DNA of 64,000 bases from Methanobacteriota archaeon (GCA_963787255.1 CAWBCJ010000001.1:80122-144121), one strand, 5' to 3'; numbered from the stretch's first letter, positions 1 through 64,000 are shown. A program made the numbers and translations. The notes: a model not told the origin generated them from the sequence alone.

Positions 1-347
1 GCACCAATTGTAGTTTCCATAAACTTAATTAAAAACGAAATAGGCATTGCATGGGTTGAAATGTTATACTTAGCTATTTCATCTTTTTGAACTACCCTAA
101 TATGTCCTGGTTCCTTCTTCATTTCCACCGCATCAACCAATATTATGTGGGTGGGCTCTTCATTCCTTATAAGACTCGTATAATTTTCAGGAACAGTACC
201 ACCATCAAAAACAATAACATCATCATTTTTCTCAAATAGATCATTTAGTTTCCATACTATATTGGGACCCAGACCATCATCGCCTTTTATTTCATTTCCT
301 ATACCTAAAATAACAATTTTCCCATGATTTTTAAGAAACTTTTTCAA
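1..347 (-). CDS. hycI: Hydrogenase maturation protease HycI, N-terminal part (runs off the window start)
   Basis: Manual translation from TTG at 347: LKKFLKNHGKIVILGIGNEIKGDDGLGP...VFDGGTVPENY...IILVDAVEM...STHAMP. The GIGN-x3-DDG, VDA and STH motifs are those of Ni-hydrogenase endopeptidases. Overlaps the end of the upstream methyltransferase. Confidence 0.9.
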   Translation of the reverse strand, partial: MKKFLKNHGKIVILGIGNEIKGDDGLGPNIVWKLNDLFEKNDDVIVFDGGTVPENYTSLIRNEEPTHIILVDAVEMKKEPGHIRVVQKDEIAKYNISTHAMPISFLIKFMETTIG

Positions 348-1161
348 CTCTTGTTTTAATACTATTTAATCCACCACCCATCACATAACTGAGTTTGATC
401 TCTATTTGATCTCCCATATCTACATTAATCCTTTTTATAGGAACAAGTAAGGGAGGATTCAACATGGGAGTTGGCCCGCAAATTATTTCTTCAGTAAGCA
501 AAGTGAATGTTGTGATCTTAATTCCTGAGATAATTCCTTCTTTTAAAACTTTAAACTTAATATTAGCCTCTAACTCTTCTTCAATTTTATTTTTAAAATT
601 AATTTCGTTATAAATTACTAGATCACTCATTACTTCATAATTAGGCTTTTGATTGGCTTCAGGGTCTTCATAACAGATGTAATCTCTATCCATGCTGATG
701 ATCTCAGCTCCATTTAGAATCTTGCATGGAATGATATCTCCATCTTTTTTAAGGTATTTTAAAATAGAATTGATTACCGGGATCTGTTCCTCGTCAATTA
801 AAGCGGTGTCTAACATTTCACAGATAATTAAATCGGCCTTATCTTGAAAAATAACTTCTTTTGCATCTTTATTGATTAAAATAATATTATTGAATGGTTT
901 AAAATTATATTCGGCAAATTTTGCTGCTTTAGTATCGATTTCAATAGAATAAACAAAGTTAGAATGAAAAGAGGCTAAAATAGATAAAATTCCGCAGCCT
1001 GCACCAATATCATAAACTATTCCATTGGCTTTTTGTGTTATTGCTTCGTGGAAGGCTGTTAGTCTTTCTTCATCAGATAAAAGATTAAAATGATAAGGTG
1101 TTGTGCGCATTTTAGTTTTTAGTGACTTTAAGTCTACTATAGGCTGTTTTAAAGCGCACAT
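331..1161 (-). CDS. SAM-dependent methyltransferase (PRMT-like archaeal family); true start may be the ATG at 1110
   Basis: Motif I VYDIGAGCG, ADLIICEMLDTALIDEEQ (double-E-loop-like) and TPMLNPP; lies between nikR and hycI. Confidence 0.85.
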   Translation of the reverse strand: MCALKQPIVDLKSLKTKMRTTPYHFNLLSDEERLTAFHEAITQKANGIVYDIGAGCGILSILASFHSNFVYSIEIDTKAAKFAEYNFKPFNNIILINKDAKEVIFQDKADLIICEMLDTALIDEEQIPVINSILKYLKKDGDIIPCKILNGAEIISMDRDYICYEDPEANQKPNYEVMSDLVIYNEINFKNKIEEELEANIKFKVLKEGIISGIKITTFTLLTEEIICGPTPMLNPPLLVPIKRINVDMGDQIEIKLSYVMGGGLNSIKTRVEKVS

Positions 1162-1247
1162 ACTGGATTCTTTTACTTATATATGATCAGACTACTATCT
1201 CTATTGTCTGATAAAATAATAAGTGAGTATTTAAAAAAAAATTAAAT

Positions 1248-1697
1248 TTATGGTGAAATTGTACTACTAGCACCGGATTTTTCTAGATCCATTTGTTTTC
1301 CGATTGCAGTACTGGTTAAACGTACGTGTTCTACACCTTTTAATCTCATTATTTTTTCTGAGAGTGTTCTGATGTATTTAACATCGCCTTTAACGACTAC
1401 TACTTCAAGACAGTGTTTATCGGTCATGTGTACGTGCATTACTGCATTAATGAAATCTTTGTAATCGTGCTGGATTTCTGTAAGGTCTTCCATTACTCCT
1501 GTGTAGTGGTGGTCGTAGATTACGGCGATTATTCCGATTCTTTCTCCTTCCATCTCGTTCATCCATTGGTATCTTACAATGTAGTCTTTTAATGCATCTC
1601 TGATACCTTTTGATCGGGATTGATATCCTCTATCTTTTAGAACTCCATCAAATTCATTTAACAATTTTTTTGGTAGTGACATACTAATTCTCATCAC
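1248..1697 (-). CDS. nikR: Nickel-responsive transcriptional regulator NikR
   Basis: RHH N-terminus MRISMSLP...YQSRSKGIRDA; Ni-binding HVH-x5-C (MHVHMTDKHCLE). Confidence 0.97.
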   Translation of the reverse strand: MMRISMSLPKKLLNEFDGVLKDRGYQSRSKGIRDALKDYIVRYQWMNEMEGERIGIIAVIYDHHYTGVMEDLTEIQHDYKDFINAVMHVHMTDKHCLEVVVVKGDVKYIRTLSEKIMRLKGVEHVRLTSTAIGKQMDLEKSGASSTISP

Positions 1698-1920
1698 ATT
1701 TTCCCCTCCGTTATTACTTTATTATTATCATACTATTTTATAGTATTTAAATGTTGTTACTTTACAACAATATTGTGCAAGCACAACAATATTTATGCAT
1801 ATTATTTTCTTAAAACATATGATATAATACAGTTTCATTATCTTTGTACTATTTAAATATTGTCCTTTACAAGCAATATTGTTCCATGATAACAACAAAT
1901 ATTGTTAATAATTTCCAATA

Positions 1921-1954
1921 ATAGTAATATATATTATGTTATAAGTATTACTAT
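1921..1954. promoter_or_regulatory. Candidate NikR operator ATAGTAATA-N16-TATTACTAT
   Basis: Perfect 9-bp inverted repeat with a 16-bp spacer in the divergent nikR/CBS intergenic region. Same architecture as the E. coli NikR box GTATGA-N16-TCATAC. Confidence 0.7.
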
Positions 1955-2044
1955 TAACATTTTTTGAAAAACACTCTAATTCCCACAATAGCAATATAAA
2001 CTTGAAAAAACAATACTATATGTATACCAAAAAGGAGTGATAGA

Positions 2045-2443
2045 ATGGAAGTTAGAGAAGCAATGAATCAAGGCATAATATCAATCAGTCCAGATACCAG
2101 CCCGCTTGAAGCATTTGAAAAAATGTACAAAGAAGGAGTAAGAAGACTATTCGTTATGGATGATGGAAAAGCTGTTGGCGTAATATCCTACCTTGATCTT
2201 GTAGGTGTACTAGGAACATTAACACCCCGCATTAAAGAATCTGGAGACTTAAAAATCAGTAAAATAATGTCAGAAGATATAATGACTATTGATGCAGGAG
2301 ATAAAATTCAAGATGCAGCAAATTTAATGCTAAGAGCTGACATATCAGGCCTACTAGTCTTAGAAAGCGAAAAACCTATAGGAGTAATTACAAAAACCGA
2401 TATTTGCAGGTTAGTAGCAGCAGAAATCTTAGTTCCACAATAA
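2045..2443 (+). CDS. CBS-domain pair protein
   Basis: Two CBS repeats (VREAM...GVRRLFV...VGVISYLD; ISKIMS...LLV...IGVITKTD); AGGAG RBS. Confidence 0.9.
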   Translation: MEVREAMNQGIISISPDTSPLEAFEKMYKEGVRRLFVMDDGKAVGVISYLDLVGVLGTLTPRIKESGDLKISKIMSEDIMTIDAGDKIQDAANLMLRADISGLLVLESEKPIGVITKTDICRLVAAEILVPQ

Positions 2444-2574
2444 ATACTACCAATAATAATTACAATAATTTATTTAATAAAATTACAAATATTCCGTTAT
2501 ACAAAAATCATTAATTTTAATTATTTATTACAATTTTTTAAAATAAGCAAAAAAAAATATATCCACATATTAAA

Positions 2575-2648
<74 letters not shown>

Positions 2649-2650
2649 GA

Positions 2651-2724
2651 TGCGGCGTCCGGGATTTGAACCCGGGTCACTGACGTGGCAGGCCAGAGTC
2701 TTAACCAGACTGGACTAACGCCGC
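2651..2724 (-). tRNA. tRNA-Gly(GCC)
   Basis: Reverse complement GCGGCGTTAGTCCAGTCTGGTTAAGACTCTGGCCT-GCC-ACGTCAGTGACCCGGGTTCAAATCCCGGACGCCGCA folds as a cloverleaf. Confidence 0.97.
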
Positions 2725-2748
2725 ATACCCCTAATTTTAGGCTCATAG

Positions 2749-2756
2749 TATATAAA
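2749..2756 (-). promoter_or_regulatory. Archaeal TATA box for the tRNA-Gly pair
   Basis: TTTATATA on the minus strand about 25 nt upstream of the tRNA-Gly(GCC) 5' end. Confidence 0.7.
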
Positions 2757-2835
2757 CATTTAGGTAAATGGAAATCAAATATCAAATTAAACTTAAAAAT
2801 ATGTTTCTAATTCATACTATTATAATTTCATATAT

Positions 2836-3882
2836 TTATATCCACTTTTTCCTTCTAAAGTAAATCAACATGAAAACAGCGAGTATAAACATGACTAATA
2901 AAACAATAGGATATGAAAGAGGATGCTCAATTTCAGGCATAAATCTAAAATTCATCCCATAAAGACCAACAATAAAAGTTAAAGGAACAAAAATAGTTGA
3001 TATAATTGTTAAAACCCTTACAATTTCATTTAATCTATTACTGGTACTTGAAAGATAAATATCAAGCATTTCAGAAATTCTATCTCTAAATGATTCCAGT
3101 GTTTCAAAAACATGCATTGAATGATCATAAACGTCACGAATGTAAAAGTTGGTTGATTCCTCAATTAGAGAATAGTCCTTTGATTCAAGGTCGCTTAACA
3201 TTTCTCGAAGGGGCCAGATCGCTTTTCTTAAAGTAATAATGTCTATTTTGATATGATGAATAAGCTGGAGAACATTGGAATTTACATTTTTAATTAATTC
3301 TTCTTCTATTAACTCTATTCTATCTTCAAGCTCTTCTAAATCTAAGAAATAACTATCAATTACAGTATCAATAAGAGAATATAGCAAATAGTCTGCCCCT
3401 CTTTTTCTTATTGGATTGTCCTTCGATTTCAACCGTTTTAAAACCATGTCAAATATTTTATCATTATCATCCTGGAAACTGATTACAAGATTATTTTCAA
3501 GGATAAAGCTAATTTGTTTAGTGGTTATACGGTCTTCTTTGTCAGTATCAAATAATTTCAAAACAAGATATAGATAATCATTATAATCTTCAATTTTAGG
3601 TCTTTGATTGGTATTTAAAATGTCTTCCACCACTAATAGGTGTAAATTAAAACATTTACCTATTTCTTTTAATTTTTCTATCCCTGAAAAGCCATTTATC
3701 TTTATCCATTTGATTGTATCTTTATTTTTAAATTCAGGGCATTTTTCAATTGTTTTCTGGTGAAAAGTTTCTTTATCGAATTCAATAAAGGTTATTGTAG
3801 TTTCTATATCCTTTTTACCTGTGTAAATTAAAGATCCTGGTGGAAGGCCTGGTTTTTTGGATAGTCGCTTAATATTCAACAT
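2836..3882 (-). CDS. corA: Magnesium/cobalt transporter CorA
   Basis: GLPPGSL N-terminus, EDILNTNQRPKIE, C-terminal YGMNF and MPE signature with two TM helices. Confidence 0.97.
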   Translation of the reverse strand: MLNIKRLSKKPGLPPGSLIYTGKKDIETTITFIEFDKETFHQKTIEKCPEFKNKDTIKWIKINGFSGIEKLKEIGKCFNLHLLVVEDILNTNQRPKIEDYNDYLYLVLKLFDTDKEDRITTKQISFILENNLVISFQDDNDKIFDMVLKRLKSKDNPIRKRGADYLLYSLIDTVIDSYFLDLEELEDRIELIEEELIKNVNSNVLQLIHHIKIDIITLRKAIWPLREMLSDLESKDYSLIEESTNFYIRDVYDHSMHVFETLESFRDRISEMLDIYLSSTSNRLNEIVRVLTIISTIFVPLTFIVGLYGMNFRFMPEIEHPLSYPIVLLVMFILAVFMLIYFRRKKWI

Positions 3883-4218
3883 TTTTTCACTATTATTACA
3901 TTATTCATTTTATTTGTAATAACAGTATAACATTTTTATATATATTTTATGTTCTTATTTCATATTTTTAAAGCATCAAAATCATTGTATTGCTGAATAG
4001 CATATAATAATCAATTAAACTAAGAAATATAGGCTGACTTAATCTTTTAATCACTTAAAGTATCTTAAATAATGAAAACATTTATATATTAAGTAATTGA
4101 AAATGTCTTTCGATTTAAATACATAGATATTTTCAACTATAAACTATTTTAAAAAAAATAGAACCTTTATTGTCGTTAGTATCATAAAAATTGTGATAAT
4201 AAAACAGGAGGCTTAAAA

Positions 4219-5592
4219 ACGGACATAAATTTTAAGAAATATGGACTACCAGTGGCTATACTTGCTTTTATAGTCGTAATGCTAATTCCTATGAATGGTT
4301 TAAGTTATCCTGGTCAAGCAGCAATCGCATTACTTGTATTCGCCATAATAATGTGGGCGACAGAAGCCGTACACCTAGCTGTTACTTCTTTAATAATATT
4401 GTTTATACAGCCCATAATTGGAGTTGAGAGTTTTAACGATGCTGTAATTGGTTTTGCCAATCCTATCATCTTCCTTATGATCGGTGGTTTTATTATTGCT
4501 GAGGCAATTCGTAAAAGCGGATTAGCTACACGTTTAACCTATGTAATGCTTAATAAGTTTGGTACCAGTCCAGATAGAAGCATTTTTGTTGCAGTATTTT
4601 CAACAGGACTATTATCTGCATGGATTGAAAACGTTGTAGCCTTTGCAATGCTACTTCCCATCATCAAAAGTATCATACCACTTATGGGAGTTAAAGATCC
4701 CGAAAAAGGTAAAAGTAACTTCGCAAAAGCCATGATTCTTGGAGCATCCTACGGTTCTCTTGCCGGAGGATTCGGAACAGAAATAGGAACCGCCCCTAAC
4801 TTAATGGCAGCAGCATACACAGGAATACCATTTGCAACCTGGATGGTCTTCGGATTCCCACTAGCAATTATAATGATGCTTATAATCTGGAAATTACTCG
4901 GAAGAATATACAAACCAGAAGTAAGCGGAATAGTAGGCGGAATGGACACTATCACCTCCAAAATCGAATCATTAGGATCCATGAGTAAAACAGAAAAACT
5001 CACACTAATTATACTCCTATTCACAATTGGACTATGGGTTACAACAAGTATCACAGGGCTAAACAGTTACTCAGTTGCTTTAATTGGTGCAGTACTCTTT
5101 TTCATATTCAAAGTTATCGACTGGCATGATGCTCAAAATGGTGTTGACTGGGGTTTAATAATCTTCTTCGGAGGAGCACTATCTCTTGGAGCAGCATTAT
5201 TAAATACTGGAGCAGCAGCATGGCTCATAAACGACCTACTAGGATTACTAGGTAACAACGTATCAACACTTGCAATAACAATAGTTCTGATGATTATTGC
5301 AGTCAGCATAACACAAGTAATGTCTAACATTGCATTAGCAGCAATATTAATACCACTATCAGTCACACTCGCAGCAGCACAGGGACAACCAGTAGGAACA
5401 TACGCAGTACCAGTAGCAATCGCCTGCAGTCTCTCATTCGCACTTCCAATGGCAGACCCAACAGTCGCCATGGCTTACGGAACAGGATACGTGAAAATAA
5501 CGGAAATACTAAAAGCAGGAATACCACTAATAGTGATAGGCATTATAATAGCCATTATAGTCCTAACCCTTGCAAAACCATTACTTGGATAA
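4219..5592 (+). CDS. DASS/SLC13 sodium-coupled anion (sulfate/dicarboxylate) symporter; RBS-aligned start is ACG at 4219, first canonical start is GTG at 4252
   Basis: Hydrophobic; [37 protein letters not shown] and FALPMADP are DASS motifs. AGGAGG at 4206-4211 is followed by in-frame ACG GAC ATA AAT TTT AAG. Confidence 0.88.
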
Positions 5593-5602
5593 TAAGTTAT
5601 TA

Positions 5603-5638
5603 GAAAATGTAGAATCACATTTTCTACACTCTTTTTTA
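5603..5638 (+). terminator. Hairpin plus T-tract after the DASS gene
   Basis: GAAAATGT-AGAATC-ACATTTTC inverted repeat followed by T-rich sequence. Confidence 0.4.
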
Positions 5639-5803
5639 TTTAAATCTATTGTCCTTTATTTTCTTTTTTTATTAATCAGAAAAATTTATTACTAATATTA
5701 TGCTATTTTTAAAGGGTAAATAATATTATATAAAATATTAAATAGTCTATACATTCGATACATTTATATAGAGATGAAAGGCAACATTCTTCCGGTGAGC
5801 TAA

Positions 5804-6835
5804 ATGGACATATTTTTAATAGAGTTAATAGTGATTTTAATTGTTTCTTTAATCATAGTAATAAAATCAGCTGATATATTTGTAGACAATTTAGTGGAAA
5901 TAGGCGCTCTAGTTGGAATATCACAAATAATATTGGGTGTAACGGCATCAGCTATTGGGACATCTCTACCCGAATTTGGTTCTGCAATGATAGCTACTTT
6001 CACTGGTAGTGCAGATATAGGGGTTGGTGTTGTAATTGGATCAAATATATGGAACATTGCAGGTATATTAGGTATTACAGCAGCATTTACAGGAGTAATT
6101 AAGACCAGTCCTAAAGGATTATCTCGAGATGGGGCAGTAACACTTGCTACAGCATTAATTCTTATATTTTTCATGTTCTTCGGCGATATTGGTAAAATAG
6201 CAGCTATTGTTTTCATAATAGTCTATGCAATTTATCTAAGAGCATTAATAAAATCTCAAAAAGAAGAAACTGCTGAAAATAACGAAAAACAGATTGAAAA
6301 TGAACTCGAAAACAGTGAAAAACAAATTGAAAATGAGTCTAAAGTTAAAGAAGGTTCATTTCTATCTAAACTTAAAACTATCAGTCCTAAAACCCTAATA
6401 TGGACTTTAATAGGGCTTGCAGGGTTGATAGTTGGATGTAGACTATTAGTTTATAGTGGAGTAGAACTTGGAAAAATTTTGGGTATTCCTGAAATGATTA
6501 TGGGACTCTTTACACTTGCAATAGGAACAAGCATACCTGAACTTGTTGTTACCTTTTCATCTGCTAGGAAAGGATTGCACGATTTATCAATAGGAACTAT
6601 ATTAGGAAGTAACACCTTTAATATCATGATAGGTATTGGATTACCTGCTCTCTTTCTAAATATACCTGTAGAACCTCTTTCACTTGCATTTGATGCTCCA
6701 GTAATGATTTTTGTCACAATACTAGTGCTTCTACTAATAAAAAGAGGCATGAAACTTACTAGAGTTGATGGAATCATATTAATGGCAACTTATGTTGCAT
6801 ATGCGGTTATAAGAATAGGATTTTTAGGGGGATAA
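5804..6835 (+). CDS. Cation:Ca2+ (Na+/Ca2+) antiporter, CaCA family
   Basis: Two alpha repeats (AIGTSLPE...IGSNIWN; AIGTSIPE...LGSNTFN) flanking an acidic loop. Confidence 0.93.
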   Translation: MDIFLIELIVILIVSLIIVIKSADIFVDNLVEIGALVGISQIILGVTASAIGTSLPEFGSAMIATFTGSADIGVGVVIGSNIWNIAGILGITAAFTGVIKTSPKGLSRDGAVTLATALILIFFMFFGDIGKIAAIVFIIVYAIYLRALIKSQKEETAENNEKQIENELENSEKQIENESKVKEGSFLSKLKTISPKTLIWTLIGLAGLIVGCRLLVYSGVELGKILGIPEMIMGLFTLAIGTSIPELVVTFSSARKGLHDLSIGTILGSNTFNIMIGIGLPALFLNIPVEPLSLAFDAPVMIFVTILVLLLIKRGMKLTRVDGIILMATYVAYAVIRIGFLGG

Positions 6836-6839
6836 CTAG

Positions 6840-7295
6840 ATGTATGAGAAAATTTTAGTACCAACTACTGGCGAATATCTTGATGAAATAATTGAACATA
6901 CTCTTGATTTAGTACATGGAAGACCAATGGAAGTTATTGGTCTTTATGTAGTAGATAATTCTGCACCTTTTTTAACTCCAAGTAAAGTAAAAGAAATGAT
7001 GGTTACTGAGCTAAAAGAGAGAGGAAAAAAAGTTTTAGAAAGCATGGAACAGGAATTCCAAAAGATAAATAATAATGCTATCAAGTTTAGACCAATGCTT
7101 GTTGAAGGGAATCCTGCTCATAAAATTGTTAAAATTGCTGAAAAAGAAAATATAGACGTTATAGTTATGGGTACTGGAAAAAGCAAAATAGATAAGAATT
7201 TACTTGGAAGCGTATCAGAAAAAGTAGTACATGCTGCTCCGTGTACAATACTATTGATAAGGTCAAAACACAAACCTTTAGAAGATATTGAATAG
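6840..7295 (+). CDS. Universal stress protein
   Basis: [21 protein letters not shown]-x2-[11 protein letters not shown]. Confidence 0.93.
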
Positions 7296-7339
7296 GTTTG
7301 TAGAATTAATATTCTACATTTTCTTTTATTTTAAAAATT

Positions 7340-8858
7340 TTATTCAATAGATTTTTCAATAACCGATAAATCAACGTTATCTTCAACTATTTCTGCCAGT
7401 CTATCAATTGAAAACTTCTTCAATGTTTCAAAGTTATCCTCACCGAATCCAAGAGCATCAAGACCATTTTGAACCCTTAAATAATCTGTAAACACTCTTC
7501 TAAACTTGAAATTATGGAATATGCCGTGTAAGTAAGTTCCTGAATTTAATCCATTCACTGCACCATCATATCCTGAGGCATTATTTCCGCATCCTTTAAT
7601 GATTTTAAATAGATGGTTTAGAATTTCCAAGAGTTGTTAAACCTTCATGAAGTTCGTATCCTTTAACAGAATCTCCTTTTAGAGTTTCGAACATTCCATT
7701 ACCTAAAATTTCTGCTTTACTTTGAGTCACAATTTTTTCTATTTTTTCAAACTTTGTTTTAGTATCTAAAATGCCAATTCCTTCGACACTACCGTGTTTA
7801 GATTCTTTAAATGTTTTATCAATAATTTTAGTTCCAAGTATCTGGTATCCTCCGCAGATTCCAAAAATTGGGATTTCTTTTGATAATTGAAGGATTTCAT
7901 CTGTAAATCCAGCTTCATTTAAAGCTATCATGTCGTTAACTGTATTTCTGGTTCCGGGAATCACTAAAGCATCCAATTTACCCATCTCGTCTCCCATTTC
8001 AATTAGATTAATGCCCACGTCTGGTTCATATTCTAGAGGATCAATATCGGTGAAATTGGATATTCTGGGAAGTCTCATTACTCCAATATTTATTTTCTCG
8101 TTTTTACTGTATTTTCGCTCTGAAAGAGATGCTGAATCTTCTTCAGGAAGCTTAAGGCTTTGGTCATAGGGCATGACACCGAGAACAGGCACACCTACAA
8201 TTTCTTCAATTTGACGAATTCCTGGAATTAATATGTCCAGATTTCCCCTGAATTTGTTGATTATAATTCCTTTTATCCTTTTTCTGTCCTTTTCATCTAA
8301 CAATGCAAATGTACCGGCTATAGAAGCAAAAACACCGCCTCTGTCAATATCGGCCACTAAAATAACATCTGCGTCAGCTAAATGCGCTATTTTCATGTTG
8401 GCAAGGTCTTTATCCTTCATGTTAATTTCTGCGGGGGATCCTGCTCCTTCAATTACAATAATATCATATTCACTTTTTAAAGTATCTAAAGATTCTTTTA
8501 TAGCTTTTAAAGCTTTTTCTCTAAAAGAAGTTTGATAATCATAGAAATTCATGTCATTAACGGGTTTTCCATGCACTATCACCTGAGATATGAAGTCTTC
8601 TTTGGGTTTAAGTAAAATGGGATTCATGTGATAAGAAGGTTCGACCCCTGCTGCTTCTGCTTGTAAAACCTGAGCTATGGCAATTTCTGCGTTTTCATAA
8701 GTTGTATAAGAGTTCAAGGACATGTTTTGAGATTTAAAGGGTGCAACTTTATATCCTCTTTTTGAAAATATTCTGCAAAGTGCAGCAACAACAACACTCT
8801 TTCCAGCGTTTGATGATGTCCCTTGTACCATTATACATCTATTATTGTTAGAACTCAC
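7340..8858 (-). CDS. cobQ: Cobyric acid synthase CobQ, split by a +1 frameshift near 7614 (probably a sequence error)
   Basis: QGTSSNAGKS, PFKSQNMSLN, IEGAGSPAE, GICGGYQ, GYELHEG. The C-terminal GTYLHGIF motif lies in a second frame (7340-7630); removing one T in CCATCTATTT joins the two. Confidence 0.92.
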
Positions 8859-9105
8859 TGATTTGCCTCCGCTAAAATAAACAGTATTAGTTTCACTTAA
8901 TCATTTACCTGAAATTAATGCTTAGATAATATATCTGTTACTATTCTTTAACTTAATAGATATTTTCATAAATTATAACTAACATAATAAAAAAAATAGT
9001 GAATTATTATAATTCATTCAATGAAAAGATCCAGTAAAATTTATAGGCATACTGTAAAAATGATGTAATATTAACCATAATTGAATCATTTTATGGAGGA
9101 TTATC

Positions 9106-9360
9106 ATGATAAATAAAAAAGGTGAATTGCCAAAAACTGTTTTAAAGACAGAAAGCTTGTTTTATAACGAACTTAAAGATTTTAAAGGTGAAAACGTTAC
9201 AATTACAATGCTTAGCGGACATTTAATACATGCAAAGGTACTTGCCATCGAATTTAATGACTTAAATTTCATTATAGAATATGCTGATGGAATTAAAGAA
9301 ATGATAAGGGGCGGTTCAATTCAAAGTGTTAGGTTAGGATCTAAAATTGAAAAAGAATAA
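9106..9360 (+). CDS. Small Sm/Lsm/Hfq-like fold protein
   Basis: GGAGGA RBS; Sm1-like LKDFKGENVTITMLSGHLIHAKVLAIE..LNFII and Sm2-like MIRGGSIQSV. Confidence 0.6.
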   Translation: MINKKGELPKTVLKTESLFYNELKDFKGENVTITMLSGHLIHAKVLAIEFNDLNFIIEYADGIKEMIRGGSIQSVRLGSKIEKE

Positions 9361-9813
9361 TATAATACACTGCACTTAATTTGGTAATATGGAATTACAG
9401 AGAATAGTAATGTCTACTGAAAATAAGTTATTTCATTTGCAAATTATTATTATAGCAGTTGAAAGATAAAAAACCAATATTTTAGCCTAAGCTTCTAATT
9501 TTAAATCAATTTATCCTTTTTTATTTTTAAATTAAATTCTGCAGGTGTTTTTTACTAAAAAAAGTTATATAAATAATTCCACATCAAAAAATATTGATTT
9601 ATAAAAGTATAAATATGCTATTAGTCATAATAATTAACTGAATAAAAATTTAAAATATTAAATTCATTTAATTTTAAGAAAAATATTTTTTAAAGAAGAA
9701 ATAGAAAAGTAGATATTTATATATACCAATAGTATATATTAATAAATTTAATATTAAAAATAAAATGTTGATTTTTATTACAAAAATGAATAAATAGGAG
9801 GTTGTCATGAATC

Positions 9814-11706
9814 ATGGCAAATCTAAATTCAGACTCAAATTCATTTAAATTAAGAACTTATGCGAGTTCAGGGGATATTAAAGTCCCAGAAAGAATAATT
9901 GACCAGATAATTGGCCAGGAAGAAGCAGTTGAAACCGTGAAAAAGGCTGCTGAACAAAGAAGAAATGTTCTATTAATTGGAGAGCCAGGTATTGGTAAAT
10001 CAATGCTTGCAAAGGGAATGGCAGAACTGTTACCAGGAGAAGAACTTCAGGACATTCTTGTTTATCCTAACATAGAAGATAATCACAATCCATTAATTGG
10101 AGTCATGCCTTGTGGCGAAGGTAAAAAAATAGTTGCAAACTATAAAGCTAAGGCGAAAGGGCAGGAAGAAAAGAAAAATATGTTCACAATGATCATTATA
10201 GCCGCTATTTTGATCGTTGGATTTGTAGTAAATCAAATATTAGCAGCTATTATAGCTGCAGGAATAGTCTTCCTTGCACTTCAACAGATGAAGCCCCGAA
10301 CTTCAATTATGGTTCCAAAACTTCTTGTAAATAACGAAAATAAAGTTATTGCTCCTTTTGTTGATGCAACAGGATCTCATGCAGGTGCTCTTTTAGGTGA
10401 TGTTAGACATGACCCTTACCAGTCAGGAGGACTAGGAACTCCTGCACACGAACGTGTTGAAGCTGGAATGATTCACAAGGCCAGTAAAGGTGTTTTATAC
10501 GTCGATGAAATTGGTACCATGAAAATGAAGACCCAGCAGGAACTTTTAACAGCCATGCAGGAGAAAAAATACTCCATTACAGGACAAAGCGAAACCAGCA
10601 GCGGTGCAATGGTAAGATCTCAAGAAGTTCCATGCGATTTCGTGCTTGTAGCTTCAGGAAACCTGCAAGTGCTTGAAGGAATGCACATTGCACTTAGATC
10701 TAGAATAAGAGGATACGGTTACGAAGTTTTCATGAAAGATTCAATGCCAGATACTCCTGAAAACAGAGATAAACTGGTCCAGTTCGTAGCTCAAGAAGTC
10801 AAAAAAGACGGTAGAATACCTCATTTTAGTAAAGAAGCCGTTGGTGAGATTATAAGAGAAGCTCAACGAAGATCTGGTAAAAAAGATTCATTAACATTAA
10901 AATTAAGAGATTTAGGCGGTCTTGTAAGGGCTGCTGGTGATATAGCTAAAGGTGAAGGTATTGAATCAGTTTCATTAGCGCATGTAATCAGCGCTAAAAA
11001 ACTTGCAAGAACCTTAGAACAACAAATAGCAGATCGATACATCGGACAGAGAAAATTATACAAAGTATTTAAATCTGAAGGTGGCGAAGTAGGTACAGTA
11101 AACGGTCTTGCAATAATTGGAGATAGAAGCGGTATAATACTCCCAATAGTAGCCGAAGCTGCTCCCGCACAAAGTAAAGAAGAAGGTAGAATTATTGCTA
11201 CTGGAAAACTGGGAGATATAGCTAAAGAAGCTGTTCAAAACGTCAGTGCTTTAATTAAAAAACACACTGGAACAGACATATCAAGTTACGACATACACAT
11301 ACAGTTCTTGCAATCATATGAAGGCGTTGAAGGAGATAGTGCAAGTGTTTCAGTTGCAACAGCAGTTGTTTCATCACTTGAAAACATCCCTGTTGACCAG
11401 TCAGTAGCACTTACAGGTTCGTTAAGCGTTAGAGGTGACGTTCTTCCGGTTGGAGGAGTTACAGGTAAAATTGAAGCTGCTGCAGAGTCAGGGATTAAAA
11501 AGGTTCTGATACCTGAATCAAACATGAACGACGTTTTAATAGAAGAGCGCTACAAAAATAAGATTGAAATTATTCCTGTAGCAACATTAAGTGACGTTCT
11601 TGAACATGCACTTGTGGGAAAAGGCAAAAAAAGTCTCATGAACAAGATGAAGAAGATCAGCGACATTGTACCAACAGGTATTTTACAAACCCCTACAACT
11701 CACTAA
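9814..11706 (+). CDS. lonB: ATP-dependent membrane protease LonB
   Basis: Walker [11 protein letters not shown] insertion in the ATPase domain, YVDEI, catalytic VEGDSAS and [10 protein letters not shown]. Confidence 0.97.
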
Positions 11707-11895
11707 TAGAAATTCAGTTTTTGAAAGGATTACTAATTCCTTTCAATTTAATTTATTTTTGCTAATACTGTTTTATCAAAAATTTTTTAAATGTTTTAAA
11801 TCTAATATGATACTATAATGACATTTTTTATATTATCATTATTCATTTCTTTAAAATTATAAATTTATATTATAAAATTAAAATAGGAAGATAAG

Positions 11896-13488
11896 ATGAA
11901 AAAATTAAAATTTTTTGAATTAGATCTCTCTGAAGAGATCAAAAAGGCCATTGCAGATATGGGTTTTGAAGAGGCAACCCCAATTCAATCACTAACCATT
12001 CCCCATATTTTAGATGGAAAAGACGTTACCGGACAGGCCCAAACAGGAACCGGAAAAACTGCAGCATTTGGAATTCCCATTTTAGAAATGGTTGATCCTG
12101 AAAACAAAAAGCTACAGGCTGTTATTTTATGCCCAACAAGAGAGCTGGCCATTCAGGTGGCTGAAGAAATAAGAAAGCTTTCAAAATACATGAAAAAAAT
12201 TAATGTTTTACCTATTTATGGTGGACAGCCTATAGAAAGACAGTTTAAGGCTCTTAAAAAAGGAGTTCAAATTATTATAGGTACTCCCGGCCGTGTGATG
12301 GATCACATGAGGCGAGGGACACTTAAAATGAATAATGTGAATATTATTGTTCTAGATGAAGCTGACGAAATGCTAGATATGGGTTTCCGTGAAGATATAG
12401 AATTTGTACTTGAAGATATGCCTGAAGAAAGACAAACACTTCTTTTTTCTGCTACAATGTCTAAGCCCATTTTAAACTTAACCAAAAGATTCCAGGAAAA
12501 TCCTGAATTTGTAAAAGTCGCTCCTCAGAAAATGAATGTACCTACTGAAATTCAGCAAATTTACTTTGAAGTTAAAGAAAAGACAAAGTTAGAGCTTCTT
12601 TCACGCGTAGTGGACATATATAACCCTAAATTATCCCTAGTATTTTGTAACACCAAACGTAGAGTTGATACCTTGGTAACACATCTCCAGGTACGAGGAT
12701 ATCTTGCAGATGGACTTCATGGTGATATGACCCAAAAGCAGAGAGATCGGGTCATGGGAAAGTTCAGAAAAGCACAAATAGAAATTCTTGTTGCAACTGA
12801 TGTTGCTGCACGTGGAATAGACGTGGAGGACATTGAAGCAGTTTTTAATTACGATGTACCTAACGATGATGAATATTACGTGCACAGAATAGGTAGAACA
12901 GGACGTGCCGGTAGAAAAGGACGTGCTTTCACATTTGTTTCAGGTAGGGAAATTTATCAACTTAGAGATATACAGAAATTCACTAAAACAAAAATTGAAC
13001 AGCACAGAATTCCTTCAATTGCAGACGTTGAAGAAATTAAGACAGATATATTCTTAGAAAAAATTAAATCCATAGTAAATAACGCGGAATTAGGTAAATA
13101 TATTCATCTAATTGAACAATTGATGGAAGAAGATTATACCTCAGTTGAAACTGCTGCAGCTCTTTTAAAAATAGTTATGAATAAAGAAACCCAAATAGAA
13201 AGTTCAAGTTCTGGTGCGGACTTTGGAGATACAGGAGCCAGCTCAGGAATGGTAAGGTTCTTTATGAATGTTGGAAGAAAACAAAGAATAAAGGCAAAAG
13301 ACATAATTATAGCGGTTGATCAAAATACAGGGCTTTCAAGTCAGGTAATCGGTAAAATAGATGTTTTTGACAAGTTTTCTTTTATTGAAGTTCCTGAAGA
13401 AAGTGCTCAGAATTTCCTTTCCCGTATGGATAAAGGAAAAGTCAAGGGTAAAAGTGTTAATGTAGAGCCTGCAAACAAAAGGGAATAA
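11896..13488 (+). CDS. deaD: DEAD-box RNA helicase (DeaD/CsdA-like, C-terminal DbpA RNA-binding domain)
   Basis: AQTGTGKT, PTRELA, DEAD, SAT, ARGID, HRIGRTGR; C-terminal FFMNVGR...IGKIDV. Confidence 0.92.
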   Translation: MKKLKFFELDLSEEIKKAIADMGFEEATPIQSLTIPHILDGKDVTGQAQTGTGKTAAFGIPILEMVDPENKKLQAVILCPTRELAIQVAEEIRKLSKYMKKINVLPIYGGQPIERQFKALKKGVQIIIGTPGRVMDHMRRGTLKMNNVNIIVLDEADEMLDMGFREDIEFVLEDMPEERQTLLFSATMSKPILNLTKRFQENPEFVKVAPQKMNVPTEIQQIYFEVKEKTKLELLSRVVDIYNPKLSLVFCNTKRRVDTLVTHLQVRGYLADGLHGDMTQKQRDRVMGKFRKAQIEILVATDVAARGIDVEDIEAVFNYDVPNDDEYYVHRIGRTGRAGRKGRAFTFVSGREIYQLRDIQKFTKTKIEQHRIPSIADVEEIKTDIFLEKIKSIVNNAELGKYIHLIEQLMEEDYTSVETAAALLKIVMNKETQIESSSSGADFGDTGASSGMVRFFMNVGRKQRIKAKDIIIAVDQNTGLSSQVIGKIDVFDKFSFIEVPEESAQNFLSRMDKGKVKGKSVNVEPANKRE

Positions 13489-13554
13489 TTAATATTTCCT
13501 TTTTTTCTCATTATCTTTTTTTTTGAATTAATGATTTTTAGTAAATATTTTTTT

Positions 13555-14262
13555 TTATTTTGCTTTTCCATTTTGACAGAAATAAATACCCGGTTGCCCG
13601 GAATTCAGATTATTTTCTTTCCATACATCACAATTTATACATTTACATGTTTTGTCGGGATCAAGGTCGCTGCAAATAGCTTTTCCATTTGCACAGTACA
13701 TTCCAGGGAAATCTGAAGGCTCAGGACTCATTCCCTTCATTGATATCTGCAGCATTTTCATCTTATTTTGAGCACATTCACTTTCTTTTTGAACAGGACA
13801 CTGCGGACAGAGACATCTCACCATGTTTTCTCTTTCAAACTTAATATCTGGACCAGTTTCTATTTTAGAATCTTTTGAAGACTTCTTTTGGGGAAGAAGT
13901 TCTTTATTTCGTTTGGTTATTAAAGTGCCGAGTGCGCCTCCGATAGTTCCAAGGATTCCCCAAATAATTATTGTTAGTATGATTGCATTTAATCCTCCAA
14001 CAGCTATTAATGCTTCTATTGTTCCACCAATAGATATAACCGTGATTATAGTTATAATTGCAAGTATGATGCTGCTGATTATGCCAATAATGGCTCCATG
14101 GATGGCGCCGTTTTGAATATCTTCATTAACCATGTAGCCTACTACAATGCCTGCTAAGATTACTCCTAAATAGGAACCTATTGTTCCTGTGATTGTTCCA
14201 AGCAGTATACCTAGTATAATTGCTAAAATAACGCCTAAAATTGTTGCTTTCCAGTTAAACAT
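13555..14262 (-). CDS. Membrane DUF5518-like domain fused to a Cys-rich DUF2769-like domain
   Basis: N-terminal Gly-rich 4-TM region (NWKATILG...NGAIHGAIIG); C-terminal CLCPQCP...YCANGKA...CKCINC...YFCQNG. Confidence 0.7.
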   Translation of the reverse strand: MFNWKATILGVILAIILGILLGTITGTIGSYLGVILAGIVVGYMVNEDIQNGAIHGAIIGIISSIILAIITIITVISIGGTIEALIAVGGLNAIILTIIIWGILGTIGGALGTLITKRNKELLPQKKSSKDSKIETGPDIKFERENMVRCLCPQCPVQKESECAQNKMKMLQISMKGMSPEPSDFPGMYCANGKAICSDLDPDKTCKCINCDVWKENNLNSGQPGIYFCQNGKAK

Positions 14263-14399
14263 GATATTTCACCATTTAAAAATATTTAGTATTCCTTTTT
14301 TTATAATTTTATTTTTTTTATTATTTAGTTGTTTTTTTAAATGCAATGGAATATGTTACTTAGGAATTTATTAATAGTATTATTATTAATATTATTAAT

Positions 14400-15209
14400 A
14401 TGGAAAAGTACAAGGTAACTTGCGTAGAAGATAATAAAAATTTTGTAGCCACCGATGCATTTTTAAAGCTTAAAAAATCATTTAAACAATTAAAAAACCG
14501 GAAAGGAAGAATAATACACGTAATAGGAGCTCCAGGAACTGGAAAATCAGCAAATATTTATCAAGCACAACAAGTTCTAGATTTAAACATATATAACACT
14601 AAAATGACACTAAAAAATAAAAAAATAAATCCAGAAGAAGTTTATACAGCACTTATAAATACAATGGAGCAAGATTTCGGCGTGAAAACAGAAGAAGAAG
14701 TATACAAAGAAATTTCAAAGTATGACACTATTTTATTTGCAGATGAACTACTCGATCCAGAAACATTAAACAAAGAAAAAATAGGACTAGGCCAATGGAT
14801 ACATGAAAATCGTTTAAAATCTATTTTTTTCTATTTTATACTCGTTTATAAATATTTAAAATATTTAAAAGAATTTAAAAAGGTAAATATTGTATTTCAT
14901 ACAACATGGACATTCATATTAAAAGAAACCAAATATGATTTATTAACTGATTTCAGTTTACTATCTTTAATATTTAAAAGTGTCTTAAAGCTATTTTTTG
15001 AAGTAATAGAAGTATCATACACCCCTTCAGAAACGATTAAAATAGTTAAAAGCTATTTTAAAGATATTAACGAAGAACAAATCAAAAGTTACATTAAAAA
15101 ATATGGAAATAAGCCAAGATTAATACTTAATGCCCTAGAAAGCGATTTAAAACCATTAAAATCATATAATACCAATCTAATTATCACAAACACTATCTTA
15201 AAAGTCTAA
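14400..15209 (+). CDS. Uncharacterised P-loop ATPase (paralog 1)
   Basis: Walker A GAPGTGKS, Walker B-like ILFADE, C-terminal KKYGNKPR; similar along its length to the next ORF. Confidence 0.8.
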   Translation: MEKYKVTCVEDNKNFVATDAFLKLKKSFKQLKNRKGRIIHVIGAPGTGKSANIYQAQQVLDLNIYNTKMTLKNKKINPEEVYTALINTMEQDFGVKTEEEVYKEISKYDTILFADELLDPETLNKEKIGLGQWIHENRLKSIFFYFILVYKYLKYLKEFKKVNIVFHTTWTFILKETKYDLLTDFSLLSLIFKSVLKLFFEVIEVSYTPSETIKIVKSYFKDINEEQIKSYIKKYGNKPRLILNALESDLKPLKSYNTNLIITNTILKV

Positions 15210-15358
15210 AAAAAATAATAATATTACTCTAAGGTCATAGCCCCAAAACTTTTTTTTCTACATCTTTAATGCCCCAAAAAAAGGAGTTATAATCTCTTAT
15301 TATTCAAAAAAAATAGTGAGAAAAAAATTAACATAATGTTAATCTTATAAATAATACT

Positions 15359-16171
15359 ATGGAAAATCAGGACCATAAAATAATATCTTTAAAAGCCGAT
15401 GAAGGTTTTGTTGTTACTGATTCATTTTTAAAACTTTTAAAAAAATTAAAAAGCCTAAAAAACACTAAAGGAAGAATAATTTTAGTTATAGGTGCACCTG
15501 GAACTGGTAAATCATCTAATATTTATCATGCTCTCGATATTATTGATTTAAATTATTATGAACCAATTTTACTTTTAGATAGTGTAAATAAAAGTTCAAA
15601 AGAAGTTTATATGGAGATTTATAATGTTCTAGGAAAAGATCTTCATGTGGAAAAAGAAGAGGAAGTATATAGAAAACTTTCAAATTTTGATGCGGTATTA
15701 GTTGCGGATAAATTTCTTGATTCCGAGTTTTTAGACAACAGTAAAGTAGGGCTTGCTGAATGGACCAACCATAAAACTATATTAACTATTCCTTTCTTTT
15801 TTCTGTGGATAATTGAAGCTATAAGGCACCGAAAATTATTAAAAAACATAAATCTAGTTTTTCAAACTGCTTGGAGCATCCAAATAAGGGGATTCAAATA
15901 CGACTTAATAACAGACTTTGGTTTATTCTCTAAATTGATTTTAGGGATTTTAAAGAGGATATTTGAAGTTGTAGAAATAGCATACACCGAAGCTGAGATT
16001 ATAGAAATAGTAAAAAGTCACAATAAAAATATTGATGAAAAAGAAATCAAAAGTTATATTAAAAAATATGGAAATAAACCTAGATTTATTCTTGATGATT
16101 TAGAAAATAAATCATTAACATCAAAAACAAAAAAAATCAGTGATATGAACTTTAAATCACCAAATAAATAA
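15359..16171 (+). CDS. Uncharacterised P-loop ATPase (paralog 2)
   Basis: Walker A GAPGTGKS, VLVADK; shares KYDL.TDF and IKSYIKKYGNKPR with paralog 1. Confidence 0.8.
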   Translation: MENQDHKIISLKADEGFVVTDSFLKLLKKLKSLKNTKGRIILVIGAPGTGKSSNIYHALDIIDLNYYEPILLLDSVNKSSKEVYMEIYNVLGKDLHVEKEEEVYRKLSNFDAVLVADKFLDSEFLDNSKVGLAEWTNHKTILTIPFFFLWIIEAIRHRKLLKNINLVFQTAWSIQIRGFKYDLITDFGLFSKLILGILKRIFEVVEIAYTEAEIIEIVKSHNKNIDEKEIKSYIKKYGNKPRFILDDLENKSLTSKTKKISDMNFKSPNK

Positions 16172-16207
16172 AAAAAGGTAAAGATCAGTATAAAAAATTT
16201 TTCAATT

Positions 16208-17074
16208 TTATTTGCTCTTTTTAAGTGCTTCAGCAACTAAGGGTGCCACCGAAATCATGCTAACATCGGATAGGAGTGTATCAGTTGACACTACGTCATC
16301 TACGCCGGATGCAAATATTTTAAGCAGTGCATCCTCAACTAGTACTGGGTGGATGCATGATACAATTACCTTGGAAGCACCGAGTTCATTTAAAATTCCT
16401 ACAGCATTTATTATTGTACCGCCAGTGCTGATAATATCATCAATTATTACAGCTTCTTTTCCATTAACGTCTATATTTTTTGGTTTGGTTTCTACTATTT
16501 CCGGTGAAATTCTGGTTTTTTCAAGATAGTCATATTCACACCCCAAAATTTCAGCAATTTCTCTTGCAAATCCAAGTGCTCCTTTATCTGGAGCGACAAT
16601 CACTGGATTATCCAGTGTTTTTTTGATGTGATTGGCAATAAGAGGCATGGCAGATAAGTTGTGTACTGGAATCTTAAAAAATTCGGTTATATTTTCTTCA
16701 TGTAGATTTATGCAGAATATTTCATCTGCTCCTGAAACTTCCAGAAGTTCAGAAATTATAACAGCAGAAACTGCTTCACCACTTTTAAAACGTCGTTCTT
16801 GCCGACCATAACCAAAATAAGGAATTACTACCTTAATTTTTTCAATGCCCATACTTTTTAAATTTTTAAGGATTAAAAAAAGTTCCATTAAGTTTTCATC
16901 TTGAGGATACCCTGTTGATTGAACAACAATTGCCTCGTTGTCAAGTTTACCCTTTATTCTGATGTATCTTTCGCCGTCAGGAAATCTTCTAGTTTCTATT
17001 GGGATTAAAGGACATTGCAGTTCTTTTGAAATCTTTGCAGCTAATTTTTGCGAAGCAGATCCACCTATTATCAA
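16208..17074 (-). CDS. prs: Ribose-phosphate pyrophosphokinase
   Basis: RRFPDGE, PYFGYGRQ, APDKGA, PRPP-binding IIDDIISTGGT. Confidence 0.97.
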   Translation of the reverse strand: MIIGGSASQKLAAKISKELQCPLIPIETRRFPDGERYIRIKGKLDNEAIVVQSTGYPQDENLMELFLILKNLKSMGIEKIKVVIPYFGYGRQERRFKSGEAVSAVIISELLEVSGADEIFCINLHEENITEFFKIPVHNLSAMPLIANHIKKTLDNPVIVAPDKGALGFAREIAEILGCEYDYLEKTRISPEIVETKPKNIDVNGKEAVIIDDIISTGGTIINAVGILNELGASKVIVSCIHPVLVEDALLKIFASGVDDVVSTDTLLSDVSMISVAPLVAEALKKSK

Positions 17075-17395
17075 ATATAATCACCTTTTAATTATTAACG
17101 TTATGAAAAATATATTTTTTTTATTAAATTTGAAATTAGTATAATAATAAGTTATAAAAGGACGCTGTGGTGCTTTATAACCTATATTAATATGTTTTTA
17201 TTTCAATATCTACTCCAATATTATATAATTCTATGTATTAATCCAATTTAATTACAAAATATTAATACACCCGTACCAACAAGTTTGCTTCCCAAAAAAA
17301 ACATATTTAATATATTATATAAAAATGGAACCAAGCAGCTTAATTTATATTCCATTCTATTATTGTATATTTTAACGGTATTAACGTTCTCTTTT

Positions 17396-17632
17396 CTATG
17401 ATTTTTTCCCTTTCTCTGCTTTTTTTTGTACTTCATCTGATACAGAAGCCAGCATTATATATCCTTCGCCTTCTATATTTGCAGTCAAGCTTTCAGGATA
17501 TATTTTCCACCCTTTACGTTCAAAAATATTTAATCTTTTTTCTATATCCAGTATTCTATCTAATTCATCCCTGATAGGATTTCCATCAGAATTTACATCT
17601 CCAAACGATATAACTTTCCACTCTTTAGCCAT
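17396..17632 (-). CDS. Small hypothetical protein (DUF4177-like pattern)
   Basis: GGAGTGA RBS before ATG at 17632; EWKVI...EKRLNIFERKGWKI pattern. Confidence 0.6.
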   Translation of the reverse strand: MAKEWKVISFGDVNSDGNPIRDELDRILDIEKRLNIFERKGWKIYPESLTANIEGEGYIMLASVSDEVQKKAEKGKKS

Positions 17633-17901
17633 TGAAAAAATCACTCCAAAACATAGTTTTCTGCTATTATTTTTATTTTAAAATATAAATAAATCTTTGT
17701 GGACATTTTTGTGGGGGGGCGAAACCATTAAATGGGAGGGTGGGATGTGGTTAGAGTATCAGAGCCATTTAGGGATATTATAAACTGCTGAAAAAGTATA
17801 AAAAAGTTTATTTTTTATCAATATTAGTTATCTTTTTATTTCTTTGAAAACAAATAAAATGTATAATACACTAATTTTTTTTATGGGGAAGTGATGTTCT
17901 T

Positions 17902-18315
17902 ATGGAAAATAAAGGAAAAAACAGAAAAGGCGAGTATGTTGCTGCAATAATTTTTGGCCTGATTTTCTTGTACATTGTGAACAATTTACTCAATTGGAAT
18001 ATCTATTTTATTACTAATGCTCTTAATGAAGTGTTATGGATTGTAAATCTGTCAATAATAGCTACAATTATTGGAAATATCTTTCTCCTCGTATATGATC
18101 CAGATTGGTTCCGCCATATAATTAAAATAATTATAAATATTATCACCCTCATCAGCACATACTTCGTCTACATTGTATTTCCATTTAATTTCTATAGTTC
18201 CTTCCTAAATTGGGGTCTAAGTATATTTTTGATATTGATTATGATCGGTATTGTAATAGCGATTATAGTAGAATTTTATTTATTAGTAACTGGAAGAGCA
18301 GATATTAGAGATTAA
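17902..18315 (+). CDS. Four-TM membrane protein (paralog of 61906-62274)
   Basis: Hydrophobic ORF; shares GEYV.AII, NNLLNW, NEVLWI.NLSI and WFRH with the ORF at 61906. Confidence 0.8.
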   Translation: MENKGKNRKGEYVAAIIFGLIFLYIVNNLLNWNIYFITNALNEVLWIVNLSIIATIIGNIFLLVYDPDWFRHIIKIIINIITLISTYFVYIVFPFNFYSSFLNWGLSIFLILIMIGIVIAIIVEFYLLVTGRADIRD

Positions 18316-18600
18316 TCCTAAAAAATATGGCTTTCCATGTCTACTAGACTTGTTAATAATGCTTGATAATGTAAAATCTTTTAGTTATTAAAAATCAAAC
18401 TTTTATGTATAATTGTATACTCAAAGAAGAGTATATACTGTTGGAGTATTCAATACATTATAATATAATAATGTTAATCTATTTCTTAAATTACTTTTAA
18501 CATAATGATATTCTTAATACTTATAAAAAAAAACTATTATATTTCATAAATACTAGTGTATTATAATAAATGTCTTTATATAATTTTGAGGTGGAGATTT

Positions 18601-18981
18601 ATGCATGAACTTTCAATGGCAGATGCCATAGTAAAGACTGCAGTTGACGTTGCAGAAAAAAATGATGCTCAAGAAATTATTGAAGTTACCATAGAAATTG
18701 GAAAATTAACTTTACTAAATCCTGAACAGCTTAAATTCATGATTGATGTTTTAAGCGAGAATACACTCCTTGAAGGAGCTGAAATTGTTATAGAAGATAT
18801 TCCAATAGAAATAAAATGTAAATCATGTGATTTTATAGGACTTGCTCCTTCTGATGATCTTGATCATTTTGTACCTATTGTAAATTGTCCCGAATGTGAA
18901 GGGCAAAATTTAGAGATAACTAAAGGCAGAGAATGTAATGTTAAAAGTATTAAAATAGAAAAGGAGGATGACGATGCATAA
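18601..18981 (+). CDS. hypA: Hydrogenase nickel metallochaperone HypA
   Basis: MHELS N-terminus after a GAGGTGG RBS; CKSC...CPEC zinc site. Confidence 0.96.
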   Translation: MHELSMADAIVKTAVDVAEKNDAQEIIEVTIEIGKLTLLNPEQLKFMIDVLSENTLLEGAEIVIEDIPIEIKCKSCDFIGLAPSDDLDHFVPIVNCPECEGQNLEITKGRECNVKSIKIEKEDDDA

Positions 18982-19633
18982 AATTGCTGAAGTAGAGATA
19001 CAGCACGATATTATGGTTGCAAATAAAAAGCTGGCCCAAAGAAATCAGAGAATATTTGACAAGGCAGGAGTATTTGCAATTGATGTTTTAGGAGCAATAG
19101 GTTCTGGAAAAACTTCCCTTATAGAAAATCTCATAGATAAAATGGATTACAAAATAGGAGTCATAGCTGGTGACGTTATAAGTAAATTCGACGCAGGCAG
19201 ATTTGAAAATCATGACGTTCCTGTTGTTGGACTTAATACTGGAAGAGAGTGTCATTTAGATGCTCATCTTGTAGAACATGCACTGGGTGATCTTCCACTT
19301 GAAGATTTAGAAATTCTTTTTATTGAAAATGTGGGAAATCTTATTTGTCCTGTTGATTTTGACCTTGGATCCCACATAAGAATGGTTGTTATTAGTGTAA
19401 GTGAAGGAGATGACACTGTAGAAAAACATCCTTTGATTTTTAAGGATGCTGACATTGTGGTTATTAACAAGGTAGATATCGCTGAAGCTGTTGGTGCTGA
19501 CGAAAATAAAATGGTTGACGATGTTTTAAAACTTAATCCTGGTGTTGTGGTTATTAAAAGCAGTTTAAAAACTGGTGAAGGGCTTGATGAAATAATAAAT
19601 AACATTCAGAACTTCATAGACGAAATGAAATAA
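18974..19633 (+). CDS. hypB: Hydrogenase nickel incorporation GTPase HypB
   Basis: GAIGSGKT, TGRECHLDA, ENVGNLICP, NKVD; overlaps the hypA stop. Confidence 0.97.
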   Translation: MHKIAEVEIQHDIMVANKKLAQRNQRIFDKAGVFAIDVLGAIGSGKTSLIENLIDKMDYKIGVIAGDVISKFDAGRFENHDVPVVGLNTGRECHLDAHLVEHALGDLPLEDLEILFIENVGNLICPVDFDLGSHIRMVVISVSEGDDTVEKHPLIFKDADIVVINKVDIAEAVGADENKMVDDVLKLNPGVVVIKSSLKTGEGLDEIINNIQNFIDEMK

Positions 19634-19798
19634 TACGTCCAACACTTATTATTTTTTTTTATTTTATTAAAACGAGTTAAAAACAGTTAATTCATTTTTT
19701 TTATGTCTGTGGTTTAGTCAAAAAAATATATTTTAATTTTAATAGTAAGCTTTTACGGCTTGAAAATTAGAGATTTCGACAGTTTTGTTATAAAAGAG

Positions 19799-19872
<74 letters not shown>

Positions 19873-19991
19873 TCATTTTTTGTACCATGAATACTTTTTT
19901 TAGATATAAAAGATTCAAGTATATTAACAATTAAATATCTTGATATTTAAATTTAATGTATCTACTTATATTTTTTTAAGAGGGATGTATA

Positions 19992-20516
19992 ATGGAAGAT
20001 TTAGTTATTAGAAATACTTTAGAAAAAGATTTTATTAAAATAGCAGAAGTTGCAGAAGAATGTAAACCCATGGAAACAGAAAGAAATTCCATTTATCATA
20101 TTTTCACAAAATACTTTAATAGCACATGCTTTGTTGCAGAATTACCTTCCGGAGTGATTGGTGGGTTTCTGTTAGGATTCATATCCCCGGAAAACCCTGA
20201 AGAAGCTTATATCCACCTCTTGTGTGTTGATCCAAAGATAAGGGGGCGGGATATTGGCAGGAAACTGGTAGAATTGTTTATAGAAAAGGTTGCTTTAAAA
20301 GGTTGTAAAAAAGTGATTTTAATTACAAAACCTATTAACTGGAATTCAATATCGTTTTATAAAAAATTAGGTTTTATTGAAGAAAAAAGTGGAGAAACCA
20401 TGAATGTTCTAGGTACAACCGCCATTAAAAATTATGATGGTGATGGAGAGCACATGGTAGTTTTTTATAAGTTTATAGAACCCCTAACCCTTAATCTTAC
20501 TTCTTTTTTGGAATAA
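19992..20516 (+). CDS. GNAT family N-acetyltransferase
   Basis: VDPKIRGRDIGRKL acetyl-CoA motif; N..SISFYKKLGF. Confidence 0.9.
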   Translation: MEDLVIRNTLEKDFIKIAEVAEECKPMETERNSIYHIFTKYFNSTCFVAELPSGVIGGFLLGFISPENPEEAYIHLLCVDPKIRGRDIGRKLVELFIEKVALKGCKKVILITKPINWNSISFYKKLGFIEEKSGETMNVLGTTAIKNYDGDGEHMVVFYKFIEPLTLNLTSFLE

Positions 20517-20609
20517 TACCAAGTAAATATCAGTTAAAAATTAAAAAAATATAAAGGAATAATGAAATATTATATTATTCCTTTAAAGTGAATTTGGAGA
20601 ATAATAGAA

Positions 20610-20987
20610 CTATGGAGCTCCTCCAGCACCGCCCAGATTTTTACCGGTTTGTGCATCTAATTCTATTTCCCCTACTTGTTCCCCGTTAAGCATAACAGGT
20701 ACAACGTAAACCTTTTTACCATTTACATTGATCATTTTTGGTGTGCCTGCTTTTGCTCCAGGCTCTTCAATATATTTTTGAGCTATTTCCTGCGCCTTTA
20801 AAGCAGATATTACTGTTGTTGTGCTTGTAGTTAAATTGCTGCTATTGTTAATTTGGTTATTTTGCTGTTTTTGTTGATCAACAGAATTGTTTGTGGAATT
20901 ATCATTTCCATCACCACCATAAGCAGCAAATACAATACCAACTGCAGCAACTATTGCCAATATAGCAATTATTGATTTTTTCATCAT
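20610..20987 (-). CDS. Secreted or anchored PepSY-domain protein
   Basis: Signal peptide MMKKSIIAIL..., N/Q/T-rich linker, ISALKAQEIA...IELDAQTGK. Confidence 0.85.
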   Translation of the reverse strand: MMKKSIIAILAIVAAVGIVFAAYGGDGNDNSTNNSVDQQKQQNNQINNSSNLTTSTTTVISALKAQEIAQKYIEEPGAKAGTPKMINVNGKKVYVVPVMLNGEQVGEIELDAQTGKNLGGAGGAP

Positions 20988-21080
20988 CTTAGTTACCTCA
21001 TTTTCATTTTATATTCAAAGTATTCCTTATTAGAAAGGCAAAGATGTGCATATATACCTTTTATTATTACATTACTGTTA

Positions 21081-21191
21081 TCAACAGTACTGTATTTTGG
21101 CAGTTTTTGCATCTGCTGTGCTTATGCCCGCTATACCAGTCAATGATAGACCGGATATTAATAGAACTGCAAAAAGCAATTTTTTTGTAAT
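21081..21191 (-). pseudogene. Signal-peptide-only ORF (36 aa, ATT start), probable remnant of a secreted protein gene
   Basis: GGAGG-N8-ATT, then ITKKLLFAVLLISGLSLTGIAGISTADAKTAKIQYC*. Directly upstream of the PepSY gene. Confidence 0.4.
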
Positions 21192-21794
21192 ATATACCGC
21201 CTCCGATTCCCAATCATAAAAAAACCCATATTAGAGTTTTCCTCAAGGTAGGCAATAATTACATGATTATAACATATAAAACTTCTGGTTTTAATTCCTG
21301 AAAAAGACACTTATTGAACTCTTTTATTGATTTAGGACACGCTAAATGGTTATATAAACAAGTCTAATAGAGGGAACTATCTCCATTAGTCTTTTTAATA
21401 AATCCTGCTATTTTTAAACCTTATTTAAAAAAAAGGGCACGTTACTATACTTTTACAATGCCCTCATTTTTGTTTTCTACAATTTTCAAGTGTTCTAGGT
21501 GAAAATAGCAAGCTAAAGCCTATAAATTTTAAGAATATATAAATACATTTTAAAAAAAAAGTAAAAAAAAAATATTTCAAAATAATATAATTCCTACCAT
21601 ATTGATAACACAAAAAAATTTTTAAAAGGTTATATTTAATAGTAAAGTGAAGATATGTATAAAAATATAAATATTAACAAAATATACTTGATTAATTATT
21701 TTTCTAGGATCAATATTTTTATAAAATATCATAATTTTACTTAATCAGAATAATCTAATGCTATTAAGTCCACAGTGGACTTGGAGGAATAAAA

Positions 21795-22871
21795 TTGGCT
21801 TTAATTGCTGAAAATCATCTTCAGTTTATAATAGAACTACTAGTTATCATGCAAATAGGCGTAATGTTCATATTTAATTTAATACCCCTTTCATTAAGTC
21901 TCGTGCTTTTTATTGCACTTATAGGCAGTTTAGGATTTTTAATAATGTTTGGTATTGACGCAACATTCCTATTTTTACCTATGGGACATTATGAATTTGC
22001 CCATCCATACGGGCCGCTGGCTCTTTTTGCAATTATAACTTCCTTGGCTGCATTACCAATGATGAAAGAAGTTGGAATTAAAGTAACCCATTTAAGGCTG
22101 TTTATATTCATCGTAATAGCCTTAATTACCATTTTTGGAGGAATAATGCACAGATCTTTCTTAATCTTATGGTTTTTAGGTCTGCTGCTTGGTTTCTTCA
22201 TCATTTCTAAATCATTCCGTCAAAAATCGGTATTTACAGTAAAAAGAATGATTTCTGTAGCTGCTGTAGTGCTTTTAGGTTTTGGATCCCTCGAAGTACT
22301 GGCCAGTGCCCTACAGATGCCTGTTTTAAGCCCGCTTTTAAGAATTTCCAGAATTGAAGATTACGCTCTTCCAAGCCTTAGCATGGTAATAAAGAACTCT
22401 GCAATGTTTGGACATGTACAGGGAGCCTGTTATTGGGGTCCTACTTGTAGTGGAGGATCAGAGGGTTATGTAACATTGCCCATGTCCTTAATCACATTAT
22501 TTGGTCTGCCTTTCCCCGTATTTTACGGAATTTTGGTAAGTAAAAAAGATGTAATAGATTACATGCTGCCGGGAATATTTGGATACACTTTTGATTTTGG
22601 ATACGCTACTTTAATCCTTCTTTTACTTTGGTGCGTAGGAGTAACTATATTAGGTTTTAAAATGCTTAAAATGTACCGTTTTAAAAGGGAAAGTGGAAAT
22701 AAGAAATATCTTGGAAGGGAAGCATTGCTTATTGGAGCCCTCGCTGCATTTATAGCGCAGGCATTGGTGGGATTATTCGTAATGAACCGATCCATTAACG
22801 GAACAGCACTATTAACATTCCTATTCATAGGTACTTTTATTGTAAGTCATATACTGATCATTAGGAAGTAA
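21795..22871 (+). CDS. Conserved polytopic membrane protein (O-antigen ligase/polymerase-like topology)
   Basis: GGAGG RBS + TTG; about 9-10 TM segments, HRSF motif, large loop, DFG before the late TMs. Confidence 0.75.
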   Translation: MALIAENHLQFIIELLVIMQIGVMFIFNLIPLSLSLVLFIALIGSLGFLIMFGIDATFLFLPMGHYEFAHPYGPLALFAIITSLAALPMMKEVGIKVTHLRLFIFIVIALITIFGGIMHRSFLILWFLGLLLGFFIISKSFRQKSVFTVKRMISVAAVVLLGFGSLEVLASALQMPVLSPLLRISRIEDYALPSLSMVIKNSAMFGHVQGACYWGPTCSGGSEGYVTLPMSLITLFGLPFPVFYGILVSKKDVIDYMLPGIFGYTFDFGYATLILLLLWCVGVTILGFKMLKMYRFKRESGNKKYLGREALLIGALAAFIAQALVGLFVMNRSINGTALLTFLFIGTFIVSHILIIRK

Positions 22872-22918
22872 CAAAAGAAATTCTTAATTATACTAGAATA
22901 TAAAGGAGAAAATAGAAT

Positions 22919-23392
22919 ATGAAAAAAGCTCTAATATTGTTAGGATGTCCTGAATCACCATCACAGACTCCGATGGCAGTTTATGTAACCTACAAACTTA
23001 AACAGATGGGTTATGATGTTACAACCGCAAGTACCCCATCAGCAATGAAACTTTTAGAAGTAGGAGATCCAGAAGGACACTATATCGAAAATAAAATTGA
23101 TATAGACTCCTGTATCAATGATCTTCATGAAGGAATGTTCGATGTTCTAATAGGATTTATTCACAAAGATGCTGCAGTTTCATACTTTGTAACATTTAAC
23201 AGTATACTTGAAACAACATCAATTGCCATTATCTTTGAAAAAGACGCTGAAAAACTGGAAGAATTCCAAAATATGGTTTCAGAAAGTACTAACGCAACAA
23301 TTGTATCTGCAAGAGCTTACCACAATCCAACTCCCCTAAGGGTCAGATTCGATAAAACAATTAAAAAATTAAATGAATCAGGTAAAATTTGA
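22919..23392 (+). CDS. DUF1890 family protein (methanogen)
   Basis: MKKALILLGCPESP...SAMKLLEV.DP...AYHNPTPL. Confidence 0.85.
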   Translation: MKKALILLGCPESPSQTPMAVYVTYKLKQMGYDVTTASTPSAMKLLEVGDPEGHYIENKIDIDSCINDLHEGMFDVLIGFIHKDAAVSYFVTFNSILETTSIAIIFEKDAEKLEEFQNMVSESTNATIVSARAYHNPTPLRVRFDKTIKKLNESGKI

Positions 23393-23448
23393 GTTAAATA
23401 ACCTCAAATATAAATAATATAATGAAATAATTGGAGGAGTTTATATAA

Positions 23449-23751
23449 ATGTTTTGTCTAGAAACATATTTACAGGAATCAGAAGATTATGAAGTATTGA
23501 TATCCCGTGCAGGCTTTAAAGACTGTGCCCGGGTAATTGATGAGCATGCTCCTGAAGTAATTCACGTTAAGCCTGGCGAAAAAATTTTAGGTGCAAGAAT
23601 TATTGGAATACCTCCAGTTCCCGTTGGAATCAATAAAGAAAAGGGCACTATACTTTTTCCTTACACCAAACCCTGCTATGGAACTGCAGTAGTTGAAATA
23701 CCCGTTGGAGAAGAAGAAATTTCCAATGTAAGAGAACTAAACATCGATTAA
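23449..23751 (+). CDS. DUF1894 family protein (methanogen)
   Basis: MFCLE...PGEKILGARIIGIPP...YTKPCYGT; next to DUF1890. Confidence 0.85.
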   Translation: MFCLETYLQESEDYEVLISRAGFKDCARVIDEHAPEVIHVKPGEKILGARIIGIPPVPVGINKEKGTILFPYTKPCYGTAVVEIPVGEEEISNVRELNID

Positions 23752-23853
23752 TACATCTAATATTATTTTTTTTCATCATAAAAAACTAAATTTTTTAATT
23801 ATATTTTTTTTTGATGCCAATACTAAATCACAAAAAGAAACAAATTGAAGGGA

Positions 23854-24204
23854 TTAGTGGTGTTGAATTAGCGCTATTCGGACTCCATTTGGGTCTTCTA
23901 TAAATGCAAGAAGTCCAACTGTTATTTGCATGGGTTCCATTGTGACTTTAGCACCTTTAGATTTAAGTTCTTTAATTGTAGTGTTTAAGTCTTCAACATC
24001 CATTCCTATTGAAAATAATCCAGGTTCATCTACTGGATTTTTAATGATTTCCACCATAGTTTCTCCTTCACCTTTCAATAGTGTAATTTTTCCTGCTGGT
24101 CCTAGATCGTATTGACTATCTATTTCAAATCCCATAACTTCTGTATAGAATTTAATTGACTCATCCATATCATTAACTATCATGGTAGCGTATTTAATTT
24201 TCAT
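23854..24204 (-). CDS. VOC/glyoxalase family protein
   Basis: [17 protein letters not shown]...[15 protein letters not shown]. Confidence 0.9.
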
Positions 24205-24385
24205 ATTCTTTTCACCATCCATTGATTCTATTTTTTTTCCAATCTTTTATAAAAATGGAAGCTTGTTCATTATAGCTCATTTAAATCAAATCCCATAATC
24301 AACTTTTATTTTCTATTTAATAATAAAAGAAGCAATATAATTAAATTTTTCTAATTTTTCATGAAAAATGAGTAATCCAAATAAT

Positions 24386-24421
24386 TATAGCGACCTTATG
24401 GCTAAAAATAGTCGAGTTTAA
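24386..24421. repeat. Dispersed ~36-bp imperfect palindrome, copy 1
   Basis: TATAGCGACCTTATGGCTAAAAATAGTCGAGTTTAA; matches the copies at 30298 and 30823. Confidence 0.9.
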
Positions 24422-24446
24422 GGAGTAAAAATAACAAAATTAAATT

Positions 24447-25088
24447 CTATTTTTTCTTCCTTCTTTTCTTTATAATATAATACAACACTAAGAAGATAAT
24501 AGTTAAAGTTACAATATTGCCCAACGTGGATAACTGACCCTCAAGTTCCAGATAAATGTTTCCAAAAAACCACGACAGAAGGCCCCATGCAAATATCTGC
24601 ACCATAGAACCGAAAAATGTGGTGAGAAGGTACTTTTTCAGGTCGTATTTTATTAAGCCGCAGAAGAGGTTGATGGCAATGCTAGGAATAATGGGAATGC
24701 ATCGGGCCAGAAAGATGGATAGATCATCAAAGCGGCTTTTTTTGAATCTTTTTTCGATATTAGCCACATCCTCCATTGATACCCCCATATATTTCCCGGT
24801 TCTTTCTATGAATGGTTTTTCTAATTTATAGGCCAAATAATAGTAAAATAGAGAACCTATGGTGGTTCCTAGAGAAGCAGGAATGACAATTTTTATTAAA
24901 AGAATCCCTAATGAATTGAGAGATAGGGAAACTCCTTGTAAGGTGATGAGGCTAGTTGTTATTACAATTATGCTGGCGGGGATAGGGACAATGATCTGCT
25001 CCAAAATACACCCCAAAAAGACAGCCCAAGCACCATTATTAATTATAAATGATTCTAAACCACTTAATACAGAATATAACATTATCAA
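24447..25088 (-). CDS. DedA/VTT family membrane protein
   Basis: LEQIIVPIPAS, GTTIGSLFYY, FLARCIPIIP. Confidence 0.88.
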   Translation of the reverse strand: MIMLYSVLSGLESFIINNGAWAVFLGCILEQIIVPIPASIIVITTSLITLQGVSLSLNSLGILLIKIVIPASLGTTIGSLFYYYLAYKLEKPFIERTGKYMGVSMEDVANIEKRFKKSRFDDLSIFLARCIPIIPSIAINLFCGLIKYDLKKYLLTTFFGSMVQIFAWGLLSWFFGNIYLELEGQLSTLGNIVTLTIIFLVLYYIIKKRRKKK

Positions 25089-25349
25089 ACCTCTAAATAT
25101 AGATTAATTTCTTTTTATAGATTATCCCTTGTTTTTAGTTCGTTTTATAAAGCAATAAAGTTTTTCTTCACTGGAGTTCTCTGAAAACTCTATATCATCA
25201 TCTTATAATTAGGAGTGATCCTATAATTTTTTTTTATGAATCTCCGTTTTTATTCATTAATAGATTAATGAACTTAATTTTAAGCATATCATTTTCCCTT
25301 CTTCAATCATATTATACATAGTTTTAATTCTATATTAAATATTATATAT

Positions 25350-25780
25350 TTAAATTGAATTTAACTCTTTTAATCCATTAAAAAGGAAATATACGCCTAT
25401 TATGAAAATTAAGCCTGCTGTTAAGTATTGCCCATTCTTTTGAATCCACTTATTTAATTTAGAAAGAATATCATCGGCCTTTTGGGGAACAAAAAAATAC
25501 AATAATTAAAGGTATTTCCACTAATAAAAGAGTTATTATCACCAGTACTATTAATGAAATCATTTTACTAGTCCATATTGCATCAGATAATGCTATTTCA
25601 TTACTTGCAAAAAATACCAAAACAGTAGTGATTAAATTTAAAGAAAAAAGACCCATTGCCAATAAAGCGCTGCTCCAAAATCCCAAAGCATTTCTCTCTT
25701 TTATCTGATTTTCTATTTTCTCCTTATCATAACCATAATCCTTCTTAATGACAGTTTTAATTCCAAAATAAAAAATATAT
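25350..25780 (-). pseudogene. 5'-truncated GAP/Sap-family membrane protein remnant with a frameshift near 25493
   Basis: Two frames give ...YFGIKTVIKK...AMGLFSLNLITTVL...VEIPLIIVFF / VPQKADDILSKLNKWIQKNGQYLTAGLIFIIGVYFLFNGL; no start or N-terminus found. Confidence 0.6.
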
Positions 25781-25908
25781 TAATTTTCTATAATTTTTTT
25801 GAAAATTAAATGTGGTTATCTTTTTTCAATTGTAATAAATAACATCAAAAAGTTATTATTATAATTTAAACATATGATGTTATAATCTAGTGAGAGGTGA
25901 AAAAAATC

Positions 25909-26193
25909 ATGAAATATATTGTTTTGGGGAAATGGACAGATCAGGGAAGGAAAACTACTAAAGATGCTAAAAAAAGAATTGAAACCGCACAAAATTTAGT
26001 AAAAGAACAAAATGGGAATATGAGCATTTGCTTCACCATGGGCAAATACGATTTTGTCGCAATTGTAGACATGCCCAACGAAGAGGGCATGGTAAAAGTT
26101 CTCATGAAACTTAACATTATGAACAATGTTATAACTGAAACTCTTAAAGCTTGGACCGATTCTGAGTTCGTAAAAATAGTTTCTGAACTTTAA
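25909..26193 (+). CDS. GYD-domain protein
   Basis: GAGGTGA RBS; YIVLGKWTDQG...FTMGKYDFVAIVDMP...TETLKA. Confidence 0.88.
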   Translation: MKYIVLGKWTDQGRKTTKDAKKRIETAQNLVKEQNGNMSICFTMGKYDFVAIVDMPNEEGMVKVLMKLNIMNNVITETLKAWTDSEFVKIVSEL

Positions 26194-26494
26194 TTAACAA
26201 ATTTAGCACAAAATAAAAATTACTAGCAGAGGATCATTAAATTAATAAAAGTAAGCAAAAATTAAAAATAATTGTAGGTTAAGAGTTGAATCTGAATTTG
26301 TCTAATTTAAAATCAAATTCACTCATTTTAACAATGAAATGTGCCTAATCTGGAACATTTAAATTTAATATTTTCCTTTATAAAAATGTTCTTTCAAGTC
26401 TTTAGAGTTATATTGGACAGAAGATATAATGGTCTTCTGAGTGTCTAACAAAAATCAATATCTCCAAATCCTACTATTTGGAATACCATTTTTT

Positions 26495-26581
26495 TTAACT
26501 CCTTATTTTTTTAAATTTCAAACTATAAACCAACAACATCCCCGCAACAAATGATAAATAATATCCCCACAATTCAAACAT
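26495..26581 (-). CDS. Possible 28-aa single-TM peptide (MFELWGYYLSFVAGMLLVYSLKFKKIRS)
   Basis: Purine-rich AGAGGGGCGG upstream of ATG. Its 3' end contains AAGGAG, which precedes another short ORF, inside a decayed region. Confidence 0.3.
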   Translation of the reverse strand: MFELWGYYLSFVAGMLLVYSLKFKKIRS

Positions 26582-26749
26582 TTTTAACCGCCCCTCTTGA
26601 AAATAACCAATGCTTTTCAATTATCTATTATGTCCAATTTGCATTAGCAAGTAGATTATGCTACTATTGGTTTTGTTCTATTACATATTCTTTTCGTTTT
26701 TTCATTTTGCAATTAATATCCTGGTTTCTATGAAAGCATTTTTAATTCT

Positions 26750-27050
26750 TCCATTTTAAAAATATATAAAAAATGAGCATAAGTTTCTGGTTTCATCTAC
26801 ATTTGTAGCAAGACTTAAACCTGAAAGTGGCATTCCGCCCAGTTTTTCAAAGTCAGCTTTACTAATAATTTTAACTTGTTCATCCTATTCCGAAGGGATT
26901 GTTTTCGTCTAACATTATAAATGTATTTGTAGTGTTCTATTCTGCGTTCCCGCATCTTTTTATCAATTAATATGGATACATTCTTACATTTACGTACTGT
27001 TGCATCTGTCATGTTCATTTTTAACACCGGTAATCTATAAGTGCTGTTAT
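26750..27050 (-). pseudogene. Decayed ORF fragment of unknown family
   Basis: Protein-like stretches in alternating frames (MTDATVRKCKNVSILIDKKMRERR / QVKIISKADFEKLGGMPLSGL), interrupted by stops. Confidence 0.25.
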
Positions 27051-27200
27051 TTTTAATGGGTTTGGTGTAAGAGCAGGAAAGTAAAATTTTTTTTAATATT
27101 TTTTTATGAGAATTAAATATTACTTTTAATAAATTATTTATTAATTAGTTTATATAACTAATCAGTAAATATATGCAAAAAAAATAAGAGGAGAAAGAAA

Positions 27201-27653
27201 ATGCAGAAATTAAATCATTCAATTATTATTAATGCGCCAAAAGATAAGGTTTGGCATACCATGCTCGATAATGACACCTACAGAGAATGGACAGAAGTAT
27301 TTCATGTTGGTTCACACTATGTCGGTGACTGGAGTGAAGGTAGCAAAATACTCTTCCTTGGACCTGACGAAAATGACAAGATGTCTGGAATGGTGAGCAA
27401 AATAAAAGAGAATAGGCCGTATGAATACATCTCAATTGAGCACATTGGCATCGTAGCAGATGGAAAAGAGGATACTTCGAGTAAAGAAGCTAAGGACTGG
27501 GCTGGAGCACTTGAAAATTACACATTTAAAGAAATGGATGGTAAAACTGAAGTGATGGTAGATGTGGATACAGATGATGAGTTCGTTGAGATGTTCCAGG
27601 AAATGTGGCCGAAAGCACTGCAAAAACTCAAAGAACTGGCGGAAAAAACATGA
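27201..27653 (+). CDS. SRPBCC/AHSA1 domain protein
   Basis: IIINAPKDKVW...YREWT...GDWSEGSKILF...WPKALQKLKEL; GAGGAG RBS. Confidence 0.9.
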   Translation: MQKLNHSIIINAPKDKVWHTMLDNDTYREWTEVFHVGSHYVGDWSEGSKILFLGPDENDKMSGMVSKIKENRPYEYISIEHIGIVADGKEDTSSKEAKDWAGALENYTFKEMDGKTEVMVDVDTDDEFVEMFQEMWPKALQKLKELAEKT

Positions 27654-28117
27654 GTGAAAATTTACAACAATCCCCAGAACCAAACCCTGCACTAAAGCGC
27701 CTAAATATATTGGTAGGTACATGGAGTATAAAAGGCCGTACACTTGATTCTACGGAAGATAATGTTTCTGCAAGGACTACTTTTGAGTGGTTACCTGGTG
27801 GATTCTTTCTAAAACAGACTTTTGAGGCTGATTTTGCAGGCGTAAAAATTCAGAGCTTGGAAATAATTGGTTATGACCCCTCAAGTGATACTTTCCCTTC
27901 CACTGTCTATTCCAATCTGAGTGGAGATCCGATTCCATATCGATATGATATTAAAGGCAAAGACCTAACAATCACAACAGATCTCGCTGGTGGGGCTAAA
28001 AGTACTGGGAAAATTAGTGAAGACGGGAATACATTCACCGGAGGGTGGAGACCAAAGCCCGGTAAGGAAGGCTCCGGAAATGTGGCTTATGACTATGTGG
28101 GCAAACGGGTGAAGTAG
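27650..28117 (+). CDS. DUF1579 family protein
   Basis: ATGA overlap with SRPBCC; ALKRLNILVGTW...FEWLPGGFFL...IGYDP. Confidence 0.8.
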   Translation: MSENLQQSPEPNPALKRLNILVGTWSIKGRTLDSTEDNVSARTTFEWLPGGFFLKQTFEADFAGVKIQSLEIIGYDPSSDTFPSTVYSNLSGDPIPYRYDIKGKDLTITTDLAGGAKSTGKISEDGNTFTGGWRPKPGKEGSGNVAYDYVGKRVK

Positions 28118-28187
28118 AGGTCATATTTGGCTGAATGTGCGACTTAATGGATAAAAAATAGAATAAAGTAGAATAGGAGAAATTTTA

Positions 28188-28991
28188 ATTAAAAACAAAA
28201 GTAGTTATGCTAAAGTAAACGGCCTTAATATGTATTATGAGGTCCATGGTAATGGTAAGCCATTAGTCCTGCTTCACGGCTCTTTTATGACAATTGCTCT
28301 CAACTTCGGGAAGATGATACCGGCTTTTGCCAGAGACCGGAAAGTTATCGCTATCGAGCAGCAGGGACACGGACACACTGAAGACATTGATCGTCCAGTG
28401 AGCTATGAGCAAATGGCAGATGACACGGCAGAGCTTCTTCGACAATTGGGGATCGAAAAGGCTGATATCTTGGGATACAGTCTTGGCGGCACTACTGCCA
28501 TAGAGCTTGCCATCCGCCATCCGGATCGCGTACGTAAATTGGTGATTATTTCGGCACCGTATAAGAGGGAGGGTTGGTATCCGGAATACTATCCAACGAT
28601 GGAGAGTCTCACTCCCGAGATGCTTATAGGTTCAGGACTTCCGGAAGCATATGCAGACGTAGCTCCAAATCCAGATAATTGGGCAAAACTAGTTGAAAAA
28701 TTCAAAAAACTTGGCGTAGAATTCATCGGTAGAACGCCTGAGGAATTTCAATCGATCAAAGCTCCAACTCTGATTATGATTGGGGATTCAGATAGCGTTC
28801 CTCCCGAAAAAGCTGTTGAAATGTTTAAATTGCTTGGGGGTGGGGTATTCGGAGATATCGTTGGGCTCCCACGTTCTCAACTTGCAGTTATCCCCGGTAC
28901 TAATCACGTTGGCGTAATGGAACGGGCTGATTGGTGGATTCCAATGATTAAAGAGTTTCTTGATAAGCCTATGGAATCAGAGGGCTCCTAA
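28188..28991 (+). CDS. Alpha/beta hydrolase; RBS-aligned start is ATT at 28188, first ATG at 28230
   Basis: LVLLHG, QGHG, nucleophile GYSLG, GDSD, PGTNH. The conserved YAKVNGLNMYYE starts upstream of the ATG. Confidence 0.88.
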   Translation: MKNKSSYAKVNGLNMYYEVHGNGKPLVLLHGSFMTIALNFGKMIPAFARDRKVIAIEQQGHGHTEDIDRPVSYEQMADDTAELLRQLGIEKADILGYSLGGTTAIELAIRHPDRVRKLVIISAPYKREGWYPEYYPTMESLTPEMLIGSGLPEAYADVAPNPDNWAKLVEKFKKLGVEFIGRTPEEFQSIKAPTLIMIGDSDSVPPEKAVEMFKLLGGGVFGDIVGLPRSQLAVIPGTNHVGVMERADWWIPMIKEFLDKPMESEGS

Positions 28992-29272
28992 GTAATGCCT
29001 GAAACCTGAAATAAATTACAAAATTTAGAATTAATAGAATCTCATGAAAGTGTTTATAGTATTTCAGAACCTATTTTTGAAAGCTTGGCTTAAAAAAAGA
29101 ATACGATGAAAAAATTGTTTTTCCAAGGAAATAACCACCCCGAACATGGAAAACAGTTGGTAGAATTTATAAAAAGACTAAATGAACTCTAGTGGACTTA
29201 TATTTCATTTACCCAATAGCTAAACGATTTTTTACTTGTTAATATAATATGAAATAAATGAGGAATAAAATT

Positions 29273-30077
29273 ATGATTGAAAGAAAAGGTAAATACGCCA
29301 ACGTGAATGGAATGAAAATGTATTATGAAGTTTCCGGCAAGGGCGATCCACTAATCGTATTGCACGGTGCTTACATGAACATAATATCAATGGGAGAAAT
29401 AATCCCCAGGCTCGCTAGGACCCACAAGGTCTATGCGCTCGAATTCCAGGGCCATGGTCGGACCACTGACATTGACCGCCCCATCACCTATCCGAACCTG
29501 GCAGACGATGTAGCTGCTTTTATGGACGCGGTAGGTCTTAAGAAAGCTGATGTATTCGGTTATTCCGTGGGTGCTGAGGTCGGATTGCAACTCGCCATCC
29601 GCTACCCAGAGAAGGTGAGCAGACTTATCGCAGCCTGAGGCGCCTACGATCTTGAAGGTTGGCAGCCGGAGTTCAAGGCAGCTATCCCGCAAATGACCGT
29701 TGAGATGATTGTCAATCTGCCATTCGCTGAAGACTATCGTAAGCTTGCGCCTGATCCAGATGGTTTCCCCGCTCCTTGTGGAGAAGCTGATAGCTCTCGA
29801 GAAGGAGCCGATGGCATGGGAAGACGGATATCAGGGCTTTGAAGACCCCGGTACTGATTATCGCTGGAGATGCAGATGGGTAACGCTCGAACATTCGATC
29901 GCCCTGTTTCGGTTGCTCGGTGGAGGCATTATGGGTGATATGGGAAAACCCTTACCTGATTCACGTCTTGCAATTATGCCGGCAACATCGCATACGGCTG
30001 TCATTACTCAGACCGATCTTTTAATCGCTTTCATTGAACCTTTCCTGAAAGGAGAAACGCCAAAGGGATTTTTTTAA
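29273..30077 (+). pseudogene. Alpha/beta hydrolase paralog disrupted by an internal TGA (29636-29638) and frameshifts
   Basis: KYANVNGMKMYYE, QGHG, GYSVG; the C-terminal FRLLGGG.MGD...LAIMPATSH is in another frame; visibly GC-richer than its flanks. Confidence 0.75.
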
Positions 30078-30297
30078 AATAGACTTTGGGGAAGGCAGAT
30101 ATTAATGGATTTCATGGAAGCAACACAAATTAGGTGCTAAATGCAGTAAATAAACATTAAATGTAGAAGAAACCTTTTATTCATTTAGACAATTTGAAGC
30201 TAAAGGATTAGCAGTTTTAACAAAAGGATCCCAGCTGAAAAAAAATAAGATTCGTTATGAGAACATAGGTTTAATATGAATTATTGAATTTCTTCTC

Positions 30298-30333
30298 TAT
30301 AACGACCATGTGGCTAAAGATAGTCGAGTTTAA
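30298..30333. repeat. Dispersed ~36-bp imperfect palindrome, copy 2
   Basis: TATAACGACCATGTGGCTAAAGATAGTCGAGTTTAA. Confidence 0.9.
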
Positions 30334-30456
30334 AGAAGTGATTAATTCTTCAAAATAGCATGGAAATTTATCTCAAATAATATAATAAAAAATATAAATT
30401 TATTATTACTAGTTTTAACATAACCAATATTACAATATTTTATGTGAGGTGAAAAC

Positions 30457-30735
30457 ATGATTTATTTAATTGGAGAGCTAAAAGTCGAAAATTATGATAA
30501 ATGGAAGCCCATTTTTAATGAAAGAGCAACTGCACGTAAAGAAAGCGGCGAAGAAGAAGCTCATCTCTTCCGTAACTCCGACGACCCCCATGACGTTGAG
30601 ATTATATTTAAGTGGGACAATAAGGAAAATGCAAAAAAGTACATGGAATCAAAATCCGTACAAAAAGTTCTAAACAATGTAGGCGCCAAAATAGAAAGAG
30701 TTACTTACCTTGATGAAATAGAAAAAACAATTTAA
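30457..30735 (+). CDS. Small dimeric alpha-beta-barrel (ABM/cyclase-like) protein
   Basis: GAGGTGA RBS; KVENYDKWKPIF...LFRNSDDPHDV.IIFKWD. Confidence 0.75.
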   Translation: MIYLIGELKVENYDKWKPIFNERATARKESGEEEAHLFRNSDDPHDVEIIFKWDNKENAKKYMESKSVQKVLNNVGAKIERVTYLDEIEKTI

Positions 30736-30822
30736 TATAAATTCTATGGATGAATATTATTTCTAAAGGAATATAGAAACCTATTCATCTATAATCCTTT
30801 ATTTTAATTAATTACAGAAAAC

Positions 30823-30860
30823 TATAAACGACCAATACGGCTAAAAAATAGTCGAGTTTA
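30823..30860. repeat. Dispersed ~36-bp imperfect palindrome, copy 3
   Basis: TATAAACGACCAATACGGCTAAAAAATAGTCGAGTTTA. Confidence 0.9.
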
Positions 30861-30905
30861 GCGAAGCAAATAAACATAAAAACTAAAGAAAGATTTATAT
30901 ATTTT

Positions 30906-31777
30906 TTAATCTGCTGAAAAAAATCTTCGCAGTTCTTGTGCGATGATTTCCGGCTTGCCATAGTCTTGTGCTGATCCATGATCAAGACCTTCTAATTCAA
31001 TGCGATTAGAGTTGGGCAAGACTTTTTCCAGGGCATCAAGAGTGTCTTTAAATGCATCCCGACTTTTACTTCCCATCATTAATAAAACCTCTGCAGATAC
31101 ATCTTTGTAATCTTCAATTGTTCCTTCGGTTTTTCTAACAAGTTCTATTTCAGAGGGCATTGTAGGAATAAGATCTCGAAGCGGTACATCATCGCCTTTA
31201 ACGTTCCTGGCATCCAATATTAATGCAATTTTGGAAAATGATGTCAATAAGAAACGCGGCAACCAGTAAATAGATTTAGGCGACTGTGCACCTTTTATAC
31301 CAGTTACCATGGCATCAGCCACTTTACCTTCAGCCACTTCCCGGCCAAAACGATGCATGGTAGATTCTAATAGATCCAGTTCTGGTTGGCCAAGATAAAA
31401 GAGCGGCTCATAAGCAGCAACCTTCCAGATAGCCAGATTAGAGATTGCAGCATGCAGTGCAAATAATGCACCGTCCGCTGTTCCAAAGACATAGTGCGCC
31501 CCTGTTTTTTTAAGAGTGCATCCAGGTCTTCATCTTCCCTTTCTATACCGTAGTCCTCGCCAATTGGTCCACTTAAACCACGGCCACGGCGATCTGGAAT
31601 ATAAACTGTAAATGCATCTGAAAGTAAGGTACCGAGCTTCATAAGATGTTGTGATGCATTTATACCTCCATGCAGGAGAATAACACCTTGACCATTGCCC
31701 ATTTGCCTGTATCCAATGGTAGTTCCATCTTTTGAAGTTACAGAATCTGTTGTGTATTTTTGTTTTGTATTACTCAT
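30906..31777 (-). CDS. Alpha/beta hydrolase fold protein, frameshifted at a homopolymer near 31508
   Basis: SKDGTTIGY, LLHGG, DRRGRGLS; after the shift it reads TGAHYVFGTADGALFAL...YEP and joins ORF 30906-31358 (LDHG). Confidence 0.75.
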
Positions 31778-32638
31778 TCTAAATCCTCTTTTACCTGTTT
31801 AAATCATTTTAACAATCTATTCTGCAGCTCAAAAATTTTTTTTATTTTGAGCGAGGACTTTTTGATCAATCTATTTTTTTTACTTAAAAATTTATTATAA
31901 ACTTATTCATCTTGGAAACTATTCTTTTCTTCTTTTTAGGTTTAACTTTTTTCATAAATTTTATTATGATGGGGAGATATAGTTATATTGCTGGCATGGT
32001 TTTTTTAGGAGAGGATTTTAGAATATTACCTACCGAAAAAATATATAAATTCTTTCCCATTTTTTTTATCCATGCTGGCATTAAAATTAATAATTTATAA
32101 TTCTGGAAAAGCAAATTAAATTTCTATCTTTTTCATCTTTTACTTGAAATCTTAGACACCCCCAAACCACTAATCCTTATTGTTTCTCCCTTGCGTCTTG
32201 CTCTTAAAAATTCCTTTGAGCTTCTTTAACAGCTTCCATTAAGTGCATATACTTTGTTTCAGGTGAAATTACAAATATTAAACCTGAAATGAGTCTTATC
32301 AATCATAATCCCATAATTTCTTTAAACCCTTTCTTTGATTCCTTCTCCAAGGTGGCAATATACTTCCTTTGGCGTTCTAGAAGTATTTTAAGTTCCTTAA
32401 ACCCTTCTAAGCAGTAACAAATTAACTCAAAAACGCCATATATTTAACAAAAACGCAATACTAAATTACAAAATTTGTTAATACTTCCTATTTTAAGTTT
32501 ATAATACTTTCCATTTATTACAAAAAGATTTTAACTTGTATTAAGCTCTTATTTAATCAAACATTCAATAGATAATTATTTTATATATTAAGAGCCTAAA
32601 GATTTGTAATAATATATAAATAGCAGGTGTTGAAATAG

Positions 32639-33922
32639 TTGACAGAATCAGATCCAGTAATGAGTTTTCACCTAATGGCAAAGCCAAACGGAGCCCTATG
32701 TAATTTAAACTGTAAATATTGTTTTTATACTCCTAAAAAGGAATTATATCCAGATATCAAAATGGGAATGTCTGATGAAGTTTTGGAATCATACACGCGC
32801 CAATATATTAATGCAACACATATTCCGGAGATTACATTTTCCTGGCAGGGCGGTGAACCAACTCTCATTGGTATTGAATTTTTTAAAAAAGCAGTAAAAT
32901 ATCAGGAAAAGTACAAAAAACCAGGAATGCAAATAAACAATAATATTCAAACCAATGGAATTCTCTTAGATGATGAATGGTGCCAATTTTTCAGGGAAAA
33001 TAATTTTTTGGTAGGAATAAGTATTGATGGTCCCAAAGAATTTCATGATGCATATAGAAAGGATAAGGAAGGAAATCCTTCTTTTGATAAGGTAATGCAA
33101 GCTATAAGGCTCATGCAGAATCATGGAGTGGATTTTAATATTTTAGCCACTGTAAATAGGCTAAACGCTGATCATCCCCTGGAAGTTTACAAATTTTTCA
33201 AAGAAGAAATAGGTGCACAATTTATACAATTCATACCCATTGTAGAATTTGATAGTTCAGATGGAAATATTGATGTTTCAAGTGAATCAGTGCTTCCTGA
33301 ACAGTATGGTGACTTTTTAATAGCTATTTTTGATGAATGGGTGAAAAATGATGTGGGGAATGTTTATGTACAGATCTTTGATGCCGCCTTGGCTTCATGG
33401 GTTGATTATCCTCCATCTGTGTGTTTATTTGCTCCAACTTGTGGAACTGCAATGATTATAGAACATAATGGTGATTTGTATTCTTGTGATCATTTTGTAG
33501 ATTCTGAGCATTTATTGGGCAATATTATGGAAACTACACTAGAAGAATTGGTATCATCTTCCCAACAGTTACATTTTGGATTAGATAAGACAGATAAACT
33601 TCCAAAAAAATGCGTTCAATGCGATTATAAATTTGCTTGCTGGGGTGCCTGCCCAAAACATAGATTTTTGAAAGATGAAACAGGTGAAGAAGGGTTAAAT
33701 TATCTTTGTCAGGGTTATAAAAAGTTTTTTAGCCATATCAATTGGCCTATGCAGATTATGGCTTCAATATTTAACCAAGGAAGAGCTCCAGCTGAGATCA
33801 TGACTATTCTAGATGGGAAAAACAGTAATTTAAAGGATGCATTTCCTAATATTGGCCGTAATGACCATTGTCCCTGTGGAAGCGGGCTAAAATTTAAGAA
33901 ATGTCACGGAAAATCAAGATAG
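32639..33922 (+). CDS. Anaerobic sulfatase-maturating enzyme (radical SAM/SPASM) with C-terminal SEC-C motif
   Basis: CNLNCKYC, WQGGEP, SPASM cysteines (YSCDH, C..C.....C.GACP), GRNDHCPCGSG.KFKKCHG. Confidence 0.95.
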   Translation: MTESDPVMSFHLMAKPNGALCNLNCKYCFYTPKKELYPDIKMGMSDEVLESYTRQYINATHIPEITFSWQGGEPTLIGIEFFKKAVKYQEKYKKPGMQINNNIQTNGILLDDEWCQFFRENNFLVGISIDGPKEFHDAYRKDKEGNPSFDKVMQAIRLMQNHGVDFNILATVNRLNADHPLEVYKFFKEEIGAQFIQFIPIVEFDSSDGNIDVSSESVLPEQYGDFLIAIFDEWVKNDVGNVYVQIFDAALASWVDYPPSVCLFAPTCGTAMIIEHNGDLYSCDHFVDSEHLLGNIMETTLEELVSSSQQLHFGLDKTDKLPKKCVQCDYKFACWGACPKHRFLKDETGEEGLNYLCQGYKKFFSHINWPMQIMASIFNQGRAPAEIMTILDGKNSNLKDAFPNIGRNDHCPCGSGLKFKKCHGKSR

Positions 33923-34032
33923 TTTCAGAATTTTTTTTTAATTGAAATATTAAATCGCTTATTTAAAAAATATAATTATTTATCAAACTTTTAATAAATA
34001 TATGATAAGTATTATTAAAAGGAGAATGTTGA

Positions 34033-36942
34033 ATGAGCAAGGAAGATAAGAATGATGGAAACAACATCGTTATCATGGCCGGCTATCAGGCCATCGAACC
34101 GGCTGAGAAAGACTTCGATCAGCTTACACAACTAGCAAAGGACAAAAAAATTAAGACTGAAGGTATGATCCTTGTCCAGAATGACATGGAAGGTAAAGTG
34201 AGTGTCACAGAGACTGGGGACCATCTCGGTCGTAAAGGAATGGGCTGGGGTGGTGGTGTCGGACTTTTAGTAGGTTTAGCCGCGCCACCACTTTTAGGCG
34301 CGGTTGCAGTGGGCGCTGCAGCCGGTGGCCTTATTGGCAAATTCACCAGGAAAAAGATGAAAAGTGGGATTGAGGAAGGACTTGGTGATAAGCTCAAGCC
34401 AGGAACAGCAGCTATCATCACCATAATCGAGGAAAAGGATAAATTAGCAGCTGAACAGGCACTTTCAGGCTCACCTGCAAAATCTGTTGCCCCGATAAAG
34501 GGTCTTAAGGGGCTTAAAGAAGCCCTGGCAGAGGCAGGAGGTAAATTCAACCCTGACCGTACTATATTACCAATTCCTGACCGTAGTTTTGGTGGGACAA
34601 TGGGTCGTACCATAGATAAATCAGTTCCTGACTGGACCATCATCCCTCATGTCCAGCCTCCCGAGGATGCCCCTAATGTCCTAGTTATTCTCATTGATGA
34701 TGCGGGTTTTGGAAATCCAGATACATTTGGTGGGCCAATTAGGACTCCCAGCCTCAACCGGGTGCAAGAAATGGGTGTTACATACAATAGATTCCATGTG
34801 ACAGCAGTATGCTCCCCAACACGTGCTGCATTGCTCACTGGTCGCAATCAGCACAGGGTAGGATTTGGCATGGTAGCCGAGTTTCCTGGTCCTTTCCCTG
34901 GCTACTCAACAGCCAGACCAAGAAGCTGCACACCATTCCCCCGTATCTTACAGGAGAACGGTTACGTTACAAGCGGATTCGGAAAATGGCACCTCACACC
35001 AGATAATGTCCAAGGTGCAGCAGGATCTTTCGATCACTGGCCACTATCATGGGGATTCGACCACTATTGGGGTTTCTTGAGTGGTGCAGCCGGCCAGTAT
35101 GATCCCATCATCACGCAAGACAACTACACATTAGGCGTACCGGAATGTGAGGACAAACAGTACTACTTCCCAGATGACTTGTCTGATAAAGCTATAGAAT
35201 GGTTACACGCAGTACGTGCCCAAGATGCGAGCAAACCATGGATGATGTACTACTCCACTGGATGTGCACATGCACCACATCATGTAGCGAAAGAATGGGC
35301 AGATAAATATAAAGGTAAGTTCGATGAAGGCTGGGATAAACACCGTGAAGAAGTTTTTGAGCGGCAAAAAAAGATGGGTATCATACCCCCAGACACAGAA
35401 CTGACCGAGCGACCTGATCTATTCCCTGCATGGGACTCTCTAAGCGATGCAGAGAAGGAACTCTTCGCAAGGCAAATGGAAGTTTATGCAGGATTTTCAG
35501 AGAATGCTGACTGGAATGTAGGCAGACTTCTAGATGCTATTGAAGAAATGGGCGACCTTGACAACACTCTCATTTTCTACATTTGGGGTGACAACGGTGC
35601 CAGTATGGAGGGTACACTTACTGGTTCTTTCAACGAGATGACTTTCCTTAATGGTATTCCCCTCGATGCCGAACAGCAATTAAAACTCATCGACAAATAC
35701 GGAGGGATCGAAGCCCTCGGCGGTATTAATTCTGCACCCCATTATGCAGCAGCATGGGCCCATGCCGGAAACACTCCATTCCAGTGGGGTAAACAGATGG
35801 CTAGCCACCTGGGAGGAACACGAAACCCCATGGTCGTGGCATGGCCTGATAAAATCAAACCAAGTAGTAATATTCGATCTCAGTTCACCCATTGCAATGA
35901 TATTGGCCCCACTATTCTCGAAGCAGTAGGAATACCTGAACCCAAGATGGTTGACGGCATCGAACAGGAACCTATGGACGGCACCAGCTTTTTGTATACC
36001 TTCGACGATAGCAGTGCGGATGAACGTCATAACGTACAGTACTTCGAGGCTATAGGCAGCCGGGCCATTTATAAAGATGGCTGGTGGGCATGTACTCGAC
36101 TGGATAAAGCTCCATGGGATTTATCTCCCGAAACACTTCGAAAATTCGCTCCAGGGGTTTATGACCCAGAAAAGGATGTTTGGGAATTATACAATCTTCA
36201 TGATGACTTTTCACAGGCGAATGATCTGGCATCCAAGTATCCCGATAAGCTCAAGGAGCTACAAGACCTTTGGTGGGAAGAAGCTGAAAGAAACAAAGTA
36301 TTACCGCTTTTAGGGGGCTTATCTGTCTTTTTCGATATTTTACCGCCCATGCCTACTATCACCCGATTCAACTTCGCTGGCGATGTCCAGAATGTGCAAC
36401 GCGGTATGATCCCGCGAATCCAGGGACGTTCGTACGCTATCGAAGCCGAACTTCAAGTACCTGATGAAGGTGCAGAAGGTGTGATTCTAGCTAATGCAGA
36501 CTTCATCGGTGGTTTTGGACTATGGGTAAACGACAAGGGTATTTTAAACCACACATATTCATTCCTTGGTGTGGAAACATATAGACAGGAATCCACCGAG
36601 AAAATCCCAACAGGTGATGTTAATATAAAAATGTTGTTCGAGGCTGACAAGCCCCAACCCGGTACCGGAGGGCATGTAACCTTGTTTGCTAATGGTAAGA
36701 AGATTGGTGAGGGCAAGATTCCAAGGACCGTGCCTATAATGTTTACAAGCTATGGGGGCATGGATGTGGGCCGTGACAACGGTCTGGTCGTTGACAGGGA
36801 TTATGAGGATAAGGCACCTTATGCTTTTACAGGTACAGTCAAGAAAGTGGTTTTCGACCTCAAACCCAACACATACGAGGATGAAAAAGAACTGCATAAG
36901 ATAGAATCACAGGCAAATATTGGCCACGGAGCCGCCGGTTGA
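34033..36942 (+). CDS. Cys-type arylsulfatase with N-terminal DUF1269-like domain and C-terminal beta (LamG-like) domain
   Basis: PNVLVILIDD, formylglycine motif CSPTRAALLTGR, FGKWH, HAPHH, GDNG; the N-terminal ~170 aa contain the Gly-zipper GMGWGGGVGLLVGL...GAAAGGLIG. Confidence 0.92.
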   Translation: MSKEDKNDGNNIVIMAGYQAIEPAEKDFDQLTQLAKDKKIKTEGMILVQNDMEGKVSVTETGDHLGRKGMGWGGGVGLLVGLAAPPLLGAVAVGAAAGGLIGKFTRKKMKSGIEEGLGDKLKPGTAAIITIIEEKDKLAAEQALSGSPAKSVAPIKGLKGLKEALAEAGGKFNPDRTILPIPDRSFGGTMGRTIDKSVPDWTIIPHVQPPEDAPNVLVILIDDAGFGNPDTFGGPIRTPSLNRVQEMGVTYNRFHVTAVCSPTRAALLTGRNQHRVGFGMVAEFPGPFPGYSTARPRSCTPFPRILQENGYVTSGFGKWHLTPDNVQGAAGSFDHWPLSWGFDHYWGFLSGAAGQYDPIITQDNYTLGVPECEDKQYYFPDDLSDKAIEWLHAVRAQDASKPWMMYYSTGCAHAPHHVAKEWADKYKGKFDEGWDKHREEVFERQKKMGIIPPDTELTERPDLFPAWDSLSDAEKELFARQMEVYAGFSENADWNVGRLLDAIEEMGDLDNTLIFYIWGDNGASMEGTLTGSFNEMTFLNGIPLDAEQQLKLIDKYGGIEALGGINSAPHYAAAWAHAGNTPFQWGKQMASHLGGTRNPMVVAWPDKIKPSSNIRSQFTHCNDIGPTILEAVGIPEPKMVDGIEQEPMDGTSFLYTFDDSSADERHNVQYFEAIGSRAIYKDGWWACTRLDKAPWDLSPETLRKFAPGVYDPEKDVWELYNLHDDFSQANDLASKYPDKLKELQDLWWEEAERNKVLPLLGGLSVFFDILPPMPTITRFNFAGDVQNVQRGMIPRIQGRSYAIEAELQVPDEGAEGVILANADFIGGFGLWVNDKGILNHTYSFLGVETYRQESTEKIPTGDVNIKMLFEADKPQPGTGGHVTLFANGKKIGEGKIPRTVPIMFTSYGGMDVGRDNGLVVDRDYEDKAPYAFTGTVKKVVFDLKPNTYEDEKELHKIESQANIGHGAAG

Positions 36943-37013
36943 ATTAAGGTTATTCAAGTGATCCCGATTAATGGGTTTGCATCCCATACCATACATTGAT
37001 GAGGATAGTCTCA

Positions 37014-38693
37014 TCATTCTTTTATTTTTTTTGAGCTCCAATTTTTTATACAATCTCCAATGTTTATGCAAACGTTAATTTCGCCGATTTCTAGTTCTGT
37101 TTTCATGAAAGCATCCCTTACTGGATTTGAGATGTTGGCTGCTTTGATGATGATGCCTCTACTTTTCAATTCTTTGATGAGTTCATCTAACATTTCAATA
37201 CCGGTTATATCAATAAATGATGTAAACTCTAAATCTAATACAAGGAGTTTCGTATCTCTATATTCATGATCTAATAGATTTAGCATTTTGTTTTTTATAC
37301 TATCTGCATTTAGGAATATTTGAGAGCCATCTAGCTTAATGATGAGCACGGCTGGAATTTGGATGTTTTTAGGGTGGCTTTTTATGTCTTTATAGTTATC
37401 TGTGCCTGGAACTTGGCCTAATATAGCTATATGTGGTTTTTTAATTTTGTTAATGAGTACCAAGATGGATAATATAATGCCGATTATTAATCCTTGTATA
37501 GTTCCAAAAATAAGAACGGATAATAAAGTTAAAATGGCAATGGCAAACTCTATACGACTAAAATTATATATAAGTCGAAAATGGGGAATATCAATGAGTC
37601 CTCTTATGGCAAAAATTACTATTGCTGCCAGTATGGTCTCTGGTAGATTGAAAAATAAACTTGTTAAGAAAACTAAAACTACCAAAATGAATAATCCTGA
37701 TATTCCTCCCGCAAGCGGCGTTTTAGCTCCACTCTCATTGTTTACTGCGGTTCTAGAGACGCTCCCTCCAACGGGAAATCCATGGAACAGGCCTACAGCA
37801 ACATTAGATGCTCCTAAAGCTAACAATTCTCTATTGGCATCAATTTTGTACCGATTTTTTATAGCGTAGTTAGTAGCTACACCATAACCCTCACTGTAAC
37901 TTAAAATAAAAACTGCCACTGCTAAAGTTATAAGTGTATTGACATCAATTAAACTTGTTTCTGGAAAAACTAGTGCAGGTAATCCTTGAGGTATTGTTCC
38001 CACCACATTAATCCCTAAATTAGTCAGATTGGTGACTGTTAGGAGTATTATTGATCCTAATATTAAAATTAGGGTGTTGGGTAGTTTAGGAAACTTTTTC
38101 GTTGCAATAATTAAAAATAAGAGCCCTCCCACTCCAAAGACCAGTGTGGCAAAGTTAGTTTGATCAATATGCAATATCAAATATGAGATACGCTGGAAAA
38201 AATTACCAGAAGCTCCACTTATCCCAAATAGTATGGGCAGCTGCCCTGAAGCGATAAATAAAGCTAAACCCGCTACAAAACCAATCAAAACAGTTTTTGA
38301 TATATATCTAATAATAAATCCCAAACGTAACATCCAGGAGATGAGGGCAAAAACACCTACCATAACTGCTATTAAAGATGCAATAAGAGCATATTGTCCA
38401 GCATTTACTATCAAAAGTGACCCTAATGTGGAGCCAATCAATATGGAAAGAGCTGAGGTAGGTCCCATTGATAATTGACGAGAAGTTCCAAAAATAACAT
38501 AAACTAATAAGCCAATCATTGCTGAATACAAACCTGCTTCAGGGGGTAAACCAGCTAAAGATGCATATGCAATGGCTTCAGGAATGGTGAAAGCAACTAC
38601 TGTAATACCAGCTAAAATATCAGGACGAAGCCATTCTTTATTATAAGAACGGGCCCATTTGACTACAGGCAAGATAGATGAAACATTTAACAT
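37014..38693 (-). CDS. SulP family sulfate/anion permease with STAS domain
   Basis: DILAGITV...IPEAIAYA.LAGLPP..GLY, GTSRQLSMGP, GSVSRT, C-terminal FIDITG STAS motif. Confidence 0.95.
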   Translation of the reverse strand: MLNVSSILPVVKWARSYNKEWLRPDILAGITVVAFTIPEAIAYASLAGLPPEAGLYSAMIGLLVYVIFGTSRQLSMGPTSALSILIGSTLGSLLIVNAGQYALIASLIAVMVGVFALISWMLRLGFIIRYISKTVLIGFVAGLALFIASGQLPILFGISGASGNFFQRISYLILHIDQTNFATLVFGVGGLLFLIIATKKFPKLPNTLILILGSIILLTVTNLTNLGINVVGTIPQGLPALVFPETSLIDVNTLITLAVAVFILSYSEGYGVATNYAIKNRYKIDANRELLALGASNVAVGLFHGFPVGGSVSRTAVNNESGAKTPLAGGISGLFILVVLVFLTSLFFNLPETILAAIVIFAIRGLIDIPHFRLIYNFSRIEFAIAILTLLSVLIFGTIQGLIIGIILSILVLINKIKKPHIAILGQVPGTDNYKDIKSHPKNIQIPAVLIIKLDGSQIFLNADSIKNKMLNLLDHEYRDTKLLVLDLEFTSFIDITGIEMLDELIKELKSRGIIIKAANISNPVRDAFMKTELEIGEINVCINIGDCIKNWSSKKIKE

Positions 38694-38755
38694 ACAATCT
38701 CCTAATATTTACAAGTTATATAAGTGCCCAAAAAAAAGAATTGAAAAAAGATTAT

Positions 38756-38971
38756 TTAGTCAAATAGCAAATCATACTCTTCTTCGGTAATTACTCCCTT
38801 ATTCCTTAATAGTTTTGCTAATTGCTTTAATTTATCTGAATTATCTGGTGCAATAAGAGTTTCAGTTTCTCCAGATGGTTCTTCTGGCTTATTCATTTCA
38901 TTCATTGCACCCATCCTTCTTCTTGTTCTTCTTCGAGCTCCTCCTCTTCCTCCAGGTCCTAAATCTGGCAT
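38756..38971 (-). CDS. Small SHOCT-domain protein with Arg/Gly-rich N-terminus
   Basis: GGAGTGA RBS; GGRGGARRRTRRR; C-terminal DKLKQLAKL...GVITEEEY. Confidence 0.75.
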   Translation of the reverse strand: MPDLGPGGRGGARRRTRRRMGAMNEMNKPEEPSGETETLIAPDNSDKLKQLAKLLRNKGVITEEEYDLLFD

Positions 38972-39033
38972 AATATCACTCCTTATTAAGTAAATTATAT
39001 TACATAAATGGGTTTAACTTGTCAATTATAGAA

Positions 39034-39192
39034 TTATCCTCCTGACATTAGGGAAACAATACCTCCAATGATCAGTAATATTGCTGCTAACCAAGCATAT
39101 ATGTAGATGAACGCTGGAAGTACCAAGATAACGATTGCGATAATAATACCAAGCACTAACATCGCACCACCACTCATTTGTGCATTTTGCAT
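39034..39192 (-). CDS. 52-aa two-TM membrane microprotein (not in the ORF track)
   Basis: GGAGGTGA RBS, then MQNAQMSGGAMLVLGIIIAIVILVLPAFIYIYAWLAAILLIIGGIVSLMSGG*. Confidence 0.75.
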   Translation of the reverse strand: MQNAQMSGGAMLVLGIIIAIVILVLPAFIYIYAWLAAILLIIGGIVSLMSGG

Positions 39193-39259
39193 TTATATTC
39201 ACCTCCCCTATACTTTAATCCTCTAATTATTTTTTTTAATCAAAGAAAAAAATAATTTT

Positions 39260-39622
39260 TTATTCGAGTTCTAATTTAATACCGCCAATTCTGGGCGCTA
39301 AGTAGTTGTACAGTAAGAATGCTATAGCTGTTGCTATAAATGTTCCAATGAATGCCATAATAGGCCAAACTATGATTAAATATAAAGCCCCCATACCAGT
39401 AATTGAAGCAGCGACTGAATTCACGACAGCAGCAGTTTCAGGTTTTAAACTGATAATAATGGTACTTATTTGGTATATTGTTGCATATCCGACAATGAAG
39501 TATAGGATTCCCGCTATGAATGATAAAATCAAAGCAATCACTGACACTATCAATGAAAAATCAAATACTGGTACAGATTTCACAGTTTTAACCATGGATT
39601 TTACTTCTTTAGTTTCTTCCAT
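39260..39622 (-). CDS. DUF3566-like membrane protein
   Basis: GGAGGTGA RBS; VKSVPV, two TMs, LYNYLAPRIGGIKLEL. Confidence 0.75.
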   Translation of the reverse strand: MEETKEVKSMVKTVKSVPVFDFSLIVSVIALILSFIAGILYFIVGYATIYQISTIIISLKPETAAVVNSVAASITGMGALYLIIVWPIMAFIGTFIATAIAFLLYNYLAPRIGGIKLELE

Positions 39623-39820
39623 TTGTTTCACCTCCTTTTTTTATGAATCATAAAAATTCCATACTTATTTATATCTTTAATTGTATATATAATTAATAAT
39701 TTATTAACTGAACTGTAATATAATTGATAAAAAGAATTTTAATAGGGTGAAAAAATTGACCCTAAACATAATTATCATTTAATGGATATGAAACCCCTTA
39801 AAATTGTGTTGAGGAGGATA

Positions 39821-40078
39821 ATGGTGATAAAAATGAGAATAAATGAACAAATAAAAGGAAAAGAAGTTGTAGACAGTTCTGGAATGCTAGTTGGTAAAGT
39901 AAAGGACATTGAAGTAAACTGGGCCAATAACGAAATTGAAGCAATTGTATTAGGAAAAGGAGGCATTTCTGAAAGTTTAGGTTTATCCAAAGAAGAAAAT
40001 ATCATTCCCTACGACATGATTAAACAAATCGGAGACAAAATACTCCTAAAAGAAAATATAAACGAACCAGAAATATAA
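39821..40078 (+). CDS. PRC-barrel domain protein (start may be 39833)
   Basis: IKGKEVVDSSG.LVGKVKDIE...IIPYDMIKQIGDKILL. Confidence 0.9.
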   Translation: MVIKMRINEQIKGKEVVDSSGMLVGKVKDIEVNWANNEIEAIVLGKGGISESLGLSKEENIIPYDMIKQIGDKILLKENINEPEI

Positions 40079-40136
40079 TTTCTTAAATAAATAACCATTT
40101 TAAGTTTTAAAAAAAATAATAAAAAGGGGAATAAGT

Positions 40137-40568
40137 ATGGCTGATGCAGCTACCGCAATTTCAGAAAACATTGTTCCAATAATAATGGCAGTACTAGCAG
40201 CTATAGTAATCATAATCGTTGTATTACAATGGAAAAAAGTAAGAGAAACCCAAAACAATGTAGCATTAGTTGATAAACAGGTGGAACTTAAAAAAATATC
40301 CCTAGTAGAAAAAGACATTGAAACAAAAAGAATAATGGAAAATGTTATACCTCTACCTAAGGAACAGCAGGAAGAACTTGCTAATATAAGAAGGAATACT
40401 TCGGATATCATGCACAAAGTTGGGTTTCTCCACAGTGAAATAGGCGAAAGAGTTGCTCGCCTGGAAGCTAAAGCAGAATACGGGAAACTTCAAAAATTAA
40501 TGAAGGATTTAGAAAAAAAAGAAAAAGATATAGATAAAAAATTTGAAAACACCTCAAGGAGGAAATAA
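40137..40568 (+). CDS. N-terminal TM + coiled-coil protein
   Basis: Single TM ([21 protein letters not shown]), then a charged heptad-rich region. Confidence 0.82.
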
Positions 40569-40571
40569 ATT

Positions 40572-41207
40572 ATGACAGCTCTGGAACTATTTGCAATTAT
40601 AGTCCTAGCAGGCGCAGTAATTGTACTATTTTACTATTACCTGAGGCAAATGAATAAAACAGGCAATGCTGGCTTCGATACATTCAAATCAAGCTTTACT
40701 GAAGCAAAAAAAGGAGTTTCAGATGCCGGAACCCGTGTCAGCGGAGGAATTTCCCAGCCAAGCGTTGAATCAGCAAAATCAGGAGTTAGTGATGTAGGAA
40801 CCAAGGTTTCAGGAGCAGCAAGCAGTGTTAGTGAAGGAATCTCTAAACAATTCAGCGGCAATAATGTTGAAGGAGAAAGCAAAAAATCAGGAATAAGTGA
40901 AAAAATATCAGGAATCAGTGGAAGCCTAAAGGGAAAAGTTAAAGGAGTGCCTATAAGTACAGATGACCTCTCTGGACGAATTGACGAATTCTTAAATGAT
41001 CAAAGTGATCGGCTTATTAAAGACTGGGAATTAGCCACAAAATCTGATGTAGGCGAGCTTGAAAAGAAATACAGCAAAGTAGCAAGGGACATAGATGAAG
41101 TGGAAAGACGCTTCAATGAATACAGAGGACATGCAAATAAAAAATTTGAACACATTGAAAATAGATTAGATGCTTTAGAGGGTGAAGAAACAGAAACACC
41201 CAAATAA
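40572..41207 (+). CDS. N-terminal TM + Ser/Gly repeat linker + coiled-coil protein
   Basis: AGGAGG RBS; single TM; repeats AKKGVSDAGTRVSG / AKSGVSDVGTKVSG; C-terminal LIKDWELATK.D...RLDALE. Confidence 0.82.
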   Translation: MTALELFAIIVLAGAVIVLFYYYLRQMNKTGNAGFDTFKSSFTEAKKGVSDAGTRVSGGISQPSVESAKSGVSDVGTKVSGAASSVSEGISKQFSGNNVEGESKKSGISEKISGISGSLKGKVKGVPISTDDLSGRIDEFLNDQSDRLIKDWELATKSDVGELEKKYSKVARDIDEVERRFNEYRGHANKKFEHIENRLDALEGEETETPK

Positions 41208-41260
41208 CCTTTTTTCAACATTAAAAAGAAAAAGTATCAAAGTATACTGAATGTGCTTTT

Positions 41261-41293
41261 TTGTGAGTAAAATTTATATACTCCTTTCAAAAC
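41261..41293 (+). repeat. 33-bp direct repeat, left copy (contains TTTATATA)
   Basis: TTGTGAGTAAAATTTATATACTCCTTTCAAAAC; 31/33 identical to 47741-47773. Confidence 0.85.
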
Positions 41294-41424
41294 TATGATA
41301 TTAATATAATGTATGTTACTAAATTGTAGAATATTTTAATAAAATATAGAAAACAAAATTAATACTCTCTAATCAAAAATATGTTATGAGTAAAAACTAG
41401 CCTTAAGAGCTTATCTTATCTATT

Positions 41425-41512
41425 TTAACTGGAGTTCAGACAAACATCTGCACATTCACCACAATCTACACCGTCACAATTTTCATGATCAATTATTTTA
41501 TGGTCTATCTCC
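41425..41512 (-). pseudogene. Truncated 4Fe-4S ferredoxin remnant
   Basis: Reads KIIDHENCDGVDCGECADVCLNSS*. One ferredoxin-like Cys cluster, no start codon, early stop. Confidence 0.65.
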
Positions 41513-41773
41513 TTATTTTACTTTATAGCCAAGTTTTCAGCTACTCCTACTTTTTTAAGTATGATTTGATCAGCCGATCACAGACTTACACTTTAATATG
41601 TATTAATAAATTAATGTTAATTTTTGCTAGACTAAGTTGAACTGATAAAAAAAAAGAAAGATATATCTTTGCTCATAGCCTAACCATAACACACCACAAT
41701 CCATTTTCTTTGCTCCTCTAACTACCCTATTTCACAGGATTTTGATAGCTCTCCAGATATTCAATGTTAATGT

Positions 41774-41793
41774 AACTGAGCATGTGCTCAGTT
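41774..41793. promoter_or_regulatory. Palindromic operator-like site AACTGAGCA-TG-TGCTCAGTT
   Basis: Perfect 9-bp arms, extended by TGTTAA...TTAACA, about 190 bp upstream of the ABC exporter. Confidence 0.6.
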
Positions 41794-41984
41794 TTAACAA
41801 ACATCCAAACAGTCATTGCAAACACAACTTAAATATTGTATGCGATGAATCAATGGAGTATAAAAAATTGGATAAAACCAGTATTGGTTATATTATGGGA
41901 CAATATGGATGAATTAACAAATTTTAGAATAAATTCTCAAAACTTGAATAAATAGTATATAAAAGGTTTTTTAGAGGTGGGAAC

Positions 41985-42893
41985 ATGTCTATAATCGAAA
42001 TTAAAGATTTAACCAAATTTTATGGGAAATTTCAGGCCTTGGATAAAATTAATCTTACGATTGAAAAGGGTGAAGTGTATGGATTCATTGGCCCAAATGG
42101 TGCGGGTAAATCCACCACGTTACGTATTCTTCTTGGATTGCTTAAAAAAGATGGTGGCGATGTCATTATTATGGGTAAAGATCCATGGCATGATGCAGTG
42201 AAACTTCATCGTAAATTGGCTTATGTTCCCGGAGAAGTGAATTTATGGCCAAATTTAACTGGTGGAGAAGTTATTGATCTTCTAGGCAGACTTAGGGGTG
42301 GATTCAAATCTAAACGCCGTGAAGAACTCTTGAAGCGGTTTAAACTAGATCCAACAAAGAAATGCAGTGCATATTCTACAGGTAACAGGCAGAAAGTTGC
42401 TCTTATATCTGCATTAGTTTCTGATGTGGAATTATACATTTTCGACGAACCTACAATAGGCCTTGATCCTCTAATGGAAGAAATATTCCGTCAATGTGTG
42501 AAGGAACTCAAAAAGGCAGGTAAAACCATATTATTGTCAAGCCACATACTTGCAGAAGTGGAAGCACTTTGTGATAGGGTTAGTGTTATTAAAGAAGGTA
42601 AAATAATCGAAACAGGCACTTTTTCTAAATTAAGGCATCTGACTCGTACCTCCATAACTGTAGATACCATTCATCCTATCACTGGACTTGAAAGTCTGGC
42701 AGGCGTGCATAATCTGAATATTGAAGGTACTCATGCTCATTTTAATGTAGATGCTGAACAAATAGACCCTGTAATACGGCATTTGGCTCAATTCAGTGTT
42801 CAATCACTTTTAAGCTCTCCCCCTACACTTGAAGAGTTATTTATACGTTATTATGGTGATGAATATGCAACACCGGAACAAAGAGATGTCTGA
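41985..42893 (+). CDS. ABC-2 exporter ATP-binding subunit (TnrB2/NarA-like)
   Basis: GPNGAGKS, DPW.DAV.LHR.LAYVPGEVNLWPNLTGGE, YSTGNRQK, FDEP, SSH. Confidence 0.93.
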   Translation: MSIIEIKDLTKFYGKFQALDKINLTIEKGEVYGFIGPNGAGKSTTLRILLGLLKKDGGDVIIMGKDPWHDAVKLHRKLAYVPGEVNLWPNLTGGEVIDLLGRLRGGFKSKRREELLKRFKLDPTKKCSAYSTGNRQKVALISALVSDVELYIFDEPTIGLDPLMEEIFRQCVKELKKAGKTILLSSHILAEVEALCDRVSVIKEGKIIETGTFSKLRHLTRTSITVDTIHPITGLESLAGVHNLNIEGTHAHFNVDAEQIDPVIRHLAQFSVQSLLSSPPTLEELFIRYYGDEYATPEQRDV

Positions 42894-42906
42894 GGAGTGA
42901 TTTTAA

Positions 42907-44511
42907 ATGCAGATTAAAATTGATGACTTTACAGGCACTGCAACCCTAACTAAGCTAATTTTACGTAGAGATCGGATAATTTTACCACTCTTCATCATTT
43001 TCATGGCCCTAATAATGATTGGTATTGCAGCCAGCTTTGTTAATCTCTATTCTGATACTGCAGCACGTCAAGCATTTTTTATACAAATACAAAATAACCC
43101 TTCCATTGTAGCGCTCTTAGGTTCAGTGCTTGATTCATCCATTGGCGGCTTAACCGCATGGAGAACTAGTGTAGCGGGCCCACTAATCATGGGGCTAATA
43201 AGTATCTTTCTCATGATTCGGCATACACGTAGCGAGGAAAGAAAAGGGCGCATGGAACTCCTGGACTCTACAGTCGTGGGTAGACAAGCAATGCTTACAT
43301 CTGCATTCATTACTACCTTCGGAACAAATATAATCATAGCTGTTATAATCAGCTTAGGTTTAATTGGATTAGGTCTTCCAGCAACAAGCTCTATTGTTCT
43401 CAGTTTAACCATAGCAGCTTTTGGATGTTTGTTTGCTGCAATTACAGGAGTTTGTGTACAGTTAACAGAAAGTTCTGGAGATGCCAGATATTTAACCATA
43501 GGACTTTTAGTTGGTTTTTATATGCTGCGTATCTTAGGATGGGATAATGGAGGAAATTCAGAGATATCATGGCTGTCGCCACTTGGTTGGGTGCATTATG
43601 TCCGTCCTTTTGCCGGTGATGAATTATGGGTTTTTGGAATATTCCTAATTTTTATCCTCGGCTTGACTATCACAGCCTACTGGCTTTCTTCAGTGCGTGA
43701 TGTTGGTGCGGGAATTATAGGTCAACGACCAGGCCCTGCAAGAGCGTCTAAGAATTTCAAAAGTTCATTTGCACTTGCATGGAGACTGCATCGTGGTTTG
43801 TTGCTCTTCTGGATATTAATATCTGCATTAATAGGCATAATTCTTGGATTTACCGCACAAACAGTTACTGATATTATTTCAACCAATCCTCAATTCCTGA
43901 GTGTGATTATGCAGTTAGGTGGCGATGCAGGTCCTGCTGATAGTTATTTTGCCTTGGTTTTAGCATTTTTAGGGGAAATATTTGCAGTTTATGCAATCTT
44001 AGCCACTTTAAAACTTCAATCTGAGGAGTCAAAGAAACATCTAGAACTAGTGCTTTCAAATTCTGTAAGCAGGAGCGGTTGGGCTTTAGGTAACCTATTT
44101 TTTGCAATTTTAGGCCCTGCAGTGGTGATGATAATATTTGCCTTATGTTCTGGCATAATCTATGGTTTAAATACAGATAATTTATCCCATGATCTTCCAC
44201 GCATATTAAGTGCAGCTATTGTGTATTTACCAGCAATATGGGTATTTACAGGAATTTCAATGGCAATATTTGGACTAATACCTCGCTTGGCATCTTTAAG
44301 CTGGGCAGCGCTGGGATTAGTCGTGATTATTGAGTTACTAGGTGAATTTTTTGATATCAGCCCATGGATACTAAATATATCCCCATTTACTAATGTGCCC
44401 AAGTTATTTGCTGGAGATACTGTAGGATGGTCTCTAGTTTTGGTTTTTGTTGTGGCAGTAGTACTTGTATTCATTGGTATAGTTGGTTTTAGGAGACGCG
44501 ATATCGCTTAA
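42907..44511 (+). CDS. ABC-2 exporter permease (TnrB3/NarB-like, internally duplicated)
   Basis: LRRDR, RHTRSEERKGRMEL, WLSPLGW, RDVGAG, second half E..K.LEL, C-terminal FRRRDI. Confidence 0.9.
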   Translation: MQIKIDDFTGTATLTKLILRRDRIILPLFIIFMALIMIGIAASFVNLYSDTAARQAFFIQIQNNPSIVALLGSVLDSSIGGLTAWRTSVAGPLIMGLISIFLMIRHTRSEERKGRMELLDSTVVGRQAMLTSAFITTFGTNIIIAVIISLGLIGLGLPATSSIVLSLTIAAFGCLFAAITGVCVQLTESSGDARYLTIGLLVGFYMLRILGWDNGGNSEISWLSPLGWVHYVRPFAGDELWVFGIFLIFILGLTITAYWLSSVRDVGAGIIGQRPGPARASKNFKSSFALAWRLHRGLLLFWILISALIGIILGFTAQTVTDIISTNPQFLSVIMQLGGDAGPADSYFALVLAFLGEIFAVYAILATLKLQSEESKKHLELVLSNSVSRSGWALGNLFFAILGPAVVMIIFALCSGIIYGLNTDNLSHDLPRILSAAIVYLPAIWVFTGISMAIFGLIPRLASLSWAALGLVVIIELLGEFFDISPWILNISPFTNVPKLFAGDTVGWSLVLVFVVAVVLVFIGIVGFRRRDIA

Positions 44512-44753
44512 AATCATATTCGTTATATAATAATCATAACCAATAAAAATAGTGAATTTAAAATAAGTCAAGAGGGGTTTAAATGATTTTATTGAAATAT
44601 TACATTTTTTTTTATTAGTTTCCCTGCACTTTTCTATTTCTGAACCTTTATAACCTCAAGAATGAATTCTACATGCTTTTACAGCCGTTCCCAAACCGTT
44701 TCCATGAGTTTTTCATCAGTTTCTTCGAAAAAAAATAATTGTAAATTTCTATT

Positions 44754-45956
44754 TTAGATTTTTGTTGTAAGAACTGGTTTAAACCTCATTAAAATCGCTA
44801 AAGCTACCAAAAGCAGAATTGCACCGCCCAAATATGGTGCTTCTGGATTAATATGGTCAAAAAGTATTCCAGCTGCTAAAGGGCCAAAAATAGTTGTTAA
44901 ACTGTTAAGTGATGTGCTTACACCAAAAATTTCCCCTATTTCTTGTGGATGTACCATTTTAGAAAGCTGTGAGTTTACACTGGGAGTAATTAAGCCTACG
45001 CCTAAACTTATAATACCAAGAACAGGATATAACATCCAGAATGAGTTTACCAATGCAAATAGTATCAATCCCACAGTTAAAATAATGGTTCCCATCATTA
45101 AAAGGTTTTTATCCCCAAAAATTTTGTACAGTTTCCCTATTAAACCTCCCTGGACAATGGCTATGACTATTCCGCTTACAAAAAGTAATCCTCCGATATT
45201 TAATGTATCAATATTGAATTTATCAATAATAAATACGGGAAAAGTTACCGTAAACCCATTAAAAGTGAAATTTACTATTAAAAAAACTATAAGCAACATA
45301 CCCAACATTGAACGAGTTATAAACTTCCCAATTGATGCAACAGGGTTTAAATCTTTCAATAATAATTTGGAAGAATCTCTTTTATCTTTAGGAAGTGATT
45401 CTGGAAGTATGAAAAACCCAACAACAGTTGCGGCCAATGAAAAAATTCCAGCAGCATAAGCAGGGGCAGAAAGACTTATCTGACTCAATAAACCCCCAAT
45501 AACAGGGCCAATAATGAAACCTAAACCAAAAGCCGCGCCTATAACACCAAGGTTTTTTGTTCGATCCTTAGGCGATGATATATCACTAATTATTGCTGAA
45601 GCCACAGATACATTACCTCCAGTAAATCCATCAATGATTCTGGAAATATAAAGTATCCACAATGCTCCTCCAATTCCAAAAATAAAGTATCCAATTGCAG
45701 AACCCAATAAACAGACCAGGAGGACAGGACGACGCCCAAAACGGTCTGATATTCTGCCTAAGATAGGGGCGCCTATAAATTGAAAAACAGCATAGAAAAC
45801 TGTGAGTAAACTTACTGCTAGGGCGGTAGTATTATATTCCCTAACTATAAATGCCTGAACCGTTATTAGTAGTGTTAAGCCGATGAAATTAAATAAAACT
45901 ATAGTAAATAGAAATGCTAAGATTTTTTTATTCATTTGCATTGTTTTTCCTGCCAA
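44754..45956 (-). CDS. MFS drug:H+ antiporter (TetA/DHA1-like)
   Basis: [41 protein letters not shown]. Confidence 0.93.
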
Positions 45957-46115
45957 AATCTGATATTAATATGATTTCGTTGAATTTAAGTATTTAATTT
46001 TTAATCTAATAAATAGTTTATCAAAATATTTATTTGTAAGCTTGAACAACATATATTATAGATTATATTTTAAAATCTAAGATAAATTAAGGGTTTAAAG
46101 GAGGTTGGGACTGAT

Positions 46116-46604
46116 ATGACAAGTTTTAATGTTAGGGAAATCCCTAAATTGATTATTTCGATACTTATAGTATTTTTAGCAGGTGCTGTGGGAACAGTTT
46201 TTACTCTGTCCGAAATAACAACTTGGTATGCCGCACTAGCCAAACCAAGCTTGACACCACCAAACTGGGCATTTGGGCCAGTATGGAGCACATTATATGT
46301 TCTAATGGGAATAGCGTTGTTTTTAGTTTGGAGAGAAGGTTTAGAAAGAAAAGAAGTTAAAGTAGCTATCCTTATATTTGCTGTTCAACTGGCTATAAAT
46401 GTAATGTGGTCTTTAGTGTTTTTCGGAGGGCACAACATATTTGGCGGTTTAGTTTTAATAGTAATTCTCTGGATAGCCATATTAATAAACATCATTGTTT
46501 TCTACCGTATTTCAAAAGCAGCAGGACTAATACTTATCCCTTACTTAATCTGGGTGAGCATAGCAACCTACTTAAACTACAGCGTTTTCATATTAAATCC
46601 ATAA
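46116..46604 (+). CDS. tspO: TspO/MBR tryptophan-rich sensory protein
   Basis: WYAALAKPSLTPPNWAFGPVWSTLY...LIPYLIWV.IATYLN. Confidence 0.93.
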   Translation: MTSFNVREIPKLIISILIVFLAGAVGTVFTLSEITTWYAALAKPSLTPPNWAFGPVWSTLYVLMGIALFLVWREGLERKEVKVAILIFAVQLAINVMWSLVFFGGHNIFGGLVLIVILWIAILINIIVFYRISKAAGLILIPYLIWVSIATYLNYSVFILNP

Positions 46605-46773
46605 AATATTTCCTATTTATTCTTTTTTTTTAGCATTTTGTTAATTATATAAATGATTTTAACCTGATTATAGTTTCAATAAAATATTTATTGGCATCTG
46701 AAAAGTTTAAAAAGTCTTTCTACCATATTGATAAAATAATTGTTATTAGAGGAAAATGTTAGGGGCAGTATTT

Positions 46774-47619
46774 ATGGATGTTATTCTTCAACAGTTTGCT
46801 AATTTGAGTGTTTTAATTTATATTGTTTCAACCATGTTATCTATGGGGCTTAGTTTTTTCCCAAAACAATTTATTGAACCTCTAAAAGATAAAAAACTTA
46901 TATTAAAGTCATTAGCTGCAAATTTCATACTTGTACCCATCATAACTTATATTATACTGCAAATAATACCTCTACAACCAGGTCTTGCTATTGGGCTGGT
47001 TTTAATGGCTGCAGGAGCAGGATCACCCTTTATGCTAAAATTAGTTCAATTTATGAAAGCAAATATTGCATTTGCTGTAGGACTAATGCTAATATTATCA
47101 ATAGTAACTTTAATCTACATGCCCCTTGTACTTTCTTTCCTTTTACCTGGTGTTTCAGTAAATCCTTTATCTATAGCCGTTTCCTTATTGATTTTAATAT
47201 TTTTACCATTAATCATTGGAACATCAGTAAAATGGAGATATAACAATATTGCTGAAAAAATTAAACCCACATTTAATCAAATATCCAACATATTCATATT
47301 TGTTGTAGTAATTCTTTATCTTGTTCTCAACTATAGAGACTTTTTAACAGTATTCGGTACAGGAGCCTTAATAGCGGCCATAATATTCGTTTTAACATCC
47401 TTCTCAATAGGGTATTTATTAGGAGGCCCTTCAAAAGATACAAAAACAGTACTTGGCCTTGGAACCACTATAAGAAACTCATCTGCCGCTTTTGTAGTGG
47501 CCGTTGCCAACTTCAGTGCAGAATACGATGTTATGGCCATGATAATCGTAGTATATTTAATCAGCATAATCATGATGATGATAATCTCCGGAGAAATCAA
47601 CAAAAGAACAAAAGAATAA
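46774..47619 (+). CDS. Bile acid:sodium symporter family protein
   Basis: MLSMGL, ANFILVP, GLVLMA...GSP, GYLLGG, RNSSAA. Confidence 0.88.
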   Translation: MDVILQQFANLSVLIYIVSTMLSMGLSFFPKQFIEPLKDKKLILKSLAANFILVPIITYIILQIIPLQPGLAIGLVLMAAGAGSPFMLKLVQFMKANIAFAVGLMLILSIVTLIYMPLVLSFLLPGVSVNPLSIAVSLLILIFLPLIIGTSVKWRYNNIAEKIKPTFNQISNIFIFVVVILYLVLNYRDFLTVFGTGALIAAIIFVLTSFSIGYLLGGPSKDTKTVLGLGTTIRNSSAAFVVAVANFSAEYDVMAMIIVVYLISIIMMMIISGEINKRTKE

Positions 47620-47740
47620 GAATGCCAACATAGACGAATCTGGGTCAAATCAGAATATGGAGTTGGTTCTACTTTTTATTTTACTATTTCATTAAAATAA
47701 GTTAATTTTATATTTTTTTTCTTATTTTGTTAAGTGCTTA

Positions 47741-47773
47741 TTGTGAGTAAATTTTATATAGTCCTTTCAAAAC
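47741..47773 (+). repeat. 33-bp direct repeat, right copy
   Basis: TTGTGAGTAAATTTTATATAGTCCTTTCAAAAC; 6480 bp from the left copy. Confidence 0.85.
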
Positions 47774-48211
47774 AGAATACTCTAAGAAAGCCTGCAGGAT
47801 AAAATCAAGTTTGAAAAGGAAATAAATCCATAGGGCAGTTATAAAACCAACTTTAATTTGATGGATAATGAATTTTTAAAATTTTCACTATCTGTGTCAA
47901 TGTTCAGACTCATTAAGCCATAGATAGGGATAATATAATCATAGTTTATGCAATATGGTAGCAGATAATTAAAGCTTCCTGCAATATACTTAAAGCCAGT
48001 ATGAAAAGACATTAGCACTGACTGTTTGATAGATACCACTGTATGTATAAACCTTGATTACTTTAATTCGCGCTGAAATTAGTCAAATGAGTTAAAAGAG
48101 CAAATATAATATTTTATAGTTTAGTATGAGGTTTTATTAAAGAGCTGGCTTTTTAGAATCATTACTTAAAAATAGAAAAATAAGTAGAGTTACTAAAAAA
48201 TTACTATCAAA

Positions 48212-48451
48212 CTATGCTTTTTCTTTAATCCATTTTTTAATTTCATCTACTGAAGGAAGCCGACCCATAGATTTTATTTCACCATCAACAGCAAGGCCTG
48301 GCATGGAAATTAAGCCTGCTTCCAAGATCTTATCCATATCTTGAATTTTTTCTATTTCAACATCAATATCTAATTCATCAACTGCTTTTTTAACAGTTTT
48401 TTCTAAATTTATGCAATTAGAACATCCTGTTCCATATACTTGTACTTTCAT
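48212..48451 (-). CDS. Small thioredoxin-like redox-active disulfide protein (MTH895 type)
   Basis: VYGTGCSNC...MPGLAVDGE.KS.G. Confidence 0.9.
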   Translation of the reverse strand: MKVQVYGTGCSNCINLEKTVKKAVDELDIDVEIEKIQDMDKILEAGLISMPGLAVDGEIKSMGRLPSVDEIKKWIKEKA

Positions 48452-49481
48452 ATTTTATCACCTTTTTAGTTGTAAAGAGAAAATAGGGTACTGATCTAAT
48501 TAAATAAATTATTGCATTAAATAAATACCCTATAAATATTATTCCAGCAGCCATAATTCCAACAAATATTGCCAGAAGTTTGGGCTTTAAAACTTTTCTT
48601 AGAATTATCATCTCTGGTAATGATAAAGCAGTTACTGCCATCATAAATGCCAATGCAGTACCAACAGCCATTCCTTTATCAATCAAAACAGCAACTAATG
48701 GTATAATTCCTGCAGCATTTGAATATAAAGGCACTCCAATAAGAACAGCAATAGGAACTGCCAAAGGATTACCAGGACCAGTATATTTAACTAATAGCTC
48801 ACTGGGAACATAACCATGTATTATAGCACCTATACCAATTGCAATAATTACATATGGAGTAACTCTTCTTAAAATGTCAGCCATGTTGTCCCATCCGTAT
48901 CTTAAACGTCCTTTCATGGTCATTTTTTCTTCAACAGATGCAGAACCTCCTGCAGCCTCCATTTTCTCAACCATTTCATACACATAGCTTTCAACTTCAC
49001 CTTCTAATTTAAGCTTACCAATTACAATACCCGCAATTATGGCTATTATAACTCCTGAGATAATGTATAACCCAGTTATTTGCCATCCAACCATTCCTAA
49101 AAGTAAAATAATAGCTATTTCATTTACCATAGGGGATGCAATTAAGAATGAAAATGTCACACCTAAAGGTATTCCTGCCTCCACAAATCCTATAAATAGA
49201 GGTACAGCAGAACAAGAGCAAAAAGGAGTAATTATACCTAAAAGAGCAGCCAATACATTACCTATATATTCATTTCTGCCCCTAACAACTTGCCTTACCT
49301 TAACAGGTGAAATATAACTCCTGATAAAAGATATTATAAATATTAACACTGTAAGCAGTATCAAAATCTTTATAGTATCATATATGAAGAAATTGACAGC
49401 ACTACCAAGCATGGAAGCTGGATTTAAACTTAATATTACATACGTAAAGTAATTCACTATCTCTTGTAAGATATCTGCCAT
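48417..49481 (-). CDS. ArsP/DUF318 family permease (C-terminus reads into the next gene, so the true stop may be earlier)
   Basis: FFIYDTIKI, ITPFCSCSAVP, FSFLIASP, IHGYVP, GVPLY, ALSLPE. Confidence 0.9.
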   Translation of the reverse strand: MADILQEIVNYFTYVILSLNPASMLGSAVNFFIYDTIKILILLTVLIFIISFIRSYISPVKVRQVVRGRNEYIGNVLAALLGIITPFCSCSAVPLFIGFVEAGIPLGVTFSFLIASPMVNEIAIILLLGMVGWQITGLYIISGVIIAIIAGIVIGKLKLEGEVESYVYEMVEKMEAAGGSASVEEKMTMKGRLRYGWDNMADILRRVTPYVIIAIGIGAIIHGYVPSELLVKYTGPGNPLAVPIAVLIGVPLYSNAAGIIPLVAVLIDKGMAVGTALAFMMAVTALSLPEMIILRKVLKPKLLAIFVGIMAAGIIFIGYLFNAIIYLIRSVPYFLFTTKKVIKYESTSIWNRMF

Positions 49482-49546
49482 AGTTATTACTCCATATAGT
49501 TATCCACTTTTTCCATAATTTATATAAATTAAGTAATACATTTATT

Positions 49547-50161
49547 TTATTTATTCCAACCAAGAGTTTTCATTAACTGTTCACCAAGTAAATCCCTTAA
49601 ATCATCCACACTACCCTTATTTTTTGCTTCAAATAATGGAGTACATTGATTTAAAGTAGATTCTCCAGAAAGCAATTTCATTGCAAAAGCTAAACAGGTA
49701 GCTTCCCCACATTCTTCACAATTTGTCTTTGGTAAACAATTATAAATTGCAAGAGGACCTATTTTTGATAATTTTCGAGACAAATCCTCACCTACAGGAC
49801 CACCATCTTGAGATTCCAAGTATGATTCATTGATTTTCTCCATAATTCCACTTATTATCTCAATTGCTTCCTCTTGATCCCTTGTATTATTCATAGTGAC
49901 TTTACCATCTGGATAAAATGTGATAATCCGGTCAAAATCCGAAATTGTAAGGATTTTTTTACGCTGGATCAAACTAATTTTTCCTGGAGGGTACTTGGAG
50001 GCTAAAATAGGTATCACATTCCCTTCTAACTCTGAATCAAGCTGCATTGTAAGCCTGATCCTGCCTTTAGTTGCAATACAAGGTAAAATTTTTTTAATTG
50101 AAACACAGTTAACAAGTGCCCCATCTTCAAAAACATTGTAATTAATTTCGTCCATTTCCAT
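49547..50161 (-). CDS. Fe-S-binding protein (C-terminal RnfB/AcsC-type FeS domain)
   Basis: LPCIA, ITFYPDGKV, LPKTNCEECGEATCLAFA...CTPL. Confidence 0.85.
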   Translation of the reverse strand: MEMDEINYNVFEDGALVNCVSIKKILPCIATKGRIRLTMQLDSELEGNVIPILASKYPPGKISLIQRKKILTISDFDRIITFYPDGKVTMNNTRDQEEAIEIISGIMEKINESYLESQDGGPVGEDLSRKLSKIGPLAIYNCLPKTNCEECGEATCLAFAMKLLSGESTLNQCTPLFEAKNKGSVDDLRDLLGEQLMKTLGWNK

Positions 50162-50173
50162 TAAAAACTCCTC

Positions 50174-50527
50174 CTAAATCTTAATCACTTTACTTTTAGA
50201 TTGCATTACATCATAAAGTGATTTATCTTCAATTATTTCAGTTATTTCAATTAAATCATTGTAATCTAAGCCACGTTGAATTAAAGAATCTACATGAACA
50301 AATATTTTACCTTGTGGAAATACAGAATACATCAATTCGCCAATATTAGGGTAATGTATAGATTCTTCTGAATTTTGGCAAGCTAAAGCAGCGTAAACTC
50401 CATCATCCAATAAAAGGACATCAGCACTGAAATCTCTATCCAAACAGGCTATTGCAACGTAAAGTCCTCCTAAAGCATTTTCACGTCCGTAAGGAGCTTT
50501 ATCAATAACTATCATTACAGATTTCAT
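50174..50527 (-). CDS. DsrF/TusC-like sulfur relay protein
   Basis: IDKAPYGRE, LLDDGVY, DSLIQRGL. Confidence 0.85.
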   Translation of the reverse strand: MKSVMIVIDKAPYGRENALGGLYVAIACLDRDFSADVLLLDDGVYAALACQNSEESIHYPNIGELMYSVFPQGKIFVHVDSLIQRGLDYNDLIEITEIIEDKSLYDVMQSKSKVIKI

Positions 50528-50529
50528 GC

Positions 50530-50913
50530 TTAGCCACCTAAAGTAATGACTTTATCAGTTTTTTTCATCCATTCCGCCAGATCATAAACGCTGGTTATTT
50601 CAACACCATCAATGTAATGGGATTTATCTATATGTCCCCTTGCAGTGGCACATCTTACACATACTTTTATTTCACAGCCTTTTTTTATTAAATCTTCATA
50701 AAGCACTGCACTAATGGGAAGTGCACGTGGATCCTGATTTTTTATGGGAATGTGTGCTCCATCCATGTATAAAAATATTTTAACGTTATAATCATTTTCC
50801 AAGGCACTTTTTGCAAGGTTATAACCAATATCTGCATACTCTGAAACATATGGGCCATCTAATAATACAAGGATTAATGTATCATTGTATGTTTCTGTAT
50901 TTTCTGATAACAT
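50530..50913 (-). CDS. DsrE/TusD-like sulfur relay protein
   Basis: DGPY, IFLYMDG, KNQ.P, active-site CVRCATARG. Confidence 0.88.
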   Translation of the reverse strand: MLSENTETYNDTLILVLLDGPYVSEYADIGYNLAKSALENDYNVKIFLYMDGAHIPIKNQDPRALPISAVLYEDLIKKGCEIKVCVRCATARGHIDKSHYIDGVEITSVYDLAEWMKKTDKVITLGG

Positions 50914-50922
50914 GGTTTTAAT

Positions 50923-51111
50923 TTACCCTTTTTCGCAACTAAAGCATAATTCAGTATTTCTATCTGTTTTAAATACTTTACCGCAATTTTTACATATTAT
51001 TGTTTTTAGGGATGTTTCTTTCTTTTCTATAATTCCCATCTGACATGCACAGCCTTTGCCACTTGTCATACTTTTAATTTTTGCTTCAAACCCTTTCTCA
51101 TCGTTATTCAT
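50923..51111 (-). CDS. Cys-rich zinc-ribbon microprotein (paralog C)
   Basis: AGGTGA RBS; GCACQMGI...ICKNCGKVFKTDRNTELCFSC. Confidence 0.8.
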   Translation of the reverse strand: MNNDEKGFEAKIKSMTSGKGCACQMGIIEKKETSLKTIICKNCGKVFKTDRNTELCFSCEKG

Positions 51112-51148
51112 GTTAATTCACCTTTAAAATCGTATATTTGTGATTATT

Positions 51149-51472
51149 TTAAAAACTTAAAATTTGATCAAAACTTTCCATAATGTCTATTACTACCTGA
51201 TCATAATGAGCGAATGGGACAACTCCAATTATTAGATGTTCAGTTAATATTCCTCTTGCTTTAAGGTCATCGCTATTTGCATAAATTTTCGAGTTAGTAA
51301 GAATATTTTTTATCTTATCAACCGCCATATTGTCCTTTCTAGCGCAGTAAACACCATTTCCCATAAGATAAATTGAAAGTTGATTTTTATCCTGGTATAA
51401 TTCGGTAAATTTTAAAAAGGTTTTAAAACCTTGTTCTGACGGTGATTTAGTTAATATAAATCCTACGTGCAT
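51149..51472 (-). CDS. DsrH/TusB-like sulfur relay protein
   Basis: LTKSP, YLMGNGVY, DDLKARGI, YDQVV. Confidence 0.85.
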   Translation of the reverse strand: MHVGFILTKSPSEQGFKTFLKFTELYQDKNQLSIYLMGNGVYCARKDNMAVDKIKNILTNSKIYANSDDLKARGILTEHLIIGVVPFAHYDQVVIDIMESFDQILSF

Positions 51473-51499
51473 ATTAATCCTCTAAAGTTAATTATTTTA

Positions 51500-51709
51500 C
51501 TACACCTTTAATTTCTTGCGTTTTTTAACATTTTGAACAGAATAAATATCTTTATCTGTAGTTAATACCTCATCACAAGCTTCACTATGGCTCATTTCAC
51601 CACTTCTTTTTGTATCTATTATATTAAAGATACTACATTTGCTTCTTTTCTTCCTATCCTCTTTTACTGCTTTTTCAAATTCTTTTTCATGTTCTGGTGT
51701 TACCCGCAT
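51500..51709 (-). CDS. Degenerate zinc-ribbon microprotein (paralog B)
   Basis: KCSIFNII...SEACDEVLTTDKDIY; a one-base shift after DIY gives CSKC, matching paralogs A and C. Confidence 0.6.
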   Translation of the reverse strand: MRVTPEHEKEFEKAVKEDRKKRSKCSIFNIIDTKRSGEMSHSEACDEVLTTDKDIYSVQNVKKRKKLKV

Positions 51710-51755
51710 CCATAATCACGACCATATTTTCAAAGTTTAACATAAAAAATCATCG

Positions 51756-51932
51756 CTAACAGCTATTTTTACCTTTTTCCCGGCAATCTGGACAGATATA
51801 AACATCTTTATCTGTTGTGAATACTTTATCACAAACTTCACATATGGCCTCTTTTGAACTTTCTTTATGTGGAGTTATGCTTAAAATGCATGAAGATCCA
51901 CCTACACTACGTTTAATTCCTTTTTTAGCCAT
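51756..51932 (-). CDS. 58-aa Cys-rich zinc-ribbon microprotein (paralog A; not in the ORF track)
   Basis: Manual translation MAKKGIKRSVGGSSCILSITPHKESSKEAICEVCDKVFTTDKDVYICPDCREKGKNSC*. Confidence 0.8.
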   Translation of the reverse strand: MAKKGIKRSVGGSSCILSITPHKESSKEAICEVCDKVFTTDKDVYICPDCREKGKNSC

Positions 51933-51993
51933 TTAAATACCCTAATTAATTAAATATGATTTAATATTCATGTTTTTTATGGGATGAGTTGAT

Positions 51994-52206
51994 CTAATCT
52001 TTACAAAATTTTTGAGGCTTGAAACCTGCTTTTTTCATCGTTTTGCACATTTCTTTCATTCTTTCATTATCCGGCATCTTTTGCATCATTTCAGACTTAT
52101 CCATGTGTTTCGTTATATTATGACACATTTGCATCATTTGGGACTTGTCCATGTTTTTCATCATTTCTTGAAGCATTTCTTTCCTCTTTGAATCCATATT
52201 TTTCAC
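51994..52206 (-). CDS. Methionine-rich repeat microprotein
   Basis: 16 Met in 70 aa; repeats KNMDSK / KNMDKSQMMQM / KHMDKSEMMQKM; three Cys. Confidence 0.7.
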   Translation of the reverse strand: MKNMDSKRKEMLQEMMKNMDKSQMMQMCHNITKHMDKSEMMQKMPDNERMKEMCKTMKKAGFKPQKFCKD

Positions 52207-52274
52207 CTTTTTAAAGTTTATAAATTAAAACAAGGGGATTTGACTCCAAGTAACCCTATACATAATCTAATGTG

Positions 52275-52766
52275 TTATTTGGGGCAGCAATTATCGTCGG
52301 GTTCTTCTGGAATTTCACACCCGCAACGTGGTTCATTTGTCTTAGCATCAACTAACTGTGTAGCTGCAAGAAGTCCGGCTTTAATTATTAATTCCGCAGG
52401 GATTGTTTCATATACTTCTCCCGCTACTTCAATTGTTCTACAGTCGTCATTACAGACTTCACAGCACTCACTCTGTCCAACTTCTCCCTTAATCCAATAT
52501 TCTAGTGGCTGATCATTAAGTAAAATTTGATTAGATTTTAATGGGTCTTTTTTGAACTCCTCTTCCGAAAGTGCATTCTTTTCTAGAATGACTTTTATTC
52601 CCAGTGGCGTGAGGGATTGTTTGAGGGTTAAAATCGCCTTTCCAAGTTCTTCCTCTGTTGATCCGCATCTTGGACATGTTTCTTCATTAGATATAAGCCG
52701 TTGCCACTTAATTTTCAGTGTCTTCATCTCATTACTTTCCATTTTATTTTCCTCCATTTCTACCAT
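52275..52766 (-). CDS. DUF2703-like Cys-rich protein
   Basis: IKWQRL...TCPRCGST...SNQI.LN..PLE.W...CCEVC..DCRT...YETIP; C-terminal CGC...CCP. Confidence 0.8.
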   Translation of the reverse strand: MVEMEENKMESNEMKTLKIKWQRLISNEETCPRCGSTEEELGKAILTLKQSLTPLGIKVILEKNALSEEEFKKDPLKSNQILLNDQPLEYWIKGEVGQSECCEVCNDDCRTIEVAGEVYETIPAELIIKAGLLAATQLVDAKTNEPRCGCEIPEEPDDNCCPK

Positions 52767-52915
52767 TTTTTTTGTAATTTCGACCTTTTTAAAAACTTAC
52801 TTTTAAATTATATCATACTTATAATTTATATGGTATTAATAAGATTAGATTTTCTAAAACATGCCCATCAGCATTGCATCCCTATCATCACATTTTTGTT
52901 ATTTAAAATAATAGA

Positions 52916-53571
52916 TTAGCCGCAGCAGCCTCCTCCACCACCTAATCTAAAACCTAATCTACCTAAAAATGCAGTGTATCCTTTATCCATAAGTTCTAAC
53001 TGACTTATAAGTGCATAAATCTCTACTTTTCCAGAGGAAAGTAATTCTATTAATTTTGTAGAAGTAGCATCTTTTAATAGACTAGCCATGTCTTTTGCAT
53101 CCATACCAAGCATTAAATCAGCTACAGGGCGTTCCAATTCTTCTGGAGATTTTTATGCTCACCTTTAAGTCATTATCTTCTTTTTCTAGAAGAATTATTT
53201 GTTCTTCATTTTCTGTCATGGCCATTGCGATAGTAGCACCATTAACTAAGCCAGTAAATAGAGATGAATTTTCTTTAGCCCAGTTTTCCCATAATTCAAT
53301 GTTAAAGTTTTTTCTTTGTTTTTCCTTTAGTTTGGCGTTCATTTTGTCAAATTTATTTTTAACGTGCTCATATCCTTTTTCATTGAATGGACATGCTTCT
53401 ATACAGTATGTACATCCTTGACTACAGCCAATACAAAGATTTTTTATAAATTCGACTTCGTTCCCACCACAGCAAGTTTCTTTTTCTATTAATTCCCAAC
53501 GGTTTACCACAATGCTGACACACATCAGCAGAATTGATATTATACCTATCGCAATTGGGACATTTAACCAA
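52916..53571 (-). CDS. Reconstructed ~218-aa zinc-ribbon + Cys-cluster protein ending GGGGGCCG; two +1 homopolymer frameshifts (near 53496 and 53152)
   Basis: GAGAGG RBS + TTG gives MVKCPNCD...CQHCGKPL, then [11 protein letters not shown]...[16 protein letters not shown], then [11 protein letters not shown]...GGGGGCCG. Joins three partial ORFs in the track. Confidence 0.65.
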
Positions 53572-53619
53572 TTCAAACCTCTCCCTTAAAAATCTATTAA
53601 TTAATATTACCTTTTTTTC

Positions 53620-54030
53620 CTTTAAAAAAATAAGTAGATGATTAATTGTCATAATATCATCATAAAATCTATCTAAATCACGAATACTCAAGTAACCATC
53701 ACCATTCGCATCATATTTGTTAAACAAATAAGTTAACATATAAGAATCACTGCATCTATACCCGCAGAAACAGCCCAATCAGCGTATTCTTCTTGACCAT
53801 CAGGGTCACTAGAATCATCATCAAATAAATGTCCAAAGAGCTCTGTTTTTACTATGGGCGTAAAATAACTTGTTTATCTTTCTATTGGGTGATTATTAAG
53901 TATATTTACTAATAATTGGAGTCCTTCTTTTGCTTCATAATCAATAATGCCTTTTTTAGCTAAATAAGTTCTATTAGGATAAAAATAAATATTTAATAAA
54001 AACAACCCCGCAAGAGCATTTTTTACCATA
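53620..54030 (-). pseudogene. Decayed ORF containing an EF-hand-like loop
   Basis: LFNKYDANGDGYLSIRDL fits the EF-hand loop pattern; upstream fragments (GIIDYEAKEGLQL, FDDDSSDPDG) are broken by stops and shifts. Confidence 0.45.
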
Positions 54031-54230
54031 TCTAACGTTGTTGATCTCCTATTTTCAATTTACTGTGTTTTAAATCAGTATAAGCGTTCCACCAACCTAA
54101 ATTATTGTTAGTGCCCCATCCTTCAAAGGGTTTCATTTGTATTTCTCTTGAAATTTAAAACCTCAATTATATCTTCAGAATAAAATAATATATTTAAAGA
54201 AATAGATAATATAAATGGAGGATATAAAAT

Positions 54231-54659
54231 ATGGATTTTAAAGATTGTATAAAATTTGCAAATGAAACACCTGTTTGCTATTTGGCAACAGTAGATGGAG
54301 ATCAGCCCAGGGTAAGGGCGCTTGGATTCTGGTTTGCAGACGAAGATGGATTTTATTTCCAGATAGGGTCTGTTAAAGAGATGTATAAACAGCTTCAGGC
54401 TAATCCTAAAGTTGAAGCATGTTTCTGGCAACCGGATGAAACAACAGGAACAATGATGAGGGTTGCAGGGGAGATAGAATTTTTGGATGATCCTAAACTT
54501 AAAGAGAAGGTTTTAAATGATAGGCCGTTTCTTAAGGAGTTTGGAATGACTGTGGATTATCCGGGGCTTGTGATTTTCCGTATTGCTAAAGGTGAAGCGT
54601 ATTTTTGGACGATGGCAACTAATTTTGAACCTAAAAAATTTATAAAATTTGGGGATTAA
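54231..54659 (+). CDS. Pyridoxamine 5'-phosphate oxidase-like FMN-binding protein
   Basis: YLATVDGDQPRVR, YFQ...K.MYKQL.ANPKVE; GGAGG RBS. Confidence 0.9.
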   Translation: MDFKDCIKFANETPVCYLATVDGDQPRVRALGFWFADEDGFYFQIGSVKEMYKQLQANPKVEACFWQPDETTGTMMRVAGEIEFLDDPKLKEKVLNDRPFLKEFGMTVDYPGLVIFRIAKGEAYFWTMATNFEPKKFIKFGD

Positions 54660-54870
54660 TTAGTTTAATTAAATTTTCTTTTTTTTGTTGTTTGAAAGTT
54701 ATTTAATTTATGATCTTCTTGTTTTAATTAAGTTAAATTTAAAAAAGGGGATAAATGAGTGCTATTTTATAATTAGAAAATTTTATTATGTTTTTTGGGA
54801 AAATATGAAACAATAATATACACTTAAATATAAAATGGTTTATATTATTTAATTCCTAAAAGGGTTTTAT

Positions 54871-56265
54871 CCTAAAGGTCAGAGAAGACATCATGCGATG
54901 GCGTGGGGATGAATCTGACCGCAAACAGGTTCATTTAAATATTACATAGCATAAATCAATGATTATGCTAAGAGGATACAAGTATCGCATTTATCCAAAT
55001 AACGAACAAGAAATAATGTTCAACAAACATTTTGGAGCATGTAGATATATATTCAACTGGGGATTGGAACTAAAAATCCGTACTTACAAAGATGAAGGTA
55101 AATCTATCAGTCGTTTTGCTCTTAACAAAGAAATAACTGAGCTTAAATTATCAGAACAATGGTTACGGGAAGTGAACAGCCAATCGTTGCAGGGAGCTAC
55201 ACTTAACCTTGACAATGCTTTTATCAAGTTTTTCAGGGAGAAGAAAGGTTTTCCTAAGTTTAAATCAAAGAAAAATAGGTTACAATCCTTCAATGTTCCG
55301 CAATGGTACAAGGTGGATTTTGAAAATAACAGGGTTCGATTACCTAAGATTGGATGGGTTAAAACCAAACTCCATAGACAGTTTGAAGGTAAACAGCAGA
55401 CAGCAACAATATCCATGACCCGTACTGGAAAATATTATATCAGTATCCTTGTCGATGATGGAAAACCTGTTCCAGATAAACAACCGTTCAATGAAACTAA
55501 CACATTAGGGATTGAATTTGGAATTAGTTACTTTATAACAAGTTCTAATGGCTTGAAAGTAGCTAATCCAAGACATTTTAAGAATAATCTTAAAAAACTG
55601 AAAAGAGAACAGCGTAAACTTTCCAGAAAACAAAAAAGTTCTAATAATCATGAAAAACAACGTTTACGTGTTTCACATATCTATGAAAAGATAAGGAATG
55701 TTCGTGAGGATTTCCAGCATAAGTGGAGTATTAAACTGATTCGTGAGAACCAAGCGATCTGTTTGGAAACATTAAATATTAATGGAATGCTTAAAAACAG
55801 GCGTTTAGCTCAACATATAAGTGATGTTGGTTGGTATTCGTTCGTAGAAAAACTGAAATACAAAGCTGAATGGTATGGTAAAATAATACTCAAATCGGGC
55901 AATTTGAACCATCCAGTAAAATTTGTAGTAACTGTGGATACCACAACGCGGATTTAAAGCTAAAACATCGCATGTGGATATGTCCCGACTGTGAAAGTAT
56001 TCATGATCGGGATGTAAACGCTGCAATTAATATTAAAGATTTTGCTTTGAACCAGCAGAATTTAATCGGTACTCCGGGAACCGGAGGAATTAAAGCTTCT
56101 GAAAATCAAAGCCAATAAAAACGTAGTTTTTGTGGCGTTAAAATAGAAGATTTTGACAGATTTTCGGGGCCCCAAGCACGAAGTGTTTGAGGGCTTCTCT
56201 GACAAAACCACATTAGTGGATTGGATGAAGGAAGAAGCCCCTTCCATAAGGGAGGGGTAGTTCAC
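54871..56265 (+). mobile_element. IS200/IS605-family element, tnpB only (IS1341-like)
   Basis: Left-end hairpin GGTCAGA...CATGC-GATG-GCGTGG...TCTGACC (54877-54920) after TTTAT; right-end hairpin CCCCTTCC-ATAA-GGGAGGGG then TAGTTCAC; no tnpA inside. The exact left boundary is inferred. Confidence 0.85.
54959..56118 (+). CDS. tnpB: RNA-guided endonuclease TnpB with a -1 frameshift near 55893 and RuvC-I GIEFG
   Basis: YKYRIYPN, FGACRYIFN, GFPKFK, ICLETL. A second frame gives IGQFEPSSKICSNCG...WICPDC..HDRDVNAAINI, stop at 56116-56118. Confidence 0.92.
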
Positions 56266-56285
56266 TATAATAGATTGTGCTTTAT
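56060..56285 (+). ncRNA. Predicted TnpB omega/reRNA scaffold plus guide from the right flank
   Basis: The IS200/IS605 right end is known to encode the TnpB RNA. Several hairpins are visible and the guide would start TATAATAGATTGTGCT after TTCAC. Boundaries inferred. Confidence 0.6.
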
Positions 56286-56415
56286 TTGTACGTATAAATA
56301 TTTTAAATAAGAATTATTCATATACATGAATATATTGTATTTGGACTTAATTGTATTTAGACAAGATTTTCTATATTTTATTATTATAATGCATGTTAAG
56401 GTGGAAGAAGATAAT

Positions 56416-57597
56416 ATGAAGGATTATGACGTTGCAATAGTTGGTGCTGGCCCTGTAGGTTCCACATTTGCGAGATATGCTGCAGAAAAAGGTCTTAAAG
56501 TAGCTATGTTCGAAAAAAAGAAAGAAGTGGGCGTTCCATTACAATGTGCAGGGCTTCTAGGTAAAAAAATAAAAGATGTGAACATTTTACCTGATGAATT
56601 CATTATTAACGAAGTTAATGGAGCATATTTACATTCACCATCTGAAATCATGCTCACAGTTAACAAAGAAGAACCAGTGGCGTATGTTTTAGATAGAGTA
56701 GCTTATGATAAATTTTTAGCAAAATTAGCAGTAGAAAAAGGAGCAGAACTCTTTTTAAATCATAAAGTAGAAGACATAGACATAGAAAAGGGTGAAATAT
56801 ACCTTAAAGACAAAAAAATAACTGCAAAAGTAATTGTAGGTACTGATGGTTATTCATCGGTGGTATCTCAAAAATTAAATAGTGAATTTACTTCAGTGCA
56901 GGCAGCGCAGTATTTAGTCGATACTGGAACTGATTCATTTAGAGAAGACTATGTTCATCTTTATGTTGATTCAAAGATCTCACCGGGTTTTATATGGATT
57001 ATTCCACTTTCAAAATCAACAGCAAGAGTAGGTTTATTTGCAGATGCTGAATATAGCGATTTAAACAATATTTTAAAGGATTTTGTGGCTACTAATGAAT
57101 ATTTAAAGGGTTCTAAGGTGCTTAAAAAATATCCTGGCGTGATTCCAGTAAATAACACCAAAAATAGTATTGTAAAAGATAGGGCAATTCTTATAGGGGA
57201 TGCTGCGTCTCAGATTAAACCTACTACTGGTGGGGGGCTTATAATAGGTTTTGTTTGTGCTAAAATAGCTGCAGATGTGGTTTATGATGCCATTAAATCT
57301 GATGATATCAATATTTTGAATAATTATCAGGATGAATATAGGAAGTTGTATAGAAATGAGCTTAAGATGCAGCTTAAGGTTCAAAAGACGTTTAAGTCTC
57401 TTAATAATGATGATCTTGATTCTATGTTTTTAAAGCTTAAGGAAAAAGGGGCTGAAGAGATGATTTCGAAATATGGGGATATTGATTCTCAATCTCCGTT
57501 AGTTAAGGAAATGATTAAAACTGGAATGTTCTTTTCAATTTTACCTAAGATTTTGTCACGTAGAATATCTAATTTATGGCGATCAGATTCTAAATAA
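56416..57597 (+). CDS. Geranylgeranyl reductase family FAD-dependent oxidoreductase
   Basis: [43 protein letters not shown]. Confidence 0.9.
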
Positions 57598-57632
57598 TAA
57601 TTCTTTTTTAAATTTAGGGGAAGTCAAAATTT

Positions 57633-58667
57633 ATGGAAATAATCTTTATTTTATCAGGAGAGCATGAAACTTTACCAAAAGCAGAGGTTTGTGCATGTTT
57701 AGAGGCTGAAGAAGTTGATTTTAAAATAAAATTTCACGAAAAAGGTGTTTTAATTCTTGAAATTAATGAGAGAGACTATAAAATAATTGATGTAATTGGA
57801 AGAAAGCTTGCATACGTTCATGAAATTTGCCGGTTTCTATTTAAAACCAACACTGAGAATCTGAAGGAAAATATTGAAGGTTATCCTTGGGAAGAATTAA
57901 TAAAAGTGGATTATGCTGTAAGGGTTAAAAAAATAGATTCTGAAAGTGTTAATTCGATTGAGATGGAACGTGAAATTGGAAAGTTAATTAAAGGTAGGTT
58001 GGGAGAAAATGCAAGGGTAAACCTTGAAAATCCTGCAACTTTTATAAGAACCATTGTTTCAGATAAGGAGATACTAGTTAGTGAAAGGATTTTTAAGATT
58101 CCTAAAAAGCATTTTTATGAGCTTAAGCCGCATAAAAGGCCGTTTTTTTATCCTGGGTCTATGAGTCCTAAGCTTGCAAGGGGAATGTGTAATTTGTCAA
58201 GAGTTAAAGCGGGAAGTGTGGTTTTAGATCCTTTCTGTGGAACAGGCGGTAATTTAATTGAAGCAGGGATAATTGGGGCAAAGGTAATTGGAATTGACAT
58301 TGATGAAAAAATGGTTGATGGAACAAGGAGAAATCTTGAATTTTGCCACATTAAAGATTACGTGGTGTTTCAAGGTGATGCTCGGAATTTTGAGTTGTCG
58401 TTTAAGGTTGATGCTATTGTGACTGATCCTCCTTATGGTATTTCTGCTTCTACTGCTGGTGTTGAAAGTAGGAGGATTTATGAGGATACTCTTTTTTCTA
58501 TGCAGGAGATTATTAAAGAGGATGGTTTTATTTGTATGGCAACGCCTCATTATCTAGATATTGGTGAACTTATTAGTCATACAAAATTTAAAATAATAGA
58601 ACAGTACATGATAAGAATGCATAAGAGTTTGACTAGAGTTATCTCTGTATTACAACTTAATAAATAA
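57633..58667 (+). CDS. trm11: tRNA (guanine-10-N2) methyltransferase Trm11/Trm-G10 (THUMP + MTase)
   Basis: LSGEHETLP.AE, RPFF.PGSM.PKLAR, LDPFCGTGG, TDPPYG, MHKSLTR. Confidence 0.9.
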   Translation: MEIIFILSGEHETLPKAEVCACLEAEEVDFKIKFHEKGVLILEINERDYKIIDVIGRKLAYVHEICRFLFKTNTENLKENIEGYPWEELIKVDYAVRVKKIDSESVNSIEMEREIGKLIKGRLGENARVNLENPATFIRTIVSDKEILVSERIFKIPKKHFYELKPHKRPFFYPGSMSPKLARGMCNLSRVKAGSVVLDPFCGTGGNLIEAGIIGAKVIGIDIDEKMVDGTRRNLEFCHIKDYVVFQGDARNFELSFKVDAIVTDPPYGISASTAGVESRRIYEDTLFSMQEIIKEDGFICMATPHYLDIGELISHTKFKIIEQYMIRMHKSLTRVISVLQLNK

Positions 58668-58695
58668 TAATTAATTTATATGTGAGGAATTTCCT

Positions 58696-60189
58696 TTGAA
58701 AGCCCGAATATTTGATACAACACTTAGAGATGGTGAACAAACACCCGGAGTTTCATTATCTCCAGATGAAAAGCTTAGAATAGCCATAAAACTTGATGAA
58801 TTAGGCGTAGACGTCATTGAAGCCGGCTCCGCAATTACTTCAATCGGTGAAAGAGAAGGAATAAAAAAAATCACATCAGAAGGACTAAAAGCCGAAATAT
58901 GCAGCTTTGCCAGAGCCGTTAAAGGCGATGTTGATGCCGTGCTTGAATGTGATGTAGATAGCGTTCACTTAGTGGTTCCCACTTCAGACCTACACATAGA
59001 ACACAAATTAAGAAAAACAAGAGAAGAAGTGAAGACACTTGCACTTGATAGTGTCCAATATGCTGTAGATCATGGATTACTTGTAGAACTTTCAGCAGAA
59101 GATTCAACAAGAAGCGACATGGACTTCCTAACACAATTATTTAAAGAAGGAATAGAAACAGGTGCCAAAAGAATATGCGCATGCGATACCGTGGGAATGT
59201 TAACACCCGAAAAAGCTTACGACTTCTACGGGCATCTTTCAAAACTTGGAGTGCCTTTAAGCGCTCACTGCCACAACGATTTCGGTTTAGCAGTTGCAAA
59301 TTCCCTTGCAGGATTAAGAGCAGGGGCAAGCCAAGTTCACTGTACAATTAACGGCATAGGTGAAAGAGCAGGGAACGCCTCATTAGAAGAAATTGTAGTT
59401 TCTCTTTACTCACTATACAATGTAAAGACAAATATTAAGATTGAAATGCTTTATGAAATGTCTAAAATGGTTGCAAGGATGACTGGAGTTTACTTACAAC
59501 CTAATAAAGCCATAGTTGGTGAAAATGCTTTTGCACATGAATCAGGAATACATGCAGATGGAGTACTAAAAAAGGCAGAAACTTATGAGCCTATAACTCC
59601 AGAACTTGTAGGTCACAGGCGTAAATTTGTAATGGGTAAACATATAGGTTCCAGTGCACTTAAACAAAGACTTGAAGAAATGGATTTACCTGTCACCCCT
59701 GAAAAATTCAACCAAATATTTAACCGGGTAAAGTCATTAGGTGATATGGGTAAATGTGTTACAGATGTTGATTTACAGGCAATTGCAGAAGATGTTATGG
59801 GAATAGTTGCTGAAAAAGTGGTTGAACTTGAAGAACTAACTATTGTATCTGGAAATAAGGTCACTCCAACTGCTTCTATACGGCTTAATATTAATAATAC
59901 TGAAACCCTTGAAGCTGGTATTGGTATAGGTCCAGTGGACGCTGCAATAGTAGCTATTAAAAAAAGTATCAAAGATTTTGCCGATATAGAGCTTGAAGAA
60001 TATCACGTAGATGCTATTACTGGAGGTACGGATGCATTGATTGATGTTATAGTTAAGCTCAGTCATGAGGGTAATATTGTTACTGCAAGAAGTACACAGC
60101 CAGATATTATAAATGCAAGTGTAGAAGCTTATTTAAGTGGTATAAACAAGATATTAAGTGATAAGGGAATAAATAAACCTGTTAAGTAA
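58696..60189 (+). CDS. cimA: (R)-citramalate synthase (IPMS family)
   Basis: [29 protein letters not shown], LeuA-type regulatory domain. cimA is preferred over leuA from recalled Methanothermobacter synteny with the GGR and trm11 genes. Confidence 0.8.
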
Positions 60190-60269
60190 AGGATTTTTAC
60201 CATTAACTTTTTTTATTTTAAGTTTATTTTTATAAAAATTAAATAATAACTTTGGATATAATAGTTATT

Positions 60270-60676
60270 ATGAATGAAACGGATAATTCAGATTCCTCTA
60301 AAATTGAAAAATTATACATGGAAATTATAGCTGATTTTGAAGATGTTTATAGCGGTCTTTTTGTTAAGGGAGTGACAGACCCTGAAGTCATCAAAAAAGG
60401 AGATTTAAAAGAAATTGGAAAGTCCTTACAAAGAATGTCTGAATTTTTTGATAATAGACTTCAGGATTTAGAATACGAACCTCAAAAAGAAGAATTAGAT
60501 AAAACTTTATCGAGGTTAAAAAGAACAAATAAAGCTATTTTTCAAATGGGAAAGGAAATTGAAATGATGAAAACGTAGCTGAACCAATGGATTATCACTG
60601 GTATTTAATTGGGGCGCTCGTCATGAACTTAATAAGCTTATTTAACCACATTGAAATTCATATGGAATATCATTAG
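60270..60676 (+). CDS. Hypothetical helical protein, frameshifted near 60563
   Basis: ORF runs to 60578; adding one A continues it as ENDENVAEPMDYHWYLIGALVMNLISLFNHIEIHMEYH*. Confidence 0.55.
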
Positions 60677-60986
60677 CTAGAATACTCCATATTAAACATT
60701 AAATCTTTAAAAAAAGAATTATTTAACGATCATATCTCCCTATATCTTAAAATATTTAGCACCAGCCATATACCTAAAATCATAGCGATTAAAAAATCGG
60801 TTATTTTTAAATGTAATTATTTAAGGGGTACTTTTTTTTGGGAATTAATAAAATTAAATAAACGTGTTGATTTTCTATAACAAGATGTCAAGATTTTAGA
60901 GTAATTTTTTAACTTCATTTTGTATAAAAATATAATAGAAGTATAATTTGATCTTTTTTTAGGAAAGTGTGAAGTTTTTTTTTGTT

Positions 60987-61421
60987 TTATTGTTCTTTAT
61001 ACACGCTAAACCAGAATTTTTCTATGGATTCTACTAAATTCTGATATTCTTCAAAGGTTTTGGGTTTAGGTAACAATAAATTGGGGCAGTTTTTTATTTC
61101 AAGTTTTTCTTCTTCTTCTAAAGAACTTAAAATAACCGTTGGAATGCATTTTATGGCTTCTGCCTTGGCAATTTTTTCTAAAATTCCCAATCGGACCTCT
61201 TGACGGTAATTTTGGATATCAGATATTATTATATCTGGTTTTTCCAAATCTCGATACTCATCCGTAGGAAAAATCATTTCCAAGGCACTTTCTGCCCCTC
61301 CTGCAAAACGAATATTGTTAGGCAGCTTAGAATCTTTAAAAGCTTCAATTAACTGCTTCAAATTCTCTGGATTCTTTTCAATGATAAGAATTTCAACCGG
61401 CTTTGCATTATTCATTTCCAT
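60987..61421 (-). CDS. Single-domain response regulator receiver (Rcp1-like, atypical)
   Basis: PVEILIIEKN, PDIIISD, IPTVILSS, PKP, IEKFWF; the acidic pocket reads EK instead of ED. Confidence 0.8.
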   Translation of the reverse strand: MEMNNAKPVEILIIEKNPENLKQLIEAFKDSKLPNNIRFAGGAESALEMIFPTDEYRDLEKPDIIISDIQNYRQEVRLGILEKIAKAEAIKCIPTVILSSLEEEEKLEIKNCPNLLLPKPKTFEEYQNLVESIEKFWFSVYKEQ

Positions 61422-61658
61422 TTATTTCACATCCCATTTATTGTAAAATATTTTTTCATTTGTTAAGTGAAAAAAAATTATATCTATTACTATAAATTTA
61501 TTACTTCTAAATATTATAATTTTAATAGTGTAAAAATGAAATGTAATGCATCTTAATTATGGATATATATTGCATAATTATATGCAGTAGTGCTTTATCT
61601 TGTATTTATTCATAACTTACGTTCTGAATATAGTTAAAAATATATGGAGGATTTATAT

Positions 61659-61865
61659 ATGGATAACAAACCGGTTCCTTCCGGGCGTTTATATGTATCT
61701 ATAGCAATTCCTTTTATCTGGCTTCTGTTTTTAGCGTTATGGCTATTTTATTATGCTGCAAACTACAGTATAATCCAAAATATAGCAGTGTTCCTTGCAT
61801 CAATTGTAATAGTAGCAATCCTAGAGGTTATAATCTGGGTGCCTTGGAGCATGAAACAAAACTAA
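61659..61865 (+). CDS. Small two-TM membrane protein
   Basis: GGAGG RBS; YVSIAIPFIWLLFLALWLF...YSIIQNIAVFLAS...IWVPW. Confidence 0.75.
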   Translation: MDNKPVPSGRLYVSIAIPFIWLLFLALWLFYYAANYSIIQNIAVFLASIVIVAILEVIIWVPWSMKQN

Positions 61866-61905
61866 ATATATTCAGGAAGTGTTGTTATTGGAACGGAATA
61901 TAGGA

Positions 61906-62274
61906 ATGGAACGAAATGGAGAATATGTAGGCGCTATAATTGTTAATATAATTCTTTTGTATATTTTTAACAATTTACTAAATTGGCATGTTTATTTTGT
62001 CACCAGCGCGTTTAATGAAGTTTTATGGATTATAAATCTTTCAATAGCAGTGGCTATTATTGGAAACTTCTTAATGTTATTATATCGGCCGGAATGGTTC
62101 CGACATGTTACGAAAATAGTTTTAAATATCGTTGCTTTTGCGGCCGTATATTTGGTCTATACTGTATTCCCTTTAATTTCACTAAGTCATTTAATTGGGG
62201 CGCTCGTCACTGACTGCTTAATAAAGCTACAAGTAGAAATTTACCTCATTGAAAACCATATGGAATATCATTAA
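61906..62274 (+). CDS. Membrane protein paralog of 17902-18315 with an aberrant (mosaic) 3' end
   Basis: Matches the paralog up to VFP. The remainder resembles both the paralog (in a shifted frame) and the tail of the 60270 gene. Confidence 0.65.
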   Translation: MERNGEYVGAIIVNIILLYIFNNLLNWHVYFVTSAFNEVLWIINLSIAVAIIGNFLMLLYRPEWFRHVTKIVLNIVAFAAVYLVYTVFPLISLSHLIGALVTDCLIKLQVEIYLIENHMEYH

Positions 62275-62396
62275 CGAGAAATCTACTGTAAAAAATGCTA
62301 ATTTTCACCAAGAAGTATACGAATTATAATTTAAAACATTAGTCTAAATAATTTTATTACCTAAATTATTTAACTAAAGAATTATTATTAATATCC

Positions 62397-62963
62397 ATGA
62401 GTTCATCAAAATTTGTGCATCTTGAAAACGCTTATAAAGTTATTGGATCACTCATATCCACATATCTAAGTATAATATTAACTATTGGATTTCTAGTACC
62501 CTGGATAATAGGTGCAATTCAAATTAAGAATTTTGATGAGATTATAAGCCTAATAGAAGTTTTTGTTTTAGTATCAGCTACACTATCCCTTCTGGCATTC
62601 ACCTATATAATGGCAATGAGTGATTTAAACCATAAAGTAAAAAAATCAATTGTTGAAGCCGGCGAACTGTTCTTCATGTCCACAGTCCAATTTATAATAG
62701 GCTTATTCCTCTTCTTATTCATGGAAAATGTATTCGGCAACTTTCTGGATTTATCCACTTTAAAGGTGAGTTTTTCTTTAAGTGGATTAACAACCATAAT
62801 TTTAGTTATTATTCAGCTCATTATACTACTTGAAATAATATTTGCTTTCTCCAAATTCTTTAGAGGAGTAGTGAAAACATACATGTCCTTTAGAGCTAAA
62901 AATTTAAGGGAATCCATCTTTTATTTAATTTTAAGGAATAAAATAATGGATAAAGTCAAATAA
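62397..62963 (+). CDS. Four-TM hypothetical membrane protein
   Basis: 188-aa ORF with four hydrophobic segments and host-like codon usage. Confidence 0.75.
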   Translation: MSSSKFVHLENAYKVIGSLISTYLSIILTIGFLVPWIIGAIQIKNFDEIISLIEVFVLVSATLSLLAFTYIMAMSDLNHKVKKSIVEAGELFFMSTVQFIIGLFLFLFMENVFGNFLDLSTLKVSFSLSGLTTIILVIIQLIILLEIIFAFSKFFRGVVKTYMSFRAKNLRESIFYLILRNKIMDKVK

Positions 62964-63003
62964 AAAATACTTAAATTATAAAAATTAAATGAGGATTTTT
63001 TAT

Positions 63004-63505
63004 ATGGAATTAGAAGATAATATAAAAATTGCAGGCTTCAAACACCAAATAACTGATTTTAAAGAATTAATGACCCAAATAAACGAAATTAGCCAGGGTT
63101 GCACTCTTCAACTTTTAAATGCAGATGGAATTGCAGGATATGAACATGCACTTCATGCAACAGTTCACGCAATTAAAGCATTCGAAACGAGGCGAAAACA
63201 TTGCAAATGACCTCGGACTAGAAATATGCCTGCGTGCATCAGCACAAAGACAAATCTCTAAAGCACTAGATGTTCTAGGAATCAAAAATGGTGAAATGAA
63301 TATTTGTGCAGTTGCCCTAAATTGTAGAGAAGATATAATTGAAGAATTAGAGAAAATATTAGATAAAAGAGATGATAATGTCTTAAAACCAGATGAAAAT
63401 ATTCTTAAAGGGATTTATAAAATATCTGATGCTGAAATTGATGCTTCAGGCAGCATCACTAATGTTATGATAGAAAAAACAACGTTACTAATATTAGATT
63501 CATAA
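63004..63505 (+). CDS. cgi121: KEOPS subunit Cgi121, split by a +1 frameshift near 63187
   Basis: QLLNADGIAG.EH..HA..HAIKAF, then RGENIANDLGLEICLRASAQRQISKAL..LGIK in the next frame. Confidence 0.88.
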
Positions 63506-63523
63506 AAAAAATTTCTTTATTAG

Positions 63524-64000
63524 TTAATCAATTATCCCCTTAACTATCTGAACTAGTTCTGTAAGAGTATCCTTTTCTAGACATCTTAAGTCAAGATTTT
63601 TAACTTCTAGGCAAACGGCATCCATCTCTAGACGATCATATCTAGGGCAAGTAGTTATAATATTTCTTCCATCAGCTTTTAGTTTCTGCCGGAGCAAATA
63701 ACCCGTTTTTTTAGGATTATCCGTCTTTAAAGCCACTGTAATTCCCCTTTTATCTGGATGAATCGTTGTTTTAAGCTTATTTTTTATAAACAGACATGCA
63801 TTTATTGTTTTTTCTAAAGCATCCGGTGCATTTTTGATTTCCGCTGTTATTCCTGCACAAGTAACATGATTTGCTTTTAAAGATCTTAAAATGAACTTCG
63901 ATCTTCTAAGAATTTCATTGTTATTTGTGGAAATGAATCCACCGCTTCCAACGTTTACTATTTTTGGAGAACCAGTTGAAGCTAAAATAATGTGGGCAGT
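63524..64000 (-). CDS. C-terminal part of a PLP-dependent (DegT/DnrJ-like) protein, entering from the window end
   Basis: Frame is open from 64000: AHIILASTGSPKIVNVGSGGFISTN...IITTCPRYDR...EVKNLD. S-x4-K-x4-GSGG resembles the PLP-lysine motif. Confidence 0.65.
   Translation of the reverse strand, partial: TAHIILASTGSPKIVNVGSGGFISTNNNEILRRSKFILRSLKANHVTCAGITAEIKNAPDALEKTINACLFIKNKLKTTIHPDKRGITVALKTDNPKKTGYLLRQKLKADGRNIITTCPRYDRLEMDAVCLEVKNLDLRCLEKDTLTELVQIVKGIID

Follow-up and report, generated by a model that had tools for sequence, protein, structure and literature searches.

Three short repeats lie among small accessory genes at this Methanobacteriota locus, and they raise the question of whether they are recombination sites of a gene-cassette array and, if so, of which enzyme would act on them. 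The locus belongs to a window of 64,000 nucleotides, the whole stretch of DNA that was analysed. On balance, and from comparison of sequences, we favour the reading that the repeats are recombination sites associated with cassettes, in a chromosomal cassette array that lacks an integrase and occurs across Methanobacterium, with XerA as the most likely enzyme. The layout is integron-like but without its own integrase, and it may borrow the recombinase that resolves the host chromosome.

Results

Anatomy and distribution of the site family

The first-pass annotation had described three co-oriented copies sharing TATA, CGACC and GGCTAAA blocks, and both the copies and the common blocks were recovered (Table 1). 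Its invariant 13-mer, ATAGTCGAGTTTA, has exactly three matches in the window, all on the plus strand, a result reached by 0 of 100 dinucleotide-preserving shuffles; at up to two mismatches the same three sites are found, yet 31 of 100 shuffles then give three matches. Direct comparison of copies defines a family consensus of ~42 bp, in which a left part P (TATARCGACC-N4-GGCTAAAAATA) is followed by a 6-bp centre O (GTCGAG) and a right arm B' (TTTAACGAA). The left part of copy 3 carries 1-nt insertions, and the right arm of copy 2 is non-consensus, of the same kind that borders the ABM cassette at its left in four other genomes. Two direct TAACGA half-sites, spaced by ~31 bp, and an A/T-rich box are also part of the site. 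Of the 86 copies compared, only 32 match GTCGAG exactly at the centre and 57 match it within one mismatch, and many copies would therefore be poor recombination partners. GGCTAAA, the most conserved block of the site, is not an arm of XerA type and counts against the favoured reading.

The earlier statement that no copy lies outside the accessory stretch holds for the window and fails for its genome, where ~22 copies are spread over 12 contigs, 21 of them outside any ORF of at least 60 aa. The sites are present in 19 of 22 other Methanobacterium genomes and in none of 14 genomes from other genera of the same taxonomic family. Outside that family a single weak match was found among 24 genomes, while a second family sample of 70 genomes gave only single weak matches in five genomes from four other genera.

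The copies had also been read as imperfect palindromes folding into attC-like bulged hairpins. Neither property was found: self-complementarity is limited to CGAC/GTCG, the consensus fold of 22 copies reaches -0.62 kcal/mol with 0 covarying pairs, and z values of -0.78 to +0.44 against shuffles were obtained when either strand of each copy in the window was folded as single-stranded DNA. No integron integrase was detected near copies, arrays or heads, and the Phage_integrase matches of genome G000, on contigs C26, C18, C24 and C17, are not near any copy. The alternative hint of a Xer/dif relationship proved the better lead.

Table 1. Sites, site parts, genes and intervals at the locus, in window coordinates.
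Feature	Position	Strand	Basis or content
VOC/glyoxalase gene	23854-24222	-	Pfam; start 164 nt left of copy 1
Site copy 1	24386-24427	+	Sequence match
Copy 1 left part, TATAGCGACC-TTAT-GGCTAAAAATA	24386-24410		
Copy 1 centre, GTCGAG	24411-24416		
Copy 1 right arm, TTTAAGGAGTA	24417-24427		
Multi-gene interval, copies 1 to 2	24417-30328	+	DedA/VTT through split hydrolase
DedA/VTT gene	24447-25088	-	Pfam
SRPBCC/AHSA1	27201-27653		Pfam
DUF1579	27605-28117		Pfam
Alpha/beta hydrolase	28230-28991		Pfam
Split hydrolase	29258-29638 plus 29709-30077		Pfam
Site copy 2	30298-30339	+	Sequence match
Copy 2 left part	30298-30322		
Copy 2 centre, GTCGAG	30323-30328		
Copy 2 right arm, TTTAAAGAAGT	30329-30339		
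Putative single-gene cassette	30329-30856	+	Copy 2 right arm, ABM-like gene, copy 3 left part and centre
ABM-like gene	30457-30735		Pfam
Site copy 3	30823-30867	+	Sequence match
Copy 3 centre, GTCGAG	30851-30856		
Copy 3 right arm, TTTAGCGAAGC	30857-30867		
Split alpha/beta-hydrolase-like gene	31367-31777 plus 30906-31358	-	Right of copy 3

Genes and modules of the window

The first site has the VOC/glyoxalase gene as its upstream module. The end of copy 1 lies 24 nt before the DedA/VTT stop, close to it as had been noted, and the interval that this gene opens is either one large module or several modules with decayed sites. Copies 2 and 3 do enclose a single gene, the ABM-like one. The placement of copy 3 near a stop is borne out at ~45 nt from that of the adjoining minus-strand ORF. 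This ORF has no Pfam match and resembles the C-terminal part of a hydrolase split in two, with the N-terminal half to its right; the split gene ends 39 nt to the right of the copy 3 right arm. Homologues of the 3' end of this split hydrolase occur 2–13 kb upstream of arrays in G005, G020, G019 and G002. Pfam bears out the cargo families named previously, i.e. VOC, DedA, SRPBCC/AHSA1, DUF1579, alpha/beta hydrolases (two of them split) and ABM, with GYD left out. The ABM cassette recurs from site to site in G017 and G020 at 83–84% identity with other neighbours, and is partly matched in G013, G011 and G018, where the neighbours, as far as mapped, differ.

Polar arrays and the head palindrome

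Array polarity is seen directly: neighbouring copies are co-oriented in 45 of 50 cases (binomial 4e-9), in agreement with the claim that the sites are arrayed facing one way. The median spacing is 1374 bp, and 21 of 45 inter-copy intervals hold exactly one ORF. Upstream of the array, 12 of the 23 genus genomes carry exactly one GTCGAG-centred palindrome, a 28-bp head site of 11-6-11 organization, B-O-B', that reads ACTTCGTTATA-GTCGAG-TTTAACGAAGT. Head and copies are on one contig in 11 genomes, and in all of these the copy closest to the head is downstream of it, co-oriented and 0.2–21.6 kb away. Upstream of six array heads no copy is present in the DNA covered, which extends over at least 16 kb in G005 and G020 and 5–9 kb in the other four. 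The head has the centre and right arm in common with the copies (model positions 27–44; 17–20 bp) and nothing else. The head palindrome has the geometry of a tyrosine-recombinase core or dif site, and it is this element, not the repeat, that is dif-like.

The genome of the window contains no GTCGAG head at up to five mismatches, and the local array is therefore without a visible landing site. In G014 the head is placed 0.70 Mb (79 degrees) from cdc6-1 and 0.57 Mb from xerA, which is not a terminus-like position. A Pfam scan of the ORFs beside six heads revealed no recombinase domain.

Behaviour at module joints

The joints were observed directly by comparing pairs among the 86 copies that come from different genomes and have at least one homologous 120-nt flank. 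Of the 61 informative pairs, 29 are homologous at the upstream flank alone, 30 at the downstream flank alone and 2 on both sides, so that in 59 of 61 the homology between genomes is lost within the site. Flank homology reaches the edges of the site and ends there, with the left part linked to the upstream module and the right arm to the module downstream. Four genomes share a 349-aa module and a near-identical P followed by four different centres, arms and downstream modules, and five ABM cassettes have the non-consensus right arm at their left border and P parts that differ. A 210-aa cassette is preceded by the head in one genome and by P-type sites in two more, its homology beginning at ..AAG-TTTAACGAAAT. 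In soil metagenomes, contigs of related strains cease to match the window at either edge of copy 2 (30298 and 30332/30337). These data support the proposal that the sites are joints between independently assorting gene modules, and the pattern fits serial site-specific insertion.

The whole island is shuffled. At 293 motif-less intergenic points of the same loci, 66 of 79 informative pairs are also one-sided, which leaves the motif with only a modest excess (Fisher p = 0.013). Two near-identical contigs differ by a 9.3-kb indel that has one end exactly at the left edge of a site and the other end at a point without a site. No contig assembled from four soil runs joins 30303 to 30828 as excision would, and no recombination product, circle or clean gain or loss was seen. 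Neither of the two refuting outcomes named in the first-pass annotation was seen. Both flanks are kept in only 2 of 61 pairs, which is not the arrangement of copies fixed beside conserved core genes in kept synteny, and there is no constant spacing to gene starts that would indicate a fixed distance to a promoter. A REP/MITE-like repeat, a hairpin-former placed in intergenic DNA that is conserved otherwise, does not match the lack of a fold and the same low count of pairs with both flanks conserved.

Recombinases and the palindrome family

In the recombinase census, a direct count, an orthologue of XerA is encoded in 22 of the 23 genus genomes, and no other recombinase was found throughout the genus. 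The relatives of known structure that match it best (PDB entries 4a8e and 5hxy) are the XerA proteins of P. abyssi (5e-50) and T. acidophilum (6e-41). A second integrase family has a patchy distribution and serine recombinases occur in 3 of 23 genomes; across these 23 genomes no member of the three groups lies beside an array.

Archaeal dif sites are described, in the sections of the sources available, as 28-bp elements with 11-bp imperfect inverted repeats and a 6-bp spacer (11-6-11) in which TAA(N)6-8TTA is the most conserved feature (PMC8371274, PMC11840125) and serves as part of the criterion (PMC11840125). The arms TTCGTTAAA-N6-TTTAACGAA read TAA-N8-TTA and match this pattern. Of 71 family genomes, 52 contain palindromes built of these arms (0–1 matches for a reversed control). 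An arm spacing of 6 is strongly preferred (14 matches in G000 vs 0–3 for each other spacing from 3 to 9), and the palindromes are missing or single where the XerA orthologue is at most 62% identical or not found, a link that is confounded by phylogeny. In 8 of 10 genomes such a palindrome lies 3.7–15.5 kb from xerA. The head is dif-like, but the member near xerA is a different palindrome. There are 7–11 palindromes per genome at up to two mismatches, a number that is unlike a unique dif and would also be in keeping with a transcription factor; a single copy is seen for the GTCGAG class only.

Discussion

A model for the arrays and its alternatives

Strand exchange, circular intermediates and the identity of the enzyme are what we infer for these arrays. 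A circular module with one P-O-B' site would recombine with the head palindrome at the centre, and insertion would restore the palindrome at the upstream end and leave the module followed by its own P-O. Repeated insertion would build a co-oriented array, and recombination between any two sites could excise or reshuffle modules. Host XerA would be the most likely enzyme, with a secondary dif-like site as its substrate in the manner of bacterial IMEX elements and dif modules, although XerA is the least certain step of the proposal. A bolder version, possible but doubtful, would make the locus a gene-capture platform without a dedicated integrase: XerA would insert circles carrying the 42-bp site into a secondary dif-like landing pad that the GTCGAG centre insulates from the true dif, and palindromes with other centres across Methanobacteriaceae would be further pads whose specificity is coded by the centre.

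The sites could instead be regulatory modules of a stress/detoxification regulon (MFS pumps, TetR, hydrolases, VOC), with shuffling due to other causes, whether as an operator with a TATA-like box or as a terminator or insulator; the TAACGA half-sites would then be bound by the factor of the family-wide palindrome. The half-sites and the A/T-rich box suit such a role, and the palindrome TTCGTTAWA-N6-TWTAACGAA, present 1–15 times per genome, shows the conservation expected of a regulon operator (25 of 27 genera). Some leftward genes start 39–70 nt from the left edge of the site, where the minus strand reads GGTCGYTATA, a minus-strand T5 run faces many genes ending beside the right arm, and TetR genes are frequent among the cargo, a family of nine being present in the arrays examined. 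However, of the 86 copies 31 are found where the ends of two genes converge and just 14 in the promoter regions of diverging genes; the median distance to a gene end is 69 nt, whereas gene starts are at medians of 134–169 nt and widely spread (41–458 nt to the left, 18–699 nt to the right), with no fixed promoter or operator position. Site orientation follows the array and not the adjoining genes (45/50), the two halves of a site are inherited with different neighbours, as those of a unit promoter or terminator would not be, and the single head palindrome at the array start is left unexplained. We consider a regulatory role unlikely. Still less probable is that the sites are selfish or neutral repeats and that homologous recombination between 40-bp repeats, with no site-specific enzyme, shuffles the modules. 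Crossovers inside a shared repeat would also give one-sided homology and split linkage, motif-less gaps of the island are shuffled too, and no dedicated recombinase was found. Yet the site sequence is kept across species whose flanks are unalignable, which therefore points to selection for a function; the co-orientation is strict; the overlap of 17–20 bp with the head is too short for efficient homologous exchange, although the head is always upstream; and linkage breaks near the centre and not in the longer left part.

A classical integron, in which attC sites are recombined as folded single strands by an IntI integrase, would account for co-oriented sites after one or a few small accessory genes and for a distinct head site, and archaeal integrons are known, with one cassette in a Methanobacteriota MAG among those in the available part of the source (PMC9668308). 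The sites do not fold, however, and have no R''/L''-L'/R' symmetry; they are conserved in sequence and not in structure, cargo genes often lie on the opposite strand, and no integrase is present beside the six Pfam-scanned heads or near any array. This reading is largely refuted, and we give it next to no weight.

Little is known of how methanogens acquire and reshuffle accessory genes. A polar array with precise module borders and a dif-like head is present in cultured, complete Methanobacterium genomes, and the question is therefore directly testable with two short DNA sites and a single purified protein, XerA. Should XerA prove to be the enzyme, the principle of IMEX and dif modules would hold in Archaea as well, a secondary dif-like site could serve as a safe gene-capture locus, and methanogen genetics would gain a natural tool for site-specific integration. 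If the landing-pad version is true, integrons would have an archaeal counterpart in Xer-driven cassette exchange. Should XerA prove not to be the enzyme, the strongly conserved 42-bp site would point to an unknown DNA-binding or recombination activity.

Comparison with known systems

The head and the related palindromes resemble archaeal XerA/dif in being imperfect inverted repeats of 11-6-11 form whose inner arms read TAA..TTA. Unlike archaeal dif, several palindromes occur per genome, each with a different centre, and the head is far from xerA and not opposite cdc6. The closest parallel in site design is IMEX (TLC-phi, the gonococcal genetic island, EludIMEX-1), which have no integrase of their own and rely on host Xer. 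The element site of IMEX is described, in the available part of the source, as having one arm and the central region in common with its target and a divergent other arm (PMC5357621), and P-O-B' relates to the head B-O-B' exactly as such a site to its target. Tandem co-oriented arrays can build up at the target in both. In contrast to IMEX, the target here would be a secondary palindrome with its own centre and not the likely dif (the xerA-proximal palindrome), the elements are 0.5–6-kb gene modules instead of phages or islands, and the host is an archaeon with a single XerA. The available text of a 2021 review of archaeal tyrosine recombinases does not use the term IMEX (PMC8371274).

The dif (pdif) modules of Acinetobacter, on plasmids and chromosomes, are likewise small modules of accessory genes, bounded by Xer-type sites, found in varied contexts and, as described in the parts of the sources available, thought to be moved by host XerC/D (PMC6449649, PMC13141974, PMC12907356). 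The modules described here resemble them in that the same module is found in different contexts with its borders at sites. They differ in that their sites are co-oriented (45/50), the full palindrome is at the head only and the arrays are chromosomal. The pdif sites are full 28-bp sites in alternating orientation around each module.

The archaeal integrons reported so far, as far as the available part of the source extends, are classical IntI/attC systems of uncultured MAGs only (PMC9668308). Unlike integrons, be they sedentary chromosomal ones or archaeal integrons and CALINs (Ghaly et al. 2022), the arrays have no IntI and no single-strand hairpin; the site is a sequence-defined 42 bp, and the cargo often has its own promoters and lies on either strand. 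Like integrons, they are polar arrays that start from one special attI-like site and have one site per cassette, and the cassette border falls inside the site, the last part of which belongs to the next cassette. The repeats of Vibrio integrons are highly alike within a lineage, and so are the sites of these arrays.

The site in the window

The three copies of the site lie on the plus strand at the positions that the first-pass annotation had given them, and align as TATARCGACC-N4-GGCTAAAAATA-GTCGAG-TTTAACGAA, about 42 bp in all. The 13-mer ATAGTCGAGTTTA has three exact occurrences in the 64-kb window, each on the plus strand, a result reached in none of 100 dinucleotide-preserving shuffles; allowing two mismatches reveals no further site, and this looser test is not significant, with 31 of 100 shuffles reaching three matches. 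The gene context described earlier was likewise recovered. The stop of a minus-strand DedA/VTT gene lies 24 nt from the end of copy 1, about 45 nt separate copy 3 from the stop of a minus-strand ORF that is one of the two halves of a split hydrolase, copies 2 and 3 enclose one ABM-like gene, and the cargo families checked, all but GYD, match the names proposed for them. The copies had also been described as imperfect palindromes folding into hairpins, but their self-complementarity is limited to CGAC/GTCG, the consensus fold of 22 copies reaches -0.62 kcal/mol without covariation and no copy folds better than its shuffles on either strand (z from -0.78 to +0.44). Rfam gave no match at or near the sites in the window, and tRNA-type att sites were ruled out because no tRNA is present at the places checked.

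Two alpha/beta-hydrolase-like genes of the window are each split into two ORFs, as decaying cargo. The 3' end of one of them, just downstream of copy 3, has homologues 2-13 kb upstream of arrays or head palindromes in G005, G020, G019 and G002; the locus is syntenic, and its arrangement in the window differs from that in these four genomes.

Locations of the features discussed (G, genome, G000 being that of the window; C, contig; L, fetched locus)
Feature	Location	Strand	Remark
Site, copy 1	window 24386-24427	+	
Site, copy 2	window 30298-30339	+	
Site, copy 3	window 30823-30867	+	
ABM-like gene	window 30457-30735		
Split hydrolase-like gene 1	window 29258-30077	+	126+122 aa
Split hydrolase-like gene 2	window 30906-31777	-	136+150 aa
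3' end of split hydrolase with homologues near arrays	window 30917-31000		
Near-identical contig loci	L007/L008 (G000:C22), L009/L010 (G000:C9), L013 (G000:C18)		
Single copy in another genus	G069 L126:1480-1560		
Tandem hairpin tract	G018 L059:13186-13645		
Small TRAM-domain genes	L001:3220-3432, L060, L013:2691-2915, L106:1993-2229		70-78 aa
Family palindromes	L105:2323-2346 (G000:C25:296822), L102:2162, L103:1607, L104:2603, L106:2488, L107:2429		
TTCGYCATA palindromes near xerA	G005:C2:762885, G009:C8:326433, G020:C2:173124, G002:C1:825344, G019:C1:1241432, G014:C1:1283619, G022:C1:443634, G017:C2:84506		

Distribution of the site

The window occupies C1:80122-144121 of its genome, G000, which contains McrA and is therefore that of a methanogen. 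A profile search returns about 22 sites in it, clustered and co-oriented on contigs C1, C9, C22 and C8, of which 21 lie outside any ORF of at least 60 aa and one falls within a questionable ORF of 65 aa. This copy number is somewhat inflated, since contamination is 4.6% and contigs C9, C22 and C18 are in parts 92-99% identical over kilobases, a likeness that reflects either strain mixture or recent duplication. A sequence-only covariance model finds matches in 19 of 22 other Methanobacterium genomes, in none of 14 genomes from the family's other genera and, as one weak match, in a single genome among 24 from outside the family. A second sample of 70 family genomes provided single weak matches only, in five genomes of four genera, and these look genuine. 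An exact-pattern scan of genome contigs gave three matches only, from Methanobacterium and Methanobacteriaceae, and a viral contig collection contained no match to the site. The single copy in G069, a genome of another genus, carries a full palindrome with a reverse-complement centre ahead of the repeat, in the order ACTTCGTTTAA-CTCGAC-ATAATGACTAT and then ATGGCTAAAACTA-GTCGAG-TTTGCGA, which suggests that the first block of the repeat, TATAACGAC, is itself the right arm of a second site.

Array organization and the head palindrome

In the related genomes the copies form polar arrays. A 25-kb stretch of G017 harbours 12 copies, every one on the plus strand, and G005, G020, G022 and G014 hold four to six co-oriented copies each. 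Over all fetched loci neighbouring copies are co-oriented in 45 of 50 cases (binomial 4e-9), their median spacing is 1374 bp and 21 of 45 intervals contain exactly one ORF. The upstream end of six fetched arrays is marked by a sequence that matches only the right third of the model. This head is a 28-bp palindrome, ACTTCGTTATA-GTCGAG-TTTAACGAAGT, with 11-bp arms and a 6-bp centre, and 12 of 23 genus genomes have a single palindrome with this centre. Wherever head and copies share a contig (11 of 11 genomes) the closest copy follows downstream of the head in the same orientation, at a distance of 0.2-21.6 kb, and no copy is present in the DNA fetched upstream of the six array heads retrieved at length. 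The head shares only its centre and right arm with the repeat, which is thus a hybrid of a private left part (P) and, after it, the centre (O) and right arm (B') of the head.

The genome of the window has no GTCGAG head, even with up to 5 mismatches allowed, and G001 has the head palindrome and no copies. G001 was considered as an empty site and set aside: the genes that follow its head have other positions in G020, G005, G019 and G000, and no clean before/after comparison emerges. In G018 the head and the right arm of the first cassette are separated by an ORF-free tract of about 320 nt, made up of short perfect hairpins in tandem.

Module junctions at the site

The ABM cassette of the window, the single-gene unit between copies 2 and 3, recurs from site to site in G017 and, at C1:638091-638623, in G020, with 83-84% identity, with partial matches in G013, G011 and G018, and its neighbours differ wherever gene order was mapped (G017, G020 and G018). 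The flanks of 86 copies were compared, each copy being paired with every copy of another genome (120-nt flanks, local score of at least 35, null maximum 29). Of 61 informative pairs, 29 share the upstream flank only, 30 the downstream flank only and 2 both. In an ungapped identity profile the homology of the shared side reaches the edges of the site while the other side stays at background. Within the site, the first bases of P track the upstream flank, and position 3 of the centre together with the first arm bases tracks the downstream flank. Individual modules behave in the same manner: a module encoding 349 aa is common to four genomes together with a near-identical P, and the centres, arms and downstream modules that follow are all different; the left border of five ABM cassettes is formed by a right arm that departs from the consensus, and their P parts differ; and the homology of a 210-aa cassette, which is preceded by the head in G018 and by P-type sites in G014 and G022, begins at ..AAG-TTTAACGAAAT. 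Thus, the module consists of B', content and P, with the joint at or in the centre. Soil-run contigs of related strains (four runs) also part from the window sequence at the two edges of copy 2, positions 30298 and 30332/30337. We infer that recombination takes place at the sites.

A REP- or MITE-type insertion is expected to leave both flanks conserved, as found in only 2 of the 61 pairs, and was rejected. As a control, 293 intergenic points without the motif were taken from these loci; they gave 79 informative pairs, 66 of them one-sided as well. The islands are thus shuffled throughout, and the excess of one-sidedness at the motif over this control is modest (p = 0.013). Gene-family adjacency was discarded as a control, being too noisy because of paralogues. 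The centre is exactly GTCGAG in only 32 of 86 copies. A regulatory element of promoter or terminator type is kept alive as an explanation by the A/T-rich box of the site, its two direct TAACGA half-sites, a T5 run on the minus strand, leftward genes starting 39-70 nt from the left edge and the almost invariant GGCTAAA block, a feature that recombination models do not require. Against such a role, the 86 copies include 31 at convergent gene ends, 22 and 15 at co-directional positions and 14 at divergent starts, gene ends lie at a median of 69 nt from the site while gene starts are widely scattered (medians 134-169 nt), and copy orientation tracks the array and not the genes.

Structural variants were also compared. 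Between C22 and C9 (95% identical), a 9.3-kb indel has one end at the left edge of a site, with no second site for it to pair with. Two further differences, a 2.1-kb indel and an inversion of 690 bp, the latter bounded by the 9-bp inverted repeat ATTTTTGAA, are unrelated to the site. Among public runs, parts of the window are present only in assembled soil-metagenome contigs (best share 0.34); none of these skips 30303-30828, a result that is silent on rare circles. One contig in each of four soil runs displays a go-back joint, 30397-TT-30140, around copy 2, which may reflect a tandem duplication or some other layout in related strains. Related-strain contigs skip the 567 bp of 25220-25788 with 13 nt of microhomology (two runs) and others join 24204 to 26307, possibly with intervening DNA (three runs); both variants are structural and unrelated to the repeat.

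Candidate recombinase and dif

No Phage_integrase match lies near any copy in the genome of the window or near the arrays of the 23 genus genomes. Head-adjacent ORFs were considered as a hidden recombinase and encode DUF2207_C, Schlafen/AlbA_2 and unknown proteins of 339, 420 and 421 aa, none with a recombinase domain; the first two of the unknown proteins, 88% alike, stand beside the head only in G005, G014 and, by flank homology, G003, and have no homologue in G000. Also rejected were serine recombinases, found in only 3 of 23 genomes, and a second, patchy tyrosine recombinase family (378 aa, on C18), which that query did not find in the motif-bearing G004 and G021 and which is present in the motif-less G009. 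The sole universal candidate is a protein of 330-345 aa in 22 of 23 genus genomes, whose best solved relatives are the XerA proteins of P. abyssi (5e-50) and T. acidophilum (6e-41).

The arms of the head belong to a wider family of palindromes, TTCGTTAWA-N6-TWTAACGAA (11-6-11), with differing centres. In G000 the palindrome occurs 14 times at spacing 6 and 0-3 times at every other spacing from 3 to 9. It is found in 52 of 71 family genomes and 25 of 27 genera, at 1-15 copies each (7-11 per Methanobacterium genome; reversed control 0-1), and the centres GAATTG, TCTAGC and GTAC[CA]G recur across genera. Seven generic palindromes have neither an Rfam match nor an RNA gene nearby. Directly after the GAATTG palindrome, G000 is about 1.7 kb (two genes) longer than G019, and no half-site is present at the far end of this segment. 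Small genes of 70-78 aa, which from reading their sequences we take to encode TRAM domains, recur beside the repeat as well as beside the generic palindromes.

In 8 of 10 genomes, all but G000 and the fragmented G001, a family member whose arm is the variant TTCGYCATA is found at 3.7-15.5 kb from xerA, the gene of the candidate enzyme; about 1 in 10 per genome is expected from density, and the places are syntenic and therefore not independent. Where the XerA orthologue is at most 62% identical or was not found, genomes hold 0-1 palindromes, and where it is at least 64% identical nearly all hold several, a trend that is confounded by phylogeny. Archaeal dif has an 11-6-11 layout with cleavage at the spacer borders and at times adjoins xerA (PMC8371274, PMC5357621); its best-conserved element is TAA(N)6-8TTA, and T. 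acidophilum carries two sites that XerA binds (PMC11840125). Thus the palindrome close to xerA is probably the chromosomal dif of Methanobacterium, with the array head as a putative secondary dif-like site. The distances of the head in G014 are 0.57 Mb to xerA and 0.70 Mb to cdc6-1.

Comparison with known systems

Neither the 42-bp site nor Xer-type cassettes in archaea were found described in the literature searched, where the arm sequences returned unrelated primers only; a term search of a 2021 review of archaeal tyrosine recombinases (PMC8371274) gave no occurrence of IMEX, the Xer-exploiting integrative element. Published archaeal integrons are classical IntI/attC elements in MAGs (PMC9668308). 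The polarity and cassette borders of integrons are alike here, and the position of the joint, at or in the centre, is comparable to that of integron cassettes; IntI and attC folding were both tested for and neither was found. An IMEX site shares one arm and the centre with dif and diverges in the other arm (PMC5357621), the same relation as that of the site to the head. Module behaviour also resembles that of the dif modules of Acinetobacter. Those modules are bounded by full, inversely oriented sites.
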